This document shows, piece by piece, positions 1-39,487 of a stretch of 39,487 bases of DNA; within the stretch, counting starts at the first letter, position 1, and the number at the start of each line of letters is the position of its first letter. The translations under genes and the position numbers were made by a program. The notes beneath the pieces were generated by a model that ran no database searches, was not told the DNA's origin, and worked only from the letters and a program-made list of their open reading frames with translations. Source of the stretch: a virus; the IMG/VR virus record IMGVR_UViG_3300009964_000015. One strand, written 5' to 3'.

Positions 1-127
1 GGATGAAAGCTAAAGAAACTCGCAAAAAGAACGCAAAGGAAGACAAAAAGCAAAAACTGATAGAGTTTGACGAAGCAATCGAAAACGCGAACTTCGGCGA
101 ACCACCCTCAAAAGAAGATGTAGCTGA
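1..127. repeat. Terminal overlap copy 1, identical to 39361-39487
   Basis: Base-by-base comparison shows 127/127 identity. The overlap lies inside a coding frame that continues from 39487 into 3-257. Confidence 0.95.
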
Positions 128-257
128 GTATTTAGGAGTGTCTATAAAAACAGTTACTCGCAGATTGAATTCATCTAAAAAATATTGGTTCGACAAGAAC
201 TCAAATTCGATAAAAGAAAAAGGACAAGACCATAAAAACGTGGTCGTGTCCGAATAA
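3..257 (+). CDS. C-terminal end of the primase-helicase gene that starts at 37332 (wraps around the circle); contains a C-terminal HTH (SKEDVAEYLGVSIKTVTRRL)
   Basis: Position 3 corresponds to 39363 and is in the same frame as the GTG at 37332. The combined ORF is 2286 nt (761 aa). Stop TAA at 255-257. Confidence 0.85.
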   Translation: MKAKETRKKNAKEDKKQKLIEFDEAIENANFGEPPSKEDVAEYLGVSIKTVTRRLNSSKKYWFDKNSNSIKEKGQDHKNVVVSE

Positions 258-331
258 GACAGCACCATAAATTTATGGTTGTGTCTTTGTCTTAAAAAGG
301 ACAGACAAGACCATAAAAACGTGGTCGTGTC
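217..331. repeat. Direct repeat pair: 28-bp identical core GACAAGACCATAAAAACGTGGTCGTGTC at 223-250 and 304-331
   Basis: Both copies are preceded by AAAAAGGACA; copy 2 has a 4-bp GACA insertion. Each core contains the small inverted repeat GACCA-N8-TGGTC. Copy 1 overlaps the last codons of the primase-helicase gene. Confidence 0.9.
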
Positions 332-470
332 TTGGACAGACAACTATATATTATATATATAGATAATGTCCTGTCGTCCATCATGTCCATACCTGTATAG
401 ACAGGGTTGCTAAAAACGCACCCTGTCATATACAAGGTCCATGGACTAAAAGCGAAATTTAAAAAAGAAA
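217..470. other. Putative phage origin of replication (iterons, palindromes, AT-rich tract)
   Basis: Contains the direct repeats above, the perfect 16-bp palindrome ACCATAAATTTATGGT (264-279) and an alternating AT tract (343-367). GGACA/TGTCC motifs are clustered at 222, 299, 334, 367 and 384, and the 10-bp palindrome GTCCATGGAC lies at 437-446. The region sits directly 3' of the replication initiator gene. Confidence 0.5.
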
Positions 471-488
471 AGGAGTACATTTATAAAA

Positions 489-890
489 ATGTCTATTGAA
501 TTCTTTTTACCGATGCAAAAAATTCCAACAACGACTCACCAACAAAAAAAGGTAAACGTGCAATTTGGGAAGCCAATCTTTTATGAGCCTACCGATTTGA
601 AAAATGCCAGGATGAAATTTGAAAGCTTACTTGCCAAGCATGTTCCTACTGATAAATTTAAAGGAGCAATTAGACTGACAGTCAAGTGGTGCTTCCCTCG
701 TATCAAAAAAAGCTACGACGGCCAGTACAAGACCACAAAGCCAGACACAGACAATCTGCAGAAGTTACTTAAGGACTGTATGACGAAGCTTGGATACTGG
801 AAAGATGATGCCCAAGTGGCCAGCGAGATTGTCGAGAAATTCTGGGCGGACACAGTCGGGATCTATATCAAGATTGAGGAATTGCCATGA
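489..890 (+). CDS. rusA: RusA-family Holliday junction resolvase
   Basis: 133 aa. Contains ...KPDTDNLQKLLKDCMTKLGYWKDDAQV..., typical of the RusA catalytic Asp cluster. Confidence 0.8.
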   Translation: MSIEFFLPMQKIPTTTHQQKKVNVQFGKPIFYEPTDLKNARMKFESLLAKHVPTDKFKGAIRLTVKWCFPRIKKSYDGQYKTTKPDTDNLQKLLKDCMTKLGYWKDDAQVASEIVEKFWADTVGIYIKIEELP

Positions 891-1102
891 AGATTGACTA
901 CATAGATTTCTTTAGCAGAGTCGTTCCAGAGTGGATGGCGCGCAGCAATCAGAAAAGCCAAGAGGTTGGATTCGGAACAGATGCCTATTGGCTCTGGGCG
1001 GTGTCGTCAATCGGAGAGATTTGCAAACAATACAATGATGATGAGCTGGTGACGGAGCAGTTTGGTCTGCTCTTTAACTGGCTAGAAAAGCAAGCAAGAT
1101 AA
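887..1102 (+). CDS. Hypothetical phage protein (71 aa)
   Basis: ATGA overlap with the upstream stop and a GAGG RBS. Gene is co-oriented and tightly packed with its neighbours. Confidence 0.6.
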   Translation: MKIDYIDFFSRVVPEWMARSNQKSQEVGFGTDAYWLWAVSSIGEICKQYNDDELVTEQFGLLFNWLEKQAR

Positions 1103-1105
1103 ACC

Positions 1106-1294
1106 ATGAAATACAACAAACAAATAATGATTGACGGATTGAAGAGGTCAATCAAGCAAACGGAGGCAAGAATAGTAGAATTGTCTAAGCCCTGTGTAAA
1201 ATCACTTGCATTCAGCAGGTCAGAAGAACGTGACTTACTGAAAAAGCGAGTGAAGAAAATGAAAGAACAGTTGAAGGAGTTAGAAGATGAATAA
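1106..1294 (+). CDS. Hypothetical coiled-coil protein (62 aa)
   Basis: Tightly packed ORF with a charged, helical composition. Confidence 0.5.
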   Translation: MKYNKQIMIDGLKRSIKQTEARIVELSKPCVKSLAFSRSEERDLLKKRVKKMKEQLKELEDE

Positions 1295-1787
1295 GCAGGA
1301 TGAGCAGGAATTGAGGACGAATAAACAAGAATTAATTTCTAAATATGAGCTGATTAAAAATAGCTATAATTTTAAGGTTGTAGCAACAGACGGTATAATA
1401 AGCGATTTGAAACGTTTAGACGAACCAGAAAAAGTCACAATCCCGCAGTTTGTGGCGGATTGGATTGAGGAGTGTAAAGCAAAAGGGAAAAGTTTGCTTA
1501 GAGCTCTCTTATACACGCCAGAGAAAGTTAATAGTTGGGTGGATAACTCAGACAATCAAGAACTCTTCGCTCGTGCATGGCTGGACGGCTATGATATTCA
1601 GGGAAGAAAGTATGTAGTGACAGATGGCAATCATTTGTATTTCAAAAACTATCAAGAAGATATTGAAATTGTCATACTAGCGGATGAACAAGCTGGCACG
1701 ATGGATTATGTCAAGGAATTTGACACAAAGGAAGAAGCCCAAAAAGCTGCAGACATTCTTGGATGGAAAGTACAGGAGGTGGAGTGA
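1287..1787 (+). CDS. Hypothetical phage protein, DUF1642-like (166 aa)
   Basis: RBS GAAGGAG. The motif ...IPQFVADWIEECKAKGKSL... recalls a family common in streptococcal and lactococcal phages. This comes from memory and was not searched. Confidence 0.6.
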   Translation: MNKQDEQELRTNKQELISKYELIKNSYNFKVVATDGIISDLKRLDEPEKVTIPQFVADWIEECKAKGKSLLRALLYTPEKVNSWVDNSDNQELFARAWLDGYDIQGRKYVVTDGNHLYFKNYQEDIEIVILADEQAGTMDYVKEFDTKEEAQKAADILGWKVQEVE

Positions 1788-2077
1788 TGGTACAAACCAT
1801 TGAACAAGCAATAAAAAATGAAAACAAACGCATAAAAATCCCTGCGAAAATCAGACCGTTTGATATGGGTTATCGAATAGTAAACAAAAACGGCCAAGCG
1901 CTAGCTTTAAGAAATGGGGCAAGTATATTCGCTTTACCCTCGCTTGCTGAAAAAGCGATAAAGAAAGAGTTTGGGAAAAATGATCCAGACTTTGACATTA
2001 AGAAGCATTCTGTTGAAGAGGTTGCTATTATCAATTTAAGTAAATTTCATAGTTATTTTGAGGAGGTCACAGATTGA
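1787..2077 (+). CDS. Hypothetical protein (96 aa)
   Basis: The ATG at 1787 overlaps the upstream stop (TGATG) and follows AGGAGGTGGAG. The ATG at 1763 given in the ORF track lies inside the upstream gene. Confidence 0.6.
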   Translation: MVQTIEQAIKNENKRIKIPAKIRPFDMGYRIVNKNGQALALRNGASIFALPSLAEKAIKKEFGKNDPDFDIKKHSVEEVAIINLSKFHSYFEEVTD

Positions 2078-2244
2078 AAGGTACAAAGGATTTTATTCTA
2101 GCTATCGAAAATATAAAAATCGATATTTTAAAAACATCCGATGACCTAAACGGTTATGAGTTAAGTGATATCAAGAAACACGCAAGGGATCTATACGAGT
2201 GCCTAGTGTGGTTGCAGTATGCTGCGGAGGAGAATGAAAATTGA
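2074..2244 (+). CDS. Small hypothetical protein (56 aa, TTG start), not in the supplied ORF track
   Basis: The TTG at 2074 follows GAGGAGG and overlaps the upstream stop. The ORF fills an otherwise non-coding 165-bp gap, and its stop overlaps the next start. Confidence 0.45.
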   Translation: MKGTKDFILAIENIKIDILKTSDDLNGYELSDIKKHARDLYECLVWLQYAAEENEN

Positions 2245-2501
2245 AACGATTTATCGCAATTTGGATTTTATTGTCTGCTGGATTGAATGTCTGGCAGAGT
2301 ATCCACATTAAAGAACTAGAAGAAAAGCGCCCGATGATCGTCTATAAAGCTGATAATCAAGGCGCTGAGATATTCGGCAAAGTCGTAGAGAAAGGACGAC
2401 ATGGCAAGCTGTACACGCTCACTATTCGTGATTACGGGGTGTTCGTGGTTACGAAGGAAGTGTATGATAAGGTGAAAGTTGGGGATGAGGTGAGATTATG
2501 A
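2241..2501 (+). CDS. Hypothetical membrane-anchored protein (86 aa, TTG start)
   Basis: N-terminal hydrophobic segment FIAIWILLSAGLNVW. RBS GGAGGAG upstream. Confidence 0.55.
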   Translation: MKRFIAIWILLSAGLNVWQSIHIKELEEKRPMIVYKADNQGAEIFGKVVEKGRHGKLYTLTIRDYGVFVVTKEVYDKVKVGDEVRL

Positions 2502-3415
2502 CGTTTGTGGAACACAATAACCGCGAGAAAGCCAATAAATTTGCTGAGTATGTGACAGGTAAGTCTTTGCGTGAATACTTAGCAAACAAAGTAAAACAAT
2601 ATTGCGGTGAAAATATATCTGTCTTTGATGGCGCAGCAGGGTCTGGGCAATTGGAGCAGTTTATCAGTATGACTGATTTTCATGCGGTAGAAATTCAGCA
2701 GGAAAGTTGTGAAGCATTGAAAACGAACTTCCCTCGTGCAATCGTGAATAATCAGAGTTTTTTCACTTATCAGTCAGATATACAAGTTGATGCAATTGCA
2801 ATGAATCCGCCTTATTCTCTGAAATTGAAAGATTTACCAGAAGAAGACCAACAAGCTATTAAAGAGCAGTATCCGTGGAAAAAATCAGGTGTTGTTGATG
2901 ATATTTTCCTGCTGAAGTCAATGACTTACACGAAACGATACGGATTTTATATCATGTTTCCTGGCATCGCTTATCGTCAATCCGAGAAGAAAATGAGGGA
3001 GCTAGTAGGGAATAACCTTGTTGAATTGAATGTGATTCAAAATGGATTTGAAGACACATCTATCAACGTGATTTTCTTAGTCGTTGATAAAGACAAAAAC
3101 AGCCCTGAAATTTCAAAAGAGATTTACGACTGTAAAACCAAAAAGGTTGAATATGAAGAATCTGATACGTTAGACTCAGATTTTAGATGGGTAGCACCCA
3201 GCAAACCAGTAGAGAAGGAAGAAATAGACATTGATCAAGTAAATGCAGAGCTAGACCAAATGGCAATCAATCACCTGGAAAAACATCTAGCTAGTCAATT
3301 GATTTTGATTCAGCTTTTCAATGCAGATATTGATTTGAAATCTTTCATAACAAAGTGCCATAAGGTTTTAGATGATTACTTGTTGATGTACAATTTTGCA
3401 GTAGGATTAGAATGA
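2498..3415 (+). CDS. Orphan N6-adenine DNA methyltransferase
   Basis: AdoMet motif VFDGAAGSGQL and catalytic motif NPPYS. No adjacent restriction endonuclease or specificity gene. Confidence 0.8.
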   Translation: MTFVEHNNREKANKFAEYVTGKSLREYLANKVKQYCGENISVFDGAAGSGQLEQFISMTDFHAVEIQQESCEALKTNFPRAIVNNQSFFTYQSDIQVDAIAMNPPYSLKLKDLPEEDQQAIKEQYPWKKSGVVDDIFLLKSMTYTKRYGFYIMFPGIAYRQSEKKMRELVGNNLVELNVIQNGFEDTSINVIFLVVDKDKNSPEISKEIYDCKTKKVEYEESDTLDSDFRWVAPSKPVEKEEIDIDQVNAELDQMAINHLEKHLASQLILIQLFNADIDLKSFITKCHKVLDDYLLMYNFAVGLE

Positions 3416-3446
3416 ACAACACAGAATTAGAAAATAAAGTTCAGCA

Positions 3447-3899
3447 ATGGAAGGGACTTCTGGAGGTAGAAGATTGACGATAAATATCAAGCAACGATTG
3501 AAAGCATTACAGTACATCGATATCAAAGCGAAGTCAAAGCACCAAGAAATTATCAGTTTGAAGTCAGGTATTTTACGAGGGCAGCAGTTTGACAATATGC
3601 CAAAATCGAAAAGCAATACGAACCACTCTGAAGAGTTGAATATTTCGATTATCGTTAAGTCGGATGAATTGTATCGAGAGATTCAATCTTTATATAAAGA
3701 GCGCGATGACCTTGTAAGAGCTATTGAGTCGCTCGATGATCCAGTAGAAAACATTGTCATGCGACTACTCTATATTGATGGTCTTTCGTGGAAACAGGTT
3801 GAAAGAAAGCTGCGGTGCAGTCCTGCGACCATACAGAGAGCGAGAGATAAAGCGATAGCTAAATTAGTTAAAATATTTGATAGTAACGATAGTAAATGA
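3447..3899 (+). CDS. ArpU/RinA-like late transcriptional regulator (sigma-70 region-4-like C terminus)
   Basis: C terminus IVMRLLYIDGLSWKQVERKLRCSPATIQRARDKAIAKL. It is the last gene before the packaging module. Confidence 0.65.
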   Translation: MEGTSGGRRLTINIKQRLKALQYIDIKAKSKHQEIISLKSGILRGQQFDNMPKSKSNTNHSEELNISIIVKSDELYREIQSLYKERDDLVRAIESLDDPVENIVMRLLYIDGLSWKQVERKLRCSPATIQRARDKAIAKLVKIFDSNDSK

Positions 3900-4044
3900 T
3901 AATTACAAAGTGATATTATTGTATTGTCAGCAAGTACGGTAAAACGAACTGATGGCTCCTTTAATAATTTTTTTTGTAACGATGTCAGGGACGAGCCAGT
4001 GATTTCCTCTTAGTCTTTCGTTTAGTCTCTGATGTCGTTATTTT

Positions 4045-4115
4045 AGGCTTTTAGTGTAGCGGTAACACAACAGTCTCCAAAACTGTTATCGTGGGTTCGA
4101 TTCCTGCAAAGTCTG
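4045..4115 (+). tRNA. tRNA-Trp: tRNA-Trp (anticodon CCA), 71 nt, no encoded CCA end
   Basis: Hand-folded cloverleaf. Acceptor stem AGGCTTT/AAAGTCT. D arm GTGT-AGCGGTA-ACAC. Anticodon arm ACAGT-CTCCAAA-ACTGT. T arm GTGGG-TTCGATT-CCTGC. A1-U72 plus G73 and the CUCCAAA loop match the bacterial tRNA-Trp pattern. Confidence 0.85.
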
Positions 4116-4133
4116 TGAGAGGTCTTAATTAAA

Positions 4134-4158
4134 AGTCACATGGTTGTGTGGCTTTTTT
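4134..4158 (+). terminator. Intrinsic terminator after the tRNA
   Basis: Stem AGTCACA/TGTGGCT (7 bp, one G.T), 6-nt loop, then a T5-6 run. Confidence 0.6.
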
Positions 4159-4178
4159 GATTGTTTTGAAAGGTGGTG

Positions 4179-4673
4179 ATGGACATTGGGTTAAATCAAA
4201 GACAAAAGATGTTTGCGAGCGAGTATTTGAGGACAGGCAATGTCTATCAATCCGCAATATTTGCCGGTTATAGTGAGGCTTATGCCAGAACAACCGCTAG
4301 TAAATTACTAGAAAATGCAAGCATTAAAACGTTCATACAAACAGAAACCGAAAAGATGCACGATGAGAATATTTTAAGTGCTAAAGAGGCTCTTTCAATT
4401 CTTTCAGACATTGCAAGAGGCAAGCGGCTTGAAGAAGTCTTGATGATGAATCCGGTAACTGGAGAGGTCGATAGAGTTAAGAAGAAAGCGGATAATAACA
4501 CGGTTATTAAAGCAATAGCCGAGATATTGAAACGATATCCGACTGCTAAACAAGCTGAAAAACTTGAACTTGAAATCGAGAAACTCAAATCTCAAATTGG
4601 CATGGATGATGAACACGATGATAAACTTGTTGAATTCGCTAAGGCTTTGAGAGGTGCTTTTAATGACAAGTAA
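4179..4673 (+). CDS. terS: Terminase small subunit
   Basis: N-terminal LNQRQKMFASEYLRTGNVYQSAIFAGYSEAYARTTASKLL is the typical TerS HTH signature. A GTG at 4173 is an alternative start. Confidence 0.8.
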   Translation: MDIGLNQRQKMFASEYLRTGNVYQSAIFAGYSEAYARTTASKLLENASIKTFIQTETEKMHDENILSAKEALSILSDIARGKRLEEVLMMNPVTGEVDRVKKKADNNTVIKAIAEILKRYPTAKQAEKLELEIEKLKSQIGMDDEHDDKLVEFAKALRGAFNDK

Positions 4674-5877
4674 GTTCACACCAAAACAAGAACAAGTCCT
4701 TAGACGAGTTTTAAACGATGACTTCTTTATTTGTGGTCTGCATGGTGCAAAGCGTTCAGGTAAGACTGTTTTGAATAATATGGTCTTCCTGAATGAAATT
4801 GATAGAGTTAGAACAATAGCTGATAAGTTAGACATTGATGAACCGATGTATATTTTGGCCGGGACGTCTTCGACTTCGATACAAAATAATATTATCCAAG
4901 AACTCTATAACATGTTTGATATTGAGCCAAAATATGACAAACACGGAGCGTTTACTCTTTGCGGAGTCAAGGTTATTCAAGTTTATACTGGTTCGATTTC
5001 AGGTTTAAAACGAGCTCGTGGTTTCACAGCTTTTGGAGCCTATGTGAACGAGGCATCGTTGGCCAATGAACAAGTGTTCAAAGAAATCATCTCACGGTGT
5101 TCGGGAGAGGGCGCACGGATTGTTTGGGATAGTAACCCAGACATCCCGACCCACTGGCTCAGACGGGATTATATCAACTCTGGCGACGATATGATCATAG
5201 ACTTTCATTTTAAGCTAGATGATAATACATTCATGTCTGATAGATATCGTGAGAATATTAAATCAGCCACACCGGCAGGCGTATTCTATGACCGAGATAT
5301 CCTTGGTCTTTGGGTGACCGGTGAGGGTGTTGTTTATCGTGATTTTAGCGAGAACATGTTTGTGAATGAAGTGCCAGAAAACATCACGAAAATCTACGCA
5401 GGCGTTGACTGGGGTTATGAACACTTTGGCTCTATTGTTGTTATCGGAGAAACCTCAGACGGTTCGGTTTATTTGTTAGAGGAACACGCTCATCAATACA
5501 AAGAAATAGACTTTTGGGTAGAACTCGCCAAGGATATCAAAGAACGATATGGCAATATCACATTCTGGGCAGATAGTGCACGACCTGAACACGTTGCTAG
5601 ATTTCAGAGAGAGCAATTAAAGACCTTTAACGCTAACAAGGCTGTCTTGTCTGGTATTGAAGAAGTCGCTAAGCTAATGAAAGCTGGGCGCTTTTTTGTT
5701 ATTTCAGATAAGGTCAGTAAGTTCAAAGATGAGGTCTATCAATATATCTGGAATGAAAAGACGGGCGAGCCAGTAAAAGAGAATGATGATGTACTGGATG
5801 CGGTGCGTTATGCGATTTACTCACAACATTCGCAACCGAAAGCAACCGTCCGCAGACGCTCGCAGTACGGTTTATAG
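4663..5877 (+). CDS. terL: Terminase large subunit (PBSX/Terminase_3-like)
   Basis: Walker A motif GLHGAKRSGKT. The ATG at 4663 follows GAGAGGTG. About 400 aa, followed by the portal gene. Confidence 0.85.
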   Translation: MTSKFTPKQEQVLRRVLNDDFFICGLHGAKRSGKTVLNNMVFLNEIDRVRTIADKLDIDEPMYILAGTSSTSIQNNIIQELYNMFDIEPKYDKHGAFTLCGVKVIQVYTGSISGLKRARGFTAFGAYVNEASLANEQVFKEIISRCSGEGARIVWDSNPDIPTHWLRRDYINSGDDMIIDFHFKLDDNTFMSDRYRENIKSATPAGVFYDRDILGLWVTGEGVVYRDFSENMFVNEVPENITKIYAGVDWGYEHFGSIVVIGETSDGSVYLLEEHAHQYKEIDFWVELAKDIKERYGNITFWADSARPEHVARFQREQLKTFNANKAVLSGIEEVAKLMKAGRFFVISDKVSKFKDEVYQYIWNEKTGEPVKENDDVLDAVRYAIYSQHSQPKATVRRRSQYGL

Positions 5878-5888
5878 AAAGGATTTAA

Positions 5889-7301
5889 ATGTATCAGATT
5901 TTAACTTATCCACGAGATGGATACGATGAAACAGCTTTGAGCAAGGAATTGATCTACAAGCTGATTCGCAAGCATACACAAGAACGCAGTCGCTTGCAGA
6001 AATTGAAGAAATACTACTTGGGTGAGCATGCTATCTTGAATCATACGAGAAGAAATCAGAATGCGCCGAATTTTAAAACGGTAGCAAACCACGCTAAGGA
6101 CATCGCAGACACATCTACTGGCTATTTCATGGGCAATCCTATCAAGTATAATAATACTGCTGAGAGCGACCTTGAGCCTTTGCTTGAGGCTTTTGACGGT
6201 GCTGAAATCGACCAAGTAGACGCTCAGAATGCTTTGAACATGGCTATCTATGGACGTGCTTACGAATACATTTATGCGAAGGAAGGACTGACTGAGCTTG
6301 ATTCGACTAGCGTAGATCCTGAGAATGTATTTCTTGTTTACGATGATAGTATCGAACGCAAGGCCTTGTTTGCAGTCTATTACTACGAAATCAAAGATGA
6401 CACGAAAGATGCGACTAAGTATCAAGCAGAAGTCTTTACTCAGAATCTGCATTATCACATTGTGCTGCGTGATTCGAGCATGGGAACAACCAGGAACGAG
6501 CAAGTAGAACCTCACAACCTCGGGCAAATCCCAATCATCGAATACCGTAACAACCACTTTGCGATTGGTGACTACGAGCAACAAATCAGCTTGATTGATG
6601 CTTATAATTCGTTGATGGGTAACCGAGTCAATGACAAGGAGCAAGCAGTCGAGTCTATTCTTGTTCTGTACGGCGCGCAATTGGCTGATAACCTGGAGGA
6701 TGCTAGAGAAGCAATGAGCATCCTTGCTGAAGAAGGCCTTTTGGAATTGCCAGCAGATGCCAAAGCTGATTTCTTGAAAAATGCTCTGGACGAAAACGCG
6801 ACTGAAATTTTGCGTAAGGCTTTGAAAGAAGACATCTACACATTCAGCCATGTGCCGAATTTGACAGATGAAAACTTCGCAGGCAATAGCTCGGGCGTAG
6901 CCATGGAATTCAAGCTATTGGGCCTTGAAATGATTACTAAGACGAAAGAAGCGAACTACAAGCGAGGTCTTAGACAGCGGATTGCTATCTTCGCTCATTA
7001 CTTAGGCATGCAGCAGATTGCTCTTGAAGCACATTCAATCGTGCCACAGTTTAGCCGTGGATTGCCTAAGAACTTGCTCGAATTGTCACAGATTATCAAT
7101 AATCTTGAAGGTAAGGTCTCACTTCGTCAGCTTATTTCGCTCTTGCCATTCGTTGAAGATCCTGATGCTGAACTTGAAGAACTCGAAGAAGAGAAAGAAA
7201 AGAATAAGGACCGTGTGCCATTCTTTAATCAGGCGAACACGAAGCCAGAGGAAGAGGTAGCAGATGAACAACAAGGACTACTGGACCCAGAGGAAGGCTA
7301 A
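5889..7301 (+). CDS. Portal protein (SPP1 gp6-like)
   Basis: 470 aa, positioned after TerL, with an acidic C-terminal tail. Confidence 0.8.
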   Translation: MYQILTYPRDGYDETALSKELIYKLIRKHTQERSRLQKLKKYYLGEHAILNHTRRNQNAPNFKTVANHAKDIADTSTGYFMGNPIKYNNTAESDLEPLLEAFDGAEIDQVDAQNALNMAIYGRAYEYIYAKEGLTELDSTSVDPENVFLVYDDSIERKALFAVYYYEIKDDTKDATKYQAEVFTQNLHYHIVLRDSSMGTTRNEQVEPHNLGQIPIIEYRNNHFAIGDYEQQISLIDAYNSLMGNRVNDKEQAVESILVLYGAQLADNLEDAREAMSILAEEGLLELPADAKADFLKNALDENATEILRKALKEDIYTFSHVPNLTDENFAGNSSGVAMEFKLLGLEMITKTKEANYKRGLRQRIAIFAHYLGMQQIALEAHSIVPQFSRGLPKNLLELSQIINNLEGKVSLRQLISLLPFVEDPDAELEELEEEKEKNKDRVPFFNQANTKPEEEVADEQQGLLDPEEG

Positions 7302-9129
7302 CCTTATCTATGAGCAAATGGATAAGGCTGAGAGGCAAGCGGACAAGTTCGACGAGATTTACAAGCAATCTAAAGCTTATCTAGACAAGCAAATAAATAA
7401 GGTCTTTGATAAATTTCAACGCGATTATGGTTTGAGCGAACGTGATGCTCGTCATGTTTTGAAGAACATGAAGGACCAGAAGGACCTAAACGAACTTCGC
7501 AAGGTGCTTGAAGCTAGACCGAACGACCCAAATATTCAACGATTGCTTGCTGATTTGGACAGTCCAGCCTATGCTTATCGCATGAAACGACTTGAACGGT
7601 TAAGTGCTGACTTAGATTTGATGCGTGAGTCTATCTATCTTTCTGAGAAGAAAGGCTCAGATGCTTTTTACAGCGACCTGATGAAGGATAGCTATTACAA
7701 GGCTACTTTTGACCTGCAACAGCAGACTGGACTGGCATACGGCTTTTCTAGGCTTCCTGAGAGTGAGATAAAACATCTACAGTCTTTTAGTTGGGTAGGT
7801 GACGGAAGTACTTACTCTATAGATATCTGGAAGAACACAGGGAAACTCGCTTCTAGCATAAAAGATGAACTCCTCATAAGCCTCATGACAGGACGAGGAA
7901 CACGAGAAACTGCACAAGCAATTGCTGAGAGGTTCAGCGTGAGTCAGAATGATGCAAGGCGTTTGGTTCGTACCGAGTCAGCGTTCTTTCATAACCAAAT
8001 GGAACTGCTCAGCTATGAAGATGCTGAAATCACAAAGTACAAATTTGTGGCAGTATTGGACAGGCGCACGTCTCACATCTGCCAAGAACAGGACAACGAG
8101 GTCTATGATACAGACAAGGCTGTTCCTGGTGTGAACTATCCACCTCTACATCCGTGGTGCAGGTCTACGACTATCGCATACGACGAGAACGCAGATTACA
8201 GCAAACTAGAACGTAGAGCGAGAAATCCAGAGACAGGTAAGGTTGAGTATGTGCCTGCTGATATGAGTTATAAAGAGTGGTATTCTAAGTACGTTGACAA
8301 AGACGAAAAAGAACAAAAGAACGCTTTTATGGATTCGTTTTCAAATGGATTGGATTTAAAGCAAAAAACTCTTTCTAATTTTGACCATTACGCTAGAAAG
8401 TGGTATAATGATTACGTAGAAAAGCAATTATCTTTTGAAGATATAGAGTTGGCCAGCAATAAGATTAAAGATGTTTTAGAAAACAGCGAATTATCTATGC
8501 GCTTCAAATCTGAAAACATAGATAAACTAATAGATTCAACTAGAATTTTGAATCAGTTCGAAACCGGAACAAGCGGTGGTACTGTAAACTTGAAGTATCG
8601 TCGCCAAGCAAATGAACAGCTTTTTGGTTTACAAGGGAAAAGATTGAAGAAGCATGACTTTGAAAAGTATGGGTACTTCGGAAATAAAGACCCTTATGAA
8701 GATTTTCTATACAATTCAAAAAGCTGGGGTGGCGTTTCGCAATATGGAGATATAATTGTTCGTTTTTCTAAAGATAAAATGTTATCAAGAACAACGTTCA
8801 CTATAAACAATAGTTTGGGTCCTGCTGTCTACAAGGATTTAGTTGCGGATAACCCTAATTCGCCTCATCTTTTAAGTATTGACAAAAATTATTTACAAGA
8901 TTATGTCGAACTTTTGAAAAATAAAAATGCAAGAACGCCTGAAGAGTTAACAAAAACATTAGGAATCAGATATATTGAGGCTCAAATCCATGGGGACGTT
9001 GGATTGACGGATATCTCCAGTATGTACTTCACTAATAAAATACCAAATAACAATCAAATTAATGCGTTGAAATCATATGGGATTGATGTTTTCGTGAAAG
9101 AGGGTGAAAAATTTGTTCGAGTTGAATAA
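7264..9129 (+). CDS. Head morphogenesis/minor capsid protein (SPP1 gp7 / Mu F domain) fused to an unassigned C-terminal domain of about 275 aa
   Basis: The MuF part ends around YPPLHPWCRSTTIAY. The C-terminal extension begins at about nt 8311 and is more A+T-rich. Confidence 0.8.
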   Translation: MNNKDYWTQRKANLIYEQMDKAERQADKFDEIYKQSKAYLDKQINKVFDKFQRDYGLSERDARHVLKNMKDQKDLNELRKVLEARPNDPNIQRLLADLDSPAYAYRMKRLERLSADLDLMRESIYLSEKKGSDAFYSDLMKDSYYKATFDLQQQTGLAYGFSRLPESEIKHLQSFSWVGDGSTYSIDIWKNTGKLASSIKDELLISLMTGRGTRETAQAIAERFSVSQNDARRLVRTESAFFHNQMELLSYEDAEITKYKFVAVLDRRTSHICQEQDNEVYDTDKAVPGVNYPPLHPWCRSTTIAYDENADYSKLERRARNPETGKVEYVPADMSYKEWYSKYVDKDEKEQKNAFMDSFSNGLDLKQKTLSNFDHYARKWYNDYVEKQLSFEDIELASNKIKDVLENSELSMRFKSENIDKLIDSTRILNQFETGTSGGTVNLKYRRQANEQLFGLQGKRLKKHDFEKYGYFGNKDPYEDFLYNSKSWGGVSQYGDIIVRFSKDKMLSRTTFTINNSLGPAVYKDLVADNPNSPHLLSIDKNYLQDYVELLKNKNARTPEELTKTLGIRYIEAQIHGDVGLTDISSMYFTNKIPNNNQINALKSYGIDVFVKEGEKFVRVE

Positions 9130-9424
9130 AATATTAGGAATAGATGATAGTCGTAACAACATTCTAGTCACACTAACAGACGGTCGGTGTGCTCTTGTAG
9201 ATGTAAATCGACGAGGTTTTGTTGTAGAAATTCTATTAGATTCTTTTTACAAATGGATGAGTTTTTCAGATGATTTCACTGAAGAAGATGTTAGTAACGT
9301 CAAGGCTATTTTAGCAACCCCAGAAGGCATTGGGTATGGTCCGCTTGCTGAAGAGTATGTAATTAATTCAAAAATAAAACGTGACTTTGATGAAATGAAA
9401 AAAGAAATCGGCTATGAATATTAA
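9113..9424 (+). CDS. Hypothetical protein; candidate immunity/partner protein of the MuF C-terminal domain
   Basis: Overlaps the MuF stop. The TTG at 9113 lies 7 nt after AGAGGGTG; the GTG at 9104 from the ORF track is an alternative start. Followed by its own terminator. Confidence 0.55.
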   Translation: MFELNKILGIDDSRNNILVTLTDGRCALVDVNRRGFVVEILLDSFYKWMSFSDDFTEEDVSNVKAILATPEGIGYGPLAEEYVINSKIKRDFDEMKKEIGYEY

Positions 9425-9452
9425 GCACCTAGAGAAATCTAAGTGCTTTTTT
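9423..9452 (+). terminator. Intrinsic terminator
   Basis: Stem AAGCACcTAG/CTAaGTGCTT, 6-nt loop, then T6. Confidence 0.6.
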
Positions 9453-9474
9453 CGTGTTCAGAAAGGAGAGTCTG

Positions 9475-9642
9475 ATGAATAAGTACAAAAAGTTGGATAT
9501 GATGATTGGCAAATACGAGAAAGGACAGTTAGAGTTTGAACCTAAATGTCCTATTGATTTGTTAAAAGGTCAGCGTTCGACTATGTGGAATTATTTAAAA
9601 ATTCTAGAACAACGTGCAAAAATTGAGGAAATTAAACTATAA
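9475..9642 (+). CDS. Small hypothetical protein (55 aa)
   Basis: The ATG at 9475 follows AAAGGAGAG; the track start at 9454 is GTG. Followed by a strong terminator. Confidence 0.55.
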   Translation: MNKYKKLDMMIGKYEKGQLEFEPKCPIDLLKGQRSTMWNYLKILEQRAKIEEIKL

Positions 9643-9647
9643 AACCT

Positions 9648-9675
9648 AACCGTATGGAATCCCGTACGGTTTTTA
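9648..9675 (+). terminator. Intrinsic terminator
   Basis: 10-bp stem AACCGTATGG/CCGTACGGTT (one G.T), loop AATC, then a T5 run. Confidence 0.7.
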
Positions 9676-9676
9676 T

Positions 9677-9769
9677 GCGCACGAAGGGGAGATAGTTCGA
9701 TCCTATCTCACGGGTTAATCAAGTTCGAGTCTTGAAATCTGGCGGGTGGTTCGAGTCCACCGGTGCGCG
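9677..9769 (+). ncRNA. tRNA-like structured element with three T-loop hairpins inside an acceptor-type helix; not a canonical tRNA
   Basis: Closing helix GCGCAC/GTGCGC. Hairpins: GAGATAG-TTCGATC-CTATCTC (9689-9709), TCAAG-TTCGAGT-CTTGA (9719-9735) and GGTGG-TTCGAGT-CCACC (9745-9761). The last hairpin abuts the 3' acceptor strand as a T arm does in a real tRNA. Confidence 0.55.
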
Positions 9770-9847
9770 TTATTGTCCAAGCATTGAAGACTCTAAAAGC
9801 TATGGAATTATACAGTCGGGGACGACTTTAAAAATAGGAGGTTCGTA

Positions 9848-10366
9848 ATGAACGAAGAAACACAAACAGTCGAAACGGTTGAAGCTCAAGGGGTGCCTGC
9901 AGAACCTACTACCGAAAACCAACCGCAAGACGAGAAGAAGTACACAGATGCAGAAGTCGATGCCATCATCGACAAGAAATTTGCTAAGTGGAAATCAGAG
10001 CAAGAAGCCAAGGAAAACGAAGCTAAGAAGCTTGCTAAGATGAACGCTGATGAGAAGAAAGATTATCAGCTGAAACAACTTGAGCAAGAACTAGCTGACC
10101 GTGAGAAGGCTATTGCTCGTAAGGAATTGACCGCAGAGGCTAGAACGATGCTAAGTGAACGTGGCTTACCAGTCGAATTAGTAGCAGTGGTTGATTTGTC
10201 AGACGCTGAAGCGGTGACTGAATCAGTCGCAAGCATTCAGAAAACGTGGGAGGATGCAGTCCAAAAAGGTGTATCTGACCGCATGAAGGGTGGCGCACCT
10301 ATCAAGACTGCGCCAATAAATCAGCAGGAAGTCACCGAAAAATGGAGACAGGACTTTTTGCGCTAG
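9848..10366 (+). CDS. Capsid scaffolding protein (DUF4355-like)
   Basis: Acidic and coiled-coil, with KYTDAEVDAIIDKKFAKWKSEQEAKENEAKK. Lies immediately upstream of the capsid gene. Confidence 0.75.
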   Translation: MNEETQTVETVEAQGVPAEPTTENQPQDEKKYTDAEVDAIIDKKFAKWKSEQEAKENEAKKLAKMNADEKKDYQLKQLEQELADREKAIARKELTAEARTMLSERGLPVELVAVVDLSDAEAVTESVASIQKTWEDAVQKGVSDRMKGGAPIKTAPINQQEVTEKWRQDFLR

Positions 10367-10392
10367 AAAATAAAAAAATGAGGTAAAAATAA

Positions 10393-11409
10393 ATGGCATT
10401 TGAAGCATTAAACACAGCAGAATCACGCAAGAAACACCTTGGAATCATTGAGGATGTTCTTGCGGTAAATTCATACGCAACACCACTCTTGACACCAACT
10501 GAAGCAGTGACTCTAAACGGTCGCTCATTCACAGTCGCAACAGGTAACACAACCGAGCTAAAGGACTACAAACGTAACAAAGACAATGAATTTGACCACG
10601 TAGAAGTTGAAGAAAAGGTCTACACTCTTGAAGAAGAAAAATACTGGGGCCGTTTCGTTGACCAATTGGATGAACGTGATTCAAACGGTCAAGTAAACAT
10701 TGAGTATGTGATTGCTCGTCAGGCTGCTGAAGTAGTCGCTCCATATCTTGACAAACTTCGTTTCGATGCAGCACTCGGAAACGTAAGTGACAATGTGGTC
10801 ATGGGTAAAACGGCAGGAGCCAACAACGCTTACAATGCAGTTCTTGACGTTTCTGAGAAATTGGATGAACTTGGAATCACTAAAGAACGCTTGCTCTTTG
10901 TCACACCAAGTTTCTACAAGGCTATCAAATCTGAAATCGTGCGCTTGCCACAAGGAGATGCAGACAAGAAGGTTCTTGGAAAAGGATATGTTGGTGAACT
11001 GGATGACTACACAGTCTACAAAGTACCTTCAAAATTCTTGCCAAATGTGAACGCCCTTGCAGCTGCACCTGGCGTAGTGACATCACCAATTCAAATCGAC
11101 AACACTAAGTACAACGACAACGTACCTGGTCGATTTGGTGAATTGGTAGAACAATTGCTCTACACTGGAGCTTATGTGCTTGAACACTTCCAAAAATACA
11201 TCATCACAATTGCAGATTCTAAACCTGCTGCTAAGAAGTCAGCTCAAGGCAAGACAGTGAACCGTGCTAAAGCTTGGAAGACTGGAACAGCCTACAAAGA
11301 AGGCGACACAGTAACGCATGAAGACAAGGTCTATGTCGCTATCAAAGACATCACTAGCTCGACCAACGCACCAGACTCTGACTCAGCTAACTGGAAAATC
11401 AAGAAATAA
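10393..11409 (+). CDS. Major capsid protein with a C-terminal CBM5/12-like (chitin-binding type 3) domain
   Basis: 338 aa, positioned after the scaffold gene. C terminus AWKTGTAYKEGDTVTHEDKVYVAIKD...ANW. Confidence 0.75.
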   Translation: MAFEALNTAESRKKHLGIIEDVLAVNSYATPLLTPTEAVTLNGRSFTVATGNTTELKDYKRNKDNEFDHVEVEEKVYTLEEEKYWGRFVDQLDERDSNGQVNIEYVIARQAAEVVAPYLDKLRFDAALGNVSDNVVMGKTAGANNAYNAVLDVSEKLDELGITKERLLFVTPSFYKAIKSEIVRLPQGDADKKVLGKGYVGELDDYTVYKVPSKFLPNVNALAAAPGVVTSPIQIDNTKYNDNVPGRFGELVEQLLYTGAYVLEHFQKYIITIADSKPAAKKSAQGKTVNRAKAWKTGTAYKEGDTVTHEDKVYVAIKDITSSTNAPDSDSANWKIKK

Positions 11410-11419
11410 GGTCTGAACT

Positions 11420-11623
11420 ATGAAAGTCAGAGTAAAACAAGCCTTCAATGACTGGCAAGCGAAAGTGAGACGGCAAGAGAATGATGTCTTTGAGATGACA
11501 GACGAGCGATTCAACGAATTGTCGCATAATCTCAAGAGTGAGTTTTCGGTCGATATCGCAGATGTTGTCGAGATCATTGATGAAACTGAAACCCAAGGAG
11601 ACGAGACGACTCCTTTTGACTAG
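11420..11623 (+). CDS. Hypothetical head-associated protein (67 aa)
   Basis: Packed ORF with an AAGG RBS. Confidence 0.5.
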   Translation: MKVRVKQAFNDWQAKVRRQENDVFEMTDERFNELSHNLKSEFSVDIADVVEIIDETETQGDETTPFD

Positions 11624-11631
11624 GAGGTCTT

Positions 11632-11943
11632 ATGGAACTTGAAAAACTAAAATCATTAACGGGCGAGAGTGACGAAACAGTCCTCTCGTCTTTAATTTTA
11701 AGAGCTGAAAACATCATTTTATCTGAAACGAACCGAGACAAGCTTACTCCAGCGCTTGACAGACTACTACCTGAACTTGTTATTGAGCTCTACAACCGCT
11801 CAGGAAGCGAAGGAGAGCAGTCTAGGAGTGAGGGTGGTATATCTGTCACCTATGGTGAAAACGGATTGTCGACGGGCCTTTTACAACGTATTCGGATGCA
11901 TCGGTTAGCGAGGGTGGCAGGTCATGTTTTTGAGAAAGAATAG
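11632..11943 (+). CDS. Head-tail connector (gp6-like)
   Basis: 103 aa, RBS AGGAGG, in the expected position, with the LTPALDRLLPELVIELYNR pattern. Confidence 0.65.
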   Translation: MELEKLKSLTGESDETVLSSLILRAENIILSETNRDKLTPALDRLLPELVIELYNRSGSEGEQSRSEGGISVTYGENGLSTGLLQRIRMHRLARVAGHVFEKE

Positions 11944-12262
11944 ACTGAAGCCATATGACCTCAAACGGTTCAAGAAGGCCGTAACGAATGAGGGAGTCGC
12001 TAAAGAAGGATATGCGGATGAGGTTGAAAAAGTACGACTTGAATTGTGGCCAGCGACAAGCAAACTACAATCTGAGATTTACGGTGAACGTGTCAACGAT
12101 ATCCTGAATGCGAATGCTAGCAAGGATATAGATATCAACGTGAAAGACGGTGTCTGTATCGATAGCAAGACGGATGTTACACATCAGGTTATCTCAAAGA
12201 AAGTATACAGTCATCATCAAGTTTTGGAGTTGGAACGTGTCAGGTTTAATCGGAGCAGATAG
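11924..12262 (+). CDS. Head closure/head-tail adaptor protein
   Basis: Assigned from position and size (112 aa). Confidence 0.5.
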   Translation: MFLRKNRLKPYDLKRFKKAVTNEGVAKEGYADEVEKVRLELWPATSKLQSEIYGERVNDILNANASKDIDINVKDGVCIDSKTDVTHQVISKKVYSHHQVLELERVRFNRSR

Positions 12263-12749
12263 CTTAATCGCTAAATGCCGTAAGTTATACGGTGCGAAGA
12301 GCAACGAGATAGTAGGACAAGCGGTCTTGCATGCTGCTAAAACAGTCGTACAAGCTGAAGCGAAACTCAGGGCGCCAGCGAATGAGGGTGAATTGAGAAA
12401 TAGCATTAGGGTGCGATTAAAAGTAAACGGCAACAAGATATCGGGCAAAGTCTTCACAAACTCAGACCATGGCGCTTATGTCGAGCTTGGGACAGGTCCG
12501 AAAGGACAAGCTAATCACTCAGGCATATCGCCAGAAGTCAGCGTGTCTTATCGGTCTAGTCCCTGGTACGTGCATGAAGATCAAATCAATGTAGGGCCTT
12601 ACCACTTTGCGAAAAGAGGGGAGTTTTACAAGATGTATGGTCAGCCTGCGCAACCTTACTTGTATCCAGCTTTGAAAGATAACCATGACCGTGTGTCAAG
12701 AAGCATTTCAAAATACGTTAGTAGAAAGATAAGAGAACAGATAAAATGA
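12237..12749 (+). CDS. HK97 gp10-family tail/neck component
   Basis: The GTG at 12237 follows GGAG. Sequence contains ...NEGELRNSIRVRLKVNGNKISGKVFTNSDHGAYVELGTGPKG.... Confidence 0.65.
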   Translation: MSGLIGADSLIAKCRKLYGAKSNEIVGQAVLHAAKTVVQAEAKLRAPANEGELRNSIRVRLKVNGNKISGKVFTNSDHGAYVELGTGPKGQANHSGISPEVSVSYRSSPWYVHEDQINVGPYHFAKRGEFYKMYGQPAQPYLYPALKDNHDRVSRSISKYVSRKIREQIK

Positions 12750-13114
12750 TTAACATCAAGCCTTTAATTTACAAAGAATTGCAAAAGGTCGCAGATAATG
12801 TGACCGACACTTATCCAGACGATTGGGAGAATGTCCCAGTCGTCATTTTTTTGGAAGAACAGAATAAACCGGGTGAATGGTTCGACGACCAAGAGAAGAA
12901 GTCTCATATCCGCTATAAAGTGGATATTTTCGACAAAGACAGCACAAGCGATTTGGCAGTCAAAATCAATGAAATCTTCGCATCTTTAGGATTGCGAAGA
13001 ACAGATTGTCAGGATGTACCTGATCCGTCGCATTTGCGTCACAAGTTGATGCGCTTCGAGGGAATCGTTGACCTGAATTCACAATTGGTTTATCAGTATA
13101 GAATGGAGAATTAA
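12746..13114 (+). CDS. Tail completion/terminator-like protein
   Basis: ATGA start-stop overlap. Lies just before the major tail gene. Confidence 0.5.
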   Translation: MINIKPLIYKELQKVADNVTDTYPDDWENVPVVIFLEEQNKPGEWFDDQEKKSHIRYKVDIFDKDSTSDLAVKINEIFASLGLRRTDCQDVPDPSHLRHKLMRFEGIVDLNSQLVYQYRMEN

Positions 13115-13117
13115 TAC

Positions 13118-13531
13118 ATGTTAGCAAACGGAATTAAGCTTGCTTTTAGTAAAACTAAAGGCGATTATCAAAATCTTGTAGGTTTGAAAGAAGTGCCTGA
13201 ATTTGGTATTGAACCTGAAAAAGTCGAGAATACGACTCTTGCAGACAAGGTTAAGAAATACGAATTTGGTATTGGTGACGCTGGGGAACTTGAGTACAAG
13301 TTCGCTTATGATAACACAACTGCCACTTCACCTTATCGTGTCTTGCGTAATGCTGCAGACAACAAGGAGAAGCTCTACTTTGAGCAAACATACCCAGACA
13401 ATACCAAGGTTACTTTTGAAGGTCAAGTATCCGTTAAATTGGGCGGTGGCGGAGTGAACTCAGTTATCGAATTCACACTCAAGATTGCATTGCAGTCTGA
13501 ATTGACATTCGTTGATGGAATTGGAGGTTAA
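13118..13531 (+). CDS. Major tail protein
   Basis: Lies immediately upstream of the chaperone pair and tape measure gene. 137 aa. Confidence 0.6.
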   Translation: MLANGIKLAFSKTKGDYQNLVGLKEVPEFGIEPEKVENTTLADKVKKYEFGIGDAGELEYKFAYDNTTATSPYRVLRNAADNKEKLYFEQTYPDNTKVTFEGQVSVKLGGGGVNSVIEFTLKIALQSELTFVDGIGG

Positions 13532-13534
13532 TAG

Positions 13535-13924
13535 ATGGCTTTACCATACGCAACTTGGAAAGTTAGTGAGGATAAGGAATTGAAACTCCGCCTCACATCT
13601 TTGCAAGCGACCAAAGTTGAAGAAAAAATCGGAGCGAACTTGCTCAAGGTATTCATGCCCGCTGAGGGCGAAGCCTTTGCTTTGCCACCTCTAAAAGTCA
13701 TGTTGCTGTTGACTCATGGAGCACTTCAAAAGTTTGAGCATGGACTCTCATTTGAAGATGTATCTGACCTATATGACGATTATGTTGATAACGGTGGGGA
13801 TCAGGCAACATTCATGGCAGACGTCATCTTGCCGATGTTGCAAGTATCGGGTTTTATGCCACGGGAGAAAGCAAACAAGAAAGCTCCCAAGAAATCCAAA
13901 GCGAAAATGGAAGTAGTCGAGTAG
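13535..13924 (+). CDS. Tail assembly chaperone (gpG-like)
   Basis: Position, size and the slippery site near its 3' end. Confidence 0.65.
   Translation: MALPYATWKVSEDKELKLRLTSLQATKVEEKIGANLLKVFMPAEGEAFALPPLKVMLLLTHGALQKFEHGLSFEDVSDLYDDYVDNGGDQATFMADVILPMLQVSGFMPREKANKKAPKKSKAKMEVVE
13849..13855 (+). promoter_or_regulatory. Candidate -1 programmed frameshift heptamer G GGT TTT
   Basis: In the zero frame it reads tcG GGT TTT atg, matching the X XXY YYZ pattern. The -1 frame is open from 13792 through 14316. Confidence 0.55.
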
Positions 13925-13953
13925 AATCGACTGCAGTTACATCAGTAAAAGAA

Positions 13954-14316
13954 ATGGTTGAGGGGCTTTATCCGATGTTTTTGGACATTGGGGGTAGGCC
14001 CCTCGATTTTTGGGATTTGACGGTACTTGAAATCAGAGAAATGATTGAAAGCTATAATCGTGTCACGATCCAAAAACAAAAAGAAAAAATAGTTGAATCT
14101 TACAGACTTTCGCAGATGATAGCAAATAATGTATCCTTGTTGCTTTCAAAAGATGCCAAGCCACTTGAGGTTTGGGACTATGCGCCTGAATTATTCCAGG
14201 AAGAGAGAGAACAAGTCGAAAGAGCAAGGCAAGAACAAGAAATGAGGATGTATAAGGAACGCATGCGCATGTTTGCTGAAAGTCACAATCGAAAAATGAA
14301 AATGAAAGGAGAATAG
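13954..14316 (+). CDS. gpT-like extension ORF, probably made as a G-T fusion by a -1 frameshift at 13849-13855
   Basis: The ORF is in the -1 frame relative to 13535-13924 and has a weak RBS of its own. This arrangement is conserved upstream of tape measure genes. Confidence 0.6.
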   Translation: MVEGLYPMFLDIGGRPLDFWDLTVLEIREMIESYNRVTIQKQKEKIVESYRLSQMIANNVSLLLSKDAKPLEVWDYAPELFQEEREQVERARQEQEMRMYKERMRMFAESHNRKMKMKGE

Positions 14317-17300
14317 ATGGGAGTTACTCTCGACGAGCTCAAGGTTATGATTGACGCTGAAATCGCACCTTTCAAAAATAAAATGAAAGAAGTCGAAAAC
14401 AAGGTCAAAGATGCCTCTAACAAAGTACAGTCATCAACCGACAAAATCAAGGCGCAGTCTGGCTCAATGCTGGGTGTGTTTGGTAAGCTAGCCAAATTTG
14501 CAGGATTTGCGTACCTTGGCAAGAAGTTGCTTGATGTCGGCATGTACTCAACGCAGATGGCTCTTGAGGTTACAGCATCGATTAACCAAATCAAGCGTCA
14601 AATGGGCGAGAGCTCACAGACATTCTTAAAATGGGTAAATGATAACGCAAACGCTATGAACATGGGCGTTGGTGAAGCGACAAAATACGGGGCAGTGTAT
14701 TCAAACCTATTTTCTGGCTTTATCAAAGACTCAAACAAGTTGAGCGCATATACTGCTAAGATGCTTCAGACATCTGCAGTTGTAGCTGAAGGTTCAGGAC
14801 GTAGTATTACAGATGTTATGGAGCGTATTCGTTCTGGTTTGCTAGGGAACACGGAAGCGATTGAAGATCTAGGAATCAACGTCAATGTGGCCATGATTCA
14901 GTCCACGGAAGCATTCAAACGCTTTGCAAATGGCCAAAGTTGGGACCAACTCGACTATCAAACCCAGCAACAAATCCGTTTAATGGCGATTTTGGAGCAA
15001 GCGACGGCTAAGTATGGTACAACCCTGTCACAGTCCGTCAACGGACGCATTAGCTTGTTTAAATCATTGCTTAAGGATGCTGCCTTGAACGTAGGTAACG
15101 CATTCTTGCCGATTATCAATGCTATTATGCCAGTCTTGAATTCATTTGCTATGGTATTGAAGAATGTGACAGCTAAACTCGCTGAGTTTATCGCCTTAAT
15201 GTTCAACAAGAAAGCGACAGTTAAGGACGGTGTGGCCGGCGCAGTCGGAGACATGAACGGAGCCTTACAAGATGCTTCATCTGGCGCAGGCGACCTCGCA
15301 GATGCTATGGGTGATGCAGACGATGCTTCGGGCGGGCTAGCTGACAACCTTGGGGATTCTGCCAAAAATGCGAAGAAAGCAGCCAAAGAATTGCTTGGTC
15401 TAGCCGGATTTGACGAAATCACGCTTTTAAACAAGAAAGATGATTCTGACGACGGAGGCTCTGGCGGTTCAGGCGGTGGCGGTGGCAAAGGCAAAGGTAA
15501 AAAAGGTAAAGGCGGTAGCGGGCCTTTCAAAGACATCTTGCCAGAAATAGCCTTGACTGACATGGACAACCAGTTCAAGAGTATCTTTGACGGTCTTGGA
15601 GATAAGCTGAAAGGACTAACAGATCTCTTCAGCAAGGGTTTCACTGCTGCGTTCAGAGCTGAAGGTTTAGAACGTATCAAAATTGGTCTTGGTCAAATCA
15701 AGACTACGCTTGAAGAAATTGCAACTGATCCACGAGTGGTCAATGCTTTTAATGGCATGACCGAGAAAATCGCTTACGCACTAGGGCAGATTGCAGGTTC
15801 TATCGGTACGGTCGGAGTTGGCATTGGTGTCTTTCTTGCCGAAAGCATAGCAAACGGTCTAGGGCGCCAAAAAGAGCGTATTATTCGTTCTCTAGTGGCT
15901 CAATTTGAGAATACGGGCAATATGTTTACCTCAGCTGGAAACATCGCTCAGGCGTTTGCAGATGGCTTTTATGACGTCATAACATCGACTGGCGCTGTTC
16001 GTATCGGAAGTTCGATTGTGTCTGCTGTTTTAGCTATTCAAGCTGGCATCGTGGAGATTGGTTTCAAACTCGGCGGTGACCTACTAAAAGGCATTGAGGG
16101 AATTGTCACAGATAATATGCCTAGCGTTGCTGAGGCTTTTTCAAATGCATTGTCTGCAATTGCTCCAATTTTCGAGAGCGCAGAAAAAGCAATCAATGAC
16201 TTGTCAGACTCAATCAGTCGTGTGTATGATAATTACATTCGCCCATCGATTGAATCATCAACGAAAGCTATATCAGGCATTATTGGTTTGTTTGTAAACG
16301 GGTGGAACAATCACATCCAACCCGTTATAGAGAAACTCGGTCAAGGTTTTTCGGATACAATTGGCAAACACATTTCTCCATTTATTCAAAAAATTTTGGA
16401 GATGGTCGCAAGTTTCCAAGAAATGTCACAAGTCATCACTGCCTACGTTGCACCAGTAATTGGTTTTATCGTTGAGGAATTGACGAGAGTTCTAGCTCCA
16501 ACTCTTGAATATATCGGAGAAGTCTTTCGTGTATTATTCAACACGGTTGCTGATATATTCGGAGGCATAGCGGACTTTGTTAAGGGTGTATATGACATCA
16601 TCACTGGCATTCTCACAAGTGATATGGATAAGATTTTTGATGGTTTCACCGAAACGGGCGATGCTATCATGAACATCTTATCAGCACTTCTCACAGCTTT
16701 GTTAGATTTAACAGTAGCAGTTTTGAAAGTTATCTGGGATACGATTGTAGCAATCTTCCAAGCGATTTGGGACGGTATCGTTGCCATCTTCACACCGATT
16801 GGCGAATGGTTTGCAGCGCGTTGGATTGATATCACGGTTGCTTTAGCGAATGTCGCAGTTTGGATTGGGAACATGTTTCAAAAGGCGTGGGACGCCCTAA
16901 CAAATGTATTCTCTTCAATCGGCACCTGGTTTGGTGAGCGTTGGAACGATGTAACGACTGCGCTTGCTAATGTTGCTACGTGGTTTGGTAACATCTTCAG
17001 TAGCGCATACGAAGCAGTCACGAACGCTTTCAGCTCGATTGGGAGCTTCTTCTCAGGAGTTTGGGAAACAGTCAAGAACATCTTCGTGAACGCTGGTCAA
17101 ATGGTCGGTAGCGCAGTAGGTGGCGCATTCAAGAGCGCAGTCAATGCGGTTCTTGGCACGATTGAAAATGTAGTCAATGGTTTCATCGGAATGATTAACG
17201 GAGTTATTGGTTTAATTAACAAAATTCCGGGTGTATCTCTCGGTAGCGTTGGCTATGTAAGTCTACCTCGATTGGCTCGTGGTGGTATCGTCGATAGTCC

Positions 17301-17556
17301 GACAGTAGCTATGATTGGTGAAGCTGGTAAAGAGGTCGTCATGCCTCTTGAAAATACTGGTTTCTTGCAGACGATGGGACGCATCGTAGGCGGTGCTGTA
17401 GTCAATGCCTTGGGCGGTGGTTTACCACAATCTGGAGGCTTCAGCGGTAGTGGTGACATCGTCATCATGATTGGCGGTAATGAGTTCGGTCGTGTGGCCA
17501 TCCAAGAAATCAATCGAGAACAAGAACGTGCAGGACAAGTCTTGCTTAACATTTAA
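14317..17556 (+). CDS. Tape measure protein
   Basis: 1079 aa, with a Gly/Lys-rich tract, periodic Trp/Phe repeats and a C-terminal LPRLARGGIV...MPLEN motif. Confidence 0.85.
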   Translation: MGVTLDELKVMIDAEIAPFKNKMKEVENKVKDASNKVQSSTDKIKAQSGSMLGVFGKLAKFAGFAYLGKKLLDVGMYSTQMALEVTASINQIKRQMGESSQTFLKWVNDNANAMNMGVGEATKYGAVYSNLFSGFIKDSNKLSAYTAKMLQTSAVVAEGSGRSITDVMERIRSGLLGNTEAIEDLGINVNVAMIQSTEAFKRFANGQSWDQLDYQTQQQIRLMAILEQATAKYGTTLSQSVNGRISLFKSLLKDAALNVGNAFLPIINAIMPVLNSFAMVLKNVTAKLAEFIALMFNKKATVKDGVAGAVGDMNGALQDASSGAGDLADAMGDADDASGGLADNLGDSAKNAKKAAKELLGLAGFDEITLLNKKDDSDDGGSGGSGGGGGKGKGKKGKGGSGPFKDILPEIALTDMDNQFKSIFDGLGDKLKGLTDLFSKGFTAAFRAEGLERIKIGLGQIKTTLEEIATDPRVVNAFNGMTEKIAYALGQIAGSIGTVGVGIGVFLAESIANGLGRQKERIIRSLVAQFENTGNMFTSAGNIAQAFADGFYDVITSTGAVRIGSSIVSAVLAIQAGIVEIGFKLGGDLLKGIEGIVTDNMPSVAEAFSNALSAIAPIFESAEKAINDLSDSISRVYDNYIRPSIESSTKAISGIIGLFVNGWNNHIQPVIEKLGQGFSDTIGKHISPFIQKILEMVASFQEMSQVITAYVAPVIGFIVEELTRVLAPTLEYIGEVFRVLFNTVADIFGGIADFVKGVYDIITGILTSDMDKIFDGFTETGDAIMNILSALLTALLDLTVAVLKVIWDTIVAIFQAIWDGIVAIFTPIGEWFAARWIDITVALANVAVWIGNMFQKAWDALTNVFSSIGTWFGERWNDVTTALANVATWFGNIFSSAYEAVTNAFSSIGSFFSGVWETVKNIFVNAGQMVGSAVGGAFKSAVNAVLGTIENVVNGFIGMINGVIGLINKIPGVSLGSVGYVSLPRLARGGIVDSPTVAMIGEAGKEVVMPLENTGFLQTMGRIVGGAVVNALGGGLPQSGGFSGSGDIVIMIGGNEFGRVAIQEINREQERAGQVLLNI
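16798..17085 (+). repeat. In-frame tandem 120-nt (40-aa) repeats inside the tape measure gene
   Basis: Repeat units are IGEWFAARWIDITVALANVAVWIGNMFQKAWDALTNVFSS, IGTWFGERWNDVTTALANVATWFGNIFSSAYEAVTNAFSS and the partial IGSFFSGVWETV.... Confidence 0.8.
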
Positions 17557-17567
17557 GGGGAGGTAAA

Positions 17568-17918
17568 ATGGCACGTTTAATTATCAATGGGCTGGCTGTT
17601 AAGCCTCCCAAATCTTTTCAAGTCGGTATCCAAGACATCGACGGAGATACCGGTCGTAATGCTAACGGAGACATGGTTCGTGACCGTATCACGACAAAGC
17701 GAAAATTAGATTGTGAATGGGGCATGCTGACTCAAGATGAAATGAGTCAGCTTTTAAATGCCGTATCGTCTGAATTTTTCACGGTCTCTTATCCAGATCC
17801 CATGGTTGGTCAAACAACTAAAACATTTTACGTTGGAGACAGAACGGCTCCAAGTTATTCGTTTACAAACGAGCTCAAGCCATGGTCGGGCGCTAAATTT
17901 AATCTGATAGAAAGGTAA
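17568..17918 (+). CDS. Small tail component in the position of the distal tail protein; function uncertain
   Basis: RBS GGGGAGG. 116 aa, between the tape measure and the tip protein. Confidence 0.5.
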   Translation: MARLIINGLAVKPPKSFQVGIQDIDGDTGRNANGDMVRDRITTKRKLDCEWGMLTQDEMSQLLNAVSSEFFTVSYPDPMVGQTTKTFYVGDRTAPSYSFTNELKPWSGAKFNLIER

Positions 17919-17929
17919 GGGGGTAGAAC

Positions 17930-20900
17930 ATGGATATATTCAGACGTAGGAAATTCGATGAAGCAATGTTTGCTAGGAACCGTACTCTTGCTATCAGAGT
18001 AGGACAGTATCAGTCAAGTGATATCAAAGAGGCTAGCTTTGATTATGGCTATATAAAGAGTGATGCTTACAAGCCGGGCGGAACATGCGCTGGCAGTGGT
18101 AAAATCATCTTTTCTAGCATCATTACCACTTTCAATAAACTAGATAAGATTTACCCTGAAATCGGTCTTTTGGTCGATGGAACCTATGAATGGGTCAAAA
18201 TGGGCGAATACTTCATCAATGATATTGAGATTGACCGGAACCGTAAAACGACCAAGCTCGACCTTATGGACGGGATGTTTAAGCTCAATCGTGAACACAT
18301 CACATCTCTGACCTATCCTGCTGAAATTAGACAAGTTATCAAAGAGATTTGTCTAAAAACGGGAGTCGAGCTAGCAAACGAGAACATGGATTTAACATCC
18401 ATGAATTACCAAATTGAGAAAATTCCCCCTGAGAAAAAAATGACATTCAGAGATGTTTTGAGCCTAGCATCTCAAATGCTTGGGATGTCTTGCTTTTTCA
18501 ATCGAGAAGGCAAACTCGAAATTAAGGAATTGACAGATTCGGGGATCACGATTACAGCAGATAGCTATTTCATGCATGGATTGACCAAGAGTGAAATCGA
18601 GTATCGAATTGCTGGGATAACCTGCAAGAAAGATAAAGAGACACTCACGGTTGGTCTGCGTACGGGTCGCTCGTTAGAACTTGAAAATCGGTTCATGTCT
18701 CAATCGATTTTGGATAATCTTTATCAAAACATCAAAGATATTCACTATCATCCATATAACTTGAATTATCAAGGGCATTTATTGCTAAATGTGGGTGAAT
18801 GGGTGACTATTAAGACAAATACGGGTGAGAGTTTCAAATCTCCAGTATTAAGCCAGTCATTCACATTCAAAGGTGGTCTGCGTGGTCGTATCAGCGCAGA
18901 TAGTAAAGCTGGGAATGATGCGCAGTATTCGTACGCAGGAACACTCACGAAGAAGATTGAACAATTCAACGAATTTGAGAAGCAACTTCAAAACCAATTT
19001 GAAGAGGCGGACAGAGGTCATGACCAAAAGGTCGAAAAACTCAAAAGCGACTTTGACGAGCAAATAAAACTAGCCAAGGCGAAAGCCGAAGAGGTCAAGC
19101 AAAGTCTAACAGAGACAATCGACCAACGTTTCAGAAATTTTGATAGCGCAGGTCTGCGTGAGGCTAAGCAAAAATCAGACGAAGCCTTAACGAAAGCGGG
19201 TGCTAGTGCCTTACTTGCTGAAGAAGCCAAGCGCATCAGTGAACAGGCGAAGGACGGGATTGAGAAAGCGAAAGAGTCGTTCAATGACTTATTTAAGGCA
19301 GAATCAGCTTTTACAAACAACCTGGATGAAAAACTTAAGAAGTTCAGACTTGACCACGCTGAGTTTCGTAGGTCTACTAAAGAAGATATCAAAGGTCTAA
19401 CTGAGTCGTTTACGAAATTAGGCTCTGATACGAAGAGCGATATTTTAGCGACCAGGACTGAGTTTCAAAAGACAGCAGAGGGTCTTACACAGCGATTTGA
19501 TAGCATTACTTCTCAACTCGATAATAAGGCTAACTTGCTCGATTTTCAGCGTGTGCAAGAGACTAGCAAACTCTATGAGCGAATCATCGGTAGTAGTGAG
19601 TCTGACATCGCTGAGAAGGTCGCTCGCATGACTCTGACTAATAGACTATTTCAAGTCGAAGTCGGCAAATATTCGGCAGTGGGCGGTCCGAATATGCTCC
19701 GAAATTCGAGAGCGGACGACGGTCTGAAATATTGGACAGAAGCGAATGGTCGTTTGAGTTTTACGTCTCACTCGTTCTATTTTAACGGTCAAAAGCGTAT
19801 GTTTGAATTGCGACCTGGCGCAGTAGTTAAAAGCCCACGGTTCATTGCCAAGCGAAATACTGATTATACTCTAAATATTTTGGCATTCGATAATAACTCA
19901 AAATATTTCAGAGTTTATTTCTGCAAGCGTGTAAAAGGTTCTGTTTCGGATTATCAGGAAAAGATACTGATTTTCAACGGTCAGCCTCGGTGGGTTGACG
20001 GAGCAGTATTCGATAATGGTAGCACAGTCAAAAAATCCGTTACATTCAATGTTGGTAATTTTGATGAGGGCTATCTGCAATTCGAATACGACCGGAACAA
20101 TCCTAATAAGTGGGGCGGTCTGTTCATGACAGAGCTTGATTTTTACGAGGGCACAACCGATCGCAAATGGCAGCCTGCTCCCGAAGATGCGACCTTGGAG
20201 ACAGACAAGACTCTTGAAGCGACTCAAACAAAAATGACTGAGCTCGCTGGTTCATGGGCCGTTCAGAACATCAACAACGCAGGCGATTTGGTTTCAGGTC
20301 TCAATCTTGGAGCTAATGGTCACAATCGACTTGACGGTAAATTGACTCATATCACTGGTGAAACCTTGATTGATAATGCAGTCATTAAATCCGCTATGAT
20401 AGACAAGCTTAAAACTGCCAATTTTGAAACCGGCTCAGTGACCACAGCTATTCTTGATGCCGAATCCGTAACAGCCGATAAATTGAGGGTTGACCAAGCA
20501 CTCTTCAACAAGTTGTTAGCCAATGAAGCGTACTTGAATCAGTTATTTTCAAAGCAAGCATTCATCAATCGTGTGCAGAGCGTAAGTATTGATGCAAGCC
20601 AAATCAGATCGGGAGTTCTGATGGGAGCAAGTATTACCTCGCTTGACGATTCAATGCGAATCGACACGAATAAAAAAGAATTTTACTTGAACAACAATAC
20701 ATTGTTTACATTTTTCGACCAAAAAGAAGGAATGCACTCGTTTATTGGAACTGGAAGTCGAGCAGTTAACGGCAGTGGTTCTGGAATTGTGATTGGAACA
20801 GGCTTAGACAGTGGATACACAAGTATGCTTAGAAATAACACTAGCAATCGTGATTTGTGGTCGGCAAGAGATGGAATGAGTAGTAGTCTTTTGATCGGGT

Positions 20901-21271
20901 CAAAGAAAAACGGAAACGGGCAAGCGTGGATTACAACGAATGGAGGTATTTATCTTTCAGCAAGCAAAAGAAAAAATGAAACAGGGGCGGAATTACGACT
21001 CGGAGATTTTTTAGGACGTCAGTTCGAAAATAAAGCGGTTCTAACTGCTGATGATGTACTCATCAACTCTAGTAATTCTAGGATTTATTCAAGCGAAAAA
21101 ATGGAAATTACTGGAGGAACTGGTTCGAGGTTGAAAACTAGTACTGTAACAACGGATAACTTGTATCTCAAAAATAAGGATTTAGTCGCTTATTTCAACA
21201 ATTTAGCTGATTTTGTTGTAAGAATCGCTCAAAATGCAGGATGGTCAAATGTAGGAAATTACAAAATTTAA
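17930..21271 (+). CDS. Tail tip/receptor-binding structural protein
   Basis: 1113 aa with an N-terminal baseplate-hub-like region, a long coiled coil (aa about 350-560) and a beta-rich CBM-like segment. Confidence 0.7.
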   Translation: MDIFRRRKFDEAMFARNRTLAIRVGQYQSSDIKEASFDYGYIKSDAYKPGGTCAGSGKIIFSSIITTFNKLDKIYPEIGLLVDGTYEWVKMGEYFINDIEIDRNRKTTKLDLMDGMFKLNREHITSLTYPAEIRQVIKEICLKTGVELANENMDLTSMNYQIEKIPPEKKMTFRDVLSLASQMLGMSCFFNREGKLEIKELTDSGITITADSYFMHGLTKSEIEYRIAGITCKKDKETLTVGLRTGRSLELENRFMSQSILDNLYQNIKDIHYHPYNLNYQGHLLLNVGEWVTIKTNTGESFKSPVLSQSFTFKGGLRGRISADSKAGNDAQYSYAGTLTKKIEQFNEFEKQLQNQFEEADRGHDQKVEKLKSDFDEQIKLAKAKAEEVKQSLTETIDQRFRNFDSAGLREAKQKSDEALTKAGASALLAEEAKRISEQAKDGIEKAKESFNDLFKAESAFTNNLDEKLKKFRLDHAEFRRSTKEDIKGLTESFTKLGSDTKSDILATRTEFQKTAEGLTQRFDSITSQLDNKANLLDFQRVQETSKLYERIIGSSESDIAEKVARMTLTNRLFQVEVGKYSAVGGPNMLRNSRADDGLKYWTEANGRLSFTSHSFYFNGQKRMFELRPGAVVKSPRFIAKRNTDYTLNILAFDNNSKYFRVYFCKRVKGSVSDYQEKILIFNGQPRWVDGAVFDNGSTVKKSVTFNVGNFDEGYLQFEYDRNNPNKWGGLFMTELDFYEGTTDRKWQPAPEDATLETDKTLEATQTKMTELAGSWAVQNINNAGDLVSGLNLGANGHNRLDGKLTHITGETLIDNAVIKSAMIDKLKTANFETGSVTTAILDAESVTADKLRVDQALFNKLLANEAYLNQLFSKQAFINRVQSVSIDASQIRSGVLMGASITSLDDSMRIDTNKKEFYLNNNTLFTFFDQKEGMHSFIGTGSRAVNGSGSGIVIGTGLDSGYTSMLRNNTSNRDLWSARDGMSSSLLIGSKKNGNGQAWITTNGGIYLSASKRKNETGAELRLGDFLGRQFENKAVLTADDVLINSSNSRIYSSEKMEITGGTGSRLKTSTVTTDNLYLKNKDLVAYFNNLADFVVRIAQNAGWSNVGNYKI

Positions 21272-21284
21272 AAAAGGATGAAAA

Positions 21285-21482
21285 ATGAACTCAACAGAAG
21301 AAAAAATTATAAGCGAATTATCGTTTCAAATCGCACAATTTAACTTTGAGAAAACGAAAGCTAAAATCTTGTATGATGAAGCAATTCAAGAACTAGGATT
21401 TTTGAAATCAGTCCTAGAATCAGACGAAGAACTCAAAGCGAAATTTGAAGAAGTGAAAGGAAAAATGACAAATGGCAATTAA
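21285..21482 (+). CDS. Hypothetical protein (65 aa)
   Basis: Packed ORF with an RBS. Confidence 0.5.
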   Translation: MNSTEEKIISELSFQIAQFNFEKTKAKILYDEAIQELGFLKSVLESDEELKAKFEEVKGKMTNGN

Positions 21483-22107
21483 CAATTATGAACTAGTGAA
21501 TAAACCTTACACAAGAGGTTTAGGAGATAGCACGGTCACAGTCGTTGAAATTCGTCTGTCTGAAGGCAATCGCTACAGTACGAACATGCGCGAACTTGCA
21601 GGAGACCGCACAACTGAGCAAGAGGACGTCTTGATTCAAGCCGTGCTAGATATTATCAAGGCTGAGCTAGATCCAGGGTCTGCCATCGTGAAGGCACAAG
21701 CTAAGCTTGAAGAGGCTGAGCATAAAATCGCTGAGAATGCAAACAAGCAAAATGAACTCTCTGAACTCGTTAAACAGACTCAAGAGAACGCTCGCTTGAA
21801 TGGTAAATTGCTTCATATCATGGTCTTGAACTCGGTCATGAGCAAGAATATTGCTTATGGCACGATTTACAAAGAGTTAGTTGAACTCATTCCACTTGCT
21901 GAGGTCGGCAAAACGTACATGGCTAACGACCTCATCACGATTGAGGATTCTAGCCATGTTGAAGTGAATGGCGAAGGCAAGCGTATCTTGATTCATCTGA
22001 ATAAGGAATTTACTTATAACGGTGAACCAGTCAGCGCATTTGCTACAAATGGCGCCCTTGAGCAAAACGGGACCGGTGTCGCTTGGAAATTTGAAGGGAA
22101 AGAATAG
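21472..22107 (+). CDS. Hypothetical protein (211 aa) preceding the lysis cassette
   Basis: Packed, co-oriented ORF. Confidence 0.55.
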   Translation: MAINNYELVNKPYTRGLGDSTVTVVEIRLSEGNRYSTNMRELAGDRTTEQEDVLIQAVLDIIKAELDPGSAIVKAQAKLEEAEHKIAENANKQNELSELVKQTQENARLNGKLLHIMVLNSVMSKNIAYGTIYKELVELIPLAEVGKTYMANDLITIEDSSHVEVNGEGKRILIHLNKEFTYNGEPVSAFATNGALEQNGTGVAWKFEGKE

Positions 22108-22109
22108 GG

Positions 22110-22397
22110 ATGCTTATGCCAGGATATGAACGACTAATTTTGCAAATCTTTCTTTCTCTAATTCCTGTTATTGGGCTTTATTTTTCGATGAAAGATAAGG
22201 CTACCAAGCAAGAGAACCGTCTTACGATTTTAGAGAAAGATATCGAAAATCTGAACGAATTCAAGACATCGGCTAATAAAAGGCTCGATAACCACGATGA
22301 ACAGAATAAGGCTATCTTAGTACTAGCTGAGCAAGTGAAATCGCTCGGTGAGGATGTAAGAGAGCTTAAAAGTTTGATTCAAAATAAACAACAATAA
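22110..22397 (+). CDS. Membrane protein of the lysis cassette (N-terminal TM segment plus coiled coil), holin-associated
   Basis: TM segment LILQIFLSLIPVIGLYF. Lies just before the holin. Confidence 0.5.
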   Translation: MLMPGYERLILQIFLSLIPVIGLYFSMKDKATKQENRLTILEKDIENLNEFKTSANKRLDNHDEQNKAILVLAEQVKSLGEDVRELKSLIQNKQQ

Positions 22398-22412
22398 AAG
22401 GAGAAACTCAAA

Positions 22413-22643
22413 ATGATTAACTGGAAATTGCGCTTGCAAAACAAAACAACACTCATTGCTCTTCTTGGAGCAATCTTCCTTATGGTTCAACAATTTGGCC
22501 TTGAAATCCCCAAAAATATCCAGGACGGTGTGAACACATTCGTTTACATCCTGGTATTGATTGGTGTCGTGAATGACCCAACCACAGCAGGGATTTCGGA
22601 CAGCAAACGGGCTCTTGACTATCAAGAACCAAGCGAAGATTAG
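22413..22643 (+). CDS. Holin (phi LC3-type)
   Basis: MINWKLRLQNKTTLIALLGAIFLMVQQ...VNDPTTAGISDSKRAL is the typical signature. 76 aa. Confidence 0.8.
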   Translation: MINWKLRLQNKTTLIALLGAIFLMVQQFGLEIPKNIQDGVNTFVYILVLIGVVNDPTTAGISDSKRALDYQEPSED

Positions 22644-22652
22644 GAGAAAACA

Positions 22653-23657
22653 ATGAAGAAAAACGACTTATTCATCGATGTATCTAGCCACAATGGATAC
22701 GATATTACAGGTATCTTGGCTGACATGGGTACACAGAATACTATTATCAAAGTTTCTGAAAGTACAAATTACCTAAACCCTTGCCTGTCTGCTCAAGTTG
22801 AGCAATCCACACCAGTTGGATTCTATCATTTTGCTTGGTTTGGTGGTGACATTGAAGAAGCTGAGCGAGAAGCACGTTACTTCCTTGATAATGTGCCCCA
22901 AAAAGTAAAATACTTGTGCCTCGACTACGAAGATCACGCAAGCGGAGATAAACAGGCAAATACAGATGCTTGTATTCGCTTCATGGAAATCCTCAAAGAA
23001 AATGGCTATGAGCCAATTTATTACAGCTACAAGCCATTCACGCTCAATAATATCTATTATGAGCAGATTCTTGCGAAATTCCCAAACAGCCTTTGGATTG
23101 CCGGGTATGGTTTAAACGATGGTAACGCTGACTTTGAATATTTCCCAAGTATGGACGGAATCCGTTGGTGGCAATATTCTTCAAATCCGTACGACAAAAA
23201 CATTGTTTTACTAGATGACGAAGAAGCTAAACCTAAATGGAAAAAGAATGATACCGGATGGTGGTATGAATATCCTGACGGATCTTACCCAAAAGACAAA
23301 TGGGAAAAGATTGATGGCATCTGGTATTGCTTCGACGAGAGAGGTTATTCAATAGCTTCTCGCTGGTTGAAGGATGATAGTAAGTGGTATTATCTCAAAG
23401 AAAATGGCGCAATGGCCATTGGTTGGGTGCTTGTGAATGGCAAATGGTACTATCTTGATGCTTCAGGAGCGATGGTCACTGGTTGGGTTCAATACAAGGA
23501 CAAACTATACCATCTCAAAGAAGAAAATGGCGAAATGTCTTCAAAAGAACTTGTCAAAGTCGAAGGAGGCTGGTACTACGTCAACGAAGATGGCAGCCGT
23601 TCAGACAAACCAGCATTTGATGTATTACCTGATGGACTAATTGTTACTACAAAATAA
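22653..23657 (+). CDS. Endolysin: GH25 lysozyme with C-terminal choline-binding repeats (Cpl-1-like)
   Basis: KKNDLFIDVSSHNGYDITGIL...YLNPCLSAQVEQS...SLWIAGYG...IRWWQYSS is closely similar to Cpl-1 as I recall it. Followed by GW-/WYY-type repeats. Confidence 0.9.
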   Translation: MKKNDLFIDVSSHNGYDITGILADMGTQNTIIKVSESTNYLNPCLSAQVEQSTPVGFYHFAWFGGDIEEAEREARYFLDNVPQKVKYLCLDYEDHASGDKQANTDACIRFMEILKENGYEPIYYSYKPFTLNNIYYEQILAKFPNSLWIAGYGLNDGNADFEYFPSMDGIRWWQYSSNPYDKNIVLLDDEEAKPKWKKNDTGWWYEYPDGSYPKDKWEKIDGIWYCFDERGYSIASRWLKDDSKWYYLKENGAMAIGWVLVNGKWYYLDASGAMVTGWVQYKDKLYHLKEENGEMSSKELVKVEGGWYYVNEDGSRSDKPAFDVLPDGLIVTTK

Positions 23658-23708
23658 TTTTTTTAAAAATAGAAAGGAAATTTTCTAAAATATTGTTCTA
23701 ATTATTTT

Positions 23709-23736
23709 AACCGCAGGCTCAGGCTTGCGGTTTTTT
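23709..23736 (+). terminator. Intrinsic terminator after the lysin gene
   Basis: Stem AACCGCAGGC/GCTTGCGGTT (one G.T), loop TCAG, then T6. Confidence 0.7.
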
Positions 23737-23867
23737 GTTTGCTCTGGAAAGGTTGAATTTAAAATCCAAGCTATTTCTCCGAAAATACTTTCAAAATTAA
23801 AAAAAGTAATGATTTTCTTCACTACTTTTTTAATTTTCTACGAATAGATAAGTAGGAGGAAGAAAAT

Positions 23868-24131
23868 ATGAACATTTTGAAGATTGAACTTGCGAGCATA
23901 GAGCAGACAGATTTAGGTTTTGAGCATTGGGTGGATGTGACTTACACTGTGCCAATTTTGAAAAATGAATACACGGTCAAGCTGTTGCTATTCATGGAAT
24001 GCAAGATAGAGGATCAAGAGGTTATCGAATACCTGGTATCGACTTGGAAGTATCGCGATCTCGTGCTGCACTCGGTGCGGATGTATGAGATGGAGAGAGA
24101 AGGGGGCAAAAAAGGGGCAAAAATGTCGTAA
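23868..24131 (+). CDS. Hypothetical moron-position protein (87 aa)
   Basis: Strong RBS GTAGGAGGAAG. The gene stands alone between the lysin terminator and attP. Confidence 0.55.
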   Translation: MNILKIELASIEQTDLGFEHWVDVTYTVPILKNEYTVKLLLFMECKIEDQEVIEYLVSTWKYRDLVLHSVRMYEMEREGGKKGAKMS

Positions 24132-24224
24132 AACTCTGTAAAACGATGTAAAAACATTTATTTAAAGGCTTAAATTATAGCTATTTCATAAAGTATTGTA
24201 AGATATAGTAAAACAATGTAATGG
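24127..24224. repeat. Six NGTAA(A/G/T)-type 8-mers in strict 10-bp phasing, candidate recombinase arm-type sites
   Basis: CGTAAAAC at 24127, TGTAAAAC at 24137, TGTAAAAA at 24147, TGTAAGAT at 24197, AGTAAAAC at 24207 and TGTAATGG at 24217. Confidence 0.6.
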
Positions 24225-24262
24225 TGTTTTTAAAAGTAGATGGATTCTAAAAACACAAAAAC

Positions 24263-24295
24263 AAACCCTTGAAATGACAATTGTTTCAAGGGTTT
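24263..24295. terminator. Bidirectional intrinsic terminator
   Basis: 12-bp stem AAACCCTTGAAA/TTTCAAGGGTTT with a 9-nt loop. An A-run lies 5' and a T-run 3', so it can serve ORF 23868 (+) and int (-). Confidence 0.7.
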
Positions 24296-24338
24296 TTGTT
24301 ATATCTAAAAATAGAAAAGGGGCAGACAAGGGGCAAAA

Positions 24339-25466
24339 TTAAAAAATACTATCCAATTTCTTTACAAGTTTATCTTCCATATCTTGCGTTGTATGAGAAT
24401 AAATTTCGAGTGTCATTTTGGCATTTGCGTGCCCTACACGATCCATAATTGACTTAATAGGAAGACCAGCTTCTGCTAAAAACGAAATGTGAGAATGTCG
24501 AAACACATGGCTAGATAGATTTTTTTCTATTCCTACCATTGCGCCATATTTTTTTATAATTTGAATGAAAGATGCTAAAGTTATTGGACTATTCCAGATT
24601 TCAAAACAAAAAATATAATCATCTTTCGTTAATGGTTGAAAGCGTTCAGTAAGCCGTATTATTTGCCTTTTAATGGCTTCAAGCGCTGCTTCAGAGACCT
24701 GGATTGTTCTGATTGATTTTCTTGTCTTCGGGATTGTTTTTATCTTATGAATTGAATCAAAATTTCCTGCGATTTCAATTTTTTTATTTTGGAAATCAAT
24801 ATTTTTTAATTGAAGGCCTGTAAGTTCGCCATAGCGCATTCCAGTAAGAGCTAGAACAAGAACCATGTCAGCGTATTTCTCATTGAATTTTTTACTGTTC
24901 AATGAATCAACAAGTTGTTTAATCTCGTCCATTGTGAGGAATTTTTTGCGCTTTTGCTCAATACCTTCCACAGTCTCCAAAGGCTTTGGAATACTTGTAA
25001 AATTCACCTCGTTCTTATCGATATAAGAATATTTCAGAGCATACTCAAAGATAGTCTTTAACCTAATTCGGACTCTATTTGCCGTATGATAGGTTTTAGC
25101 TTCAAGAATTTTATCAAGCTTTTTTTGAACGAAACGTCTATCGATATTTATCAAAAGAATATCATCGTTTATTTTTTCTTTTATAACATTATCAATAAAT
25201 GAGTAAGAGTGCTTTGTTGATTCCTTAACTGTCTTTTCCCATTGTTGATAGAAAAGGTTGTAAATTTCCCCAAAGGTTATATTTTTTTCATTTTTAGTGT
25301 TTAGCTTTTTTTGTATCTTTTCTTGCAAGAGCAATGCCGCTTGATTTCTTGCCTGGGGTGTTTTTTTCTCCATCGTGACTGATACTTTTTTTAATTTCTC
25401 GGTGTACGGATCTTTGTATCGCTCAAAAAATTTATATTTTCCGTTTGGCAATTCTTCCATCCACAT
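24339..25466 (-). CDS. int: Tyrosine-type integrase
   Basis: C terminus HVFRHSHISFLAEAGLPIKSIMDRVGHANAKMTLEIYSH. Start MWMEELPNGKY at 25466 follows GTGAGG. The longer track ORF reaching 25562 is a spurious extension. Confidence 0.9.
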   Translation of the reverse strand: MWMEELPNGKYKFFERYKDPYTEKLKKVSVTMEKKTPQARNQAALLLQEKIQKKLNTKNEKNITFGEIYNLFYQQWEKTVKESTKHSYSFIDNVIKEKINDDILLINIDRRFVQKKLDKILEAKTYHTANRVRIRLKTIFEYALKYSYIDKNEVNFTSIPKPLETVEGIEQKRKKFLTMDEIKQLVDSLNSKKFNEKYADMVLVLALTGMRYGELTGLQLKNIDFQNKKIEIAGNFDSIHKIKTIPKTRKSIRTIQVSEAALEAIKRQIIRLTERFQPLTKDDYIFCFEIWNSPITLASFIQIIKKYGAMVGIEKNLSSHVFRHSHISFLAEAGLPIKSIMDRVGHANAKMTLEIYSHTTQDMEDKLVKKLDSIF

Positions 25467-25541
25467 TGATTTTAACCTCACTTTTTGATAAAATGAGTAT
25501 AGTAAAGAGGGCCATTTAATGCCTTTTACTATACATAATCT

Positions 25542-25586
25542 CCTCACGCTCAGAGTCGCCAAACATTGAGAGCGTGAGGCTTTTTT
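25542..25586 (+). terminator. Hairpin with a T-run only on the + strand, between the TM2 gene and int
   Basis: 10-bp stem CCTCACGCTC/GAGCGTGAGG with an 18-nt loop, followed by CTTTTTT on the + strand. Confidence 0.5.
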
Positions 25587-25602
25587 GTTAAATTAAACTG
25601 AA

Positions 25603-26067
25603 CTAAACAACAATTTTGCCATTTGCATCAGGTGTCTTGAATAAAGCTAGGACTCCTTGGAAAAAACCAAGGATAACAGAAATACCAGTTACGAGTAGAA
25701 GTAAGTAAAAAATCCCTTTACTGTTATATCCGGCATAAAAATGGTGCGCACCTAATCCACCGAAGAATATAGCTAACAAGACATAAACCCATTTATTTAC
25801 ATAATGCAATCCGTAAGCAGTCTGCTGAGTATTAACGACTTGCGACTGATTTTGGACAGCGTTATTTTCGTTGACGATATTGATGTTAATTTTATCATCT
25901 TTCTTCTGTTCTGTTTTAATAACGATTATTTCATCGTCAACTTTGTGGATTTCAACTTCATCCCCTAATTGCGGAACAAAGTTTAATTCAGATGGATTTA
26001 CTTTGATGTATTCTTCATTATGTGCGATAGTAACTTCTGTTCCAGTTACTTTGATAATTTTAGCCAT
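25603..26067 (-). CDS. TM2-domain membrane protein in the lysogeny operon
   Basis: NKWVYVLLAIFFGGLGAHHFYAGYNSKGIFYLLLLVTG matches the TM2 domain pattern. RBS GAAGGGAA. Confidence 0.75.
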   Translation of the reverse strand: MAKIIKVTGTEVTIAHNEEYIKVNPSELNFVPQLGDEVEIHKVDDEIIVIKTEQKKDDKININIVNENNAVQNQSQVVNTQQTAYGLHYVNKWVYVLLAIFFGGLGAHHFYAGYNSKGIFYLLLLVTGISVILGFFQGVLALFKTPDANGKIVV

Positions 26068-26086
26068 TTTATATTCCCTTCATTTT

Positions 26087-26467
26087 CTAATTTAATAATG
26101 CTAAATACTCTTCCTTAACCATGACCTCGTCGGCTATGGTTTTTAAATTATACTTTTCCATGAAGACAAGAAAATTAAAAGTCATCTTGTCTTCAGCCAC
26201 ATCTAATTCGGCTTTCATAAGATGATGAATCATGTTGCGGTTAGCTTCTAATTCGCATCTTTCTCTGAAATTTTGATAGATGTCTGGTGAGTGGTTCTTG
26301 TGAGCGATCTCATGTAATGCTACCTGAACTCTTTTGTCCTCTGATATAGCATCACTCAAAAACATTGTTTTTAAAGCAGGGATATAAAAGGCTTCGTCAG
26401 GAAATAAAAAATCCTCAAATATGTGAATCTTAATGCCTAAATTAAAGGCTAATTCCTTTTCTGTCAT
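26087..26467 (-). CDS. ImmA/IrrE-family zinc metalloprotease
   Basis: HEIAH motif (VALHEIAHKNH). Lies directly downstream of the XRE repressor. Confidence 0.8.
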   Translation of the reverse strand: MTEKELAFNLGIKIHIFEDFLFPDEAFYIPALKTMFLSDAISEDKRVQVALHEIAHKNHSPDIYQNFRERCELEANRNMIHHLMKAELDVAEDKMTFNFLVFMEKYNLKTIADEVMVKEEYLALLN

Positions 26468-26474
26468 AGTTTAT

Positions 26475-26831
26475 TTATCCTTTACGTAGATAAATTTCAA
26501 TAATGTTCTGGATCGCTTTCTTATCTTCGTCTGATAACGGCTTACCATTAAAGCGCATAGCAGTTGAAGCGAGTTGCTCAACATCTACCTCTTTGCCTTC
26601 GAAGAAGAATTGTTCTTTATCAGCTATTGCAGGGTTATCCGTTCTGCCGAGCAAGTAGTCAGTGGACACATTGAAGTAGTCAGCGATTTCTTGTAATCTG
26701 TCTGATTTAGGAGTTTTTTCTTTCAAAGTATAAAGGTAATTTATACTATAACCTAAATCTTCAGCGACTTTTTGAAGGCTTATTCCTCGTTTTAGAGCGA
26801 GTTCCTTAATTTTTTCAAGTGTTGAAAACAT
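26475..26831 (-). CDS. XRE-family CI-like repressor
   Basis: HTH LALKRGISLQKVAEDLGYSINYLYTLK. The ATG at 26831 lies 8 nt after AAGGTG. Confidence 0.85.
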   Translation of the reverse strand: MFSTLEKIKELALKRGISLQKVAEDLGYSINYLYTLKEKTPKSDRLQEIADYFNVSTDYLLGRTDNPAIADKEQFFFEGKEVDVEQLASTAMRFNGKPLSDEDKKAIQNIIEIYLRKG

Positions 26832-26878
26832 TGTCATATCACCTTTTCTAAGACATGACAAAAAATATTTTATAAAAA

Positions 26879-26909
26879 AGTGTTATTTCCTATTGACAAA
26901 AATAACACT
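26879..26909. promoter_or_regulatory. Candidate operator: 10-bp inverted repeat AGTGTTATTT-N11-AAATAACACT straddling a -35 box
   Basis: The arms are perfect reverse complements at 26879-26888 and 26900-26909. Confidence 0.55.
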
Positions 26910-26921
26910 AAAGTGTAAAAT
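26893..26921 (+). promoter_or_regulatory. Rightward promoter TTGACA-N17-TAAAAT
   Basis: -35 at 26893-26898, exact 17-nt spacer, -10 at 26916-26921. Confidence 0.6.
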
Positions 26922-26985
26922 AGTTTTTGTAAGTTAATGAGTTAGTAAAAAACGAAGTAAAACTTATCTAAAAACAAAAATAGCT

Positions 26986-27014
26986 TTGGCGAGCAAAAAA
27001 ATGATAGATATAAT
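26986..27014 (+). promoter_or_regulatory. Second possible rightward promoter TTGGCG-N17-TATAAT
   Basis: Consensus -10 at 27009-27014 and a 4/6 -35 at 26986-26991. Confidence 0.4.
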
Positions 27015-27043
27015 GTTTTATCAAGGTTTTTAATTATGCTTTC

Positions 27044-27072
27044 ATTTTACACCTTAGTATAAAAGTTGTCAA
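27044..27072 (-). promoter_or_regulatory. Leftward promoter TTGACA-N17-TAAAAT, on the minus strand and facing the rightward promoter
   Basis: The + strand shows ATTTTA at 27044-27049 and TGTCAA at 27067-27072, 17 nt apart. The 15-mer ACTAAGGTGTAAAAT is an inverted 14/15 copy of 26907-26921. Confidence 0.6.
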
Positions 27073-27128
27073 GCGTTTTATAAAATTTCTAACTCATTTT
27101 CTTACTTTTGAAGAAAGGAGGAAGATGG

Positions 27129-27356
27129 ATGTCAAAAAAAGAAGCGTCTCCAATGTCTTTAGAGAATCTAAAAAACGATATTCAAAGTTTTATTGAGAAG
27201 GTCGCTGATGAAGCTATTCAACAATCTGAGACTTACTCGCAAGCAATTTTGCTAGTTTCGAAAAACACTAGTTTTTTCAGAACATGGCTTAGCAATGACA
27301 AAAGCTATCCAAGACGAAATCACGAAACGCGCCTTGAATTGCAGAACAAAAAATGA
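27129..27356 (+). CDS. Hypothetical early protein (75 aa)
   Basis: The ATG at 27129 lies 7 nt after AAAGGAGGAAG. The track start at 27108 is TTG. Confidence 0.55.
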   Translation: MSKKEASPMSLENLKNDIQSFIEKVADEAIQQSETYSQAILLVSKNTSFFRTWLSNDKSYPRRNHETRLELQNKK

Positions 27357-27397
27357 GCCTATCTCTATACAGATAGATCCAGAAGAATTCAAGAATC

Positions 27398-27589
27398 TTA
27401 GCTATGAAGCCATTCATGATATTTCTCAAGTAACTCTATAGTAGTTATTGTAGAAATCAAACCACCGACCATCCCAAGTTGCAATCCGTCTGTATGGTCG
27501 ATTTGCTTAGTAGCTTCATTAGCTTTGGCAGCAATAGCTTGCATATCTTCGTCTGTTAAAGATTCTCGGAAATCTTTAAAGGATTTCAT
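27398..27589 (-). CDS. Hypothetical small protein (63 aa) with one hydrophobic segment, transcribed against the early operon
   Basis: Near-perfect RBS AAAGGAGGTGA 5-6 nt before the ATG, and its own extended -10 promoter. Confidence 0.65.
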   Translation of the reverse strand: MKSFKDFRESLTDEDMQAIAAKANEATKQIDHTDGLQLGMVGGLISTITTIELLEKYHEWLHS

Positions 27590-27612
27590 ATAATCACCTC
27601 CTTTCTAATTTC

Positions 27613-27621
27613 ATTATAGCA
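27613..27621 (-). promoter_or_regulatory. Extended -10 promoter TGCTATAAT for the 27398-27589 gene
   Basis: The + strand reads ATTATAGCA at 27613-27621. Confidence 0.5.
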
Positions 27622-27659
27622 GAAAGCGAGGAGAGAAAAAGAAAAGAAAGGAGAGAAAT

Positions 27660-27851
27660 ATGCCAAATATGGATGGTGGACGTCAAAAAATCAGAGATTA
27701 CCTAAAAGAACACAATCTGACGATGGCGACGCTAGCAGTACAGTATAGCATGACTCGTCAGGATGTAACGAATATCCTGAATGGAAAATTAAAAAATCCA
27801 CAAGCGAATCAGTTCATTGCTCGAGTTATTGAAGATTTTAAAATTCGGTAA
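27660..27851 (+). CDS. Cro-like HTH regulator
   Basis: KIRDYLKEHNLTMATLAVQYSMTRQDVTNILNGK is XRE/Cro-like. RBS GAAAGGAGAG. Confidence 0.7.
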   Translation: MPNMDGGRQKIRDYLKEHNLTMATLAVQYSMTRQDVTNILNGKLKNPQANQFIARVIEDFKIR

Positions 27852-27923
27852 CGCAAAAAGCACCTAAAGAAGTCAGGCGCTCAACAAAATATTCATCTAA
27901 AGTATAACACGAAAGGAGAAAAA

Positions 27924-28196
27924 ATGGAAGCAGTTGAAATTGTAAGAATTAAAGATGTGATCATTGAAAAAGTCTCTGCTAATGATGAAGAATTAGAACA
28001 CATCTTTGGATGCTCAAAGCGACAAGCGGGAGACATGAGACGCGAGATGAAGAAGCTACCTAGCCAACAGAAGCATCTTAGGAATGATGGCCAACTTGTC
28101 ACGATTAAAGGTTTTGATGCCTACCTGCAATACAGAGGCAGTCGAAATTGGAAAAAAGAAATGGTGAAAAGCAAGAAAATGAGGTCAGTCGGATGA
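27924..28196 (+). CDS. Hypothetical early protein (90 aa)
   Basis: RBS AAAGGAG. Basic C terminus. Confidence 0.55.
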   Translation: MEAVEIVRIKDVIIEKVSANDEELEHIFGCSKRQAGDMRREMKKLPSQQKHLRNDGQLVTIKGFDAYLQYRGSRNWKKEMVKSKKMRSVG

Positions 28197-28414
28197 ACCT
28201 ACTAACAAGAATTAAAAACTACTTTTCGGAAGAGGTCGAAGAAACCAATCTGGACTGGAGAGTGGTCGCTCTGGACCTCAATCAATCACTGATTGAAACA
28301 CAAGAAAAACTTCAAGAAGCGAATCAAGAAATTTACGACTTGAAGCGGGAGCTTGCTGCCTACAAGTACAAAGAAAACTTTGATATCAAGGCTAGACTGC
28401 AAGGAGAAGTGTAG
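28193..28414 (+). CDS. Hypothetical coiled-coil protein (73 aa)
   Basis: The ATG at 28193 follows GAGG and overlaps the upstream stop. Confidence 0.5.
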   Translation: MNLLTRIKNYFSEEVEETNLDWRVVALDLNQSLIETQEKLQEANQEIYDLKRELAAYKYKENFDIKARLQGEV

Positions 28415-28669
28415 ATGTACATTATATCGATTTATGTCAAGAATACTGAAACCGGGAACGAGGATTTCAGTATTATCGGAAGAGACTTTTTGCCAATCGG
28501 TGAACAAGATTATTCGGCTACTGTTTTCGAGACGAAAGAAGAAGCTATTGCTTATTTGAAATCAGCTTCATACGAAGCTGCTGGAGTTTATGGCAATGAC
28601 TGGGAATTTCAAGACAAGACTTCTTCTGGAGTAGAATCCCGTTGTCGAATTTGGAAAATCGGAGAATGA
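28415..28669 (+). CDS. Hypothetical protein (84 aa)
   Basis: Start abuts the upstream stop. Confidence 0.55.
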   Translation: MYIISIYVKNTETGNEDFSIIGRDFLPIGEQDYSATVFETKEEAIAYLKSASYEAAGVYGNDWEFQDKTSSGVESRCRIWKIGE

Positions 28670-28703
28670 AGAAAACAATTGAAATTTTAAAGGAGAATGC
28701 AAA

Positions 28704-28916
28704 ATGATGGAGTACATTTACCTGTTAACAATCGTAGGGATTGGACTATGGTCGCTAGTGAATACGCTGGATGACCACGCTGAAATGAAGCAAAAAGAGC
28801 GTCAGCAAATAGCTAACAATGTTGCACGTATGAACCTGGAGAAATCAGATAAGCAATTTACTTATGATGTGCAACCTCCGGAAGGACTTGCAAAAGGTGT
28901 AGAAGAAGGAGTTTGA
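28704..28916 (+). CDS. Hypothetical membrane protein (70 aa)
   Basis: RBS AAAGGAG. TM segment IYLLTIVGIGLWSLV. Confidence 0.55.
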   Translation: MMEYIYLLTIVGIGLWSLVNTLDDHAEMKQKERQQIANNVARMNLEKSDKQFTYDVQPPEGLAKGVEEGV

Positions 28917-28917
28917 A

Positions 28918-29148
28918 ATGGTCCGAAATAAATTGACAGATTTAACTAATACTCTCTTTGCCCAACTAGAAACATTGGATGATAGGGATCTTACTGCTGA
29001 TGAATTAAAGACCGAGCTTCAACGATCAAAACAGATGGTCGCAATCTCGGGTCAAATCCTACAAGCTGGCCAGTTGGCGCTAGATGCTGAAAAATTCAAA
29101 GACAAGGTAGGTGAAGTCAATGCCCCGATCGCTTTGCTGGAAGGATGA
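28918..29148 (+). CDS. Hypothetical protein (76 aa)
   Basis: RBS GAAGGAG. Confidence 0.55.
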   Translation: MVRNKLTDLTNTLFAQLETLDDRDLTADELKTELQRSKQMVAISGQILQAGQLALDAEKFKDKVGEVNAPIALLEG

Positions 29149-29875
29149 GTACACGGAGTACATGCATGAAATTTGCCATGGTCGATTAACTCCCGAAGTA
29201 ACCAGGTTACTAAATGAGAAATTTGGGACAAACTATACCAAGACTCAAATAGGCGGCGTACGCAAACGCCTTGGATTACCAGTTGGGGAAATCTATCAAG
29301 GTCGATTGCTGACGAGGGAGCAACATGATTATCTTGTGTCAATTCAAAAAAATAAGATTTCTCGTGATGTCGCAAATGAAATGAACCAAAAATTTGGATT
29401 ATCACTAACAGAGAAACAAATTAAGAGTTATCGAAGAAATAATAATCTACATAGTGGTTTGACAGGAAGATTCGAGAAAGGTCAGACCCCTCACAATAAG
29501 GGGAAGAAATACCCAAATATGCCAAAAAACAGTTGGCAGTTCAAAAAAGGTAATAGACCTCCGAATTATGTACCTGTCGGTACTATCAACTACACAACAG
29601 ACGGTTATCCGAAAGAAAAGATTGGAGAACCTAATCGATGGGTTTTGAAACATCGTAAAGTGTGGGAGGACCATCACGGGCCGATACCAAAAGGGTATTC
29701 TGTCTGCTTCCTGGACAGAAATAAGACCAATTATGATATCTCTAACCTTATTCTTTTATCGAATGAAGAACTTGCTCGAATGAATCAGAATAATTACTTT
29801 AGTTCAGATCCGGAATTGACTAGGTTAGGAGCAGGTATCACAAAATTAAGTAGAAAAATAAAACAACAGGAGTAA
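29120..29875 (+). CDS. HNH_3-type homing-endonuclease-like protein with two N-terminal HTH-like repeats
   Basis: WVLKHRKVWEDHHGPIPKGYSVCFLDRNKTNYDISNLILLSNEE, plus GQTPHNKG and GNRPPNY motifs. The GTG at 29111 is an alternative start. Confidence 0.7.
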   Translation: MPRSLCWKDEYTEYMHEICHGRLTPEVTRLLNEKFGTNYTKTQIGGVRKRLGLPVGEIYQGRLLTREQHDYLVSIQKNKISRDVANEMNQKFGLSLTEKQIKSYRRNNNLHSGLTGRFEKGQTPHNKGKKYPNMPKNSWQFKKGNRPPNYVPVGTINYTTDGYPKEKIGEPNRWVLKHRKVWEDHHGPIPKGYSVCFLDRNKTNYDISNLILLSNEELARMNQNNYFSSDPELTRLGAGITKLSRKIKQQE

Positions 29876-29878
29876 CAA

Positions 29879-31204
29879 ATGGTAACAATCAACAAACTGG
29901 AAATTGAAAACGTCAAGCGCGTTAAAGCGGTCAAGCTAGAGCCTTCTGCAACTGGATTGACAATCGTGGGTGGAAATAACAATCAGGGTAAAACAAGCGT
30001 GCTGGACGCGATTGCTTGGGCGCTAGGAGGCAACAAGTACAAACCTAGCCAAGCTCAGAGAGAAGGCAGTACAATCCCGCCGAGCTTAAAAATCACGCTA
30101 TCAAACGGCTTGATTGTGGAGCGCGGTGGTAAGAACAGTACTCTCAAGGTCATTGACCCGAGTGGTAACAAGGCTGGTCAAAACTTATTGGATAGCTTCG
30201 TGGAAGAGCTGGCTATCAACTTGCCAAAATTCATGGAGCAGACTAGCAAAGAGAAGGCTAAAACTCTGTTGCAGATTATCGGAGTTGGTCCGCAATTGGC
30301 TGAACTGGAAATGCAGGAAAAAGCCAAGTACGACGAGCGCCATGCAATCGGCGTGATTGCTGACCAAAAGGAAAAGTTCGCGAAAGAACAACCGTACTAT
30401 CCAGATGCGCCGAAAGAACTAGTCTCTATCTCTGAGCTTATCCAACAACAACAGGCCATCCTTGCTAAGAATGGCGAGAATGCTCGTAAGCGTCAGAACT
30501 TAGTATCTATCCGGAGTCAACACGCTTCAGCAACTGCAGAGGTTGAACGATTGGAGCAATTGCTGGCCGATGCCAAAGAAAAAGAAAGTCAGTTAGCTCA
30601 AGACTTGGCTATCGCAAATACCGATGCCATGGATCTTCTCGATGAATCAACTGAGGAGATTGAAAACAACATCGCAGAGATTGACGAAATTAATCGTAAA
30701 GTGCGTGCTAATCTGGACAAGGATAAAGCAGAAGAAGATGCCAAGGGTTATCGTGAACAATACAAGGAACTTGATAATGTGATTGCTGATATCCGCAAGC
30801 AGAAGACAGACTTGCTTACAAATGCAGACTTGCCGTTACCTGGTTTGTCCGTGGATGATGGCGAATTGCTCTATCTTGGCCAGCGCTGGGATAACATGTC
30901 TGGTAGTCAACAACTGCAAGTGGCGACTGCAATCGTGCGCAAATTGAAGCCAGAATGTGGATTTGTCTTGATTGACAAGCTGGAGCAAATGGATCAGCAG
31001 ACCTTGCAAGAATTTGGCGCATGGCTTGAACAAGAAGGTTTGCAAGCAATCGCGACACGGGTATCAACAGGAGACGAATGTAGCATCCTGATTGAAGACG
31101 GGTATAGCGTGAAGCCGGAAAAATTTGTTTCTGCTGCTCAAAACGGTTTAGTAAGTGGGGCAGCAAACGCTGCAGCATCGGCTACATGGCAAGGTGGATT
31201 TTAA
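29879..31204 (+). CDS. SMC/Rad50-like ATPase (AAA_23-type)
   Basis: N terminus INKLEIENVKRVKAVKL...GGNNNQGKTSVLDAI (Walker A), a central coiled coil and a C-terminal Walker B-like FVLIDKLEQMD. Confidence 0.7.
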   Translation: MVTINKLEIENVKRVKAVKLEPSATGLTIVGGNNNQGKTSVLDAIAWALGGNKYKPSQAQREGSTIPPSLKITLSNGLIVERGGKNSTLKVIDPSGNKAGQNLLDSFVEELAINLPKFMEQTSKEKAKTLLQIIGVGPQLAELEMQEKAKYDERHAIGVIADQKEKFAKEQPYYPDAPKELVSISELIQQQQAILAKNGENARKRQNLVSIRSQHASATAEVERLEQLLADAKEKESQLAQDLAIANTDAMDLLDESTEEIENNIAEIDEINRKVRANLDKDKAEEDAKGYREQYKELDNVIADIRKQKTDLLTNADLPLPGLSVDDGELLYLGQRWDNMSGSQQLQVATAIVRKLKPECGFVLIDKLEQMDQQTLQEFGAWLEQEGLQAIATRVSTGDECSILIEDGYSVKPEKFVSAAQNGLVSGAANAAASATWQGGF

Positions 31205-31223
31205 AAACTAAAGGAGAACAATC

Positions 31224-31568
31224 ATGAAAAAAACAGAAACTTTTATTGTATTTCGTAACAAAAAAACAGGTGACTTTTTATCGAAATATAAAAGCAAAGA
31301 ACAAACTCTTGCTTATTCAGCAGAATATACAGAAAAATTGAAACGTGCTGCTAAAAATGAAGTTGAAGCGACAAAAGTACAAATTGAAGATTTTACAAAA
31401 CTAGCGAATGCATTAAATTGTGAATTGCTCGAAGTGACTGCAACGTATGAGCTTAAAACACTTGACGGTGAAGAACCGGAAGATTTAACAGACAAAACCG
31501 AGAATTCAAAATCTGAGTCGTTCAAAAAGTTTCTTGTTATGTTGGCAAATGGATTGGAGGATGACTAA
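31224..31568 (+). CDS. Hypothetical protein (114 aa)
   Basis: RBS AAAGGAG. Confidence 0.55.
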   Translation: MKKTETFIVFRNKKTGDFLSKYKSKEQTLAYSAEYTEKLKRAAKNEVEATKVQIEDFTKLANALNCELLEVTATYELKTLDGEEPEDLTDKTENSKSESFKKFLVMLANGLEDD

Positions 31569-31570
31569 AC

Positions 31571-32683
31571 ATGCAAATTACAAGAGGAAAACGAGCACGA
31601 GCTCAAAAAGTTGTTATTTATGGTCCTGAAGGAATCGGCAAGTCCACGTTTGCAGCCGAATTTCCAAATGCTGTCTTCATCGATACAGAAGGTTCGACAG
31701 ACAACATGGATGTGGCACGACTCGACAAGCCAACCAGCTGGACCATGCTCATCAATGAGATTGCTTTTATCAAAGCAAATCCGACTGAGTGTGGGACACT
31801 CGTCATCGACACAATCGACTGGGCGGAAGCTTTGGCAGTTAATTACATCTGTTCGCAACATGGTAAGCAAGGGATTGAAGATTTTGGCTGGGGCAAGGGG
31901 TACACATTTGTACAAGAAGAAATGGGACGTTTCTTAAATAGCCTGTCTGACTTGGTAGATATGGGCATCAACGTGGTATTGACTGCGCACGCTCAAATCA
32001 AGAAATTTGAACAACCGGACGAGATGGGCTCTTATGACAGATACGAACTAAAGCTTGGTAAGAAGACAAGTTCCCAGACGGCACCACTTGTAAAAGAGTG
32101 GGCAGACATGGTTCTATTTGCCAATTACAAAACCTTAGTCATGACGGCCGAGAACGGCAAGAAGAAGGCGCAGGGCGGTGAACGTATGATGTATACCAAT
32201 CATCGCCCAGCATGGGACGCCAAGAACCGACATGGATTACCTGATGAATTACCGTTCCATTATGCAGGGATTGCTCATATCTTTGCGAATCAGCAAGTGC
32301 ATACACAACAGCCACAACCACAGACAGTCGCTCCAGAATCTCAGCAGGCTGTTCAGCAAGCCCCTGAGCAAGTTCAAGAAGAATTGCCTCTCGATATGTC
32401 ACAGGTGGCTGAAAAGCCTCAAAATGAAGCTCCTAGCGAACCACAGGTAACTCCTAGACAGTATCACGCGAACTTGCCAAAGAGTTTGACGGACCTCATG
32501 TCTCAAGGTAACGTGACAGAAGAAGAGCTCCAAAAAGTTGCATACATACGAGGTCACTTTCCGCTGGGCACGCCAATTGAAAACTTCCCTCCTGATTACT
32601 GGGATATGATTGTCGCACATTGGCAGGCAACTATGGAAGTTATTCAAAACCAAGTGCGAGCAGATCCTGAGCTGCCCTTCTAG
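31571..32683 (+). CDS. Sak4-like RecA-fold ATPase (AAA_24) with a Q/P-rich linker and a C-terminal extension
   Basis: KVVIYGPEGIGKSTFAAEFPNAVFIDTEG. The protein ends with ...RADPELPF. Confidence 0.7.
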   Translation: MQITRGKRARAQKVVIYGPEGIGKSTFAAEFPNAVFIDTEGSTDNMDVARLDKPTSWTMLINEIAFIKANPTECGTLVIDTIDWAEALAVNYICSQHGKQGIEDFGWGKGYTFVQEEMGRFLNSLSDLVDMGINVVLTAHAQIKKFEQPDEMGSYDRYELKLGKKTSSQTAPLVKEWADMVLFANYKTLVMTAENGKKKAQGGERMMYTNHRPAWDAKNRHGLPDELPFHYAGIAHIFANQQVHTQQPQPQTVAPESQQAVQQAPEQVQEELPLDMSQVAEKPQNEAPSEPQVTPRQYHANLPKSLTDLMSQGNVTEEELQKVAYIRGHFPLGTPIENFPPDYWDMIVAHWQATMEVIQNQVRADPELPF

Positions 32684-32734
32684 ATGTAGATTCTGGGAAT
32701 TAGAAATCATAGCAAAATATAATAAGGAGTATCT

Positions 32735-33157
32735 ATGAAAGATAAAACTATTAAAATTGATTTGTCAAAAATCGCAAATACAGCCTTACAAGAAAAGGTT
32801 GACAAAGAACTTGAAAAAGTCCTTGAGAATATTCTGGATCTCAATACAGAAGCTAAAGCGACTCGCAAGGTTACTATCATACTAACGATGTCAACAGACG
32901 ATGAACGTACTGTCGTAAAAACAGGTATGGAAGTCAAATCTACTTTAGCACCGCAGAAAGGTGTTGCAACAACTGTCATTGTCGGTCGCGACGACACTGG
33001 TAAAATTCACGCAAATGAGCTCAAGAGCGGTATCCCAGGTCAGACTTACTTTGATGACAACGGAGATATGAGAACCGACACTGGCGAACTCGTCGAAGAA
33101 GTAGAACAACAAAGCACAAATATTATTGATTACAACAAAAAGAAAGCAGGTAACTAA
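32735..33157 (+). CDS. Hypothetical replication-module protein (140 aa)
   Basis: RBS AAGGAG. Confidence 0.55.
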   Translation: MKDKTIKIDLSKIANTALQEKVDKELEKVLENILDLNTEAKATRKVTIILTMSTDDERTVVKTGMEVKSTLAPQKGVATTVIVGRDDTGKIHANELKSGIPGQTYFDDNGDMRTDTGELVEEVEQQSTNIIDYNKKKAGN

Positions 33158-33159
33158 CC

Positions 33160-33897
33160 ATGACAGAAAATCTCAAAGAAGCATTATCTTACACAGTCGA
33201 ACTAGCGGGTAAAGAAAAGAAAATCATTCGTTCAGAGACAGGGAAGGAATATTTTGACAGCAATGAATATGACTTACAGGAACTTAACCCTCGTAAGTAC
33301 GCACCTATTCTCGAACTTCAGACACTCAAGAGTCTTGTTGACTACCTCAAATCAGATAACGATCTCATCAGTGATCGTAAACTTTTAGTTGTCGTGGACA
33401 GTTACCAAAAAGTATCTGTATATAATCAAGTTGATTTTGAAAATGGTAAACGTCCTCAGCTCGTGTCTGTAAGAGCATCTGTCCCAGTTATTCCGTTCAG
33501 TAATTGGCGCGACCAGGAAGAATTCAATATTATGCTGCAGTCTATGTTTATCGATGATGCAGACCGTAATTTGGTTTTGGATTTTGCTAGCCATTTGAAA
33601 ATCGAAAAAGGTGCAGAAGTACAGGACAATGGCATCAGCCAAATGGCTACGGTTCGCGATGGTGTAGCAAGCCTAGCACAAGCTAAAACTCCAAATCCAG
33701 TAACCTTGCGACCATATCGTACTTTCAATGAAGTAGAACAACCTGCTAGTCAATTCGTCTTCCGCATCAACAAATTGGCGAGCCTTGCGCTCTTTGAAGC
33801 AGATGGGGGCAAATGGAAATTAGAAGCCGTCGAAAGCATCGCAAATTATTTAAAAAATGAACTTGCTAGCAACAAAAAAATTACTATTTTAGCTTAA
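33160..33897 (+). CDS. Hypothetical replication-module protein (245 aa)
   Basis: Packed ORF. Confidence 0.55.
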   Translation: MTENLKEALSYTVELAGKEKKIIRSETGKEYFDSNEYDLQELNPRKYAPILELQTLKSLVDYLKSDNDLISDRKLLVVVDSYQKVSVYNQVDFENGKRPQLVSVRASVPVIPFSNWRDQEEFNIMLQSMFIDDADRNLVLDFASHLKIEKGAEVQDNGISQMATVRDGVASLAQAKTPNPVTLRPYRTFNEVEQPASQFVFRINKLASLALFEADGGKWKLEAVESIANYLKNELASNKKITILA

Positions 33898-33910
33898 AGG
33901 AGAAATCAAC

Positions 33911-34465
33911 ATGACACAACAATACAATAACTTTGATCACGAAATTGATTGGGAAGGTACTATCGAAAAAGACTCGGACCGTGTCCTATTGCCCGATGGA
34001 TTGTACTATTTTACAGTCGTTGGCATGGAACGCACACGACACACACCAAATCCGCAAAATCCCGGAAAATTGCCAGCGTGTAACAAGGCTATCGTTAGCA
34101 TCAAGATTGTAGCCAACGAAGGCGAGACCGAATTGCGTCACAATCTATTCCTACACAGCTCAACCGAAGGAATGCTATCTGCTTTCTTTGCAGCTATCGG
34201 CCAAAAGAAAAAAGGCGAACCGCTTCGTATGAACTGGAATACCATTATCGGTGCAACTGGTGTATGTAAGGTCGGTACTCGACAATACAATAACAACAAT
34301 TATAACGAAGTCAAATCCATGCTCTATCCTGAAGACGTAGACTATACAAAAGTATTAAACCAGCAACCAGGACAAACTACACAAGCAAGCTACCAGCAAC
34401 CACAACCGCAGAACTTTGGACAACAACCACAAGGACAAGCTGGATACCAAGCTGGGCAATTTTAG
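33911..34465 (+). CDS. DUF669-like protein (putative ssDNA-binding) with a Q/P-rich tail
   Basis: HEIDWEGTIEKDSDRVLLPDGLYYFTVVGMER pattern. Lies between the Sak4-like ATPase and the helicase. Confidence 0.6.
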   Translation: MTQQYNNFDHEIDWEGTIEKDSDRVLLPDGLYYFTVVGMERTRHTPNPQNPGKLPACNKAIVSIKIVANEGETELRHNLFLHSSTEGMLSAFFAAIGQKKKGEPLRMNWNTIIGATGVCKVGTRQYNNNNYNEVKSMLYPEDVDYTKVLNQQPGQTTQASYQQPQPQNFGQQPQGQAGYQAGQF

Positions 34466-34475
34466 GAGGTAAGGG

Positions 34476-36059
34476 ATGCAATTAAGACCTTATCAACAGG
34501 AAGCACGGGAGGCTGTTCAAGCTGAATGGAATAAAGGTCGCAAGCGCACGCTCTTAGTATTGCCAACAGGATGTGGAAAGACAATCGTCTTTTCCAAAAT
34601 CATTGAAGACCAAGTGAAAGAGGGCAAGCGTGTGCTTGTCCTTGCTCATAGGTCAGAACTTTTGGAACAAGCTAGCGACAAGCTCAAGACTGCTACAGGT
34701 CTCGGCACAGCCTTAGAAAAAGCTGAGAATACCTCTATCGGTTCATGGTATCGGGTTGTCGTTGGATCAGTCCAAACCATGCAGAGAGAGAAGCGACTTA
34801 GTCAATTCCCTCCTGATTGGTTTGATACGATCGTCGTCGATGAAGCCCACCACGCCATTTCAGACGGCTATCAGCGTGTCCTTGGCTACTTCGAGCAGTC
34901 AGACGTCCTCGGGGTGACAGCAACCCCAGACCGCGGAGATATGAAGAACCTTGGTTCTTACTTCGACAGCTTAGCTTATGAGTATTCGCTAGTTCAAGCT
35001 ATCCAGGAAGGGTATCTATCTAAAATTAAGGCCTTGACAATACCGCTCAGCTTGGATTTAACAAACGTCAGTATGTCAGCTGGTGATTTCAAAGCGAGCG
35101 ATGTCGGAACGGCACTGGATCCATATCTAGAACAGATAGCAGATGAAATGGCCAAGCAATGTGCAGACCGCAAGACAGTCGTATTCTTGCCTTTGGTGAA
35201 GACCTCACAGAAGTTTCGAGATATTCTAAACGCAAAAGGTTTTCGCGCTGCTGAAGTAAATGGAGAGTCCAAGGATCGCGCAGAGGTTTTAGAAGACTTC
35301 GAGAATGACCGCTACAACGTTCTTTGTAACTCTATGCTCTTGACTGAAGGCTGGGATTGCCCATCAGTAGATTGCGTGGTAGTGTTAAGACCTACTAAGG
35401 TACGTGCCTTGTATAGCCAGATGGTAGGGCGTGGGACTCGCTTGCATCCAGGGAAAGAAGAACTGCTTTTGCTAGACTTCCTCTGGCACACTGAACGCCA
35501 CGAACTCTGTCGGCCAGCTCACCTTATCTGTGAAACTCCAGAAGTCGCTCAGAAAATGGTTGAGAATATGGAAGAGCAAACAGGTGTCATGCTTGACCTT
35601 GAGGATATGGAAGTCAAGGCAACCGAGGACGTTGTCGCACAGCGTGAAGAGGCTTTGGCAAAACAGCTGGAAGAAATGCGCAAGCGTAAGCGTAAACTTG
35701 TGGATCCATTGCAATTCGAAATGTCTATCCATGCTGAAGATTTATCGAACTACGTTCCTAACTTTGGATGGGAGATGGCGCCTGCTAGCGATAAACAAAT
35801 CAAAGCGCTTGAGAAGTACGGTATCTTTGCTGATGAAATCGGCAACGCTGGAAAAGCTGCATTATACTTAGACAGATTGCACAAGCGACAATCAGAAGGT
35901 TTAACGACACCAAAGCAAATTCGATTTTTGGAAGGTCGTGGTTTCAAAGGTGTGGGCATGTGGCAATTTGGCCAAGCGAAAAATATGATTGATCGTATCG
36001 CAGCAAACGGATGGCGATTGCCAGCAGGCGTGCGACCAGCTGAATATGTGCCGGGGTGA
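34476..36059 (+). CDS. Superfamily-2 DEAD/DEAH-box helicase
   Basis: Walker A LPTGCGKT, DEAH box (VVDEAHHA) and motif VI QMVGRGTR. Confidence 0.85.
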   Translation: MQLRPYQQEAREAVQAEWNKGRKRTLLVLPTGCGKTIVFSKIIEDQVKEGKRVLVLAHRSELLEQASDKLKTATGLGTALEKAENTSIGSWYRVVVGSVQTMQREKRLSQFPPDWFDTIVVDEAHHAISDGYQRVLGYFEQSDVLGVTATPDRGDMKNLGSYFDSLAYEYSLVQAIQEGYLSKIKALTIPLSLDLTNVSMSAGDFKASDVGTALDPYLEQIADEMAKQCADRKTVVFLPLVKTSQKFRDILNAKGFRAAEVNGESKDRAEVLEDFENDRYNVLCNSMLLTEGWDCPSVDCVVVLRPTKVRALYSQMVGRGTRLHPGKEELLLLDFLWHTERHELCRPAHLICETPEVAQKMVENMEEQTGVMLDLEDMEVKATEDVVAQREEALAKQLEEMRKRKRKLVDPLQFEMSIHAEDLSNYVPNFGWEMAPASDKQIKALEKYGIFADEIGNAGKAALYLDRLHKRQSEGLTTPKQIRFLEGRGFKGVGMWQFGQAKNMIDRIAANGWRLPAGVRPAEYVPG

Positions 36060-36062
36060 TGT

Positions 36063-37319
36063 ATGAAATTTCTTGATTTATTTGCTGGCATCGGTGGGTT
36101 CCGTCTTGGAATGGAGTCTGCCGGCCATAAATGTATCGGCTTTTGTGAGATTGACAAATTCGCAAGAGCGAGCTATAAAGCAATCCACAACACAGAAGGA
36201 GAGATAGAGTTACATGACATCACAACAGTATCAGACGAGTTTATTCGAGGAATCGGACGTGTGGACATTATCTGTGGAGGATTTCCGTGCCAGGCTTTCT
36301 CGATTGCAGGAAACAGACGAGGTTTTGAAGATACACGAGGAAGTCTCTTCTTTGAAATTGCAAGGTTCGCATCTATTCTCAGACCTAAATATCTATTCCT
36401 TGAGAACGTCAAAGGACTCCTCAATCATGAAAACGGAATTACGTTTGAGACCATTATCTCAACCTTGGATGAATTGGGGTACAATGTGGAATGGCAAGTG
36501 CTTAACAGCAAGGATTTCGGAGTCCCCCAAAATCGGGAACGTGTGTTCATTATCGGACATTCTAGAAGATATCGTTCCAGAAGAATTTTTCCTCTCTCAA
36601 GCACTGGCAGACAAGTTGATAAACATCAAGAGCAGTCAACAAATACCCTTACAACCAGATACCCAAACAGTCAAGTGGTCGGATCATACATTATTGAAAG
36701 TGAATCGCAGAAAGTAAAATCTATCGGGAATATCAATCCATCTGGCAACGGAATGAATGGAGAAGTCTATCAAGCCGATGGCTTAGCTCCTACACTAACC
36801 ACAAATAAGGGAGAGGGGCAAAAGATAGCAATACCGGTTTTGACACCTGATCGCACGGATAAACGACAAAACGGGCGCAGGTTTAAGTCTGACGGAGAGC
36901 CTATGTTTACTCTGACCGCGCAAGATAAGCATGGAATCTTAATCGCAGGAAAATTGCCTGGAAATCATGACCAAAACTCAAGAGTATATGATACAGATGG
37001 ACTAGCTCCTACTCTATCCACTATGCAAGGTGGTGGGCAAGAACCTAAAATCATTCAGCGTGGTCATGGTTATAATCAAGGCGGAGAACATGATATCGCT
37101 CCTGCTATAACTAGTAACAGCTATCAAGAAAATAATCACTTATCAGATGGCTATCGTATTCGCAAGCTAACACCTCGCGAGTGTTGGAGATTACAAGGTT
37201 TTCCAGATTGGGCTTTTGATAAGGCGCAAGAGGTAAATAGCAACAGTCAATTATACAAACAAGCAGGCAATAGCGTGACAGTCAATGTTATCGCTGCAAT
37301 AGCAAAGGAGTTGAAATAA
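36063..37319 (+). CDS. dcm: DNA (cytosine-5)-methyltransferase with an enlarged, internally repetitive target-recognition region
   Basis: Motifs FAGIGG, GGFPCQAFS, ENV, QNRERVF, RKLTPRECWRLQGFPD and GNSVTVNV. Confidence 0.9.
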   Translation: MKFLDLFAGIGGFRLGMESAGHKCIGFCEIDKFARASYKAIHNTEGEIELHDITTVSDEFIRGIGRVDIICGGFPCQAFSIAGNRRGFEDTRGSLFFEIARFASILRPKYLFLENVKGLLNHENGITFETIISTLDELGYNVEWQVLNSKDFGVPQNRERVFIIGHSRRYRSRRIFPLSSTGRQVDKHQEQSTNTLTTRYPNSQVVGSYIIESESQKVKSIGNINPSGNGMNGEVYQADGLAPTLTTNKGEGQKIAIPVLTPDRTDKRQNGRRFKSDGEPMFTLTAQDKHGILIAGKLPGNHDQNSRVYDTDGLAPTLSTMQGGGQEPKIIQRGHGYNQGGEHDIAPAITSNSYQENNHLSDGYRIRKLTPRECWRLQGFPDWAFDKAQEVNSNSQLYKQAGNSVTVNVIAAIAKELK

Positions 37320-37331
37320 AAGGAGAAAACA

Positions 37332-39487
37332 GTGGCAGAGAATGATTTTAATTTGTTGCCGTTGCTGGATTACATCAATCCTGCCACGGTAGACTACCAG
37401 ACTTGGGTGAATGTGGGCATGGCCTTAAAACACGAGGGCTACACGGCATCTGACTGGGATAACTGGTCGCAAAACGACAGCCGGTACAAGAAATTTGAAT
37501 GCTTCAAGAAATGGGATACTTTCAACGAAGAAGCAGGAACGATTGTAACGGGTGCGACCATTACCCAGCTAGCAAAAGAAAACGGTTGGGTATCACAATC
37601 CGGCTATGACAGTGAGAATGCGCATGAGTTAGGTTGGACAGATACAATTGACCGTGATTATCGTGTCATTGATAAAGACTGGATTGAAGGCAAGGAGATC
37701 CACGAACCGACAATTTGGAATCCAGTGCAGGAAATCATCAAGTACCTTGAAACACTTTTTGAAGCTGGTGAAAATGTCGGTTATGTGACCAAATGCTACC
37801 AAAAAACTGACGCCGAAACTGGCGAGATTGTTAAATGGCTGCCAACTAAGGGAGCATATGATCGTACAGCTGGTGAGTTGATTCAGCTCTTACAAGAATG
37901 TAATGGAGATATTGGAGCTGTCCTTGGTGACTATCACGAAGAAGCTGGCGCATGGATTCGATTCAATCCAATGGATGGAAAAGGCGCTAAAAACGAAAAC
38001 GTGACAGATTTCAGATACGCCCTGGTCGAATCCGACAGCATGCCGATTGACAAGCAGAATGCCATATACAAAGAATTGGAGCTACCAATTGCAGCCTTGG
38101 TACACAGTGGAAATAAATCACTACATGCTATCGTTAAAGTAGATGCCAAGAATTACGAAGAGTATCGTAACCGGGTTGATTATCTTTATAAAATCTGTCA
38201 GAAGAACGGAATCATAGTTGATACTCAAAATAAAAATCCAAGCAGGCTATCACGTATGCCAGGGTTCATCCGAAATGGCCAGAAGCAATTTTTAGTAGAT
38301 ACCAATATCGGTAAGGCTGATTGGGACGAATGGTATCAATACATCGAAGACTTGAACGATGATTTACCTGATCCCGAATCTCTTTCAGATAGCTGGGATA
38401 ATTTGCCAGAGTTGGCTCCTGAGCTGATTAAAGGCGTCCTTCGTCAAGGTCACAAGATGCTGATTGCTGGTCCTTCTAAAGCTGGTAAGTCATTCGCTTT
38501 GATTGAGATGTCGATTGCAATTGCTGAGGGTAAGAAGTGGCTTGGTTGGGATTGTACGCAAGGGCGTGTCCTCTATGTCAACCTAGAGCTAGACCGTCCG
38601 TCTGCCTTGCATCGATTCCGCGATGTCTACCATGCAATGGGATTGGCTCCGCAAAATATCAACAACATCGATATCTGGAATCTACGTGGGAAGACCGTAC
38701 CGATGGACAAGCTAGCACCTAAGCTCATCCGCAGGGCGCTGAAGAAGAATTATATCGCAGTCATCATCGATCCGATTTACAAGGTCCTGACGGGTGACGA
38801 GAATAGCGCAGACCAGATGGCACATTTTACGAATCAATTTGATAAAGTGGCCACAGAGTTAGGTTCTAGTGTTATCTACTGTCACCACCACTCTAAGGGT
38901 TCTCAAGGTGGTAAGAAGTCCATGGATCGCGCTAGTGGTTCGGGTGTATTTGCTCGAGATCCTGACGCGCTTATTGACTTAGTAGAGCTGGAAGTTTCAG
39001 AGGAATTACTTACTCAGAGGCTGAACCAAGCAGCGTGCGAAGTATACAAACAGGCTTTGCAAGAGCGAAACAATGCCTACTATCAGCAGAATGTAGGCCT
39101 AGATGACCTCTTGAGCCCTGCGCAAATGCGGACGCACTTCGAGAAAGGTATTCCTGATGTCATGGCTCGGGCGCCGTACACAGACAAACTCGAAGAAGTT
39201 CGTAACAAGATCCAGATAGCGACCGCATGGCGTGTCGAGGGCACGCTCCGAGAGTTTGCCAAGTTCAAGCCAGTCAACATGTGGTTCAGCTATCCAGTAC
39301 ACGCGCTGGATGAAACGGGTGTGCTGGCGGATATCCAATTGGACGATGATAAACCGGGGTGGATGAAAGCTAAAGAAACTCGCAAAAAGAACGCAAAGGA
39401 AGACAAAAAGCAAAAACTGATAGAGTTTGACGAAGCAATCGAAAACGCGAACTTCGGCGAACCACCCTCAAAAGAAGATGTAGCTGA
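37332..39487 (+). CDS. Primase-helicase: PriCT-like N terminus, AEP primase-polymerase core and RepA/DnaB-like P-loop ATPase; continues at 3-257
   Basis: The GTG at 37332 lies 6 nt after AAAGGAG. Motifs seen: YQTWVNVGMALKHEG, SGNKSLHAIVKVD and LIAGPSKAGKS. There is no stop before the window end. Confidence 0.8.
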   Translation, partial: MAENDFNLLPLLDYINPATVDYQTWVNVGMALKHEGYTASDWDNWSQNDSRYKKFECFKKWDTFNEEAGTIVTGATITQLAKENGWVSQSGYDSENAHELGWTDTIDRDYRVIDKDWIEGKEIHEPTIWNPVQEIIKYLETLFEAGENVGYVTKCYQKTDAETGEIVKWLPTKGAYDRTAGELIQLLQECNGDIGAVLGDYHEEAGAWIRFNPMDGKGAKNENVTDFRYALVESDSMPIDKQNAIYKELELPIAALVHSGNKSLHAIVKVDAKNYEEYRNRVDYLYKICQKNGIIVDTQNKNPSRLSRMPGFIRNGQKQFLVDTNIGKADWDEWYQYIEDLNDDLPDPESLSDSWDNLPELAPELIKGVLRQGHKMLIAGPSKAGKSFALIEMSIAIAEGKKWLGWDCTQGRVLYVNLELDRPSALHRFRDVYHAMGLAPQNINNIDIWNLRGKTVPMDKLAPKLIRRALKKNYIAVIIDPIYKVLTGDENSADQMAHFTNQFDKVATELGSSVIYCHHHSKGSQGGKKSMDRASGSGVFARDPDALIDLVELEVSEELLTQRLNQAACEVYKQALQERNNAYYQQNVGLDDLLSPAQMRTHFEKGIPDVMARAPYTDKLEEVRNKIQIATAWRVEGTLREFAKFKPVNMWFSYPVHALDETGVLADIQLDDDKPGWMKAKETRKKNAKEDKKQKLIEFDEAIENANFGEPPSKEDVA
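39361..39487. repeat. Terminal overlap copy 2, identical to 1-127
   Basis: 127/127 identity. Confidence 0.95.

Follow-up and report, generated by a model that had tools for sequence, protein, structure and literature searches.

A predicted SopF/DUF3626-family ADP-ribosyltransferase domain on the MuF head protein of a temperate phage, exchanged as a cassette with a small downstream gene

Results

The MuF gene and the exchanged cassette

The stretch of viral DNA analyzed here (hereafter, the window; 39,487 nucleotides, IMG/VR virus record IMGVR_UViG_3300009964_000015) comes from a streptococcal phage that is temperate, as judged by its integrase gene (24339-25562, minus strand) and by genes for an HTH repressor and an ImmA-like peptidase. 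In the head-morphogenesis module, after the portal gene (5889-7301) and before the genes for scaffold and capsid, an open reading frame (ORF) on the plus strand (7264-9129) encodes a 621-residue protein that consists of a MuF/SPP1 gp7-type head protein core (residues 1-345; 7264-8298) and a 276-residue extension starting at residue 346 (8299-9129, including the stop codon). The MuF/gp7 domain itself spans residues 198 to 304 or 305 (Pfam PF04233, 5.9e-16; TIGR01641, 1.4e-23); the segment YPPLHPWCRSTTIAY corresponds to residues 292-306, and KDEKEQKNAF, at residues 346-355 (8299-8328), opens the extension. MuF/gp7 proteins are portal-associated, DNA-binding minor capsid proteins, and co-injection of the cargo that they carry has been proposed (PMC10083569; PMC9503650; PMC5512222).

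In phages K13 and MissE1, the MuF core shares about 85% identity with that in the window up to approximately residue 345, beyond which the proteins diverge; at the DNA level, the homology ends at 8297-8305, to resume at about 9421. The original prediction, made by eye, held that the extension was extra cargo on a normal MuF core and that the boundary lay at about residue 345. The core is indeed matched by the MuF profiles, the homology to K13 and MissE1 stops at the boundary, and, given the position of the DNA break together with the divergence of the proteins, the boundary was placed correctly to within two or three codons. The MuF C-terminus is variable, so that closely similar cores carry different tails. 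In K13, it matches the small alarmone synthetase SaSAS (8vx3, E = 4e-11), and the slot at the same position comprises the alarmone synthetase, a small ORF of its own, and an HD hydrolase; in MissE1, the same core is followed by a 104-residue tail without a Pfam domain. The RelA/SpoT-type assignment that had been entertained for the window holds for the sister phage K13 at the same position.

The MuF core has a G+C content of 0.442, and the block of approximately 1.3 kb at 8299-9642, the flanks of which are at 44%, has one of 0.333; the portal and scaffold genes are at 0.437-0.466, and the window as a whole is at 0.411. Only 4% of equally long segments are as A+T-rich, all of them at about 23-27 kb, within the lysis/lysogeny region. 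The four G+C counts originally made by hand (28/60, 19/60, 18/60, and 28/60) are exact, and the A+T-rich stretch that they outlined is real and, as the homology breakpoints indicate, marks an exchanged cassette. Among phages with the SopF-like domain described below, the shared, exchanged segment is 8347-9468, and the view that the low-G+C block is a horizontally exchanged cassette is supported.

Inside the exchanged segment lies ORF 9113-9424 (plus strand), which encodes a 103-residue protein, a candidate cognate inhibitor or immunity protein. It starts with TTG, shares its first 17 nt with the 3' end of the MuF gene, and is preceded, 8 nt upstream, by AAAGAGGG. A homolog with 64-65% identity is located directly downstream in all seven other loci that contain a close homolog of the extension domain; the two therefore occur together in 8/8 loci, with MuF cores that are only 25-36% identical. 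The domain and ORF 9113-9424 accordingly move as one cassette, and this co-transfer bears out the link between them that had been proposed. Searches with the 103-residue protein yielded no match in Pfam, PHROGs, NCBIfam, or PADLOC, and its 41-sequence profile retrieved nothing from the PDB. Furthermore, it shows no detectable similarity to TP901-1 ORF34 or Tierra gp10, which follow TP901-1 ORF33 and Tierra gp9, two remote members of the domain family, nor any similarity to the ORFs beside the stand-alone domain gene of a Christensenellales phage. The partner gene is also found alone, as the last gene of satellite-like islands of roughly 10 kb in mitis-group streptococci.

The next gene (9454-9642, plus strand) encodes a 62-residue protein of the Sequestin family (PF21825, 5.2e-15) that is 82% identical to K13 gp19; it is a neighbor in the same low-G+C slot, outside the exchanged cassette. 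Members of this family have been shown experimentally to sequester 3'cADPR and to block type I Thoeris (bioRxiv 10.1101/2025.07.12.664507). A terminator scan of 8900-9900 called nothing; folding nevertheless places a strong hairpin, with a U-run behind it, at 9648-9676. The intergenic structured element at 9675-9770 matches no tRNA and no Rfam family.

Family and fold of the C-terminal domain

The extension starts with about 60 residues of helices, which are followed by an alpha/beta catalytic core. Several lines of sequence comparison lead to the same family. The Pfam profile DUF3626 (PF12294) matches the domain in the window with 22.3 bits (E = 7.7e-5), below the Pfam cutoff of 27; it also matches 53 of the 62 aligned relatives (best E = 1.6e-15), and the cutoff is exceeded by TP901-1 ORF33 (27.6 bits), Tierra gp9 (35.7), and giant family members (up to 208). 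The extension further matches phrog_8314 (3e-10). When the single sequence was searched against the PDB, the top match was SopF (7dn8/7dn9), aligned on YIEAQIHGDV, and a profile of the 62-sequence family retrieved SopF (7dn8) at E = 2.2e-5; this profile was built on a domain-only alignment, an earlier alignment that retained MuF columns having given SopF at E = 0.04 along with spurious polymerase matches. SopF, the protein in these PDB entries, is an ADP-ribosyltransferase with an I-Y-E triad (PMC10333799) and is itself a DUF3626 protein (PMC6682159).

Structure prediction leads to the same conclusion. The AlphaFold2 (AF2) model of the extension has a pLDDT of 96.4 and a pTM of 0.93, and a second, shallower model reaches a pTM of 0.70; both independent models rank SopF first. 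The original prediction, which left the fold unassigned, had proposed a Foldseek search with such a model. Against the PDB, this search places SopF first (E = 3e-6, probability 1.0, TM 0.50/0.48, 17% identity) and assigns the fold as that of an ADP-ribosyltransferase. The only other match at E <= 0.001 is another ADP-ribosyltransferase, DarT (E = 6e-5, TM about 0.45 to the target and about 0.37 to the query, 10-13% identity); CteC, OspC3/CopC, Tpt1, and LT/cholera toxin are weaker matches, and a viral structure library adds baculovirus ORF28-type proteins and IIV-6 422L. The extension can be placed, as a divergent member, in the DUF3626/SopF family of ADP-ribosyltransferases; it is predicted to use NAD to modify proteins and is related to SopF, a Salmonella effector. 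The expectation of an enzyme-like effector domain was, then, well founded. The absence of an R-S-E triad, noted at the time, also stands, and it explains itself, the SopF-type triad being the atypical I-Y-E, which does not reveal an R-S-E pattern to the eye; setting the ADP-ribosyltransferase option aside on this ground was a mistake, considering that the domain has precisely this fold in its SopF-type form.

Two other assignments were weighed and rejected. A RelA/SpoT pyrophosphokinase (RSH/toxSAS) finds no profile or fold match for the extension in Pfam, NCBIfam, PDB sequence searches, or Foldseek; the K13 MuF C-terminus, with its match to SaSAS, served as the positive control. The reading of RYIEAQIH as a HEPN motif fails as well: it lies on a beta-strand of an alpha/beta fold, its Arg is conserved in less than 60% of the family, compared with 98% for its His, and no HEPN match was obtained in Pfam, NCBIfam, the PDB sequence search, or Foldseek.

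Predicted active site

All the motifs named originally are where they were said to be in ORF 7264-9129 (KYRRQ, residues 444-448; GDIIVRF, 495-501; NSPHLL, 532-537; YIEAQIHG, 570-577), NSPHLL falling in a non-conserved stretch. The strand YIEAQIHG (8971-8994) aligns with YIEAHIHGDV of SopF, with Glu572 (8977-8979) as the predicted catalytic residue. It corresponds to SopF E325, the catalytic Glu on the fifth core strand; the identity of the motif Glu as E325 follows from the E325A mutagenesis primer, and this residue binds the N-ribose of NAD+ (PMC11937434). Y570 and E572 do not vary among the 62 to 80 family members compared, and Q574, H576, and G577 are conserved at 98%. Residues 572, 574, and 576, which had been singled out for mutagenesis, are E, Q, and H, and E572, invariant and aligned with E325, is the right one to mutate.

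Y494-G495 in the QYGD motif (8743-8748) aligns, by profile, with the SopF segment GGASAYGKSF, so that Y494 (98% conserved, next to the invariant G495) is the predicted nicotinamide-stacking Tyr; the Tyr of the SopF segment is the nicotinamide-binding residue Y240 (PMC11937434). Y469-G470-Y471 (EKYGYF, 8668-8676), on a core strand, includes the invariant Y469 and G470 and a Y471 conserved at 92%. Actinobacterial members read RPIYGYL where SopF has RPIAYAL around Y224, and by this sequence comparison, the Y469/Y471 region is the probable counterpart of SopF Y224, in an approximate register. Finally, R413 (SMRFKS, 8500-8502; 84-90% conserved) is placed by the AF2 model on the first core strand, beside the position of the SopF Ile: LSMRF aligns with LTINF of SopF, and at the putative first position of the triad, Ile in SopF, the phage family has Met-Arg.

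Distribution and carriers of the family

Among 80 proteins with the SopF-like domain at the C-terminus, 63 have a MuF-type N-terminus. Other family members are stand-alone proteins or parts of giant polyvalent proteins, which carry tandem copies of the domain, in cyanophages, mycobacteriophages, Bacillus phage SP-15, and giant viruses. The count of 7,210 family representatives is a maximum, as about 95 columns of the query profile belonged to MuF; the SopF-like domain was confirmed in 159/159 proteins examined (150 listed matches plus other homologs). In the literature searched, the ADP-ribosyltransferase families explicitly named on MuF proteins are of the Alt/VIP2 and N4/HYD2 types (PMC9503650; PMC5512222), and we found no link of DUF3626/SopF to MuF. 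The TP901-1 MuF protein is classed as 'Cter-Tox' in the supplement of Jamet et al., its entry there leaving the domain unnamed. The ADP-ribosyltransferase that Iyer et al. described in polyvalent proteins has an H-Y-D site and belongs to the HYD2 clade (PMC5512222); given the Y/E residues and the DUF3626 matches of the family described here, it is probably not the same family.

Discussion

We consider it reasonably probable that residues 346-621 are an NAD+-dependent ADP-ribosyltransferase of the SopF/DUF3626 family that is delivered by the virion via MuF, with the product of ORF 9113-9424 as the cognate partner. Under this scenario, the MuF core would serve as the carrier, a few copies of the fusion being placed, as judged by analogy with SPP1 gp7, in the capsid at the portal; the enzyme would leave the virion together with the DNA, enter the newly infected streptococcus, and modify one or more targets there, contributing to host takeover or counter-defense. 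Packaging and ejection of the fusion are suggested here by analogy with other MuF proteins only. The 103-residue protein, the translation of which is apparently coupled to that of the fusion and the gene of which is exchanged together with the domain in one cassette, would bind the domain as its cognate partner, most likely inhibiting the enzyme so that it stays silent in the cell that produces it. The setting is favorable to this scenario in that the same slot holds an anti-Thoeris sponge gene. Several points weigh against it: the DUF3626 score of the domain in the window is under the Pfam cutoff; the resemblance to SopF is limited to the core, with a TM of about 0.5 and 17% identity; the putative first triad position differs from that of SopF; and the partner matches no recognizable fold or family and is not conserved in the distant relatives TP901-1 and Tierra.

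The phage domain and SopF have in common the catalytic strand Y-x-E-A-x-I-H-G-D, the Y-G nicotinamide motif, and the region of the helix plus the first strand; they differ in that SopF is a stand-alone Salmonella effector secreted by a type III system that acts in animal cells, whereas the phage domain is attached to a capsid protein. Because bacteria, to our knowledge, lack ARF GTPases, the regulation of the phage domain must, we infer, differ from that of SopF. The latter is activated by, and requires, a eukaryotic ARF GTPase and modifies Gln124 of ATP6V0C (PMC10333799).

For the delivery itself, phage T4 Alt is an apt analogy, the proposed logic being the same: an ADP-ribosyltransferase made late, packaged, and ejected. 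Alt belongs to the R-S-E (Alt/VIP2) clade and is not fused to MuF, we know of no partner inhibitor for it, and beyond the superfamily fold, no homology to the domain in the window was seen. The head-packaged Alt is ejected with the DNA and modifies host proteins at the start of infection (PMC5512222).

The same enzyme could conceivably act instead as one of the MuF polymorphic toxins defined by Jamet et al., released by the lysogen population upon induction or lysis against competing streptococci or, as Bxa does, against host cells, with ORF 9113-9424 providing kin immunity. Much of the locus is compatible with this possibility, which we nevertheless regard as unlikely. An integrase and an ImmA/HTH pair identify the phage as temperate, and its conserved MuF N-terminus, together with exchangeable C-terminal domains and a small ORF downstream, fits the definition of these toxins (Jamet et al. 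2017; PMC5576092), which include Bxa and the (p)ppApp synthetase Apk2 with Tis1/Aph1; the K13 cassette at the same position is Apk2-like. In Bxa, an ADP-ribosyltransferase with antibacterial activity is fused to MuF and comes with two immunity proteins (PMC11699363), and the stand-alone copies of the small ORF elsewhere are reminiscent of orphan immunity genes. The partner in the window is unrelated to the known immunity families. However, there is no known route for the export or entry of a free MuF fusion, the stand-alone and giant polyvalent members of the family fit a role in infection better than one in interbacterial killing, and the neighboring gene is an anti-defense sponge.

Alternatively, the domain could be a DarT-like enzyme that, attached to a DNA-binding MuF protein, modifies host or phage DNA or RNA rather than proteins. 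DarT, the second-best structural match, is the DNA ADP-ribosyltransferase toxin of DarTG, the cognate partner of which, DarG, is a macrodomain hydrolase; the parallel with the cassette is that of a structural neighbor held by a cognate partner. In addition, the baculovirus matches are of the ORF28 type, the ORF28 family of arthropod viruses having been described as DarT-like (PMC9503650), and SPP1 gp7 binds DNA (PMC10083569). Even so, we deem a nucleic-acid target quite improbable: of the characterized relatives, SopF is the closest in sequence as well as in structure, and its substrate is a glutamine of a protein. Moreover, the vicinity contains no gene for a DarG-like macrodomain antidote, and the 103-residue partner is too small for DarG and unrelated to it.

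That the extension might have no catalytic role, serving as a structural or decoration module or as the scaffold left by an inactivated enzyme, would accord with a DUF3626 score under the Pfam threshold and with an activity that is predicted from a model. This appears very improbable, given that all the equivalents of the NAD+-binding and catalytic residues of SopF vary little or not at all among 62 to 80 diverse homologs, that the domain also occurs alone and in non-capsid contexts, and that phages with an 85%-identical MuF core do without it. The readings of the domain as a pyrophosphokinase of the RelA/SpoT type (toxSAS) and as a minimal HEPN RNase have virtually no chance of being correct, for, notwithstanding a loose order of motifs seen by eye and the existence of MuF-fused alarmone synthetases (PMC10083569), one of them in the sister phage K13, both are refuted at the level of the fold, and the motifs map onto elements of the ADP-ribosyltransferase.

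Returning to the virion-delivered SopF-like enzyme and its partner, the orphan copies of the partner gene invite a further, tentative proposal, which is possible and, on balance, rather doubtful: the partner might be a dedicated inhibitor of the injected ADP-ribosyltransferase that was captured by satellites to disarm the effector of incoming or helper phages. If so, such a gene would protect the cell or tilt the conflict between phage and satellite, and an antidote to an injected phage enzyme would constitute a new anti-phage or anti-helper function. As a corollary, SopF would descend from a family with its main home in phage-head cargo. The orphan copies in satellites suggest an experiment on how satellites and hosts neutralize injected phage enzymes.

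Taken together, these observations give an identity and a specific predicted catalytic residue, E572, to a domain that is unannotated on many phage 'minor capsid' proteins, including that of TP901-1, and they indicate that the members of the SopF family, of which one Salmonella effector acting on animal cells had been known, are for the most part cargo of phage heads. They also provide a clean case of natural cassette exchange, in which one MuF core carries an ADP-ribosyltransferase with its partner, an alarmone synthetase with its hydrolase, or nothing. Prophages of mitis-group streptococci and pneumococci are common in human isolates, and hence, the target of this predicted enzyme could matter for the fitness of the lysogens.

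Fold and family of the MuF extension

The MuF head protein, 621 aa encoded by ORF 7264-9129 (+), matches MuF models at aa 198-304 (Phage_Mu_F, PF04233, 5.9e-16; TIGR01641, phageSPP1_gp7, 1.4e-23 in profile searches), and its core is followed by an extension, aa 346-621. Alone, the extension matches DUF3626 (PF12294) in Pfam at 7.7e-5 and 22.3 bits, below the cutoff of 27, and, in PHROGs, phrog_8314, a family of unknown function. Its top PDB relative in sequence searches is 7dn8/7dn9, with YIEAQIHGDV placed exactly opposite YIEAHIHGDV. These structures are Salmonella SopF in complex with ARF1, in 7DN9 additionally with NAD; SopF, which belongs to DUF3626 (PMC6682159), is an ADP-ribosyltransferase whose triad, I-Y-E, is atypical and whose target residue is Gln124 of ATP6V0C (PMC10333799).

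The link to SopF, initially weak, survived attempts to break it. When 62 diverse members are aligned over the domain alone, the profile match to SopF in the PDB improves to E 2.2e-5; 53 of the 62 match DUF3626 individually (best 1.6e-15), and Lactococcus phage TP901-1 ORF33 (27.6 bits), mycobacteriophage Tierra gp9 (35.7 bits) and several giant family proteins (up to 208 bits, in tandem copies) exceed the Pfam cutoff. Exhaustive profile search recovered 7,210 cluster representatives at E <= 1e-3 and 2,280 at E <= 1e-10, counts that are upper bounds because the search profile included some MuF columns; the domain was confirmed in all 159 family proteins examined among the matches listed.

The AlphaFold2 model built from the 62-sequence alignment (mean pLDDT 96.4, pTM 0.93) retrieves SopF first in a Foldseek search of the PDB (E 3e-6, probability 1.0, TM 0.50/0.48), with DarT as the sole other match at E <= 0.001 and CteC, CopC, Tpt1 and heat-labile/cholera toxin, all ADP-ribosyltransferase folds, at weaker E-values; the ranking is unchanged for a shallower model (pTM 0.70). 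The structure search called for by the original prediction assigned the fold and matched neither of the folds that it had entertained, RelA/SpoT and HEPN. Structural neighbours from a library of viral proteins comprise minor capsid proteins of phages, Nodularia phage proteins labelled 'DUF3626', giant-virus proteins, and baculovirus ORF28-type proteins together with IIV-6 422L; the ORF28 family has been termed DarT-like (PMC9503650).

Predicted active site

In SopF, E325 contacts the N-ribose of NAD+, Y224 and Y240 contact the nicotinamide, and mutation of any of the three largely abolishes activity; the printed mutagenesis primers place E325 in YIEAHIHG, Y240 in GGASAYGKSF and Y224 in RPIAYAL (PMC11937434). 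Profile alignment pairs E572 of the extension with E325 and Y494 (in QYGD) with Y240, and, judging from sequence, the EKYGYF strand (Y469-G470-Y471) appears to correspond, at the level of the region, to that around Y224. Across sets of 62 and 80 homologues, E433, R446, Y469, G495, T511, S517, Y570 and E572 are invariant, Q431, S437, G439, F454, G470, Y494, D516, Q574, H576 and G577 are conserved in at least 90%, and R413 in about 84-90%. Every motif quoted in the original prediction lies where it was placed; KYRRQ, GDIIVRF and YIEAQIHG are genuinely conserved but had been assigned to the wrong fold, and NSPHLL falls within a variable insert. The R-x6-H spacing behind the HEPN reading is fortuitous: its Arg varies among homologues, and the model has a beta-strand here.

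Carrier proteins

Among 80 proteins with the domain at the C-terminus, 45 contain PF04233 and 18 contain PF06152 (Phage_min_cap2), the model used for MuF2 by Jamet et al., so that at least 63 of the 80 are MuF-type fusions. Other family members are stand-alone proteins or parts of giant multidomain proteins. In five such giants (P0024, P0048, P0038, P0121 and P0083; 1,000-2,100 aa), DUF3626 is repeated several times in tandem, with up to 5 matched stretches and 208 bits, and some of the five additionally contain MuF or RNase_T exonuclease; such settings of the domain resemble polyvalent proteins. In mycobacteriophage Tierra (L005), a 61-aa gene (4254-4439) directly 3' of a VG15/DUF3626 fusion has a product that matches ribosome modulation factor (PF04957, 2.5e-11).

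MuF-fused ADP-ribosyltransferases are already known: Alt/VIP2 and N4/HYD2 types have been named on MuF (PMC9503650, PMC5512222), Bxa is a further case (PMC11699363), and database annotators already label some relatives of the extension 'DUF3626' or 'ADP-ribosyltransferase'. In the literature searched, we found neither DUF3626 nor SopF linked to phage head proteins, and a 2022 survey of viral NAD/ADP-ribose systems (PMC9503650) mentions neither.

A polymorphic slot flanked by the MuF core and the scaffold gene

An integrase, an ImmA/HTH pair and a GH25 lysin bearing choline-binding repeats are encoded in the window, which represents a complete temperate phage whose host is a choline-containing streptococcus; related phages infect S. 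pneumoniae, S. mitis and S. oralis. The MuF core has a G+C of 0.44 and the scaffold and capsid genes 0.44-0.47, whereas 8299-9642, between them, has 0.33; this low-G+C block holds the extension, ORF 9113-9424 (+; 103 aa counted from a TTG start) and ORF 9454-9642. The four 60-nt hand counts that had pointed to this shift are exact on recount. The sole other strongly A+T-rich region, at ~23-27 kb (G+C 0.32-0.35), begins at the lysin gene end and extends across the genes for the integrase, a TM2-domain protein, an ImmA-like peptidase and an HTH repressor. The ORF in the major capsid position, 10393-11409 (+), bears a C-terminal carbohydrate-binding module (CBM_5_12, aa 294-335, 5e-9), an unusual appendage on a capsid protein.

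Within the phage lineage of the window, the content of the slot varies. In the sister phage K13 (L002, 2555-4759), the MuF core is ~85% identical at the amino acid level, the C-terminal domain matches the small alarmone synthetase 8vx3 (SaSAS; 4e-11), and a 69-aa ORF and an HD_4 hydrolase follow; this cassette, which occupies the position of that in the window, is organised like the Apk2-Tis1-Aph1 toxin-immunity system (PMC10083569). MissE1 has the same core with a 104-residue tail, in which Pfam detects no domain, and different small ORFs downstream. The SopF-like domain occupies the slot in the window and in MissE2-type phages.

ORF 9454-9642 (+), inside the low-G+C block, encodes a 62-aa Sequestin-family protein (PF21825, 5e-15; 82% identical to K13 gp19) common to most compared phages of this slot; for this family, sequestration of 3'cADPR and inhibition of type I Thoeris have been demonstrated experimentally (bioRxiv 10.1101/2025.07.12.664507). 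A ~95-nt structured element, 9675-9770 (+; folding z = -2.9), lies upstream of the scaffold gene, beyond the hairpin (9648-9671, with a U-run) that follows the Sequestin gene. It is closed by GCGCAC/GTGCGC, and the loops of its three hairpins, GTTCGA, are T-loop-like; the element is not a tRNA, has no match in Rfam, and among the compared loci is common only to the window and MissE1. A ~75-nt junction at 9421-9495 (GCAC...GTGC, then a T-run) is 91-97% identical in K13 and MissE1 despite the differing cargo on its left, and may mark where recombination bounds the exchangeable slot on the right.

Transfer of the cassette and its possible function

DNA homology with same-core phages stops at 8297-8305 and restarts at ~9421, and the segment common with MissE2-type phages (8347-9468, 72-73%) spans the domain, ORF 9113-9424 and little besides. 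All 8 loci that encode a close relative of the domain (60-70% identity) have the small ORF (64-65% identity) immediately 3' of it, overlapping the MuF stop codon, even though they differ in capsid module and their MuF cores share only 25-36% identity; neither is present in the phages whose core is 85% identical to that of the window. Joint movement of this kind is the hallmark of cassettes that pair a toxin with its immunity protein or an enzyme with its inhibitor. The 103-aa protein itself has no known match in Pfam, PHROGs, NCBIfam, PADLOC or the PDB.

With the fold, the conserved catalytic residues, the linkage of the cassette and the prevalence of MuF fusions established, the best-supported reading, which we consider probable, is that of a virion-carried, ejected NAD+-dependent ADP-ribosyltransferase with an inhibitory partner. 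Analogy with SPP1 gp7, T4 Alt, Bxa and Apk2 is the guide to activity, packaging, target and inhibition: the enzyme would be carried in the capsid on the MuF protein, leave with the DNA and modify a host target early in infection, and the 103-aa protein would bind it and hold it inactive in the producing cell. SopF depends on ARF, a dependence that is impossible in bacteria; regulation of the phage domain must therefore differ, and the 103-aa partner is the obvious candidate regulator. The main rival keeps the same enzyme but casts it as a toxin that the lysogen directs against other bacteria or against the host, which seems rather unlikely. A nucleic-acid target, as in DarT, which ranks behind SopF in the structural comparison, appears less likely still.

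An orphan partner in satellite-like islands

Close homologues number 88 for the small ORF versus 11 for the domain, and the most widespread small-ORF variants (P0174, P0178, P0195 and P0182) lie outside phages. In 12 loci (L007-L010, L015-L020, L024 and L025), the small ORF is the terminal gene of an integrated element and the domain is absent, as judged by a domain HMM scan in 10 and by gene tables, with no MuF or DUF3626 gene, in 2. A complete island spans ~9.7 kb (e.g. L024, 699-10330) and encodes an integrase, divergent HTH regulators, a pRha antirepressor, a replication module (PriCT/D5_N-DUF5906 primase or Rep_org_N/DnaB_2), a DUF1492 regulator and, last, the small ORF; virion genes are absent from the gene content. 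This organisation is, in our view, that of phage-inducible chromosomal islands. Insertion in streptococci is at no fewer than two chromosomal sites, one adjoining pflB, another between rpsD and a bacteriocin ABC-transporter gene. The window also encodes, upstream of the packaging genes (3447-3899, +), a DUF1492/sigma-70-region-4-like protein, of the same DUF1492 family as the island gene that precedes the orphan partner ORF.

With 72-75% identity, the island copies are closer to the small ORF of the window than are the copies in other phages, and by contig counts island-type variants outnumber phage-type variants several-fold, a ratio that is rough because context was checked for five variants only. 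This satellite-borne orphan partner is the part of the system that most deserves follow-up.

Follow-up and report, generated by a model that had tools for sequence, protein, structure and literature searches.

A conserved but optional tRNA-like RNA module with three T-loops lies ahead of the scaffold and capsid genes in temperate phages of mitis-group streptococci

Mimicry of tRNAs is well known from RNA viruses and eukaryotic lncRNAs, while examples from phages are few and mostly uncharacterised. The tRNA gene cluster of the virulent coliphage T4 specifies two stable RNAs, known as species 1 and 2, which resemble tRNAs and are processed by RNase P, which do not decode and whose function was never established; in size and fold they are unlike the element considered here, and to our knowledge neither of them contains a triple T-loop. 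Plant mitochondria possess t-elements, non-canonical cloverleaves with a GGTTCRANYCC T-arm in the leaders or trailers of mRNAs, which are cut by RNase P and RNase Z and leave a stable excised RNA (PMC1920247). Another precedent for tRNA-like processing is mascRNA (PMC11693755); like menRNA and the tRNA-like structures (TLSs) at the 3' ends of viral RNAs, it is a tRNA mimic that derives from a longer transcript and is handled by RNase P/Z and CCA addition (PMC11693755, PMC8127992). YrlA (RF02553) is a bacterial and phage-borne non-coding RNA whose tRNA-like domain keeps an acceptor-like helix and a T-arm but has a longer helix where the anticodon arm would be. Several T-loops also come together in one small domain in the double T-loop modules of T-box stem I, the RNase P S-domain and the L1 stalk (PMC4919913).

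Here, we analyzed a 93-nt element of a streptococcal prophage, at positions 9677-9769 of the plus strand of the virus record IMGVR_UViG_3300009964_000015, a stretch of 39,487 nucleotides that we refer to as the window. It consists of a 6-bp closing helix around three hairpins, each of which carries a 7-nt UUCRA-NN loop closed by a G-C pair (Table 1). With the plant mitochondrial t-elements it shares a non-decoding, non-canonical cloverleaf with a T-arm and an analogous place between blocks of cistrons (PMC1920247); t-elements, however, belong to another domain of life, show no homology to it, and have one T-arm where the element has three T-loops, and processing of the element is a prediction. 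The mascRNA/menRNA RNAs and viral TLSs are eukaryotic or from RNA viruses and form a whole L-shape with a single T-loop/D-loop elbow, and none of them has T-loops on all arms; the viral TLSs are, in addition, 3'-terminal and aminoacylated. YrlA has a D-arm mimic and a Ro/Rsr-binding stem, whereas the element lacks a Ro-binding module and matches no Rfam family at E<=10. The double T-loop modules are elbow-binding pentanucleotide motifs, in contrast to the three 7-nt T-arm hairpins and the predicted tRNA-shaped fold found here. We found no description of the element in the full-text literature searched, a search that did not extend to the supplement of a phage catalogue of 10,006 csRNAs.

Table 1. 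Features of the element and its immediate surroundings (positions in the window)
Feature	Position	Strand	Remark
Intrinsic-terminator-like hairpin AACCGUAUGG / CCGUACGGUU + U5	9648..9675	+	upstream; ends 1-2 nt before element
Closing helix, 5' strand GCGCAC	9677..9682	+	pairs with 9763-9768
Junction J1, R-A-A-R-G-G	9683..9688	+	from the alignment
Arm 1: 7-bp stem GAGAUAG/CUAUCUC, T-loop-like loop UUCGAUC (9696-9702)	9689..9709	+	in the place of the D-arm
J2, single A between arms 1 and 2	9710	+	analogous to tRNA position 26; invariant in 23/23 variants
Arm 2	9711..9741	+	outer helix 9711-9716 with 9736-9741, 6 bp, two G.U
Arm 2, purine bulge	9717-9718	+	AA, GG or GA across variants
Arm 2, inner helix	9719-9723 with 9731-9735	+	loop UUCGAGU 9724-9730, T-loop-like
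J3, GCG	9742..9744	+	in the place of the variable loop; invariant
Arm 3 (T-arm proper): 5-bp stem GGUGG/CCACC, loop UUCGAGU (9750-9756)	9745..9761	+	
Closing helix, 3' strand GUGCGC (9763-9768) and discriminator-like base (9769)	9763..9769	+	
U-rich trailer and conserved scaffold-gene leader (TTATTGTCCAAGC...)	9770..9847	+	
Scaffold protein gene (DUF4355), first downstream gene	9848..10366	+	Pfam PF14265, E = 1.9e-31

An earlier note on this DNA had divided the element into GCGCACG/AAGGG/GAGATAG-TTCGATC-CTATCTC/ACGGGTTAA/TCAAG-TTCGAGT-CTTGA/AATCTGGCG/GGTGG-TTCGAGT-CCACC/GGTGCGC/G, and this parse is exact. The sequence GTTCGANNC occurs six times in the window (4.7 expected); three of these copies fall within 63 nt at the element, and a fourth is the T-loop of the phage's own tRNA-Trp. 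Three copies within 70 nt on one strand never arose in 5000 shuffles of the window. The G+C content of the element (56%) exceeds that of the window (41%) and of its flanks (33-37%). The hairpin that the note had taken for a terminator directly before the element comprises 10 bp followed by U5 and folds independently in its sequence context, although it was not called by a simple terminator scan. The scaffold gene likewise begins where it had been placed, 78 nt downstream of the element, and a leader hairpin (AGUCG-GGGA-CGACU) immediately precedes its ribosome binding site. Since trailer and leader are also found in phages devoid of the element, they are not part of it. Neither a sigma-70-type promoter of its own (searched for within 9643-9847) nor an open reading frame of >=50 aa overlapping it on either strand was detected; the overlapping frames are short chance ones of 21-38 aa. 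None of its three hairpins is followed by a U-run, so they do not qualify as intrinsic terminators. A covariance model search revealed no second copy in the window, and the integrase/attP region of the phage lies elsewhere, at about 24.3-25.6 kb.

The consensus structure computed by RNAalifold, unprompted, is a four-way junction resembling a cloverleaf, its helices being joined by strands of 6, 1, 3 and 1 nt; the earlier statement that no cloverleaf could be folded thus does not hold. The two 9-nt stretches that had been read as linkers flanking the middle hairpin pair with each other (CGGGUU with AAUCUG) and extend it. For the single sequence, the minimum free energy fold is a rod of -36.0 kcal/mol, 0.8 kcal/mol better than the cloverleaf; we rejected this rod, as it is broken in 7 of 17 homologues, whereas hairpins 1 and 3 covary. 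In most variants, the cloverleaf is either the minimum free energy fold or lies within about 1-2 kcal/mol of it. The proposed acceptor-type closing helix was confirmed for its six Watson-Crick pairs (GCGCAC/GTGCGC; 99.3% paired, with double changes at pairs 3:70 (GC/AU) and 5:68 (AU/UA/GC/CG/UG)); its seventh position needs correction, for nt 7 (9683) and nt 66 (9762) form an invariant purine-purine mismatch (G.G, A.G or A.A) and never a Watson-Crick pair. The two G residues at the end of J1 (9687-9688) are invariant. Arm 1 is paired in 100% of cases and shows double changes in four of its seven pairs; its loop reads UUCGAUC, UUCGAUU, UUCAAUC or UUCAAUU, position 4 always being a purine. The inner helix of arm 2 has double changes in two pairs (UA/CG; CG/UA/AU), and its outer helix shows one-sided but compatible changes, none of them double, and one broken cell. 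Arm 3, which adjoins the 3' strand of the closing helix via the single purine at 9762, is 99.1% paired and has double changes in two pairs in 7 variants (GC/AU and UA/CG). Covariation ends at 9768, and the indel relative to empty sites ends within 0-2 nt of the discriminator-like base, which is G in the window and C or U in other variants.

Homologues from related streptococcal phages, which the earlier note had proposed to collect, amount to 48 copies that represent 23 distinct sequences; their carriers are without exception temperate phages of mitis-group streptococci. The 29 pairs of the fold are 99.3% paired in this family, compared with 27-57% in slid controls; compensatory double changes affect 10 of the 29 (40 cells) and touch all four helices, and none of 500 shuffles reached the covariation score. 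With all four helices covarying, the structured element is genuine, and the claim that its pattern is not due to chance was well founded. Helix cells in one of the alignments contain 10 G.U but only 3 A.C combinations, which points to the plus strand as the one that is folded as RNA. A minus-strand RNA would form the same hairpins, but we discarded it, given this excess of G.U and a T-loop consensus that exists on the plus strand only. The element is a genuine, conserved but optional structured RNA module of the plus strand.

Among 185,579 species genomes, the element was found exclusively in S. pneumoniae, S. mitis and S. oralis, with one match in each of five streptococcal genomes, always at the site between terminator and scaffold gene. 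Lysogens that harbor it include S. oralis DD24 (Javan355) and those of S. mitis with MissE1. An apparent second copy on one metagenome contig was dismissed, since two windows overlapped the same locus. No other family emerged when 596 Gb of genomes and a metagenome set were searched for the strict three-hairpin pattern, and the covariance model uncovered no divergent copies in relatives with an empty site, its hits being either above 100 bits or absent. A scan on the T-arm and acceptor 3' end, directed at an origin from a particular tRNA, gave just unrelated tRNAs; the same scan also yielded new family members with UUCAA loops. A loose triple-motif scan of viral contigs returned mostly tandem coding or non-coding repeats, of which a hairpin filter left the element family and one RNA of jumbo phages. 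This tRNA-like gene of about 118 nt (loci L070, L074, L082 and L243-L245) has, like the element, a covarying acceptor helix and three hairpins with GTTCGA loops, one of them UUCGAGU, and is likewise phage-borne and escapes both ARAGORN and Rfam. Its sequence is unrelated (17 bits to the element covariance model, E = 0.12), and it differs in having a true D-arm with GG and additional hairpins in the variable region, in its place beside tRNA arrays and, apparently, in a promoter-like sequence of its own; only three variants of it are available. Its three GTTCGA hairpins hint that tRNA mimics with several T-loops may have emerged repeatedly.

All 48 copies of the streptococcal element lie 1-2 nt past a terminator hairpin with a T-run and just ahead of a scaffold/capsid gene leader. 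These terminators comprise at least six different sequences, the upstream gene sets at least five, and the downstream genes are of three kinds. In about 80% of near-identical phages the site is precisely empty (an occupancy of about 20%), and the difference between filled and empty sites is exactly the cloverleaf plus 1-2 T, which suggests that the fold alone, independent of the neighboring genes, is the functional unit. The suggestion that the element is an RNA partner of the effector cassette just upstream is not borne out: besides the variety of upstream gene sets and terminators, phages sharing the same upstream genes often lack the element, and clustering of the open reading frames within +-2.5 kb at 30 positive and 53 negative loci gave no positive-specific cluster. 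Apparent enrichments at positive loci reflect the sampling of the negatives. Since no flanking gene goes with the element, a link to the cassette is unsupported.

The element shares with the canonical tRNA (RF00005) a closing helix that begins with G1-C72, a 5-bp T-stem with G53-C61 and a UUCRANN loop next to the 3' acceptor strand, 12 layers from the T-loop to the 5' end provided that the purines at 7:66 stack, and a four-way junction in which one nucleotide separates arm 1 from arm 2. It differs in lacking a D arm and D-loop, in the bulged 11-bp "anticodon" arm that ends in a T-loop, in the purine-purine combination at 7:66, in its junction lengths (6/1/3/1 nt) and in its variable discriminator. 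ARAGORN called only a tRNA-Trp (4044-4116) in the window, and nothing in the loci L039, L007 and L081; Rfam 15 gave no match over 9677-9769 at the gathering threshold when the whole window was searched, and neither a tRNA nor any other family, YrlA, tmRNA, RtT, riboswitches and ribozymes included, on 9400-10000 even at E<=10. These results uphold the view that the element is tRNA-like without being an ordinary tRNA or a known Rfam family, and with the geometry of its arms they rule out an ordinary, intron-containing or decayed tRNA; an origin from three decayed tRNA genes, which had been judged unlikely, is not tenable. The place of the missing D arm is taken by a covarying 7-bp hairpin with a T-loop. 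That all three loops are T-loops stands as well: arms 1, 2 and 3 of all 23 variants carry G53-C61 and U54-U55-C56-R57-A58-N-N, loop positions 6 and 7 being free. Arm 2 is not an anticodon arm (5+6 bp with a 2-nt bulge; G, A or U at position 37), and its predicted geometry argues against decoding. Phage tRNA-Trp, which is also CCA-less, is the second-best match of the element covariance model in the window (11 bits), with acceptor, arm and T-arm aligned. A type III toxin-antitoxin RNA of the ToxI kind or a phage pseudo-antitoxin, for which near-identical repeats of about 35-40 nt would be expected in tandem, beside or imitating an antitoxin array with its matching endoribonuclease toxin, does not fit either; the hairpins have the loop alone in common, stems and spacers differ, a closing helix encloses them, and no linked protein gene was found at the element loci.

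Minihelices of acceptor stem and T-arm are a type of RNase P substrate, and Pellegrini et al. are said to have found in 2003 that a U after the discriminator favors RNase Z action on CCA-less precursors. The -1 base is U in every copy of the element, G1-C72 is invariant, and the base after the discriminator is U throughout the variants. As far as sequence and secondary structure show, six Watson-Crick pairs, the R.R combination and the five T-stem pairs add up to the stack of about 12 bp with an intact T-loop that is expected of a substrate of RNase P and RNase Z, the 12 layers from T-loop to cleavage site being complete only if R.R stacks. RNase P gauges this distance on tRNA (review PMC4919913). 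The CCA-less phage tRNA-Trp indicates that the RNase Z pathway is in use during infection.

We tentatively favor the view that the element is a tRNA-like module that is read through in the late transcript and might be excised by the host RNase P and RNase Z in the manner of a t-element. The module would be a tRNA-shaped non-coding RNA in which the acceptor-like helix and its purine-purine layer stack on a canonical T-arm, with two further T-loop-ended arms at the positions of the D-arm and the anticodon-arm. Its RNA would arise as late transcription passes the upstream terminator. A point against this view is that the element lies directly behind a good terminator and has no recognizable promoter, so that its transcription would depend on read-through or antitermination. 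Host tRNA-maturation enzymes would then recognize the acceptor/T-arm stack; RNase P would cut between the invariant U(-1) at 9676 and G1 at 9677, and RNase Z after the discriminator at 9769, before the U-rich trailer, and CCA addition may follow. Such processing would divide the polycistronic late transcript, with the accessory-gene cassette on one side of the cut and the scaffold/capsid genes on the other, and it would release a compact, stable RNA of ~93 nt with three T-loops, from either of which the phage might benefit. Empty sites, too, have U(-1) and the U-rich trailer; both features agree with processing, but selection for it cannot be asserted. Moreover, with about 80% of close relatives devoid of the element, any role in the maturation of late mRNA must be dispensable. 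The 7:66 mismatch, the extra purine between T-stem and acceptor and the lack of a D-loop speak against processing, as do junction strands of 6/1/3/1 nt compared to 2/1/4-5/0 in tRNA; furthermore, a bare acceptor/T-arm minihelix would suffice for it. Processing alone also fails to account for why two further T-loops and the junction purines are so strictly conserved.

A trans-acting function would add to processing by RNase P and RNase Z rather than exclude it. The released RNA may possibly serve as a decoy or sponge, multivalent through its three T-arm hairpins, for a host or defense factor that reads the tRNA elbow, the T-arm or the acceptor end; tRNA-directed toxins or abortive-infection nucleases, toxins that modify the CCA end, and processing or modification enzymes are candidates. 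Isolated T-arm hairpins are minimal substrates of TruB/TrmA-type enzymes, and the full T-loop signature is kept in all three loops of the element while the stems drift, which pure processing does not require. Its range is narrow and host-specific, and as an optional accessory module that moves independently of its neighbors it resembles typical anti-defense cargo. Phage tRNAs can counter tRNA-targeting defenses, as reported for T5 tRNA-Tyr against a retron (bioRxiv 10.1101/2023.03.15.532788). No computed result favors a particular target, however, and the variable discriminator (G/C/U) argues against mimicry of one specific tRNA 3' end. An RNA made late if at all, behind a terminator, would be odd for an early-acting counter-defense, and we know of no defense system of mitis-group streptococci that reads T-loops. 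Somewhat speculatively, the element could be a dedicated, host-processed "triple T-arm" RNA, a tRNA-shaped scaffold evolved to show three T-loops as a multivalent trans-acting decoy or inhibitor of a factor that reads the T-arm or elbow of tRNA, such as a tRNA-directed defense nuclease or toxin or an enzyme of tRNA processing or modification; if true, this would constitute a new class of RNA-based phage counter-measure.

Rather unlikely, in our judgment, is a purely cis-acting function as a 5' stabilizer or punctuation mark of the scaffold-capsid mRNA, in which RNase P cleavage would leave a folded 5' domain that shields the message from 5'-end-dependent decay, the upstream fragment would retain the terminator hairpin, and the RNA set free would itself be without function. 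This proposal fits the location of 48/48 copies, which have a terminator directly on one side and, on the other, the leader of those structural genes that are expressed most strongly, ahead of three kinds of downstream genes; the 5' stabilizers made by processing in the Bacillus phage SP82 and the t-elements of plant mitochondria are precedents for it. Yet about 80% of the phages lack the element, and there the leader with its own hairpin is evidently enough; three T-loops and conserved junction purines appear over-engineered for a stabilizer.

It is improbable that the element is a ligand- or RNA-binding fold with its T-loops as tertiary modules that build a pocket or platform to which a small molecule or a host tRNA would bind, the latter by its elbow, similar to the FMN riboswitch or to the interdigitated double T-loops of T-box stem I, RNase P and the L1 stalk. 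Docking is a general use of T-loops, which in pairs make up platforms that bind the tRNA elbow (PMC4919913); intercalation into the T-loops is conceivable for the purines that are strictly conserved in J1, J3, J4 and the bulge, and a P1-like helix closes the multi-way junction. Nevertheless, an expression platform is missing, nothing downstream offers the 3' strand of the closing helix another pairing partner, and the downstream leader is identical with or without the element. Known elbow-binding T-loops are, moreover, pentanucleotide motifs that occur in bulges and in loops rather than three canonical 7-nt T-arm hairpins.

Very improbable is a DNA-level or selfish element without RNA function, be it a MITE-like insertion or a sequence that site-specific recombination at a tRNA-like 3' end has left behind or targets. 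Its clean presence or absence, its boundaries at inverted-repeat ends (GCGCAC...GTGCGC) and the short TAT/TTAT repeats around many filled sites would suit such an element. Some filled sites, however, have no repeat, and the TTTTTATATTGTCC that most empty sites read does not readily fit a simple target-site duplication. MITEs and interspersed repeats occur in many dispersed copies, and the pneumococcal BOX, RUP and SPRITE repeats at more than 100 sites per genome, as opposed to one copy per genome at always the same site; a larger insertion was never found there (80 loci), and integrase and attP are located elsewhere. Compensation in four helices and G.U pairs on one strand point to selection on a folded single strand, not on a protein-binding duplex DNA.

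Hardly credible is a working non-canonical decoding tRNA with the middle loop as anticodon CGA (Ser). In the window this loop does read UUCGAGU, which places U at position 33 and a purine at 37; the closing helix and T-arm are tRNA-like, and the unrelated jumbo-phage gene has the same loop at its anticodon position. The arm, however, has 11 bp and a bulge instead of 5 bp, and its loop would lie about 6 bp farther from the acceptor end than ribosomal decoding allows. Two variants have U at position 37, the middle loop varies exactly like the other two T-loops, a D arm and a conserved discriminator are missing, and ARAGORN and the Rfam tRNA model reject the element. The predicted geometry by itself effectively refutes decoding.

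The triple use of the tRNA T-loop in one cloverleaf is an architecture that we encountered neither in Rfam nor in the literature searched, and three T-loops and conserved junction purines within 93 nt make the fold attractive for structure determination. The empty site of about 80% of near-identical phages represents a natural knock-out that renders genetics easy. If RNase P and RNase Z process the element, it would be a bacterial-virus counterpart of the plant mitochondrial t-elements, and phages would punctuate their late mRNAs via the tRNA-maturation machinery of the host. Should it have a trans-acting role, a tRNA-directed host factor or defense of pneumococci and their relatives might come to light.

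The window belongs to a temperate siphophage of mitis-group streptococci. The record nearest to it is that of Javan355, from S. oralis, with 87% identity across 68% of the first 20 kb. The sequence of the tRNA-shaped element agrees exactly with the parse made in the earlier note, and the terminator proposed directly before it folds by itself. No ORF of at least 50 aa overlaps the element, which is crossed only by short chance ones of 21-38 aa; the mini-ORF at its 5' end is present in all variants; it has no Shine-Dalgarno sequence, and probably arises as a by-product of sequence conservation. The element forms a G+C island (56% vs 41% in the window and 33-37% in the flanks). The window contains six copies of the motif GTTCGANNC vs 4.7 expected; three fall within 63 nt in the element, another makes up the T-loop of the phage tRNA-Trp, and not one of 5000 window shuffles produced three copies within 70 nt, in line with the earlier judgement that this is not a chance pattern.

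A model-based alignment of the variants contains 29 base pairs in four helices that are 99.3% paired. Ten of these pairs changed on both sides (40 cells), and none of 500 column shuffles matched the covariation score. In a control with the 3' partners slid along the alignment, pairing fell to 27-57%, and an independent MAFFT alignment agreed for the four core helices, with double changes in 7 of 23 pairs. Related phages thus carry the compensatory changes by which the earlier note proposed to check its element, and support for a selected RNA structure is strong. RNAalifold, run without an input structure, yielded a cloverleaf-like four-way junction where the earlier note could not fold a cloverleaf. 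The outer 6-bp helix of arm 2 is plausible, not proven, since its compatible changes are one-sided only. The single-sequence MFE fold is a rod, better than the cloverleaf by only 0.8 kcal/mol, and was rejected as 7 of 17 homologues break it. G.U outnumbers A.C in helix cells (10 vs 3) and the T-loop consensus is readable on the plus strand only, which points to a plus-strand RNA, in the orientation of the late genes, as the selected molecule. In nearly all variants the G-rich J1 is also able to pair with the 3' arm of arm 3 (97.6% paired, changes one-sided only), which could reflect an alternative conformer in competition with the T-arm or the chance complementarity of a G-rich and a C-rich strand.

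Features of the element and its surroundings (window positions unless an L-number, the handle of another viral contig, is given; J1, junction strand before arm 1)
Feature	Position	Size	Remarks
tRNA-Trp(CCA) gene	4044-4116		no encoded CCA; just upstream of terminase small-subunit gene
Hairpin plus T-run	~4128-4158		after tRNA-Trp gene
MuF (PF04233) head-morphogenesis protein	7264-9129		~300-aa C-terminal extension, weak DUF3626 match
ORF after MuF gene	9104-9424	106 aa	no Pfam hit
Terminator-like hairpin	9424-9450		
ORF between hairpins	9454-9642	62 aa	Pfam crAss001_48-related
Terminator-like hairpin	9648-9675	10 bp, then U5	
Mini-ORF MRTKGR-stop	9675-9695	6 codons	ATG is the AT before the element plus G1
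Element	9677-9769 (+)	93 nt	
Closing helix		6 bp	RNAalifold consensus
J1, between closing helix and arm 1		6 nt	RNAalifold consensus
Arm 1		7 bp	RNAalifold consensus
Arm 1/arm 2 junction		one A	RNAalifold consensus
Arm 2		6+5 bp, two-purine bulge	RNAalifold consensus
Arm 2/arm 3 junction		GCG	RNAalifold consensus
Arm 3		5 bp	RNAalifold consensus
Arm 3 to 3' strand of closing helix		one purine	RNAalifold consensus
J1/arm 3 pairing	9686-9690/9756-9761		columns 21-25 with 92-97 of the element alignment A2
Scaffold-gene leader	9770-9847		begins TTATTGTCCAAGC
Leader hairpin AGUCG-GGGA-CGACU	9814-9827		just before RBS
DUF4355 scaffold gene	9848 (start)		
ORF directly 3' of scaffold gene	10393-11409	338 aa	presumed major capsid protein; C-terminal carbohydrate-binding CBM_5_12 domain, residues 294-335, E = 5e-9
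Tandem palindromic GCGAACGTTCGAACCGTTCG units	L029:3269-3342 (-)		160-kb contig; 21.6 bits against the element's model
Jumbo-phage tRNA-like gene	L074:3362-3481 (+); L070 ~215-335 (-); L082 ~170-300 (-); L243; L244; L245	~118 nt	

The T-loop signature recognized in the three loops was upheld across the family: in 23 of 23 variants every loop keeps U-U-C-R-A inside an invariant closing G-C pair, the sole change at positions 1-5 being G to A at the purine, while positions 6-7 vary freely. tRNA T-loops vary in the same pattern (review, PMC7912444). Geometry and loop variation exclude a decoding tRNA-Ser(CGA), as the middle loop, where "position 37" can be U, does not behave as one that carries an anticodon, and decoding would call for an arm about 6 bp shorter. 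Every variant has two purines facing each other at 7:66; if this pair stacks, the closing helix and arm 3 would form the 12 layers of the tRNA acceptor/T-arm stack. The phage tRNA-Trp was the sole ARAGORN call in the window and its sole match to Rfam 15 at gathering thresholds, and a 601-nt search gave no Rfam 15 match to the element even at E<=10, so that neither an ordinary tRNA nor a known family displaces the earlier reading. Full-text literature searches found no published description of it. In broad terms the element is of a known kind, that of tRNA-like RNAs or tRNA mimics; no described family fits it, and its triple-T-loop cloverleaf is unusual.

Jumbo-phage contigs of 230-415 kb with large tRNA arrays hold a tRNA-like gene unrelated in sequence to the streptococcal element and called by neither ARAGORN nor Rfam. 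Known in three sequence variants only, it combines the acceptor GACGGTA/TACCGTC, which covaries (GACGATA/TATCGTT in L070), with a D-arm-like hairpin containing GG, a UUCGAGU loop on the arm at the anticodon position and, 3' of that arm, two extra hairpins (one loop UUCGACC) followed by a T-arm. The GCGAACGTTCGAACCGTTCG array in L029 indicates that periodic GTTCGA repeats are the chief false positives in motif-based searches.

Pattern scans and a covariance model gave 48 copies of the element with 23 distinct sequences, found in two GenBank phages (MissE1 and Javan355), about 34 IMG/VR contigs, 20 metagenome contigs and 5 of 185,579 species-representative genomes, the latter all S. pneumoniae, S. 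mitis or S. oralis. Its range is narrow, covering one phage lineage and one streptococcal group. The covariance model detected no second copy in the window, where the next-best hit was the phage tRNA-Trp (11 bits). All copies occupy one site, 1-2 nt after a terminator hairpin and T-run of at least six different sequences, and are followed by a few T's and the TTGTCCAA... leader of the head-assembly genes; the leaders at element-bearing loci are of two types, and the first gene downstream is of three kinds. The 80 closest scaffold-gene relatives comprise 15-16 with the element and about 62 with a precisely empty site (e.g., GGTTTTTATATTGTCC at several loci and in phage 34117), where the covariance model found nothing; filled and empty sites differ by the cloverleaf plus 1-2 T. 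The same upstream genes and terminators were seen both at loci that have the element and at loci that lack it, three different cargo sets lie upstream of it in MissE1, Javan355 and the window, and ORF clustering (30 positive vs 53 negative loci) revealed no positive-specific protein. Since upstream genes vary independently and no such protein was found among these loci, the element is an autonomous, optional module, and the suggested tie to the upstream effector cassette did not hold: the MuF-toxin-like cassette is not linked to it. A dispersed mobile repeat is contradicted by the single copy per genome at one site; since the stems do not repeat and no toxin is linked to the element, a ToxI-like repeat array is excluded.

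The MuF gene and the 106-aa ORF resemble phage MuF polymorphic-toxin/immunity pairs in their layout, and the cargo at the MuF-extension position differs in MissE1 and Javan355. The hairpins bracketing the 62-aa ORF mark it as a moron-like cassette within the late operon, and late transcription must therefore pass several terminators. The scaffold-gene leader is conserved with or without the element, and head genes of other types are preceded by a second kind of leader, TTGTCCAAACCGTGC...GAGTTCGGGGAGGTTGCCCGT; either leader might contain a concealed non-sigma-70 late promoter or a processing site.

As no promoter belonging to the element was found, it would be made only by read-through of the preceding terminator, within the late transcript. 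G1-C72 is invariant, base -1 is U in every copy, and CCA is not encoded, the variable discriminator being followed directly by U; the phage tRNA-Trp is likewise CCA-less. Minihelices can serve as substrates of RNase P, and RNase Z acts on CCA-less precursors. Judged from sequence, the invariant G1-C72, U(-1), 12-layer stack, canonical T-loop and CCA-less end with its U would suit bacterial RNase Z and RNase P, the latter of which applies a ruler to the acceptor/T-arm distance (PMC4919913). Based on this match, we propose that host tRNA-maturation enzymes excise the cloverleaf, which would split the late RNA into a part with the accessory cassette and a part with the scaffold/capsid genes, freeing a stable species about 93 nt long. 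Among documented systems, the plant mitochondrial t-elements come nearest: these non-canonical cloverleaves, located in the leaders and trailers of mRNAs, have a GGTTCRANYCC arm and are cleaved by RNase P and RNase Z to give a stable excised RNA (PMC1920247).

The processing model leaves the strict upkeep of the two extra T-loops and the junction purines unaccounted for. Exceeding what processing needs, this conservation is what mainly favours an additional function in trans, possibly as a decoy for a factor that reads the T-arm or elbow, or, alternatively, a putative specific tertiary fold. A purely cis role as stabiliser or punctuation is possible, but most relatives would do without it. The lack of any expression platform makes a riboswitch-like fold, or one that binds the tRNA elbow, very improbable, and occurrence at a single site and strand-specific covariation contradict a DNA-level or selfish element. 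With a natural empty-site allele at hand, the element is easy to test.
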